Below are positions 1 to 27,621 of a DNA stretch of 27,621 bases, in pieces. The notes below the pieces were generated by a model, which worked only from the letters and a program-made list of their open reading frames with translations, was not told the origin of the DNA and made no database searches. This stretch comes from a virus (Duplodnaviria; Caudoviricetes): positions 1 through 27,621 of the IMG/VR virus record IMGVR_UViG_3300022930_000027; one strand, given 5' to 3'. Both the position numbers and the translations under genes were made by a program. The first letter of the stretch is position 1. Each line of letters starts with the position of its first letter.

Positions 1-2053
1 TTGCTTTACTCAATGCGCTTGCAGCCTCCGAATTTAATGTGTTTATATTCTTATATCCACTTTCATCGGCATTCAAAAACTCTATCCTGCCTCTAAATAC
101 CCCATCATTCAAATTTAATGTTGAATAACCATCATCAGAAGATAATACCCCCTTTATAAATTGTCCATTTGTTTCAGAAATACCATAATTTGGGTTAAAA
201 CCTCTTACAGCTCCATCGACGCTGTTTAGATTTCCGATAAGAAAATAGTAATAGGTACTGTCACTTTCTATTTGCCTCGCTACAGTATCCAAAACAATAA
301 TTCCTGTACTATTACCTCTATTACATTTAGCATAAACATAGTAAGCAGTTGAACTAACAAGTCCGCTTATGTTGCCAGAAGGAATATTCCAAATGACAGT
401 AGAGCCAGGCACAACAGTCTGATGCGCCAATGTTCCGCCAATCCAGTTAAATATGTTTGGATTGCCTAAATAATTTTGTCTAAATAATATGCCATTTAAA
501 GTGAATATCTGGGTACGTGATCCGACTTGAAGATTTAGTGTTGATATACTTTCTTGCGCAAAATTTCCTGGTTTAAACTTCCCGCTCGGATCAAATACCA
601 TTGCCTGATTTTCATCCAGTCTACGAGATGTAAATGCCTTTACCTCCTGAATATTCTCTTTAACAACCTGCACCTGTTTTGCGCTTTCTATCACAATTCG
701 CTGTATCTGCTGCTCCTCCGAATATTGCACCTTATCACTAATGGTAGCGGTAACTTTCCATGGTTCGATTAAGGGATAGGTAATGGATGTAATGCGCATG
801 TTGGCGTTTATTCCAGTCGGAACATTTGTAACCTGTATTTTCTGCCCAACATTAAGCACGGGAACTAAATTCTCTTCAATTACATGTATAGGATCAATTA
901 CAAGTCCATACGATACATCAAGTTTATTTTCCCTATTGGCATATTCAGTAGTCAAGTTCTTAACACCCAACTCTGCAACGTCTAAATAACTTTGTGGCAG
1001 ATTTATTCCTATAAATACATAGGTATCTCCTGCCTGTAATGGCAAAACCACACTTGGATAACTAAAGCCTCCCTCTTTATTCGGACGTATCTTAAATGAT
1101 TTGGTAGTATTATTATAGCTGGATGTATCTATCTCAAATTCACTCCCTGTCCAATGGCCAGAAGCCATCACGATCATTGGAGTTTCTCCGGTAATAAAGT
1201 TATCAGCCAGATTAAAATCGATTGAGGTATCAGCAATTACCTGACCGTCACTTGTAGGAGTTGAAGCGCTGCTCAATGAACCAGTTCTATGTGGGTAAAC
1301 ATCCTCAAATACCACCTCGATTTCTATTGGTTCGCCATAACTTGCAGCATCTGGAATATCTACATAACCAGGAGAGAAAGACAAACGCTCAAGACCTCCA
1401 CGATACCCAGCAGGGATATTCCTTGTACTACCAAAGCCACGAACCCTTGTAAAAAATTCTCCCTCAACACGTTTGCTTAATGAGTATAAACCATTATTAA
1501 TTCCGTAAGCCAATGGTATCGCATCGTTTACCAATTCAAATCGTTTTGTTAAACTGATCTCTTTAACAACATAGCTAACCTCTAATCCAAATGCATTGAA
1601 TATACGTCCCAATGCACTTCGGCAAGTGTCACCCACAAAACCCACTTCCAAAACTCTCCCATCATCCTCAACCTCCCCAACAGTCCAGCCACTATCAATA
1701 GAATTTATTTTGCCAACTAATATGGTTAGAAGTTGAGTAGCAGTTCCGGTAAGCGTGAATGTCGAAAGACCTGCATCATTAAAAAACGGCTTAGCAAACA
1801 GGCTGTAGCTTGTCCCCATCAATACCGCACCATAGGTATAATCGTGTGCAATATCAAGGTCCACAAACTTTAGTATCTGATATTTTAAACCTTTGTGGAT
1901 GATGTAATCTTTAATCATCAGGTTCAATGGCACATCGGATCTGAACGTTGCCGTTATCTTATCCTCGCCATTTACCTGAGCTGAAAATACGGTACTACTA
2001 TCAATTTCAGCAACTGCAGTAATACTATTGCCCCTATATATATCTATTGTCAT
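1..2053 (-). CDS. Tail tip / baseplate hub (Tal-like) protein, 3' end beyond the window
   Basis: Not in the ORF track because it is incomplete. ATG at 2053, 10 nt after the tape measure stop; manual translation MTIDIYRGNSITAVAEIDSSTVFSAQVNGEDKITATF... with LAYGINNGLYSL, TRVRGFGSTRNIP and VVFEDVYPHRTG, motifs typical of Bacteroidota siphophage tail-tip proteins. Confidence 0.8.
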   Translation of the reverse strand, partial: MTIDIYRGNSITAVAEIDSSTVFSAQVNGEDKITATFRSDVPLNLMIKDYIIHKGLKYQILKFVDLDIAHDYTYGAVLMGTSYSLFAKPFFNDAGLSTFTLTGTATQLLTILVGKINSIDSGWTVGEVEDDGRVLEVGFVGDTCRSALGRIFNAFGLEVSYVVKEISLTKRFELVNDAIPLAYGINNGLYSLSKRVEGEFFTRVRGFGSTRNIPAGYRGGLERLSFSPGYVDIPDAASYGEPIEIEVVFEDVYPHRTGSLSSASTPTSDGQVIADTSIDFNLADNFITGETPMIVMASGHWTGSEFEIDTSSYNNTTKSFKIRPNKEGGFSYPSVVLPLQAGDTYVFIGINLPQSYLDVAELGVKNLTTEYANRENKLDVSYGLVIDPIHVIEENLVPVLNVGQKIQVTNVPTGINANMRITSITYPLIEPWKVTATISDKVQYSEEQQIQRIVIESAKQVQVVKENIQEVKAFTSRRLDENQAMVFDPSGKFKPGNFAQESISTLNLQVGSRTQIFTLNGILFRQNYLGNPNIFNWIGGTLAHQTVVPGSTVIWNIPSGNISGLVSSTAYYVYAKCNRGNSTGIIVLDTVARQIESDSTYYYFLIGNLNSVDGAVRGFNPNYGISETNGQFIKGVLSSDDGYSTLNLNDGVFRGRIEFLNADESGYKNINTLNSEAASALSKA

Positions 2054-2063
2054 TTGCTTATGC

Positions 2064-5000
2064 TTAAATTCTTAGGTAGTTATCGTTTAAAGTGCTGCTA
2101 GGGGATTTTCGTGTATTTCTGGCAATTTCGTCCAGCTTTGCACCGATCCCATCCGTATTATCCGCTCCCCTACGTGTATTGGCTTCGATCTTTATGGCCA
2201 CTTCTAGATTTTGGGTAGCTATAGCGTAGCATTTGCCCATCCAACCAGATATGCGCTTCGCCTCCTCGTAAGTTCCCACAATTGGTCCAGCAATAACATT
2301 GGCTGTTTCCTCTGTAATGGTGCGCCCGATAGCCGATGATATTGCACCTTGGCTTTGTGCCGCTACCGGCTTGTAATCAACTCCGAAAACATCCTGCAAC
2401 CTTTCATACTCCAATTTACCATCAGCGATAATCTTGGCATATTGGGCTTTCAACAATGCCAATTGTTCAGCTTTCTTACCATCCTCAACCTTATCCAATG
2501 CATTAAATTGCTCTAAGAACCCAACAAGCTTAGTTTGCAAGAAACTGGTCTGAAAAGTGTTTAGAATCTTATTCTTAACCATGTCATCAAACTTGGTCAG
2601 GAAGTTTTCATAAGCTCCATCGGTATTAGCGAATACATCACGGATACTATCGGAAATGGATTGAAGTTCACTATCAACCGCTTTCGCTGCATCTGTAATG
2701 TTTTCCTTTATATTCTCGCCAAATGTTAGTCCAGTAGCCTCTTCAATAGTTTTTAACTGAGCCCTAGCATTCTCAATAAATGCATTCATTTCAGCAGTAG
2801 CGGCAACTATCTCATCCTTAGTTGGGATTTTACCATCTTTATAAAGGTTTTTAACCTTATCAGCTAATGGCTTTAGAGCATTCGTTATTACCTCAGCCTT
2901 TAATGCATCCAAAATGTAGCCACTCAATATTTCCTCTACTGCAGCGCCTGTCTTATCAGCAGCAGTAGTTAAGAGGTTGAAGAGCTTTTCGCCAAATGTT
3001 GCAACTTGTGGATCGATAACTACAGGAACACTGATCTTCTCGCCTGTTCTTTGCTCGTATTCCTTGATCTTCTCTTGGGCTAATAGTGCTAATGCATCGT
3101 ATTCAGCTTTCAAGGAAGCCACATCAGCAGCCGTTAACCCCTTTTTTGTTAGTTCGGTAAATCTTTCACGGTAGGCTTTTACCTTATCCGCATAATCACC
3201 ACTTTCCATGGTAGAAAGAAAATCCTCTTTTAATGATGCGGTAAAGTCATTGCCTAAATCTTTCAACAAATCCTGACTTTCCAGGGCTATACGCAAAATG
3301 GATGTACGGAGTTCGTTAAGTTCGCTATCATCAACATTTATCTTAATACCTGTTGCTTTTTCTAAGTCCGCCTGTCTCTGCTTCTGTTTGGCTATAATAT
3401 CTTGGTATGCAGGGCCAAGCGCATCTATCTCAGCTGCCGTTAGACCATCTTTGGCAGCTTCGGCAAACATATCGTACCACTTTTGCACCTCCGCTTTAAA
3501 TTCTTCTGTTTTAAGACTGTTAAGCATTGCCTTACGGATAGCATCCTCGAAGTTTTTTGCAGCATCCTCGCCCCTAGATAAAGCATCTACTATACCATCA
3601 GCAAACGCTTCGAAGGACGTTCCGGTTAATTGTTCTTTAGCCGCATTTCCTAAGTCGATTATTGCTTGTTTGGCATTGATTAGGTTATTGATGATCCTTG
3701 CAGTAGCCTCGTCGATTTGGTTACTATCTAACAATTTTCGCAAATCTTCTAAGCTAGCTTTAGAAAGATCTCCAAGTTTTTTAAAGAAGCCAGCTTTTTG
3801 CAGTGCCTCATATCCTAGTTTATCAGTACCAAATAATTGCTCTCCATTGTTAAATTTGGCTATAATCCCATCTACCACCTTATCGCCAGTCAATAATAAC
3901 TTACCCGATAATTCAGATATGTATTTAGCTTGATTATCTGTAGCGGCTTTTACTGCTTCGGAATATTTGCCAATCTTCTCAACACCGTAAGCTTCATTTA
4001 TCAATGCTATTTGGCGTTCAAGAACTTTATTTAAATTCTCAGCCTGTCTGTTTCTTAATTCAGCTGCGTAGGCTTCCTGTTCTTGGTTTTCCTTTGTTTT
4101 ATCTAACAATCCGTTTATGAAACCGCCAATTGAACTTACAATTGAAAGGGCACTAGAAAACACTCCAATACCTCCAGTAATACCTCCAAGTATATCGCCC
4201 TTGGGCAATTTGTTAACTGCATCTATACGGCTTCTTATATCCCCAATACCACCGATAACATCACCGAAAGTATTCAGCCATTGACCAAACCCTTCGTTAA
4301 CCTCGCCTACTATTGAACCGATGTTTTTAAGTTCCGAACCCAATGCAATTAGTCTTTCTGGCACACGCTTGTCTAGCGCATCTATTGTGGTTGATATTTG
4401 CTTAGCTAATTTCTCTGCCTCCTCCTTGGATATTTTGCCAGCTAATAAAAGACCGGCAAGCATTTTCTGACCATCGGCAATAATCTTACGAATAGCGCCA
4501 TCACTCAATTTATCGATATCAGAGTATAAGTCCTTGTAAGCTTTTAGTTTTTGCGCATTCTGATCATCCAAACTACCTAACGCCTCTTTGTGTAATCGAT
4601 CAAGCACAACAATGGCTTGCTTTTCACCATTGGCGACTAGTTTTGCTCTATTTTCATTGTAGGTAGAAATCATTACGGCACGTGTCTGCTCATAATCCAT
4701 TAAGGAGGCTAATAATGCCTGATAACTATCTACCTGCTTTTTTTCTAAATCCTCTAACTGCTTAGTCTTTAATTCAAAGCGTTTCTTTTCCTCTTCGGTC
4801 AATTCCTTTCCTGCAACTGTAAGAGCGGACATAGAGATCCCTAGTATTCCTCCCTGACCGCCTTTCATTTGAGATAGCGCCTGCTTAGCCTGAAACTCTG
4901 CAACCTCTTTGGTTAGCTCTTTGATTAGATCCTCATTGGTTTTTACTTCATTGCCATAACGCTTCTTAGCAGCCGCTGCTCCAAATGTTGTCTTGTAAGC

Positions 5001-7997
5001 TTCATAATCGGCAAATAACTGCTTTTGCTTTTCAAATTCTATTGCTTGCTTGGCGGTTTCCTGTTTATATAATGCTTCGCCCGTTTCCCTAGTTTCAGCC
5101 TGGGATAATCCAGAAATACTAACTTTCAGCCCTTTCTTAATATTTTCCTTGTCCGAGTTGTATTTTACCGCTTCCTTCCTTAAATCGTCATAGTGCTTTT
5201 TAATATTCGCCAATTCCTGATCGTTAGCCTCCAACTGCTTTATGGTAGATTTTTTTATAGCATCCTGTATCTTATCTTGTAGCGTATTCCTTGCTTTAAT
5301 GTCAACGTCCAAGGAGTTTGACCCACCCCTACTTTCTTTCCCATTGGCATCATTAAGTTCTTTTTGTAGTTTTTTGATGGCGGAGACGTTGGCTAAACGT
5401 TCCTTACTATTTAATGCCAGGGTAACATTAGCCTCTTCAAGGGCAGCTATCTCTGCCTTAACAACATCAGCGGTGCGGATAGAATTAGCTACTTTTTGAT
5501 TTGTAATAGTTGCATTATCCTTTCCACTTTTAATCACAACCTTAGCTTCTCTTTCATAATAATCTAAAAGATCCTGTTGTTGCTTTGTTAATTCGCCACC
5601 TAATGACTTGATACGCTTCACCTCATTATACATCTGGCCAGACATCAATACCAGCCTATCACGCATATTCGCTATATCTGCATCATCAGTAAAAAAGCCT
5701 GTTCCCTCTAAAATCTTACCCTGTAGTTTATTTTTACTTTTCGAGAAAATGTCGAATACCTGATTTGCATTTTGTATATCGCCTTTATTCTGAACAGCAA
5801 TCAACTCGCGTTGCGCTTTGGTCATCTTATCAATTTTTGCTCTATTGATATCTAAAGCATTTCCATATTGATCAAATTTGGTGATGATGGACGGCATTAA
5901 TTCACCCAGCTTTGCCGTAACAAAACGTAGTTCCTCCTGCTTATCCCTTGATAGTTTAAAAGACCCACCCAATAATTGCCCTTCTCTAGTCAAACTATCA
6001 TATTGGGCAGCTAATGCGTTTACAGCTTCCTCATTGATGGTCATTGATCTTGTGCTTGGGGTAATGGATGAAACCATATCTGTAAAGAAACCAACAACCC
6101 CTGCTGATGCCTTACCAATGATACCCTGTCCGTTCTCAATTGACAATACAAGGTTATCCCATGCGATGCCGAATTTAGCTGATTGATTGACTAATTTGGT
6201 AGATGCTGTATCGAATTCGGTAGTTAATGCACCTGTAGATTCCTTAACTGTAACAAGTGCTTTATTCAATGTTTCAAAACCAGTTGTCGCAAGTGTACCT
6301 AAAACTAATTTTGAAGCTACACCTGTTAAATTTAGTTTACCCAATACCTGATTTACACTTCCACCTTCTTTATTTAGTTTAGCTAGACCATTGATAAAAT
6401 CGGTAAAGACACCTGCGGCATTATCCTTGAATTTTGATCTAAGCTCCGTAACACTCAGTCCAGTAGCTTTTGTTAATTCAGATATACCTTTTCCGGTCCT
6501 TATAATCTCTTCGAATGAATCAAGAGTTCTAAGTAAAGTGGAGCCTACAACTTCCGCTTCTAGTCCTACCGATTTGGTCGCTGTTGCATAAGCTAACACT
6601 TCCTGTCTGGCAAACTTATAAACGCCAGTATTTTGGGCAATCCTTTCAGCATTTGCTAGTATTGCCTTTTCTGTGGCTGCGAATGCATTACCTAGATTTA
6701 CAATCTCATCTCCAAACGCCTGAACATTTTCAACTCCTCCATCTGTAAGTGTAAGTAGACTTGCGATTGAATTAGCGCCTTCTTCTCCCTGTATATCCGA
6801 AGCTATTTCCAACTTAGCCAATGCTTCAGAAAACGCAAGTATATCCTTAGTTCCTGTAACACCAAGTGATCCGGCGACCGTTGCAAACTCCAATAGCTTT
6901 TCACTAGATACTGTCTCCAATTTCTTTGATAGCTCAATAACCGAATTGCCCAGATCAACTAATCCCCTTGAGGCTAAGCCCGTAGTTTTTCCAACATCCA
7001 ATAACTTATCGTCAAAATCAATTACAGTTCCTTTGTTAGCCTGAAAAAGTGCGAACAAAGTCGTTAGCGCTGTTATGATTATTCCGACTGGAGATATAAG
7101 GAACTCAAATATTGTTTTTCCTACTTCAATAATTGAGGCGCCAAATTCGGCTAGACCACCGGCTGCTGCTAATTGGGTAATTGATGTTCCAAATACGCTT
7201 AAGTGTCCATTGATTGTAGCAAAATGCGGGCTTAAACTTTCTACCGCCTCGCCATAATTACCAACATTTCTTTGGTGCAATCCCAATGTGGCATCTATCT
7301 GCTTTAATCCCTTGTCAAGGATTTGCGTTTGCTTAACTAAATTCCCTGACTTATCGGCTAATGCCTTATATTCGTCAGTGTTTTTTTTACCCTGCTGTTC
7401 AAGCAGGTACATCCCCGCTAATACATCCTTAGCTTCTTTCCTTACATTGTTAAGCGCTTTGTTTAATTGATAATAAGCACTGCTCTCTTGCTCTAACTTT
7501 TTCCTATTGCGCTCACGCTGCGCCTCCTCTTGTCTAGCTAATGAAAGCTGTTCCTTTAAGCGCTTGTTCGCTTCGCCTGCCTGTCTATCAGCTTCCTTTT
7601 GCGCTGCTACCGCCAGCTTTTGCGCATCAACAATCTTGCGCTGTGACAACGCATATTCGTCAGCGGTTATCTTATTTTCCTTAAGCTGTTTGTTAAGTTC
7701 CTGCTCGGCAATCTTAAGTTCGTCAACTGTCGCCTTATGTTGCGCTGATAAAGTCTTTGCGGCCTGCTCGGTAATCTGCAAGTCTTTCCAAACTTTGGCT
7801 TTCTCCTGCAATTCCTGCTTAAGCTTCATTGACCCCTGCTGAAAGGCGGTCATTGGCTTTACGTCAAATCCCTTTGATACGCCCACGCCAAGATCAAGCA
7901 ATTCTTTTTTTAGTAATTGCGCATTCTTGCGGGCCTCATCAATATTTAGCTTCGCGTTATAATTAAGACCCCTTTCCGAACTTGATTTGTTTGCCAT
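2064..7997 (-). CDS. Tail tape measure protein (1977 aa)
   Basis: Very long Ala/Lys/Glu-rich helical ORF after the tail chaperone; TP901-like core (FDDKLLDVGKTTGL...FGDEIVNLGNAFAATE) and the QRNVGNY motif common in tape measures. Confidence 0.93.
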   Translation of the reverse strand: MANKSSSERGLNYNAKLNIDEARKNAQLLKKELLDLGVGVSKGFDVKPMTAFQQGSMKLKQELQEKAKVWKDLQITEQAAKTLSAQHKATVDELKIAEQELNKQLKENKITADEYALSQRKIVDAQKLAVAAQKEADRQAGEANKRLKEQLSLARQEEAQRERNRKKLEQESSAYYQLNKALNNVRKEAKDVLAGMYLLEQQGKKNTDEYKALADKSGNLVKQTQILDKGLKQIDATLGLHQRNVGNYGEAVESLSPHFATINGHLSVFGTSITQLAAAGGLAEFGASIIEVGKTIFEFLISPVGIIITALTTLFALFQANKGTVIDFDDKLLDVGKTTGLASRGLVDLGNSVIELSKKLETVSSEKLLEFATVAGSLGVTGTKDILAFSEALAKLEIASDIQGEEGANSIASLLTLTDGGVENVQAFGDEIVNLGNAFAATEKAILANAERIAQNTGVYKFARQEVLAYATATKSVGLEAEVVGSTLLRTLDSFEEIIRTGKGISELTKATGLSVTELRSKFKDNAAGVFTDFINGLAKLNKEGGSVNQVLGKLNLTGVASKLVLGTLATTGFETLNKALVTVKESTGALTTEFDTASTKLVNQSAKFGIAWDNLVLSIENGQGIIGKASAGVVGFFTDMVSSITPSTRSMTINEEAVNALAAQYDSLTREGQLLGGSFKLSRDKQEELRFVTAKLGELMPSIITKFDQYGNALDINRAKIDKMTKAQRELIAVQNKGDIQNANQVFDIFSKSKNKLQGKILEGTGFFTDDADIANMRDRLVLMSGQMYNEVKRIKSLGGELTKQQQDLLDYYEREAKVVIKSGKDNATITNQKVANSIRTADVVKAEIAALEEANVTLALNSKERLANVSAIKKLQKELNDANGKESRGGSNSLDVDIKARNTLQDKIQDAIKKSTIKQLEANDQELANIKKHYDDLRKEAVKYNSDKENIKKGLKVSISGLSQAETRETGEALYKQETAKQAIEFEKQKQLFADYEAYKTTFGAAAAKKRYGNEVKTNEDLIKELTKEVAEFQAKQALSQMKGGQGGILGISMSALTVAGKELTEEEKKRFELKTKQLEDLEKKQVDSYQALLASLMDYEQTRAVMISTYNENRAKLVANGEKQAIVVLDRLHKEALGSLDDQNAQKLKAYKDLYSDIDKLSDGAIRKIIADGQKMLAGLLLAGKISKEEAEKLAKQISTTIDALDKRVPERLIALGSELKNIGSIVGEVNEGFGQWLNTFGDVIGGIGDIRSRIDAVNKLPKGDILGGITGGIGVFSSALSIVSSIGGFINGLLDKTKENQEQEAYAAELRNRQAENLNKVLERQIALINEAYGVEKIGKYSEAVKAATDNQAKYISELSGKLLLTGDKVVDGIIAKFNNGEQLFGTDKLGYEALQKAGFFKKLGDLSKASLEDLRKLLDSNQIDEATARIINNLINAKQAIIDLGNAAKEQLTGTSFEAFADGIVDALSRGEDAAKNFEDAIRKAMLNSLKTEEFKAEVQKWYDMFAEAAKDGLTAAEIDALGPAYQDIIAKQKQRQADLEKATGIKINVDDSELNELRTSILRIALESQDLLKDLGNDFTASLKEDFLSTMESGDYADKVKAYRERFTELTKKGLTAADVASLKAEYDALALLAQEKIKEYEQRTGEKISVPVVIDPQVATFGEKLFNLLTTAADKTGAAVEEILSGYILDALKAEVITNALKPLADKVKNLYKDGKIPTKDEIVAATAEMNAFIENARAQLKTIEEATGLTFGENIKENITDAAKAVDSELQSISDSIRDVFANTDGAYENFLTKFDDMVKNKILNTFQTSFLQTKLVGFLEQFNALDKVEDGKKAEQLALLKAQYAKIIADGKLEYERLQDVFGVDYKPVAAQSQGAISSAIGRTITEETANVIAGPIVGTYEEAKRISGWMGKCYAIATQNLEVAIKIEANTRRGADNTDGIGAKLDEIARNTRKSPSSTLNDNYLRI
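2375..3625 (-). repeat. Four diverged ~95-100 aa repeats in the tape measure C-terminus (protein level, approximate bounds)
   Basis: Units end DGLTAAEIDAL..YQDII..LEKATGIKI, KGLTAADVASL..YDAL..YEQRTGEKI, KIPTKDEIVAA..IEEATGLTF and DGKKAEQLALL..YAKII..LQDVFGVDY. Confidence 0.65.
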
Positions 7998-8001
7998 AAG
8001 G

Positions 8002-8046
8002 CAAAACTAGGCTTGCGATAACGGAGTGGCGAGCGGTTGGGCTTAC
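8002..8046 (-). promoter_or_regulatory. Candidate late promoter A (tape measure)
   Basis: Minus strand GTAAG, 32 nt, then TAGTTTTG (Bacteroidota -7 consensus TAnnTTTG), then 4 nt and the ATG at 7997. Confidence 0.6.
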
Positions 8047-8166
8047 TAGCAGTGCATTGTAAAACTTATTTTATTATTGTAATTTTCTAAAATAAAAAAA
8101 CTAAAAATGTATTGTAAACGTTCTCTAAATAAGTACAATAGACCTATTTAGAATAATTCTAAATTA

Positions 8167-8209
8167 ACCCATGCTGTATACAAGTATGGGTGTTAATAAT
8201 ATATATTTG
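8167..8209 (+). promoter_or_regulatory. Promoter of the hicB-hicA-like cassette with an operator-like inverted repeat
   Basis: TATATTTG at 8202-8209; imperfect inverted repeat ACCCATGCT-N7-AGTATGGGT at 8167-8191. Confidence 0.5.
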
Positions 8210-8233
8210 TTTATAACGCTATAAAAGAAAATT

Positions 8234-8485
8234 ATGACCGACCAAAAACAGCCAACCTTATCAATTACAGGAGTAATGATACAGGATCCAGATTCACATG
8301 GTTACACGGCATATTTTGCCGAATTCCCAGAAGTTATTGCACAAGGAACAGATTTAGAAAATGCTAAATCAAATCTTTTATTAGCTTTTAAATCTATGAT
8401 AGAATTTAAGAGTGAAGAAGCGCAAGACGAATTTGAGGATGATGATTCCATCATTACTCAAAGCTATCCATTAAGTTTTGCATAA
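8234..8485 (+). CDS. hicB: HicB-like antitoxin (short, no DNA-binding domain)
   Basis: GYTAYFAEFPEVIAQGTDLENAKSNL matches the HicB N-terminal pattern (Y.a..pdlpg..tqG.t.eeA..n); acidic C-terminus. Confidence 0.8.
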   Translation: MTDQKQPTLSITGVMIQDPDSHGYTAYFAEFPEVIAQGTDLENAKSNLLLAFKSMIEFKSEEAQDEFEDDDSIITQSYPLSFA

Positions 8486-8733
8486 TGAACAGGCAAGACT
8501 TTTTAACGTATCTCACTGATAACGGTTGCGTAATCGTAAGAACAGATAAACTAGGTTATTCTGTTATCAGAAATGTATTAACTGGTAAAATATCTGGAGT
8601 ACCTTTAAACGATCCGTGCTATATTGCTACTGTATGTAGAATTTGTAAAACTTTAGAAGTTGACCCACCTGAATGTGCTTTAGACGCTGTTGAAATTGTA
8701 GATAAAGCCCAAAAGAAACACGGTAATAACTAA
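8485..8733 (+). CDS. hicA: HicA-like protein lacking the usual catalytic His
   Basis: MNRQDFLTYLTDNGC..VR.....S..RN..TG....VP...........ICKTLEVDPP follows the HicA pattern; TAATG coupling to hicB; Tyr (LGYS) in place of the G-x-H His. Confidence 0.65.
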   Translation: MNRQDFLTYLTDNGCVIVRTDKLGYSVIRNVLTGKISGVPLNDPCYIATVCRICKTLEVDPPECALDAVEIVDKAQKKHGNN

Positions 8734-8749
8734 ATCATTATAAAATCTT

Positions 8750-8776
8750 AAGCCACCCATCACAGGTGGCTTTTTT
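8750..8776 (+). terminator. Intrinsic terminator after hicA, possibly bidirectional
   Basis: AAGCCACC-CATCACA-GGTGGCTT followed by a T run; lies between convergent genes. Confidence 0.8.
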
Positions 8777-8779
8777 GGC

Positions 8780-9046
8780 TTAAAAAACATCTGCGGCATC
8801 TTTAACCTCAGGTTTTGGTTCTACTTTTTCCTCTTCTTGGTTTATTGAGGCCATGTAAAGCATATAGTTGCTCCAAGTGCATTTCCAAAGTAGTGTTTCC
8901 TCTGTGAATGCCCCCTTAAAATATCTTAGTGCTGCGCTAATGTTGGTGTGTGGGAGGCTATCAACTCGCTCCCGTCTTGCGGACTTGACTTTGGCTCCAG
9001 GATCTTTGATGCTCCTGTCATTAAGACAATAGAAATCGTAAAAGCC
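8780..9046 (-). CDS. -1 frame extension of the tail assembly chaperone (gpGT-like)
   Basis: -1 frame open from 9097 to TAA at 8780-8782, encoding ...ISAALRYFKGAFTEETLLWKCTWSNYMLYMASINQEEEKVEPKPEVKDAADVF; position equivalent to lambda T. The shift site is uncertain. Confidence 0.65.
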   Translation of the reverse strand, partial: GFYDFYCLNDRSIKDPGAKVKSARRERVDSLPHTNISAALRYFKGAFTEETLLWKCTWSNYMLYMASINQEEEKVEPKPEVKDAADVF

Positions 9047-9474
9047 TCCATGTTTGCGGCTTGTAACGATGCAACCAATGTTTGGGAAATATCGATGTTA
9101 TCCATATTTCGCTCTAGATATTCTATCAATTCAGCTTCTGGCTCTTTATAGTTGTTTTGTATTGCAGCAGCTATAATATAGATCATAGTCGGTAAATGTA
9201 CGGGCACGTGTTGGGTTAGCGTTTTTCCTTCATCTTCAAATAGATCAGTGGGCAAAGTTATTGCCTCCCCCGCAATACGGTATTGATTAGCCACAACACA
9301 TGGATAGATTTCAAAGTCCCTAGATAATATGGGTTCAACTTTTGGTTTTCTCAATATCCAATCCCACAACGTTCGCTTTGGAACTTCTGGAGTTTTATTT
9401 TTAATGGTAAAGCTGTAAATTATTTTACCAGTTAAGGTATCCACCGCTTTTTTAATAATCTGATTTCCCTGCAT
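8926..9474 (-). CDS. Tail assembly chaperone (gpG-like)
   Basis: 182 aa, between the major tail and tape measure genes, with an overlapping downstream -1 frame. Confidence 0.72.
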   Translation of the reverse strand: MQGNQIIKKAVDTLTGKIIYSFTIKNKTPEVPKRTLWDWILRKPKVEPILSRDFEIYPCVVANQYRIAGEAITLPTDLFEDEGKTLTQHVPVHLPTMIYIIAAAIQNNYKEPEAELIEYLERNMDNIDISQTLVASLQAANMEAFTISIVLMTGASKILEPKSSPQDGSELIASHTPTLAQH

Positions 9475-9495
9475 ACTTTAATTTTATTAGCGAAT

Positions 9496-9524
9496 AAAAA
9501 AGCCCTTGCCAATAAGCAAAGGCT
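9496..9524 (-). terminator. Intrinsic terminator after the major tail gene
   Basis: Minus strand AGCCTTTGC-TTATTG-GCAAGGGCT-TTTTT; the G-U pair forms only on the minus-strand transcript. Confidence 0.75.
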
Positions 9525-9544
9525 TTTATGAAACTTTATCTCTA

Positions 9545-10369
9545 TTAAGGGATTGTAGCCGTAACTGTAGTTGTTGCTGAAGTCTCAACTCCTGCGCTAT
9601 CTGTAACAGTCAACATAAAGACATATACACCTGTAATCAATCCGCTTACCGAGTTGCTTAATGCTGTCGGTGTAGCCATTACAGGAGTATTAGGTCCTGA
9701 AACCATTGTCCATAACTGGCCAGTAATAGTTTTTCCAGCAGCTGGTGAAGCAGTACCGGTTAATACTTTTGGATTTGTTGAAGCCGCACTGTTTGCGCCT
9801 GCACTAACCGTTGCTGGAGATCCGTTAATTGGAACACCTGCAGCATTTACCCATTGTTTTACAGAAATAGCTCTTACTCCATTGGTAGTGATAAAATCTT
9901 TCAAATCACCTGAGATAACGAATTTTTCAACATTATTGAATGTGATAGCATCTGCAGTACCCATCGTTCCTTCGATTGACGGAATAGTGATGATTGCTTT
10001 TTTACCATTTTTCAATGAAGTAAAAATTTGCATTGAGAATGTAGCAATCTTTCTGTCCGCTAGCTCTGTGACTGTTGAAGTAGTTGCATCGTAAACCACA
10101 TTCGACATTAACTGCTCAATTGCTGGATTTTGATCCAATAATGATAACTGAATTCTGTCAGGATCACCAGGAGTAGTAAATGTAACATATGAGTATGATT
10201 TGCCGTCGGCAATCAATCTTTCAATAGAATCCACATTCTTAGTTCTGACAACTGTACCAGGAGCGATATATTCAGTAATATCGATCATGTTAACTAAAGT
10301 GGTAGATGTTGAAGCAGGCCCGATTAGGATCTTTTCAATTCCACTTAAGGTATATTTTGTTACTGCCAT
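9545..10369 (-). CDS. Major tail tube protein with C-terminal PKD/Ig-like domain
   Basis: Synteny; N-terminal LSGIEKILIG; C-terminal VSAGAN..LTGTAS..WTMVSGP..SGLITGVYVFMLTVTDSAG is a PKD-type Ig pattern. Confidence 0.8.
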   Translation of the reverse strand: MAVTKYTLSGIEKILIGPASTSTTLVNMIDITEYIAPGTVVRTKNVDSIERLIADGKSYSYVTFTTPGDPDRIQLSLLDQNPAIEQLMSNVVYDATTSTVTELADRKIATFSMQIFTSLKNGKKAIITIPSIEGTMGTADAITFNNVEKFVISGDLKDFITTNGVRAISVKQWVNAAGVPINGSPATVSAGANSAASTNPKVLTGTASPAAGKTITGQLWTMVSGPNTPVMATPTALSNSVSGLITGVYVFMLTVTDSAGVETSATTTVTATIP

Positions 10370-10396
10370 AATTATTTGTTTTATGCCCTAAGGCGG

Positions 10397-10825
10397 TTAA
10401 ATATTTTTAAAATTGTTTTGTGATGCTTGGTAACTAAATGCAATGTTTACGAAATAGCTACCGTCAGTATCCTTTAATAAAATTGGCATTTCATCAACCC
10501 AACTTTCAAAATGAGGCATTCTTTGCCCGTCTATAAGTGGCTTGATTACTTTAGCTAAAGTAGATAGTACCTGTTGATTGGGGAGCGAAACGGATTTACC
10601 ATTGATTGTTGATATAATCGCAGGTACATAGCAGTTTACATTACCTGCTCCTTTCTGCTCGGATGAGTTGGTTATGCCTAAAGCGTTAACGACAATTCCC
10701 CTAACTTCTGGACCAGTAGTTTTAACACTAGGATCAATCCTGCCACCGCTAAGCAACGCCAATACCTCAGGAGTGTTTATCAAGCCAATTACATCGGTTA
10801 CTATATCGAATGTATCTTTAGCCAT
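10397..10825 (-). CDS. Putative tail terminator protein
   Basis: 142 aa immediately upstream of the major tail gene; assigned on synteny. Confidence 0.55.
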   Translation of the reverse strand: MAKDTFDIVTDVIGLINTPEVLALLSGGRIDPSVKTTGPEVRGIVVNALGITNSSEQKGAGNVNCYVPAIISTINGKSVSLPNQQVLSTLAKVIKPLIDGQRMPHFESWVDEMPILLKDTDGSYFVNIAFSYQASQNNFKNI

Positions 10826-10827
10826 TG

Positions 10828-11277
10828 TTAAGCAAATAATTTATCAAGTTCGATTTCAAGCTTATTCTTACCCATTGTTAGCACGTCATATCCTTTACTC
10901 TCGACAAACACACTATAAAACTCTCCTGCCACAAGTGCTAAAGCTATTTCTTCATCAATTTCGCCAGCAACAGTTTCTAAAAGAGACATCCCTTGTTGTT
11001 TACCTTCACTAGTTTTAGTGAAAGGGAAATATGTTTCGGTTATCTTGCCATTTACAATCATTGCACAACCCATAGAAGAGCGTAAATCATATGTTATGTT
11101 TCCAAAACCGCCACCATCGCCAGGAACGTCTGCTCTTTGCTTGGCAATCTGCCTATCAATGCAATCCTTACCAGCTTCCATCAAAACTTCGGTTATCTCA
11201 TCAAACCAAGCCTGCAAATCTTCTTGGATCATTGCTTCTAAGTCACTATCGTTAAAATCTGCTTCTATACTAAACAT
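10828..11277 (-). CDS. HK97 gp10-like neck/tail completion protein
   Basis: NITYDLRSSMG (compare TGnLrsSi) and YSVFVESKGYDVL motifs; synteny. Confidence 0.7.
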   Translation of the reverse strand: MFSIEADFNDSDLEAMIQEDLQAWFDEITEVLMEAGKDCIDRQIAKQRADVPGDGGGFGNITYDLRSSMGCAMIVNGKITETYFPFTKTSEGKQQGMSLLETVAGEIDEEIALALVAGEFYSVFVESKGYDVLTMGKNKLEIELDKLFA

Positions 11278-11280
11278 GCC

Positions 11281-11613
11281 TTATACATTAATCCTGTAAC
11301 TTAATTGTGCCTGATAGATTTCCTTAACTGTGCCTTTATACATCTGTGCGCCACTTGCGACGTCGATAACTTCAATCAGTTGCCCATCTTCAGGAACTTC
11401 GCCAACATCGCACCTGATCTGACCGACCTGAATACGCTGCGTGCTGTCCTCATTCTGGTAAACTTTTCCATTACCGTTTGTATCGTGGTACCTGCATGGA
11501 ATTTCCTTTTCGATACCCTGAACTCCTGGGATAGGATAATGCGTAACAGGATCAATCGTCGCCTCCCCATCAGGCGTTCTCCATTTCAAAATATGAGGCC
11601 TAAGCGTTACCAT
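11281..11613 (-). CDS. Putative head closure protein
   Basis: 110-aa beta-rich ORF after the adaptor; synteny. Confidence 0.55.
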   Translation of the reverse strand: MVTLRPHILKWRTPDGEATIDPVTHYPIPGVQGIEKEIPCRYHDTNGNGKVYQNEDSTQRIQVGQIRCDVGEVPEDGQLIEVIDVASGAQMYKGTVKEIYQAQLSYRINV

Positions 11614-11924
11614 AGATTAACCTGCTTAACAGTTGGCTTGGCGATAGCAAATGGATCTACTAAGCCCCACTTTAAATAGATAGCTGATACGATATCCTTT
11701 AGGTTGTTGCTGTACTTGATACTAACGTCATCCTCCTTTAGTTCGGTAACCTGAATGGTGGTTAAAAGAAACCCTGCCCACACTAAGTCAACCTCCATTC
11801 CCTGAGCTGTTGGATCGTATGCGGACGCACCGTCTAATCCTGCCTCAAGTAATGCCAAGTCAATCTCACCACTCGTTAAAGAGAGGGATTTTACTTTAGT
11901 AGATAGGGCTTCTTTTATGGTCAT
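11607..11924 (-). CDS. Putative head-tail adaptor
   Basis: 105-aa helical ORF (MTIKEAL..., EDDVSIKYS) downstream of the capsid gene. Confidence 0.6.
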   Translation of the reverse strand: MTIKEALSTKVKSLSLTSGEIDLALLEAGLDGASAYDPTAQGMEVDLVWAGFLLTTIQVTELKEDDVSIKYSNNLKDIVSAIYLKWGLVDPFAIAKPTVKQVNLW

Positions 11925-12091
11925 GATACCAATCCTAATTCAATAAGTTTCGCAAGTCTTTCGGCATCCAAATGAGATACATCATCTCCAACTGAGTATA
12001 CAATTGAAAAATCATTTATGTCATTGAAGGGATTAACAACCAAGTGCTTTTTTGCACCTGATTGTTCTTTATTTTCTTGCTGCTTAGCCAT
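11921..12091 (-). CDS. Small (56 aa) capsid-linked protein, missing from the ORF track
   Basis: MAKQQENKEQSGAKKHLVVNPFNDINDFSIVYSVGDDVSHLDAERLAKLIELGLVS; TAATG overlap with the capsid stop and ATGA overlap with the adaptor start. Confidence 0.8.
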   Translation of the reverse strand: MAKQQENKEQSGAKKHLVVNPFNDINDFSIVYSVGDDVSHLDAERLAKLIELGLVS

Positions 12092-13173
12092 TATGCCTGA
12101 ACAACTTTAGTGTCGATTTGATAAATCTGGTCAACACCTGTGATTACCGGTAATTGACGAGCTTGTACATCTGTCCATTCACCAAATGGTTTGTGGGTAA
12201 CGTATTTACTTAACAATGTTCCGAATTCACCATTACGGTATTCAACAGCTTTTGAACGGTGGCTATCTTCTACAACTTTTTTCCAAACTAGGTTACCCAC
12301 GTTGTTGTCGGTTAATAAGATAACTTTACCCTCATCCCAAGCCTTAACGGTTTTCTTAACACCATCTAATTCGAACTTAACAGAACGATCAATGATGATA
12401 ACCTGCACACCCAATTCAGTTTCTAAAAACTCTTGGAAAGATGCGTAGCTAGGGATTGGTTTGGTAGTACCGAAATTACCAATGCTAGTTGCGTATAAAT
12501 TAGCTGCTTCTGTTGTTTTACGTGCTAAGTTATAGGTAACCTTATCCAACATGATATAAGCAATTGTTTTACCAGCAGCATTAGCCGTTGAAATCATTTC
12601 CTGCATATCAGTAATTGGGGTTGCGCTTGCAGCTGTGGTCCAAACTACAGGAACACCTTTTTTATTCGCGGTTAAGTAGCCGTAATCAACACGAATTCCC
12701 GAACCAACATTATCGCTATCGGTTAACGCCACACCGCTAGATAAACCACGTAAAAACAAATATTCTTTCTGCTCTTCAATACCAACCAGGGCACGTTTAG
12801 CGTCATCGAATAATTCAGTTACAATTTCAGAAACATCAGCATTCTTAGCTACCATTGTATCTAATTGATCTAACTGATTTTCGTTCATCTTCATTTCCAT
12901 ACCTAATTTTGGAATATCTCCAGAGGCGGTTGAGATTGATGGGCGTAATTTTAACGGTAAAGGAGAATCCATTGCTACAACATCAGCAACTACATTCTGA
13001 TTGTCAGCAGTAATTGACGTCCATTTTCCATCCATTGATTGTTTGGGAGTAAGCATTGACTTATGCAAATACATAGGCGCTTTATCTTCTCCGTTTAGGG
13101 TTTTAGTGACTTTTGCCACAAAACCAGTAAAGTATTTTTGAATGTACTTTACAAATTGCGATTGTTCTGCCAT
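12091..13173 (-). CDS. Major capsid protein (lambda gpE-like, HK97 fold)
   Basis: 360 aa with ADVVAMDSPLPLK, GDIPKLG and W...ATPITD motifs; follows the scaffold and decoration genes. Confidence 0.88.
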   Translation of the reverse strand: MAEQSQFVKYIQKYFTGFVAKVTKTLNGEDKAPMYLHKSMLTPKQSMDGKWTSITADNQNVVADVVAMDSPLPLKLRPSISTASGDIPKLGMEMKMNENQLDQLDTMVAKNADVSEIVTELFDDAKRALVGIEEQKEYLFLRGLSSGVALTDSDNVGSGIRVDYGYLTANKKGVPVVWTTAASATPITDMQEMISTANAAGKTIAYIMLDKVTYNLARKTTEAANLYATSIGNFGTTKPIPSYASFQEFLETELGVQVIIIDRSVKFELDGVKKTVKAWDEGKVILLTDNNVGNLVWKKVVEDSHRSKAVEYRNGEFGTLLSKYVTHKPFGEWTDVQARQLPVITGVDQIYQIDTKVVQA

Positions 13174-13583
13174 TATGCTAAGTCTGATCTAAATTTAATT
13201 TTGTTACCTACAGCCGTTAAAAAAGCTGATTTAATTGACGTAATAGAGAAAGGAGACGCAACCTCGTTTACCCAACCCTCCAACATCACACCGGCGAACG
13301 GGCGTTTGGTTAAGATTGTCGCTACGTTTACACCTACATAAGTATGTGAAGCTGGTAGGGCATCATAAACAGTATTGCCGGTTGTTAATGGCATTGGTTT
13401 GTAATTACCTGTTGATGTTTCCTTAATGATGATGTGACCTGCATTAATTACATCTGCTGTAAAGCCGGTTGTATCTAATGACTTGCCACCTGGAATTGAA
13501 AATTGATTATCGATAATGACAATACTGTCTTTTGAATTATCGATGTTTACAATTTCATTCACTAAATTGACTTGTACTGCCAT
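13173..13583 (-). CDS. Head decoration protein (putative)
   Basis: 136 aa between scaffold and capsid (IPGGKSLD, YKPMP); translationally coupled to the capsid gene. Confidence 0.65.
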   Translation of the reverse strand: MAVQVNLVNEIVNIDNSKDSIVIIDNQFSIPGGKSLDTTGFTADVINAGHIIIKETSTGNYKPMPLTTGNTVYDALPASHTYVGVNVATILTKRPFAGVMLEGWVNEVASPFSITSIKSAFLTAVGNKIKFRSDLA

Positions 13584-13586
13584 TTT

Positions 13587-14237
13587 TTAGATTCTAAGAT
13601 TTGCAAATGCTGCATCGACTTCCGCCTCTGTAGCTTCTTTTTTGGTGCTGGCATTATTGCCACCTACACCCCCCACAGGTCTATCATTACCCAAACCTTG
13701 ATTGGCTTCGTCTTGGATAAAAGCCTTTGCATCTTCGGTGGCATCAGTTAGGTATGAAGTAAAATCTTCATCATCCTTAAATGCCATACGGTCGAAGTCT
13801 TTTAGTGCTTTGGCCTTAAACACATCCGAAGTTCCCTCCAATGTTTTTGCGTACTGTTCCCTACGGGTTGTTGCCACTTTTTCCTGACCAAATGAGGCTA
13901 ATTGTTGCTCAGTTTTCTCCAACTTTTTCATGATAAGGCGTAAAGCCTTGTCGGTGGCAGTTTCGTTTGGATCAACTTCCTCTTTTGTTTCGGTCGTTGT
14001 GGTAGTTTCAACTTTTACAGGCTTTTTAACATCACTCACTTGTCTGCTTGCTACTGATTGCACAAAGTCTGCAACTGGTTTAGCATTGGTAACTGCTGTT
14101 GTTAAATCCTCATCCGCTGATTCATCGGTTAGAGATTGTTGGGAGATGATTAGATCTGCCAAACTCTCAAGTTCTTTTGCGTTAAAACCCTTGCTTGCAA
14201 ACGAGGTCTTTAACAATGCTATTAATTTGATTTTCAT
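13587..14237 (-). CDS. Capsid scaffolding protein (putative)
   Basis: Acidic helical 216-aa protein with low-complexity linkers and a C-terminal EATEAEVDA helix; synteny. Confidence 0.65.
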   Translation of the reverse strand: MKIKLIALLKTSFASKGFNAKELESLADLIISQQSLTDESADEDLTTAVTNAKPVADFVQSVASRQVSDVKKPVKVETTTTTETKEEVDPNETATDKALRLIMKKLEKTEQQLASFGQEKVATTRREQYAKTLEGTSDVFKAKALKDFDRMAFKDDEDFTSYLTDATEDAKAFIQDEANQGLGNDRPVGGVGGNNASTKKEATEAEVDAAFANLRI

Positions 14238-14281
14238 GTGAATTGCACCCCTATTTTGCCCGTGTAGGTAGGGTTACGATG

Positions 14282-14326
14282 CGAAATTACCCCTATGATG
14301 TGGGTGGCTAAAGCTGGTGCGCTTAC
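14282..14326 (-). promoter_or_regulatory. Candidate late promoter B (scaffold-capsid operon)
   Basis: Minus strand GTAAG, 32 nt, then TAATTTCG. Confidence 0.55.
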
Positions 14327-14366
14327 TTGGTATCGGTGGTAAATAATTCCGTAATTTTTGCGCATT

Positions 14367-14480
14367 AAAAAGCCCTGCATAACTTAATATACAAGGCTAA
14401 ACCAGTGCGCTACGTTTCATTCACGCATTTGCCACATCTAGTGCGACCTTCTTTCCTTGAACTAACTGGTAATGTTTTAT
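14367..14480 (-). ncRNA. Candidate ~110-nt small RNA with its own terminator
   Basis: -7-like TACATTTA at 14485-14492; ACCAGT/ACTGGT helix enclosing two hairpins; ends in AGCCTTGTATA-TTAAGT-TATGCAGGGCT-TTTT. Confidence 0.4.
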
Positions 14481-14563
14481 CGGGTAAATGTACGATATTT
14501 TGATTTATCGGATAAATAGCCGATATGATTACACTTTTTTGGAATTGTATTTAAATTAAAAAT

Positions 14564-14580
14564 TACTAAATTTATTAGTA
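14564..14580 (+). promoter_or_regulatory. SOS-type operator TACTAA-N5-TTAGTA
   Basis: Palindrome containing CTAA-N5-TTAG (recalled as a Bacteroidota non-canonical LexA motif); overlaps a -7-like TATTATTG upstream of the SRAP operon. Confidence 0.7.
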
Positions 14581-14595
14581 TTATTGTGGTTCGGC

Positions 14596-14823
14596 ATGAA
14601 CAAAGAAATACTTTTTGACGCTGCTTTTGGTGACGAAATTAAACACGTTCGTTTGCTAGGGATGAATGGACATAACGGATGGTATCATGTTTACATGGAT
14701 AACTATTTTAAGGGACAAATGTTCTATCGGGATGAGACGTGGGTATTCTTTGGCAATAGTCAAAACGAATTTACGTTCGAAGATGTTGAAATATTGGGAC
14801 AGATTATTGATGAAAATAATTAA
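14596..14823 (+). CDS. Small acidic hypothetical protein (mini-protein 1, 75 aa)
   Basis: ATG at 14596 preferred to the TTG at 14584; first gene after the SOS box. Confidence 0.7.
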   Translation: MNKEILFDAAFGDEIKHVRLLGMNGHNGWYHVYMDNYFKGQMFYRDETWVFFGNSQNEFTFEDVEILGQIIDENN

Positions 14824-14832
14824 CTTTAAATT

Positions 14833-15555
14833 ATGTGTTACCATACATCAGTAAAAACAAAGGGCAATCAGATTGCTGCAAATTATAATGCACCTTTTCC
14901 TGATCAGGATAAATTTGAGCCGATTTATCATGCAAACGGATTTGCGCTGCCTACATTACCTGTTTTGTTAAAAGATAACAATGATAAACAGATTGATCTC
15001 ATAAGGTGGGGATATATTCCGGGTAACAGCGAGAGCATGGAGTCTGCAAATAAATTTGCTAGAACGAGATTAAACGCAATGTCCGAAAAGGTATTCTACA
15101 ATAGTTATGGCGAAACCATATTTACCAATAGGTGTATAATTCCTGTTACTGGGATATTTGAGTCGAAACATGTTGGAAAAGAAAAAGTTCCATATTTAAT
15201 ACATCCAAAAGTACAGCCATTTTTTAACCTGATTGGAATATACCATGATTGGGAAGAGCCTAGCTCATCACAGGTAATCCGTTCATTCGCAATATTAACA
15301 GGGGTAGCCAATGAGTTTATGGCGGACATACATAATTCAGCAAAACGCATGCCTTTGATGATAGACATCAGTCAGATTGATTATTGGTTGGATCCAAGCC
15401 TGTCCAAAAGTTCTATAAAGGAGATGATGAACCCTTGCGACGATAGGGATATGGCAGCTTACGAGGTGTCAAGGATTTTAAATAAAGCGAAAATTGACAG
15501 CAATATTCCAGAGATATTAGAGGAGGTACGTAATCCAGCGGTTAATAAGGAATAA
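14833..15555 (+). CDS. SOS response-associated peptidase (SRAP/HMCES/YedK family, abasic-site protection)
   Basis: N-terminal MC (Cys2), RWG, LNAMSE, RCIIPVTGIFE and IHNSAKRMP motifs; catalytic Cys, Glu and His all present. Confidence 0.93.
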   Translation: MCYHTSVKTKGNQIAANYNAPFPDQDKFEPIYHANGFALPTLPVLLKDNNDKQIDLIRWGYIPGNSESMESANKFARTRLNAMSEKVFYNSYGETIFTNRCIIPVTGIFESKHVGKEKVPYLIHPKVQPFFNLIGIYHDWEEPSSSQVIRSFAILTGVANEFMADIHNSAKRMPLMIDISQIDYWLDPSLSKSSIKEMMNPCDDRDMAAYEVSRILNKAKIDSNIPEILEEVRNPAVNKE

Positions 15556-15570
15556 TGATATAAAATTAAT

Positions 15571-15783
15571 ATGGAACCATTTGATATTGAACTTGTAGGC
15601 ATGACCTACACAATTTATCCACAGGAAAACGGGAACTTTAGAGTTTTTGAATGGGAAAAATATATTGGAACGTTAGAACCGATTGCTAATGATGATACAT
15701 CGGTAGAATGGGTAACGGCCGACTTAATGAGCGTAGATCTTGCCCAACAAATTGGAGAACTGATTGAAGAACACGAAATGTAA
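15571..15783 (+). CDS. Small acidic hypothetical protein (mini-protein 2)
   Basis: 70 aa in the operon, same pattern as mini-protein 1. Confidence 0.7.
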   Translation: MEPFDIELVGMTYTIYPQENGNFRVFEWEKYIGTLEPIANDDTSVEWVTADLMSVDLAQQIGELIEEHEM

Positions 15784-15785
15784 TT

Positions 15786-16322
15786 ATGATACAGCAGCCA
15801 CGGATTAACCCATTAAAACATAAGAGTAGTAAAGAGGTAGTTAAGAAATTATACTCTCAATTCGGCAACCACATTCACTCTTTGATTAATCAAAGCGGAA
15901 ACCTATTTGAGCTTGTTTTAGCTTCGACTGGAAACTTTGAAGACGTGGTAACTTCTTTGAAAGAATTTGCTGATGAGCAGCTAGAAATTAGTGTTGAATA
16001 CTGTTTTAGTAGAGGGGATGGTTTTTCAATGGTATTTTTATCACAAATTGGAAACGATAAAAGGCATATTCAAACAATAAACGGTAAGCATTTGAGTTAC
16101 GAACTTGAATATAAAGGTGAAAATAAGGTTTTTCATATTGTACAACTGAGAGGCCGGAAAGATATTGATGTGTATAGGGACTTTTCATTTATGGAGGTTC
16201 TTAGAAAGATAGATTATAAATGGAGCTTGTATCATTTTGAAGATTTTGGTCAACGTTTAGGTAGGTTCTTAGAGAATGATGAAAGGTTTATCAAAAGTGG
16301 TTTCAAAATTGACTATCAGTAA
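15786..16322 (+). CDS. Hypothetical protein (178 aa)
   Basis: Tightly packed in the plus-strand operon; no motif recognised. Confidence 0.65.
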   Translation: MIQQPRINPLKHKSSKEVVKKLYSQFGNHIHSLINQSGNLFELVLASTGNFEDVVTSLKEFADEQLEISVEYCFSRGDGFSMVFLSQIGNDKRHIQTINGKHLSYELEYKGENKVFHIVQLRGRKDIDVYRDFSFMEVLRKIDYKWSLYHFEDFGQRLGRFLENDERFIKSGFKIDYQ

Positions 16323-16342
16323 TTGTAATCAAAAAAACTGGA

Positions 16343-16552
16343 ATGAATACCATAATATACGAATGCAAATTGTTTAATGTTCCAATTATTTTCCGTTTAG
16401 TTCAGCACATGCCAGGCGAAAGCTACCAGTTATACCAAGAAGGTACGCTTATCGGTAGGGTAATCAATGTTGAAGATAGATGTGTGCAAGTAAGTGGCAG
16501 GGAAATAAGCTCAAAAATGTTAGATGATATTTATAAATTGTTAAACTTATGA
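16343..16552 (+). CDS. Small hypothetical protein (mini-protein 3)
   Basis: 69 aa; YQLYQEGTLIGRV followed by a C-terminal helix. Confidence 0.6.
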   Translation: MNTIIYECKLFNVPIIFRLVQHMPGESYQLYQEGTLIGRVINVEDRCVQVSGREISSKMLDDIYKLLNL

Positions 16553-16815
16553 TCAACGAAGACAACGAAATGGAACAAAGAGAGAATGAGGCAATAGCTG
16601 ATTTCTACGCTACAATTACAACACTTTACCTTAACCAGTTGAAATCACATTCATTTAGCGATGATACGATTGTGCTCGAGCTGCTCGATGATGTGAATAT
16701 GAAATTGTTTATTGATGATTTTAAAGAGGATTATCAGGACTACTGGAACTTCGATAAACACATTACTGTTGAATTCAGGTGGTTTGGAGTTGTAGAGCAG
16801 TTTGTGATTAGTTAG
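16549..16815 (+). CDS. Acidic hypothetical protein
   Basis: ATGA overlap with the preceding gene; 88 aa. Confidence 0.55.
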   Translation: MINEDNEMEQRENEAIADFYATITTLYLNQLKSHSFSDDTIVLELLDDVNMKLFIDDFKEDYQDYWNFDKHITVEFRWFGVVEQFVIS

Positions 16816-17131
16816 GAAACCATGTATTTGGTCCTGTACCAATTACAGACCAATCCAATTCTGCTTGTTTAGTTGGGTTGATAATTTTAATATAAAAATC
16901 TGCTGTTTCAGCTTGGCACAACCAAAACTTTACCATTTCCCTATCAAATTCAATCTCTGGCAGCTTCTCAAGTTCTGTATAGAAACTGCCAGAAAAGGCT
17001 TTCAAATTCATGTTAGTTGGTAGAATTAATCTTATAGTGCTGATGTGATCATAATAAACACATTCTATACCGCTGCCAGCAAAGTGCTTAGCAAGGTTTT
17101 TGATTAGCTGTAAGATGTATGGGTTCTCCAT
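16808..17131 (-). CDS. Hypothetical protein, probably on a leaderless transcript
   Basis: 107 aa; TATATTTG (17136-17143), 4 nt, then ATG. Confidence 0.6.
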   Translation of the reverse strand: MENPYILQLIKNLAKHFAGSGIECVYYDHISTIRLILPTNMNLKAFSGSFYTELEKLPEIEFDREMVKFWLCQAETADFYIKIINPTKQAELDWSVIGTGPNTWFPN

Positions 17132-17143
17132 ACTGCAAATATA

Positions 17144-17323
17144 CTAAATAATCACTCCAACACTACTACCTCTCCATTTTTCTACCCACTCTTTAATAAC
17201 CGTTCGATCATTGGACTTAGTTTCGTATTTAGCCAAATGGATTGCTATTGGCTCTACGCCCATGGACTTAGCTGCTGCAGCTATTTCGTGCGGCTGGTTA
17301 CTTATTGTCTTTTTGTCTTTCAT
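17144..17323 (-). CDS. 59-aa helical protein, DUF3606-like, missing from the ORF track
   Basis: MKDKKTISNQPHEIAAAAKSMGVEPIAIHLAKYETKSNDRTVIKEWVEKWRGSSVGVII; fills the intergenic gap; family resemblance is by eye. Confidence 0.55.
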   Translation of the reverse strand: MKDKKTISNQPHEIAAAAKSMGVEPIAIHLAKYETKSNDRTVIKEWVEKWRGSSVGVII

Positions 17324-17531
17324 AATTTGCTTTTCTTGATAGGATTACTCCCAGGTGAAACATTGTTGTTGCATTGTGATCTTTCCGGATCTTCTTTAAT
17401 AGTTTTTCAATAGAACTTAAGCTACATGATTTGTAGCCCTTTTTCTTAAGTTCTAAAGCTATTTCCTTTTGAGTAAGTCCTTCAAAAAGGTACTCAATCA
17501 ACAATTCTTCTATGGTTTTAGTAGTTGGCAT
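17298..17531 (-). CDS. Stand-alone LuxR/GerE-like HTH protein
   Basis: LFEGLTQKEIALEL...SLSSIEKLLKKIRKDHNATTMFHL matches the LuxR-type HTH pattern. Confidence 0.75.
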   Translation of the reverse strand: MPTTKTIEELLIEYLFEGLTQKEIALELKKKGYKSCSLSSIEKLLKKIRKDHNATTMFHLGVILSRKANYERQKDNK

Positions 17532-17534
17532 TTG

Positions 17535-17867
17535 TTAGGCTGATTTAAGTTTAAAAGTGTCAATTCTAGTAGGATCTGGATGGTTAAGTTCATAACCCAT
17601 TGAAAGCATTAAATCAGATTGATCATCTTGAACATTAACCATACTTTCAAATTTGTTATGCCCACAGCAACTACCATGAGTGATAACACCTTTGTTCCAT
17701 AAATCTTTTATCTCATCGTATATGCAAGGGTCAATACTTACCAATGAGGAAAGACCTTCTTTAAGTCTGGCGTTTTTATACGCTTCCATATGAGGTGGAA
17801 TTTCAACTGTTACCATTTGGGCATAACACTCTTTTGTTTGTGGAGTTATATTTTTACAATTGCACAT
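17535..17867 (-). CDS. Cys-rich phage protein with a TYW3-like motif
   Basis: IDPCIYDEIKDLWNKGVITHGSCCGH resembles the ID..I..l...n.....T.sSC.G motif of TYW3-like proteins. Confidence 0.55.
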   Translation of the reverse strand: MCNCKNITPQTKECYAQMVTVEIPPHMEAYKNARLKEGLSSLVSIDPCIYDEIKDLWNKGVITHGSCCGHNKFESMVNVQDDQSDLMLSMGYELNHPDPTRIDTFKLKSA

Positions 17868-17868
17868 G

Positions 17869-18264
17869 TTATTTATTTTTAATTAAAACTGCAAATTTAC
17901 CTTCTGGTATTTCTAGCCTCTGCATTAGCGTATCAAAGGCTTCTTTGGCTGTCCATTTCCAGATATCATTAATATAATCTTTGTAGCAAGGAACATAATA
18001 AGGCTGAGATACTGGATCATAGTATTCACTACTATCAACAACCCTTTTACACTCTTCCTCTGTAAGTTCAGGGTGTATGCCTACTAATTCAAAGTCCGCA
18101 TCAATCTCTATGTCGTGTCCGTTAGCTCCACATTCTGGTGTGTAGTAGTGTATATATGTTCTTTGTGGTAAGAAAATAGTTTCTTCTATTCTTACTTGAT
18201 AAGCGTTACGAGGCAACCCCACCACCAATACGGTTTTGTCGGTTAATTCTATCTGTTTTTGCAT
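17869..18264 (-). CDS. Hypothetical phage protein
   Basis: 131 aa, tightly packed in the leftward operon. Confidence 0.65.
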   Translation of the reverse strand: MQKQIELTDKTVLVVGLPRNAYQVRIEETIFLPQRTYIHYYTPECGANGHDIEIDADFELVGIHPELTEEECKRVVDSSEYYDPVSQPYYVPCYKDYINDIWKWTAKEAFDTLMQRLEIPEGKFAVLIKNK

Positions 18265-18267
18265 GGG

Positions 18268-18543
18268 TTAATGTCTGTTAAATGGTATTTGTTCAGACTG
18301 AATAATTTCAAGTTCAGATAATACCTCTATCCAAAATTCATTATTGGTAATGCCTTCCTTTGCTTGTTCTATATAAAGACTTCCGCTATCTAAAACATCT
18401 AAAATTTCATTTACTGCTATTTTAGCATTATCAACAGCATTAAGTTTTTGGTTCATGGTGCTTTTGTATTTAGCATCATTTTTAGCGTCTGAGTTAGGGA
18501 AAAACTTATCAAATAATTCCATTGCTTTTATTTTTGGTGTCAT
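18268..18543 (-). CDS. Hypothetical phage protein
   Basis: MTPKIKAMELFDKF...IAVNEIL...FWIEV, a pattern I recognise from Bacteroidota phages. Confidence 0.7.
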   Translation of the reverse strand: MTPKIKAMELFDKFFPNSDAKNDAKYKSTMNQKLNAVDNAKIAVNEILDVLDSGSLYIEQAKEGITNNEFWIEVLSELEIIQSEQIPFNRH

Positions 18544-18546
18544 AAT

Positions 18547-19833
18547 CTAATAAATTGGTAATAGTTCTTTTTCTATTGGTTTGTAGTGGGTTATGCCGCC
18601 ATCTGTCCAACTCGTATAATTGTGCTCAACATCCCTCAAAAAAGGAAAGCTTTCGTTTAACATGCCGATATCTGTCATAATTTTATAGTTACCATCTTTT
18701 TCAGGCAAATTACTTCCATCTGGTTCAATACGTGTCCAACCGTTGTTAAATTCGATATTACTTAATGAAATTGGGCGCAAAGAATACCCGTTCTTATGAA
18801 ATTCAATATCAATGCTATTATTTTGTGTTGGAAAATCTATTGTAAACATCCATCCATTTTCGTCTATGAATGTTTTTACCGTTTCAAAATGTTCACCATA
18901 AGCTTTTTTAATAGCTTCCTGCTTTGCTTTAACTGCGGCATCCGAAATATCGAAGCTTTCAGCGATAGTCGTTTCATACTCCTCTTCGTATGATTTCTTG
19001 TAGTTAGAGAATAGGTCAATTGCTTCTTTGTTGGCAAGAACTTCATTCGTAAACTCATGAGTATCGAAAGTTTCTTTCTCTTTGAAGTATTTGACAGATT
19101 TGTTCAGCAGATCTATTTTATCGGTTTTGCTGATTTCAAAATCCTCGTCTAACTTTTCAGTAACAAAATTCTTGAATACACCTAAGATATTGCCAGTTTG
19201 AGTGTAATTGTCGTTTCTAACAATCAACTGCAAGAATTCATCTTTCCAGTATGAACCTGCATCACTTTTACTTTGGTCGAACACAACAACCTTGTAGCCC
19301 TCATACATTTCGGTATCAAAGATCAAACAGCCCTTATCCAATTTATTAATGCTGACACCTTCCTGCTCATAAGTGATTGAAAAACCATCCTGCTTAGGCG
19401 ATACACTTAAATACGTGTCTTTAGTTTCACTCTTGAATATTCCAATCGCATTATGCAAATCGCCTTCAATTTGTACGTTCTCAAAATAAGCTACATAAAA
19501 CTCTCCAGATTTTATTTTTGGATGATTGGTAACATCGTACAAATGTTTTGCCAGCTCAGCGGTAGCATCATGAAAATAACTTGGCAGATCAAAGATGTTG
19601 CTGGCATAATTATAAACCTGGTTAAGGCTTAAATTATTATTCGGATGATGGAATCTAAAAACCTCGTTGCTTTTCTCAAAAGGTTTAAGGAAAAACTGCA
19701 TCAGCAGGTTATTCAATAAATCGTCTTTAATTTCTAAAGGCGCATCAGATAATTTGTAATATTCATCTTGTAACTTATTACCTGTGTGATGAACTGATAG
19801 GCTTTTCAATGAAGCCTCAAAAAATGATATCAT
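18547..19833 (-). CDS. NdpA/YejK (NA37)-like nucleoid-associated protein fused to a phage C-terminal domain
   Basis: Residues 1-~302 carry VHHTGNK, HPKIKSGEFYV, GIFKSE, KLDKGCLIF, YWKDEFL and FDISDAAVK; the remainder (KQEAIKKAYGE..IDENGW..NNGWTRIE..LP..ITHYKPI..LPIY) is a phage DUF551-like module. Confidence 0.8.
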   Translation of the reverse strand: MISFFEASLKSLSVHHTGNKLQDEYYKLSDAPLEIKDDLLNNLLMQFFLKPFEKSNEVFRFHHPNNNLSLNQVYNYASNIFDLPSYFHDATAELAKHLYDVTNHPKIKSGEFYVAYFENVQIEGDLHNAIGIFKSETKDTYLSVSPKQDGFSITYEQEGVSINKLDKGCLIFDTEMYEGYKVVVFDQSKSDAGSYWKDEFLQLIVRNDNYTQTGNILGVFKNFVTEKLDEDFEISKTDKIDLLNKSVKYFKEKETFDTHEFTNEVLANKEAIDLFSNYKKSYEEEYETTIAESFDISDAAVKAKQEAIKKAYGEHFETVKTFIDENGWMFTIDFPTQNNSIDIEFHKNGYSLRPISLSNIEFNNGWTRIEPDGSNLPEKDGNYKIMTDIGMLNESFPFLRDVEHNYTSWTDGGITHYKPIEKELLPIY

Positions 19834-19861
19834 AATTATAAGTTTTAGTTTTTATATTCTT

Positions 19862-19869
19862 TAAATTTG
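19862..19869 (+). promoter_or_regulatory. -7 box for the antisense peptide gene
   Basis: TAAATTTG (perfect TAnnTTTG) 11 nt before the ATG at 19881; no clear -33 TTTG. Confidence 0.5.
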
Positions 19870-19880
19870 TCTCTTCATTT

Positions 19881-19973
19881 ATGAAAAAGCCAGAATTGTA
19901 CGCAACGGTACTTAGTATCATAGCGTCGGCCTGTACCATCATAGGATTCGTCCTGATGATGATTGGTCGTTAA
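19881..19973 (+). CDS. 30-aa hydrophobic membrane peptide (type I toxin-like), missing from the ORF track
   Basis: MKKPELYATVLSIIASACTIIGFVLMMIGR; has its own -7 box and a downstream hairpin. Confidence 0.65.
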   Translation: MKKPELYATVLSIIASACTIIGFVLMMIGR

Positions 19974-20049
19974 GGTAATTAGGAAACTAGTTTTAGGGTA
20001 GGGCAAACCATCCATTTCAGATGAACTAACTGCCTTTGGGAAAGTTATA

Positions 20050-20080
20050 AGGGGCGGCATTAATGCTTAGCCCCTAATTT
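20050..20080 (+). terminator. GC-rich hairpin, probable terminator (strand uncertain)
   Basis: AGGGGC-GGCAT-TA-ATGCT-TA-GCCCCT followed by AATTT (weak U tract). Confidence 0.45.
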
Positions 20081-20082
20081 AC

Positions 20083-20283
20083 CTACTGCTCCCCATTTAA
20101 ATCTCTCATATCAAAATCTTTTGGATTATAGGCACTACCATTTGCAGCTTTGCTAAGCCTTGCCAATTCCTCTTGATCTATTACTCCCATTTCTGATTTG
20201 TATTTGCCTGCCAATGCTACTGCATCCTGCAAAAGCTCTTTTAATTCGCGCTTCTCACGCTGTGCTATTACCTGTGCGTTCAT
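20083..20283 (-). CDS. Hypothetical protein (66 aa)
   Basis: Tightly packed in the leftward operon. Confidence 0.6.
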   Translation of the reverse strand: MNAQVIAQREKRELKELLQDAVALAGKYKSEMGVIDQEELARLSKAANGSAYNPKDFDMRDLNGEQ

Positions 20284-20285
20284 AT

Positions 20286-20525
20286 TTACAATCCGTATTT
20301 AGTTTTTAACTGCTTCCAAAGAATTTGCTCTACTTCTTTTTTCTGATCATCACTAATCCCAAAAGGAATTTGACAGAAATTTGTGTAAGAGATTTTACCA
20401 ACAATATGCCTAATCACTAGATAGCTATGATTAGCTTTAGCATGTTGCTTTTTATGAACTCTCGTAGTTTCACTAGTGTAATTGTTGTTTTCTCCTTTAA
20501 AAAGGCTCTTGATTTTTTCGAACAT
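20286..20525 (-). CDS. Hypothetical basic protein (79 aa)
   Basis: Tightly packed in the leftward operon. Confidence 0.6.
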   Translation of the reverse strand: MFEKIKSLFKGENNNYTSETTRVHKKQHAKANHSYLVIRHIVGKISYTNFCQIPFGISDDQKKEVEQILWKQLKTKYGL

Positions 20526-20542
20526 ATATTTATTTGTTTAGT

Positions 20543-21067
20543 TTACTTGTTTAACCCCACCATTTCTGCAGTTCCGATAACTTGGTACGGTAAATCATAT
20601 TCCCATAAGCTTAATGCACCCTTAACATTCAATATTGGTTGTTCATACATTACAGGATTAGCTAACACCCAATTCCAGACGTAACTAGGCTTTTCATCTT
20701 CTTCACCAAATGGCAATGAATTGAAATTGGCAGGCTCATAGCTTTTCTCAGCCCAAATACTTTCGTGATTAAGAACACAATCAATAATATCAACTTCGCC
20801 GATGATGGCAGAATACTTCCAAGTATTTTTATTCGACAACATCAATCCATTGTCGTGAGTTGGGTCAAAATTTCGCATATTGTATTTGGCTACCGCTTCA
20901 ACTTGAGCCCAATTCAACCCCATTCCTAGACTTGCAAACGATGGCTTACCGCTCGCATGAATATAAATCCTACCTCTATGCTTAGTGCGCCAAGTTCGGT
21001 TTTCTATATCTTTAATTCCGTGTGCAATTAAGCTTGCCCAAGGTTGTTTTATTGTAAGTGTTTTCAT
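20543..21067 (-). CDS. ASCH domain protein
   Basis: LTIKQPWASLIAHGIKDIENRTWRT..RGRIYIHAS contains the GxKxxExR ASCH signature; also VKGALSLW. Confidence 0.92.
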   Translation of the reverse strand: MKTLTIKQPWASLIAHGIKDIENRTWRTKHRGRIYIHASGKPSFASLGMGLNWAQVEAVAKYNMRNFDPTHDNGLMLSNKNTWKYSAIIGEVDIIDCVLNHESIWAEKSYEPANFNSLPFGEEDEKPSYVWNWVLANPVMYEQPILNVKGALSLWEYDLPYQVIGTAEMVGLNK

Positions 21068-21147
21068 AGTTTATAAGTAATGTATGCCAGCACTAGCACC
21101 AAAAGCCAGCATATGGTTAGTGAGTGTTTGTTTATATCTTTATGCAT
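21064..21147 (-). CDS. 27-aa hydrophobic peptide, missing from the ORF track
   Basis: MHKDINKHSLTICWLLVLVLAYITYKL; stop overlaps the ASCH start (ATGA). Confidence 0.4.
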   Translation of the reverse strand: MHKDINKHSLTICWLLVLVLAYITYKL

Positions 21148-21199
21148 ATAATTACATAATTGTTAGTGGTTTTATATGCATAAGCATATATTTTGTTCT

Positions 21200-21231
21200 A
21201 AAAAAGCAGGCAGGAAACCACTCCTACCTGC
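21200..21231 (-). terminator. Intrinsic terminator ending the RNA cassette
   Basis: GCAGGTAGGA-GTGGTT-TCCTGCCTGC-TTTTTT on the minus strand. Confidence 0.85.
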
Positions 21232-21450
21232 ACAACCAACCTTAAACTTAAACTCGCCCAACTAATGGCATTCAAACCAAACATCGCCTATCCACAATAA
21301 GGGACTGGCTAGTGACATAACCTTAACAACCCAGGGTTTCCATGACGATTTTTGGCGCCATCTAGCAGGGTTCTGCTAGCCTTCTTTGTTTATATTACAT
21401 CAACCTACACGTAGGTATTGTTAAGGTAAAAAATTACCACCATGGGTACT
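21232..21450 (-). ncRNA. Candidate structured RNA domain 3' of the tRNA
   Basis: Perfect 10-bp helix (21320-21329 with 21418-21427) enclosing three hairpins; no ORF of note. Confidence 0.5.
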
Positions 21451-21456
21451 TGTTTG

Positions 21457-21529
<73 letters not shown>

Positions 21530-21533
21530 ATGT

Positions 21534-21790
21534 TGATAGTCTTTCCTATCAGTCACGATTTTACATACTTGCTGGACAATTGTTTTGCCACACTATTTCA
21601 CGGTGTATGTTTCGAGGGAGTTCGCTACGGCTCGCTTTCTCCATTTACCTATTTAGCCGAGTAAAGAATAAGGTTGAACCGATGCATTTCAGCAGTTGTA
21701 TAAGGTCTATTCTAAAGCTTTTGTAAAACTTCGACCTTCGGTCCATTGTCCTAGGAAAGGCAGCAAAATCTTTCAGTTGCCGACCTTACC
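21534..21790 (-). ncRNA. Candidate ~260-nt multi-helix, pseudoknotted RNA 5' of the tRNA
   Basis: At least eight helices of 4-8 bp including two crossing pairings; G-U pairs favour the minus strand; see findings. Confidence 0.55.
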
Positions 21791-21799
21791 AAAAATATC

Positions 21800-21991
21800 T
21801 TAATTCAATTCTTTCACTTTTCTCCAATCTTCGCCGCCATGCCCCATGATTAGTAATGTGTGACCATCTCCTTTAAAATAATACCATGAGCAACATGTAC
21901 TATCTAAAGTCATTATTGTTCCCGATGGAATTAGTTTACATCCATGAGTAATTGGCGAAGTCATTTCTTCAAGTAGTTGAATGGTTTTCAT
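21800..21991 (-). CDS. Hypothetical protein (63 aa)
   Basis: ATG at 21991 with an A-rich leader, preferred to the TTG at 22024, which lies in a terminator U tract. Confidence 0.55.
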   Translation of the reverse strand: MKTIQLLEEMTSPITHGCKLIPSGTIMTLDSTCCSWYYFKGDGHTLLIMGHGGEDWRKVKELN

Positions 21992-22022
21992 AATTGGTTG
22001 TTTTTGGTTTATTTGTTTGCCC

Positions 22023-22052
22023 AAAAAGCCCCGATACTTTTGATACCGAGGC
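22023..22052 (-). terminator. Leader terminator / attenuator
   Basis: GCCTCGGTAT-CAAAA-GTATCGGGGC-TTTTT; three G-U pairs specific to the minus strand. Confidence 0.75.
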
Positions 22053-22082
22053 GTTCTGGTTGCTTACCCTTTGATTATAACA

Positions 22083-22114
22083 CTAAGGTAAATCAAATTA
22101 TCGGATTTACCAAA
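22083..22114 (-). promoter_or_regulatory. Promoter of the leftward accessory operon with overlapping operator
   Basis: TTTG-N20-TACCTTAG (Bacteroidota -33/-7 spacing); inverted repeat GGTAAATC-N9-GATTTACC at 22087-22111. Confidence 0.6.
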
Positions 22115-22139
22115 TTTGTGATAAAAAAAATGAAAATAA

Positions 22140-22628
22140 TTATACCAACCCTATACTATCATCCCTGAACTTTGCTTTTACCAACTTGAAATTACCTGAA
22201 TAAAAGGCGTGGTTGGCGTAATCGTGGCAAACAATGTTCTTACCAATTCGCCCCCAGTTCTGTAATTTGGTATCAGCAAAGAAATTGGGAATGGTAGATG
22301 GTAATTGATCGAATTTAACAGGACGTGTACGTCTTTGCATCATTACCCTGCCACATGATGATATTGATAAACATGGAGCTAGGAACTTGCCATATGGACC
22401 ATCCTTAAGCGAATGCCATATATCCCACTCAGCAACATTGTTAAATAAGTTTGTACGATCTATCTTAACAACGAAACGAGGATCTATTCTATATTCGTAA
22501 ACCGACCTACTACAACCCTCGCCAATTCTATCGCCTATGAAAAAATCCGTTAAATCACCTAAGAGGAATTGATCTTCCTTAAATAAGTCGATGAAGTTGG
22601 TTGTTATGTTGGTCATAGCATTAGTCAT
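22140..22628 (-). CDS. Minimal protein-kinase-like protein
   Basis: Gly loop IGEGCSRSVY, beta3 VVK, alphaC NVAEW, catalytic loop DTKLQN and DFG-equivalent DYA, in the correct order. Confidence 0.8.
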   Translation of the reverse strand: MTNAMTNITTNFIDLFKEDQFLLGDLTDFFIGDRIGEGCSRSVYEYRIDPRFVVKIDRTNLFNNVAEWDIWHSLKDGPYGKFLAPCLSISSCGRVMMQRRTRPVKFDQLPSTIPNFFADTKLQNWGRIGKNIVCHDYANHAFYSGNFKLVKAKFRDDSIGLV

Positions 22629-23009
22629 TTATATCCAAACTTGTAGCATTGAGGTTATTCGATAATTCGAATTATTCTCTATCCATTGATCAAACGGTAA
22701 GCGTGAATTACCCATATACACTATGTTCTTGTAATAAACATGCAGGTACCAATATGGCTCCTTAATTACGTTACTTTTAAACCTTATTAAACATGGTAAA
22801 TCGGTATTTGGGTCAAACTTTACCCATCTGTTATTACAATTGAAACCTAATTCTCTAAAAACATTTACAAATGATTGACCGCCCCAACAGTCTTTTTTAG
22901 GCGAAACTTTTTCGATTTCCTCAATGTCTAATCCAGTTAATATAGCAATATGAGTGAAATGACTATTAAATGGATAATAACGGTTCCAATCTAGCTCGAT
23001 ATCCATCAC
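22629..23009 (-). CDS. Hypothetical protein, possibly an inactive C39/papain-like fold
   Basis: IAILTGLDIEEI...FRELGF...PCLIRF...WYLHVYYKNIVY resembles the C39-like layout without the catalytic Cys; ATGA overlap with the portal stop. Confidence 0.55.
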   Translation of the reverse strand: MMDIELDWNRYYPFNSHFTHIAILTGLDIEEIEKVSPKKDCWGGQSFVNVFRELGFNCNNRWVKFDPNTDLPCLIRFKSNVIKEPYWYLHVYYKNIVYMGNSRLPFDQWIENNSNYRITSMLQVWI

Positions 23010-24439
23010 ACTACCGGTTGTGCTACTGGCTTAGGCGCTAATGCAGCACGTTTAGCAACTTCTTTTTCAATCTCTATTATTTCAGCGTCTACATCTTTAA
23101 CCACACCCAGCATGTTCAATGCAGTCTTTAGTGTTATCAATCCAGCTCCATATAATTTAACCACGTTATCAAACTCCTCGCTCTTGTTTCGTGGAAGTTC
23201 AATTTTAAACTTAGGTTTCATTACCAATCCTAGCGACGGTTTGACGGCGGTGTTGATAACGGCCATTGCGGACTTAAGGAAGTTTAGATTTCTCTGATGG
23301 AAAATACCGATAGATCCTTGCTGCTTGCGCCTTGCTTTATTTGTTGCCGGTAATAACATCATTTCTATTGTTACACCTGGTAAGTCACCAGATATATCCT
23401 CGAACTTAAGATCAGGTGTAGCTGTTTCGGTGAATATATCGGCCCGTAAATTCTTACGCTCGGTAAATACGCTCTCTTGTCCTCCTTCAGCTTCTACATA
23501 CTTAAGGTCCGCACCCTTCTCAAGCTGCATGACCTTTCGAGTGTTCGATCCACCACCGGTAGCAGCCGTAATCTCACCACTAGACGCTAATATTGGGAAT
23601 GCGCTGATCTGGTTTTCATCAGCAGTATCGCTATCAATTTCCTCATAACGTTCGATCTTTGGCGCAACATCAGCAGTTTCGCTACGCTTCTGCTCATCAA
23701 ATATAAAATTAGCCTTACCGTAGGGAATGGGTGTTGTTGTCTCTATAACCCATCCTGCTTCACCTTGAATAAATGTTAAATATTTATCAGTTAAGAATAG
23801 ATCCATCTTCTCCGTTTCCTTCTCTCCAATCTTAACCTTATATTTTCGAGCTGCGCCAATAACATCTTTGTACTGGTCACGGATAAGTATAATAACATCG
23901 CCATCCTCTGGGGATAGAATTGTACAGCGCATTTTAAACTTAGCTGACAGCCCCAAATCATCCCAATAACCCTCTTCTGATTGTACGCTGTACCAAACAA
24001 GCATAACAGACAAATAACGTTGCTTTAATCTCTCGATCTCTTGGGCCAAATAATCGAACTTGTTATCCTGCAATGTCTTTTCCACCATCTTAAGCATAAC
24101 CTCATCAGCAGCAAAACCTTCTCTAGGTGTACAATCAATACCAACCCCTGCTGATAATGCAAGGTCAACGCTCCAATCAATAATAAGCCTATTAATAGCA
24201 GATGGAATACGATGGACAGACTTAGTCTCTTGCCTGTAGGTCATCTCTCCCTTTTCATCCAACGTTCCAGTAGGCACATCAACCTTTCTATCTGGACGAT
24301 AATTTGTATCCGTAACAACCTTATGTAGTTCAGGCTCAAAGTTTAACGCATCCTCTGGAATAGCTGTTGCCAAAGCGGTAACCGCCTCAACTAATTTAGC
24401 TGGATCTTGCAGGAGTTCTTGTAGTTCGGTTAATTCCAT
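23006..24439 (-). CDS. Portal protein (SPP1 gp6-like), 477 aa
   Basis: Follows TerL; LSPEDGD, IPYGKAN, TATPDLKFE and ELPRNKSE motifs. ATG at 24439 (MELTEL) preferred to the GTG at 24508. Confidence 0.88.
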   Translation of the reverse strand: MELTELQELLQDPAKLVEAVTALATAIPEDALNFEPELHKVVTDTNYRPDRKVDVPTGTLDEKGEMTYRQETKSVHRIPSAINRLIIDWSVDLALSAGVGIDCTPREGFAADEVMLKMVEKTLQDNKFDYLAQEIERLKQRYLSVMLVWYSVQSEEGYWDDLGLSAKFKMRCTILSPEDGDVIILIRDQYKDVIGAARKYKVKIGEKETEKMDLFLTDKYLTFIQGEAGWVIETTTPIPYGKANFIFDEQKRSETADVAPKIERYEEIDSDTADENQISAFPILASSGEITAATGGGSNTRKVMQLEKGADLKYVEAEGGQESVFTERKNLRADIFTETATPDLKFEDISGDLPGVTIEMMLLPATNKARRKQQGSIGIFHQRNLNFLKSAMAVINTAVKPSLGLVMKPKFKIELPRNKSEEFDNVVKLYGAGLITLKTALNMLGVVKDVDAEIIEIEKEVAKRAALAPKPVAQPVV

Positions 24440-24467
24440 AGAGTAAACACCACGATGTGGGTGTATA

Positions 24468-24511
24468 CAAAAATAGCCCTGACATAATGCAAGGCTAAAC
24501 GGTAACACTTA
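24468..24511 (-). promoter_or_regulatory. Candidate late promoter C (portal), overlapping a terminator-like hairpin
   Basis: TAAG, 32 nt, then TATTTTTG; the spacer folds TAGCCTTG/CAGGGCTA. Confidence 0.5.
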
Positions 24512-24525
24512 TTAAGATTAGGTAG

Positions 24526-24756
24526 TTAAATACTTTGGTGTCCCTTTGTTCTTAAACAAGGTTCACCAATGGCAAACCCATTCTTTGAACTATGGTCTTT
24601 GCCGGTAATAAAACCATCTTCTAATAATAGCTGTAAATGGCCATCGATTTCGTCTTGTGTAAATCCATCAAACTTAGGATTATAATTGAAAGGAGGCCTT
24701 TCGTAGGATTGGATATCTTTTAGTAACAAACCCTGTAATTCTTTTCTAAATACCAT
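24526..24756 (-). CDS. DUF2513-like winged-helix protein (short, 76 aa)
   Basis: GFTQDEIDGHLQLLLEDGFI...LRTKGH matches the gy...i.yHl.lL.eaG.i...Lt..Gh pattern; ATG at 24756. Confidence 0.6.
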   Translation of the reverse strand: MVFRKELQGLLLKDIQSYERPPFNYNPKFDGFTQDEIDGHLQLLLEDGFITGKDHSSKNGFAIGEPCLRTKGHQSI

Positions 24757-24945
24757 AAATATATTTTTTAAATTAAGGACTAAATGTAACATATATTTTA
24801 CACTATGAAAATAGTGGGAGGTATTTTGTTTTCAACATTTTCATGAGCAATGATGTTACCATAAAACTATATCATTATGCTTAATACCATAGTCAAAACC
24901 GACCGATTTTAATGTTTATTTTTACATAAATTAAATTAAGATATA

Positions 24946-25218
24946 ATGAACAAAGAAAAAATTAAGTTGCCACAGACAAAAGCCGATGTTGAAAAATTTA
25001 TAAATGATAGGTTCTCTAGACCGTCAGTATCTAAATTTATAATACTGGAAGTTAATCCATGCGATAGCAAAACAGTATTTTCGTTCAAAGAGTATCGTAC
25101 GAATGATACAATTATTGAACGGTTATGCAAACTGACTATAGACGATAAAGAAAATGTTATTGTTTACGATATATTAGATTATCAACGATGGCAGATTGGA
25201 GACAGGTCCAACCCATAG
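24946..25218 (+). CDS. Hypothetical protein (moron, antisense to the late operon)
   Basis: 90 aa, AT-rich leader, convergent with TerL. Confidence 0.6.
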   Translation: MNKEKIKLPQTKADVEKFINDRFSRPSVSKFIILEVNPCDSKTVFSFKEYRTNDTIIERLCKLTIDDKENVIVYDILDYQRWQIGDRSNP

Positions 25219-25221
25219 CGC

Positions 25222-26817
25222 CTACATACTCAAAGCCCTAACGCCCAATGATTTTTTCTTGTTGATAAACGCTAGGTATTCGGTAGCAAAGTTGTGGGTA
25301 ATTAGATAGCGCTTGCAATCTGAAGCGTGACCAAATTCTTGGTATGTAACTTTAGTAACTGGATGTTTTTTAGTGCTTTTATGAATAGATCCATCAGAAG
25401 CCTCTAGCGTGTACTGGTAATCATAAACTGATTTCTTACATTTGGTGCCATTAATGCCAATCGTAATACCTGAAGTGCTATTGCCTGAATAAATATCATT
25501 GATGAAGTTACCTGATTGAACAACTGATGGGTTGACTGATTGTATCTTAAGATTAGGCCTATAATCCTTAAGCTCACGCATAATATCTGTAAAATAGTTC
25601 TCGCCTTTTTCTTTTTTAGTATCTTCTTTTATTGATGTACGATCACCACCGACGAATAGACCTGCTACATCGTGTATTGGATATCGGTTCATGAATTCTT
25701 TTGCAGCATAAACAACCCTATTCTTAGGATCCTCCATAAAGATCTCGTCTATTTGCTGAGCATGTTTGCCTTTAATCTGCCAAATGGTCCAAGGTAGATA
25801 AGGATTAACATTCTCATCACACGATAACCAAATTGGTAATGACTTATCCCATCCCATATTATTCACGTGTGTTTCCGCTTTGAAGTTTTTCCAGAACTCG
25901 CCACCTGTACGAAGCTTACCCCACTCACCTAACGCATAAATGCGATAATACTCAAAATCATTTATACGGTCATTCTCAAAATCATCAATAGTATGCTGAT
26001 CTACGAAGCCGCCAATCTGAATTAATTTTCCATTAGCATCAACAGCTAACCCTCCATCAATGCTTTTCTTCCATTTACCTACGATGAAAATATTATCTAG
26101 GTAATTTGTTTTTAATATGATTAAATTACCTTTTTCATTAACTTGATATCCAGAAATATCACTTTCAATATCAATCAACACTTCTTTATCGAATACCTCT
26201 TTTTTAATCCAGTGCTCTTCAGAAATTGGATTGAAAATACCAATAATTTGTTGACCTTCTCGACCACGAAGACGTTTACGGATTTGTTTTAGGTCAGCTT
26301 GTTCAAATTGACTTATTTCTTCTAAAACAACACGTTTGAATTTTGTTATACCTTTAATTTTTTCACTATCATCAAGCCCACGAAAGCGCACGTAAGAACC
26401 GGTAAGTTTACATTGAATAAAATTTTGTTGAATTATGAAATGCTTTCTTAAGCCCCAATCGTCTATTATGGAAGTAAAATCACTATATATACTATCCTTG
26501 ATATCTACAGCATATTTACGAAGTACTAGTGCATTTTCGTTCTTTCCTTCAAGCATCTTTATAATTAGAAGCTGAACAACACTATAGGTCTTAGAGGCAG
26601 ATGAACCACCATAACACCATATAAAACGAATTAAAGTATTGTTGAATGCTTTCCTTAAATGCCAATAAACATTATTAAATAAATTAGGATTAAAATCAAA
26701 ATCCTTAATTATAACGTCTTTGTCTTTAACAACAATAGGCTTAGGTTCATTGGAACGGATGGAGGTAGTTTTTCTCCTTATCTTTTTACTCGTCAGGATC
26801 TCTGTCACCATATCCAA
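25222..26817 (-). CDS. terL: Terminase large subunit (PBSX family)
   Basis: Walker A YGGSSASKT, FRGLDDSEKIKG, Walker B VVLEE, FNP and IYALGEWG; nuclease acidic residues (SCDENVNP, GHASD). The start may be 26811. Confidence 0.95.
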   Translation of the reverse strand: MDMVTEILTSKKIRRKTTSIRSNEPKPIVVKDKDVIIKDFDFNPNLFNNVYWHLRKAFNNTLIRFIWCYGGSSASKTYSVVQLLIIKMLEGKNENALVLRKYAVDIKDSIYSDFTSIIDDWGLRKHFIIQQNFIQCKLTGSYVRFRGLDDSEKIKGITKFKRVVLEEISQFEQADLKQIRKRLRGREGQQIIGIFNPISEEHWIKKEVFDKEVLIDIESDISGYQVNEKGNLIILKTNYLDNIFIVGKWKKSIDGGLAVDANGKLIQIGGFVDQHTIDDFENDRINDFEYYRIYALGEWGKLRTGGEFWKNFKAETHVNNMGWDKSLPIWLSCDENVNPYLPWTIWQIKGKHAQQIDEIFMEDPKNRVVYAAKEFMNRYPIHDVAGLFVGGDRTSIKEDTKKEKGENYFTDIMRELKDYRPNLKIQSVNPSVVQSGNFINDIYSGNSTSGITIGINGTKCKKSVYDYQYTLEASDGSIHKSTKKHPVTKVTYQEFGHASDCKRYLITHNFATEYLAFINKKKSLGVRALSM

Positions 26818-27502
26818 TTCTTGTTACGGTTTCGACGTTAACATTTACATCAAGTTCTTTATCAGATGTAAGCTTTCGGATTTTAGCAAGTCTATCCAAA
26901 GCAGTGTCAGCAGAATACATTTCAACCTGTACACCATCTTTAGTATGCTTAAAAGATTTTATCTTACCTTTTTCTTTATCCTCCGCAAGTTTTACCAAGT
27001 CTAACTCAACTTGTTCAACCATAACTGTTTCACCATCAATAATACGGTATGCGTTTGGATGGGCTTCAAGTTCGATTTCCATTCTGATTATTTGCGAACG
27101 GGTATGATTAAGATTTTCTTGAAAATCATCAAACGCCTTGTCTGTATATCCTATACGAGCGCAAAATTCTTCCTCTCTAGATATATATTCTTTTTGGCTT
27201 TGTATTACTTCTTTTAAGCCGACCTTAATCTGAGGAGTGAATGGAACTTGTCTTTTAATGAAATAGTCCGTTAGATTTGATCTAGCAATGTCAGTCGTCC
27301 TTTTAACCACTTCTGAGGATTGCATTGATGCTTCATCCATAAATTCATTGATCTTTTCAATAATTTCAGGTTTCCTCAGGTTTTCCCATCCAATTGAGTA
27401 TGCAGTATTAAAACTATAACCTGATCTTATTGCTGCAGCTGTAGCATTAGAATCTATACAGTACTCTTGGCAAAACCTAATTTGTTTATTAGTTAGTGCC
27501 AT
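26786..27502 (-). CDS. terS: Terminase small subunit
   Basis: LTNKQIRFCQEYCIDSNATAAAIRSGYS..TAYSIGWENLRKPEI is the Terminase_2-type N-terminal signature. Confidence 0.92.
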   Translation of the reverse strand: MALTNKQIRFCQEYCIDSNATAAAIRSGYSFNTAYSIGWENLRKPEIIEKINEFMDEASMQSSEVVKRTTDIARSNLTDYFIKRQVPFTPQIKVGLKEVIQSQKEYISREEEFCARIGYTDKAFDDFQENLNHTRSQIIRMEIELEAHPNAYRIIDGETVMVEQVELDLVKLAEDKEKGKIKSFKHTKDGVQVEMYSADTALDRLAKIRKLTSDKELDVNVNVETVTRIGYGDRDPDE

Positions 27503-27505
27503 ATC

Positions 27506-27621
27506 CTAAAACATTTTTATTTGTGTGTCACTTGGATTGATTGAGTGGGGCAGGAAACGTTCGACCAGTATCATTACCTTGGTTTTGAATGGGCGCTCTG
27601 GAGTTCCCTTGGTTGTGGCTT
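27506..27621 (-). CDS. 3' end of an upstream gene (partial)
   Basis: Open frame ...ATTKGTPERPFKTKVMILVERFLPHSINPSDTQIKMF, stop TAG 3 nt before terS. Confidence 0.45.
   Translation of the reverse strand, partial: ATTKGTPERPFKTKVMILVERFLPHSINPSDTQIKMF

Follow-up and report, generated by a model that had tools for sequence, protein, structure and literature searches.

What kind of RNA, if any, is encoded in the 257 nt that lie just 5' of the tRNA-Met gene of a soil phage (positions 21790-21534, minus strand)? The window, that is, the whole stretch of 27,621 nt of DNA that was analysed, carries genes for the small and large terminase, for a portal protein of the SPP1 type and for other proteins, all on the minus strand. 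A gap of 730 nt separates a 63-codon open reading frame (ORF) that belongs to no family (21991-21800) from an ORF with an ASCH domain (21067-20543), and tRNA-Met (21529-21456) is the sole recognised gene within it. A first-pass annotation had proposed that the 257 nt form a single ornate RNA, about 260 nt long, held inside a closing helix and crossed by two pseudoknots. The answer reached here is a different one: the locus is an uncatalogued 140-nt module within a modular, tRNA-linked unit, and not a doubly pseudoknotted RNA of 260 nt. The 257 nt make up the initial 45% of a gene-free unit of about 585 nt, which runs from a promoter-like box to a terminator in a phage of Sphingobacteriaceae type. 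The order in the window is leader, module M1, tRNA-Met, module M2, G/U-rich tail and terminator:

21797-21790, minus strand: -7 box TATTTTTG, of the type TAnnTTTG (regular-expression scan)
21790-21754, minus strand: leader hairpin P1 (MFE folds and regular-expression census)
21744-21676, minus strand: branched hairpin specific to the window, then a U-rich run (MFE fold of the 5' half)
21668-21530, minus strand: M1 module, 139 nt (BLAST, covariance model R2, covariation in alignment A5)
21529-21456, minus strand: tRNA-Met (CAT) (ARAGORN; Rfam tRNA, 63.6 bits; 98.7% identity to the tRNA-Met of locus L001)
about 21427-21320, minus strand: M2 module, an 11-bp closing helix ACCUUAACAAU/GUUGUUAAGGU around three hairpins (BLAST, alignment A4)
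21270-21200, minus strand: 3' tail with a small hairpin, a G/U-rich stretch and an intrinsic terminator (terminator scan, BLAST)

Two terminators bound the unit in the terminator scan, one before it (22052-22028) and one, with its U run, at its end (21231-21206). No ORF inside it matches Pfam or PHROG. A coding reading was considered and rejected: of the overlapping ORFs, neither the 94-aa one (plus strand) nor the 33-aa one (minus strand) matches PHROG, and ORF63 matches neither Pfam nor PHROG, while insertions and deletions do not come in threes and variation is concentrated in paired columns.

Known families and folding of the region

That a structured RNA outside the known families would lie 5' of the tRNA is borne out by Rfam 15, in which tRNA alone passes the gathering threshold when the window is scanned with cmscan. 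A search of positions 20900-22100 at E<=10 gives seven matches, none of them to GOLLD or ROOL and none within 21534-21790; eleven related loci, searched at E<=1, yield tRNA matches only (seven to the tRNA family, one weak match to tRNA-Sec). The motifs of a 2010 survey, 104 in number, are said to be in Rfam, which gave no match beyond tRNA. Among GenBank phages, 93 records match about 11% of the query each, namely the tRNA, and the flanks have no homologue there. We found in the literature no published description of a tRNA-linked unit from Sphingobacteriaceae phages, which is weak evidence for its absence from print.

Each of the nine pairings named in the first-pass annotation is found where it had been placed. 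The proposed closing helix (21790-21783/21674-21667) has 8 of its 8 pairs, GGCAAC/GCUGCC 5 of 6, GGACCGA/UCGGUUC 7 of 7 and AGGUC/GACCU 5 of 5; the count is 4 of 4 for GGAG/CUCC and 6 of 6 both for ACAUAC/GUAUGU and for the final hairpin, and the two crossing pairings, GGACAAU/AUUGUCC and CGGCU/AGCCG, are complete as well (7/7 and 5/5). It is also correct that the final hairpin stops 4 nt before the tRNA, since it ends at 21534 and tRNA-Met starts at 21529. Taken as one piece, the 257 nt do not fold beyond shuffled controls, which the idea of a single ornate RNA would have led us to expect: shuffles reach -55.5 +/- 4.7 kcal/mol and the region itself an MFE of -61.3 kcal/mol (z -1.24), 19 of 200 shuffles fold equally well, and the opposite strand has a z of -0.90. 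The parts are unequal in this respect, with z -3.03 for the 5' half (21790-21669), 0.03 for M1 (21668-21530), -2.96 for M2 and -2.71 for the whole unit of about 585 nt. Two further results speak against a self-contained RNA of about 260 nt inside a closing helix. What is conserved is the 140-nt module M1, found elsewhere without the 5' half of the window and in other module orders, and the RNA would run on beyond the tRNA as far as the terminator at 21231-21206.

The M1 module

M1 combines two adjacent hairpins, F and A, the loops of which pair with each other (K), a long helix C around a local hairpin G, and a terminal hairpin D:

21665-21661/21648-21644, minus strand: helix F, UUUAC/GUAAA; absent from the first-pass annotation; 3 of 5 pairs with compensatory change
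21659-21655/21632-21628, minus strand: loop-loop pairing K, CGGCU/AGCCG; one covarying pair
21642-21639/21620-21617, minus strand: helix A, GGAG/CUCC; 3 of 4 pairs with compensatory change
21610-21605/21568-21563, minus strand: helix C, ACAUAC/GUAUGU; 5 of 6 pairs with compensatory change
21592-21585/21579-21573, minus strand: local hairpin G, GGCAA/UUGUC; absent from the first-pass annotation
21551-21546/21539-21534, minus strand: terminal hairpin D, loop GAAAGA; 4 of 5 pairs with compensatory change

This fold is drawn from A5, a MAFFT alignment of eight distinct M1 sequences (the window, L133, L157, L192, L193, L204, L207 and L210), in which MAFFT has shifted two rows of helix D by one base. 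The seven homologues of the window's M1 come from Pedobacter and other Sphingobacteriaceae prophages and from uncultured phages; the link to L133 is a BLAST match of 83% identity (21669-21533, E 4e-35). The alignment holds 32 pairs in six helices, with 91.8% of its 256 cells paired, and sliding the 3' partners by one to three columns brings this fraction down to 31-43%. The compensatory changes that had been called for as a check on homologues are present: they occur in 17 of the 32 pairs, and among the pairings proposed beforehand they back GGAG/CUCC, ACAUAC/GUAUGU and the final hairpin. The covariation score of 0.512 stands against 0.225 +/- 0.027 for shuffles, none of 500 reaching it, figures that kinship inflates in a set as small as this (eight distinct sequences, in a family of about 17 loci). 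The covariance model of M1, R2, scores 130-169 bits in eight distinct loci. The window, which belongs to the training set, scores 162.2 bits, and L204, L207 and L210, all three outside that set, score 130-154 bits. Within the overall reading given below, these patterns of sequence change make M1 very probably a genuine structured RNA module of a modular unit.

The two pairings that were thought to cross the helices fared differently. CGGCU/AGCCG, which links the loops of hairpins F and A, stands: it covaries and is never broken. The window, L193 and L207 have G-C as its second pair and the remaining five sequences have A-U. Both states occur inside each of three groups defined by helix C (the window against L133 and L157; L193 against L210; L207 against L204), and at least three independent double changes are therefore implied. 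By contrast, GGACAAU/AUUGUCC (21751-21745/21580-21574), which would span about 170 nt and bind the two halves of the region to each other, is not conserved. The 7-nt partner exists in the window only; L193 lacks one even when 5 nt are enough, and that of L204 does not fit. The variation between AUUGUCC and AUAGUCC in M1 is matched instead by the local 5' strand, the pair at alignment positions 96-104 being A-U in five sequences and U-A in three. We had considered that the long pseudoknot might be a covarying switch (GGACA/UGUCC in the window and L192, GGACU/AGUCC in L133 and L157). The idea was dropped because L193 is without a partner, the partner in L204 is wrong, and in all 8 sequences the same change is accounted for by the local hairpin. 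A covarying GGAC(A/U) 5-mer does appear somewhere in the unit of four loci, at positions that are not conserved, and two of these four have a nearer partner within the 3' domain described below. In the window itself, GGACAAU/AUUGUCC is a possible pairing that the comparison of sequences does not support.

The promoter-like box and the leader

A regular-expression scan of the 27.6-kb window finds thirteen TAnnTTTG boxes on its minus strand; from 23705 to 17899 there is no other than that at 21797-21790. We take this motif to be the -7 consensus of Bacteroidota (Bacteroides), transcription starting presumably about 5 nt downstream; such a box also precedes the leaders of the relatives. Because it is found here together with a terminator upstream (22052-22028), it suggests, by analogy, that the unit has its own transcript start near 21785. 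A start there would probably deprive the RNA of most of the proposed closing helix, which the MFE fold of the 5' half also omits.

The stem of P1 pairs CGGCAA (21782-21777) with UUGCUG (21766-21761) around the loop CUGAAAGAUU, and the MFE fold lengthens it with AAGG/CCUU and GG/CC. A hairpin had been proposed at this place in the register GGCA.C/G.UGCC. The hairpin is there, with five of six pairs and a look-alike in the family by eye and by regular expression, but the register favoured by both the MFE fold and the family is CGGCAA/UUGCUG. A regular-expression census of both strands finds one P1-type hairpin in the whole window, and it lies where the family would have it; the expression was written after the window sequence had been seen. 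In the family the leader hairpin has the loop CUGAAAnAA and covarying stems (alignment A3: 88.8% paired, 6 of 8 pairs with compensatory change). Model R1 was derived from A3, with the window left out; at E<=10 it misses the window's P1, and its best match in the window is an ordinary terminator (22062-22013).

Downstream of P1, GGACCGA/UCGGUUC encloses AGGUC/GACCU and a small hairpin, and this branched hairpin is part of the MFE fold. The 5' half (21790-21669) has no homologue in 401 Sphingobacteriaceae genomes and gives short, A/T-rich chance matches only when compared with the 210 collected loci. Its layout (a hairpin with the loop CUGAAAGA, a U-rich linker with AGG, a long hairpin and a U-rich run) parallels that of the family leader, which consists of a hairpin, a conserved GAGAGCGUUAAUU box and a long, terminator-like hairpin with a U run; the branched hairpin and its U-rich run sit where the relatives have this last element. 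The 5' half is placed in the family by its position and by a post hoc regular expression.

Related units in Sphingobacteriaceae prophages

Relatives were collected through the portal protein and then by exact-word scans of viral, genome and metagenome collections. Homologues, which the first-pass annotation had proposed to seek in Bacteroidota phages, do exist, in prophages of Pedobacter and other Sphingobacteriaceae and in uncultured contigs. The family is represented in prophage regions of Pedobacter agri PB92, P. punctiformis, Pedobacter sp. AW1-32 and a Sphingobacteriaceae MAG, in two more Sphingobacteriaceae genomes and in uncultured viral contigs. Four independent BLAST links tie the window to this family: M1 to L133, M2 to L002, the tail to L132 and tRNA-Met to L001. 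M2 (about 21428-21319) matches L002 at 77% identity, with E values of 4e-15 to 2e-14, and in the A4 alignment, with four sequences, it has 24 pairs, 7 of them with compensatory change. The tail (21260-21190) matches that of L132 at 81% over 73 nt (E 4e-10), and its G/U-rich stretch can also be recognised by eye in relatives.

The family has a common order: -7 box, P1 leader, conserved box and long hairpin with U run, variable middle, 3' domain, and tail with terminator. The 3' domain (GGACUGGACGAGUACAUUU ... GUGCCAAUAGUCCGCACC) is shared by eleven related loci (L001, L002, L127, L129, L130, L132, L133, L154, L157, L158 and L184) and is missing from the window. The middles hold true tRNAs in various combinations (Met; Trp; Arg and Pro; Pro and Ile; Gln, Ala and Trp). 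They also contain tRNA look-alikes, in which the acceptor, D and T arms are kept and 65-170 nt replace the anticodon arm, as judged by eye and from single-sequence folds, one of which has a z of +0.98. They may further comprise minihelices made of acceptor and T arm, structured modules, or an ORF of 225 codons, and some relatives combine modules with a gene resembling those of homing endonucleases. The order of modules changes from locus to locus: M1-tRNA-M2 in the window, M2-M1 in L157, M2-tRNA in L158. M1 directly adjoins a tRNA or look-alike in some loci only, being followed by tail and terminator in L204 and by further hairpins in L133 and L157; in L157 and L210 it is distant from promoters. 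The portal gene immediately precedes the units, which have HNH/NUMOD and GIY-YIG genes and that of the prohead protease around them, and the genes flanking 12 loci include no common RNA-binding protein.

The family is sparse in the collections scanned. M1 occurs in 3 of the 401 Sphingobacteriaceae genomes sampled, and the M1 model retrieves from 151 genomes of that group only G002, which was already known; BLAST with the 3' domain finds 2 of the 401. Many of the exact-word matches were fortuitous. A 17-mer of M1 hit three stretches, of which one is true (on the contig of L133) and two are chance matches in coding or unrelated DNA. A 14-mer scan for M2 returned 119 loci, nearly all by chance, L099 (on the same contig as L002) being alone in matching by BLAST. 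An 18-mer from the start of the 3' domain gave 14 stretches, seven on known family contigs and seven coincidences inside a phage protein gene; in genomes it recovered the family in 4 of 15 stretches (L153 and L158 by regular expression, L154 and L157 by inspection), and in metagenomes in 4 of 21, L184 alone being new.

A recurrent hairpin with the loop GAAAGA

The loop of hairpin D, GAAAGA, is invariant and closed by a G-C pair, and UGAC usually stands 5' of the hairpin. Nine such hairpins with stems of at least 4 bp are present in the 89,430 nt of 14 loci, against 1.4 on average, and never more than 5, in 200 shuffles; all nine are on the sense strand and inside the units, and their stems are all different. 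Six of them are separated by 4-5 nt from what follows on their 3' side, a tRNA in the window and L127 and a tRNA-like acceptor stem in L001, L157, L192 and L193. Once unit copies are set aside, the bare pattern occurs 24 times in five host genomes against 64 matches of the reversed control; this indicates that the GAAAGA hairpin is a feature of the phage unit and not of host tRNA leaders. A gapped pattern made of the hairpin plus tRNA-Met matched no stretch. Together with the conserved unpaired bases of M1, the repetition of these hairpins suggests that the module may bind a protein, or another RNA, late in infection.

Comparison with known phage RNAs

The setting had been likened to that of GOLLD and ROOL, large RNAs of phages. 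The likeness of setting holds; membership does not, as the Rfam models are unmatched. GOLLD is described as an RNA of phages and prophages with an elaborate 3' fold that all members conserve and a 5' region that varies; its linker sometimes holds phage tRNAs, and one member lies beside a Met-tRNA (10.1101/2024.12.08.627333). Common to both are a phage or prophage setting, a place next to or around tRNAs, a Met-tRNA neighbour and, in the family described here, a conserved 3' part behind a variable, tRNA-bearing middle. Terminase, portal and tRNA-Met genes are all present in the window, and the relatives sit in Pedobacter prophages. The window has no conserved 3' region of the GOLLD type, only a short tail; its unit, by difference, is about 585 nt long, matches Rfam through its tRNA alone, lacks the 3' domain of its own family and contains a 140-nt mobile module. 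ROOL, too, is described as large, structured and encoded by phages and prophages, in many cases close to tRNA islands; it has several pseudoknots and forms a single structure, 581 nt on average, with six multistem junctions. On that description the setting is again alike, whereas the unit of the window, unmatched in Rfam, is a string of separable modules.

Proposed processing at the tRNA and other explanations

How might such a unit work? The sequence and its relatives lead us to consider it likely that a single precursor RNA is made from the unit and then cleaved at the tRNA into separate small structured RNAs. A search for RNA runs containing the stretch returned none. A single transcript would run from the promoter-like box to the terminator; RNase P would cut the 5' end of the tRNA, 4 nt past the terminal hairpin, and a 3' processing enzyme would cut behind the tRNA. 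The products would be the leader with M1, a stable RNA of about 255 nt, its 3' end capped by hairpin D, and, separately, M2 with the tail. Within this overall reading, and judging from the anatomy, we give about an even chance to RNase P as the agent that releases the RNA 5' of tRNA-Met. Release by tRNA processing fits this anatomy because a hairpin 4-5 nt 5' of tRNA or tRNA-like ends recurs in the relatives. A minihelix of acceptor and T arm suffices as a substrate of RNase P, and the tRNA look-alikes of related loci could then serve as extra cutting signals. There is a precedent in phage T4, the species 1 and 2 of which are small stable RNAs co-transcribed with a tRNA cluster and processed with the tRNAs. 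The idea of small RNAs freed from a phage tRNA precursor is the same, in an unrelated host phylum. Another parallel is tRNA punctuation in organelles, where t-elements are tRNA-shaped cutting signals that set where adjacent RNAs end (Forner et al. 2007, PMC1920247). By analogy, the anticodon-less look-alikes of the related loci could act likewise, the window's own signal being a true tRNA-Met.

The tRNA might instead be a component of the final product. The whole unit of about 585 nt would then fold into a single particle resembling GOLLD, perhaps multimeric, of which the 257 nt would be the 5' domain. GOLLD itself is described as having a conserved 3' part, a variable 5' part, linker tRNAs and one Met-tRNA neighbour (10.1101/2024.12.08.627333), much as the relatives have a conserved 3' domain behind variable, tRNA-bearing middles; the whole unit folds with z -2.71, and the covarying loop-loop pair could act between molecules too. 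We nevertheless think such a particle unlikely, in view of modules that switch order and partners among loci, of a window devoid of the main 3' domain of its family, and of the failure of GGACAAU/AUUGUCC, the sole long-range pairing proposed, to be conserved; nor is there any match to GOLLD or ROOL, be it at E<=10 (window and the gaps of L001 and L002) or at E<=1 (11 loci). A bolder conjecture, to which we would give only a slender chance, makes M1 and its sister modules, with tRNAs and look-alikes, the building blocks of a phage RNA machine, one dedicated protein docking on the GAAAGA hairpins. Either loop-loop pairs between molecules would assemble a multimeric particle, by analogy with the cages of GOLLD and ROOL, or the modules would be tRNA-mimicking decoys or scaffolds that protect phage tRNAs from, or present them against, host defences that cut tRNAs.

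The 5' half also invites a regulatory interpretation, as a leader or attenuator that acts in cis on read-through into tRNA and modules, or as a short leader RNA of about 115 nt. In the relatives the leader ends in a long, terminator-like hairpin with a U run, the best match of the family hairpin model R1 is a plain terminator, and the 5' half of the window has the same layout, a similar length and a z of -3.03. Here, however, the U-rich run (AACCUUAUUCUUUAC) is interrupted and the terminator scan did not call it, nor has a ligand, a protein or an alternative pairing of the anti-terminator type come to light. Attenuation would also leave M1 unexplained, a module with its own conserved fold and distant from promoters in L157 and L210, and we regard it as improbable. 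The most deflationary account is a functionless spacer, where decayed tRNA remnants and recombination scars in a hotspot of homing endonucleases would fold by chance. HNH and GIY-YIG genes do adjoin the units, anticodon-less look-alikes may be tRNAs in decay, few genomes have the family (M1 in 3 of the 401), and neither the region as a whole nor M1 folds impressively (z -1.24 and 0.03). Yet decay would not give 17 compensatory pairs, an invariant loop on nine different stems and conserved unpaired stretches, which makes this account very unlikely indeed.

Significance for phage biology

GOLLD and ROOL are among the least understood bacterial RNAs, and this locus adds a third, unrelated example, from a different phylum, Bacteroidota (Sphingobacteriaceae). 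Its modules, of 140 nt and 110 nt, are small enough for probing, mutation and structure solution, and relatives reside in cultivable Pedobacter strains, the prophages of which could be induced. The swapping of modules, combined with the fixed layout of hairpin, spacer and tRNA, leads to a testable idea, that tRNA-processing enzymes punctuate a noncoding precursor of the phage. Protein binding or assembly by the modules, if it can be demonstrated, would bear on the frequent pairing of ornate RNAs with tRNAs in phages.

The tRNA-Met and its flanking module

The methionine tRNA of the window is closely followed, on its 3' side, by a module that we call M2.

Window 21529-21456: tRNA-Met
Window 21427-21320, minus strand: module M2, a little 3' of the tRNA-Met

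In this tRNA the anticodon stem has three G-C pairs in succession at its base, and the end pair, U1-A72, is weak, with a U1/U72 mismatch in the counterpart of the related locus L001. By general criteria the G-C run and the weak end pair would be initiator-like traits.

M2 is common to the window and to three related loci, L002, L157 and L158; in the last it lies directly 5' of the same tRNA-Met. It consists of three hairpins, two of which show covariation, inside an invariant 11-bp closing helix, with long and invariant unpaired stretches (GAUGUAA, CAAAGAAGG and ACCCUGGG). Rfam returned no match for it.

Upstream of the RNA unit, the following features precede its promoter-like -7 box:

Window 22052-22028, minus strand: clean intrinsic terminator
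Window 21991-21800, minus strand: putative 63-codon ORF

The terminator lies 37 nt 5' of the putative ORF, which matched nothing in Pfam or PHROG and whose stop codon is 2 nt 5' of the -7 box; this frame may instead belong to the noncoding region.

tRNA look-alikes, and a reading frame in the cargo position

Relatives carry elements that resemble tRNA-Leu:

L130 about 1243-1430 of the oriented locus, reverse strand: tRNA-Leu-like element
L157 2111-2312: tRNA-Leu-like element
L158: tRNA-Leu-like element
L192 1643-1762 and about 1375-1495: two copies of the element

All have a 7-bp acceptor stem, a T arm, a discriminator A and a D arm that contains GGCGGAAU(U)GGUAGACGC, while 65-170 nt replace the anticodon arm; ARAGORN made no call on any of them. 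Directly 3' come the family 3' domain or more modules.

The cargo position, with the leader on one side and the 3' domain on the other, is filled in L129 and L154 by an ORF of about 225 codons, with which two L001 segments are grouped:

L129 1603-2280, reverse strand: ~225-codon ORF
L154 1783-2454: ~225-codon ORF
L001 6587-7264 and 7277-7942: grouped with these ORFs

Pfam gave no family for this ORF; by eye, the predicted L154 product resembles a homing endonuclease of the HNH type. Other units (L158, L001, L157) have clear HNH/NUMOD and GIY-YIG genes beside them.

The 3' domain and further elements

L133 1446-1640: conserved 3' domain

Counterparts occur in L001, L002, L127, L129, L130, L132, L154, L157, L158 and L184; the domain is absent from the window. 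It always starts right behind the 3' end of a tRNA or tRNA-like element and runs from GGACUGGACGAGUACAUUU through a variable hairpin to the hairpin GGUGC-CAAUAGUCC-GCACC. Its initial GGACU could pair with the loop AGUCC, giving a pseudoknot. A short element of the window, CUAGCCAGUCCCUUAUUGUGGAUAGGCGA (21310-21275), recurs nearly identical inside the L184 domain (about 900-930).

Two further elements belong to relatives:

L192 about 975-1080 and L207 about 1295-1410: common module, 5' of the conserved module M1
L002 1341-1364: second P1-type (leader) hairpin, CCCCGCC-CUGAAAGAAA-GGCGGGG, then AUUUGG

The window lacks the common module, whose closing helix is AACAACCGU/ACGGUUGUU or, in covarying form, ACGACCGU/ACGGUCGU. 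The L002 hairpin is isolated: it occupies a short gap with an ORF on either side, distant from any tRNA unit. Because this copy stands outside such units, hairpins of the P1 type may serve these phages as a general signal, acting like a terminator or as a site for a protein.
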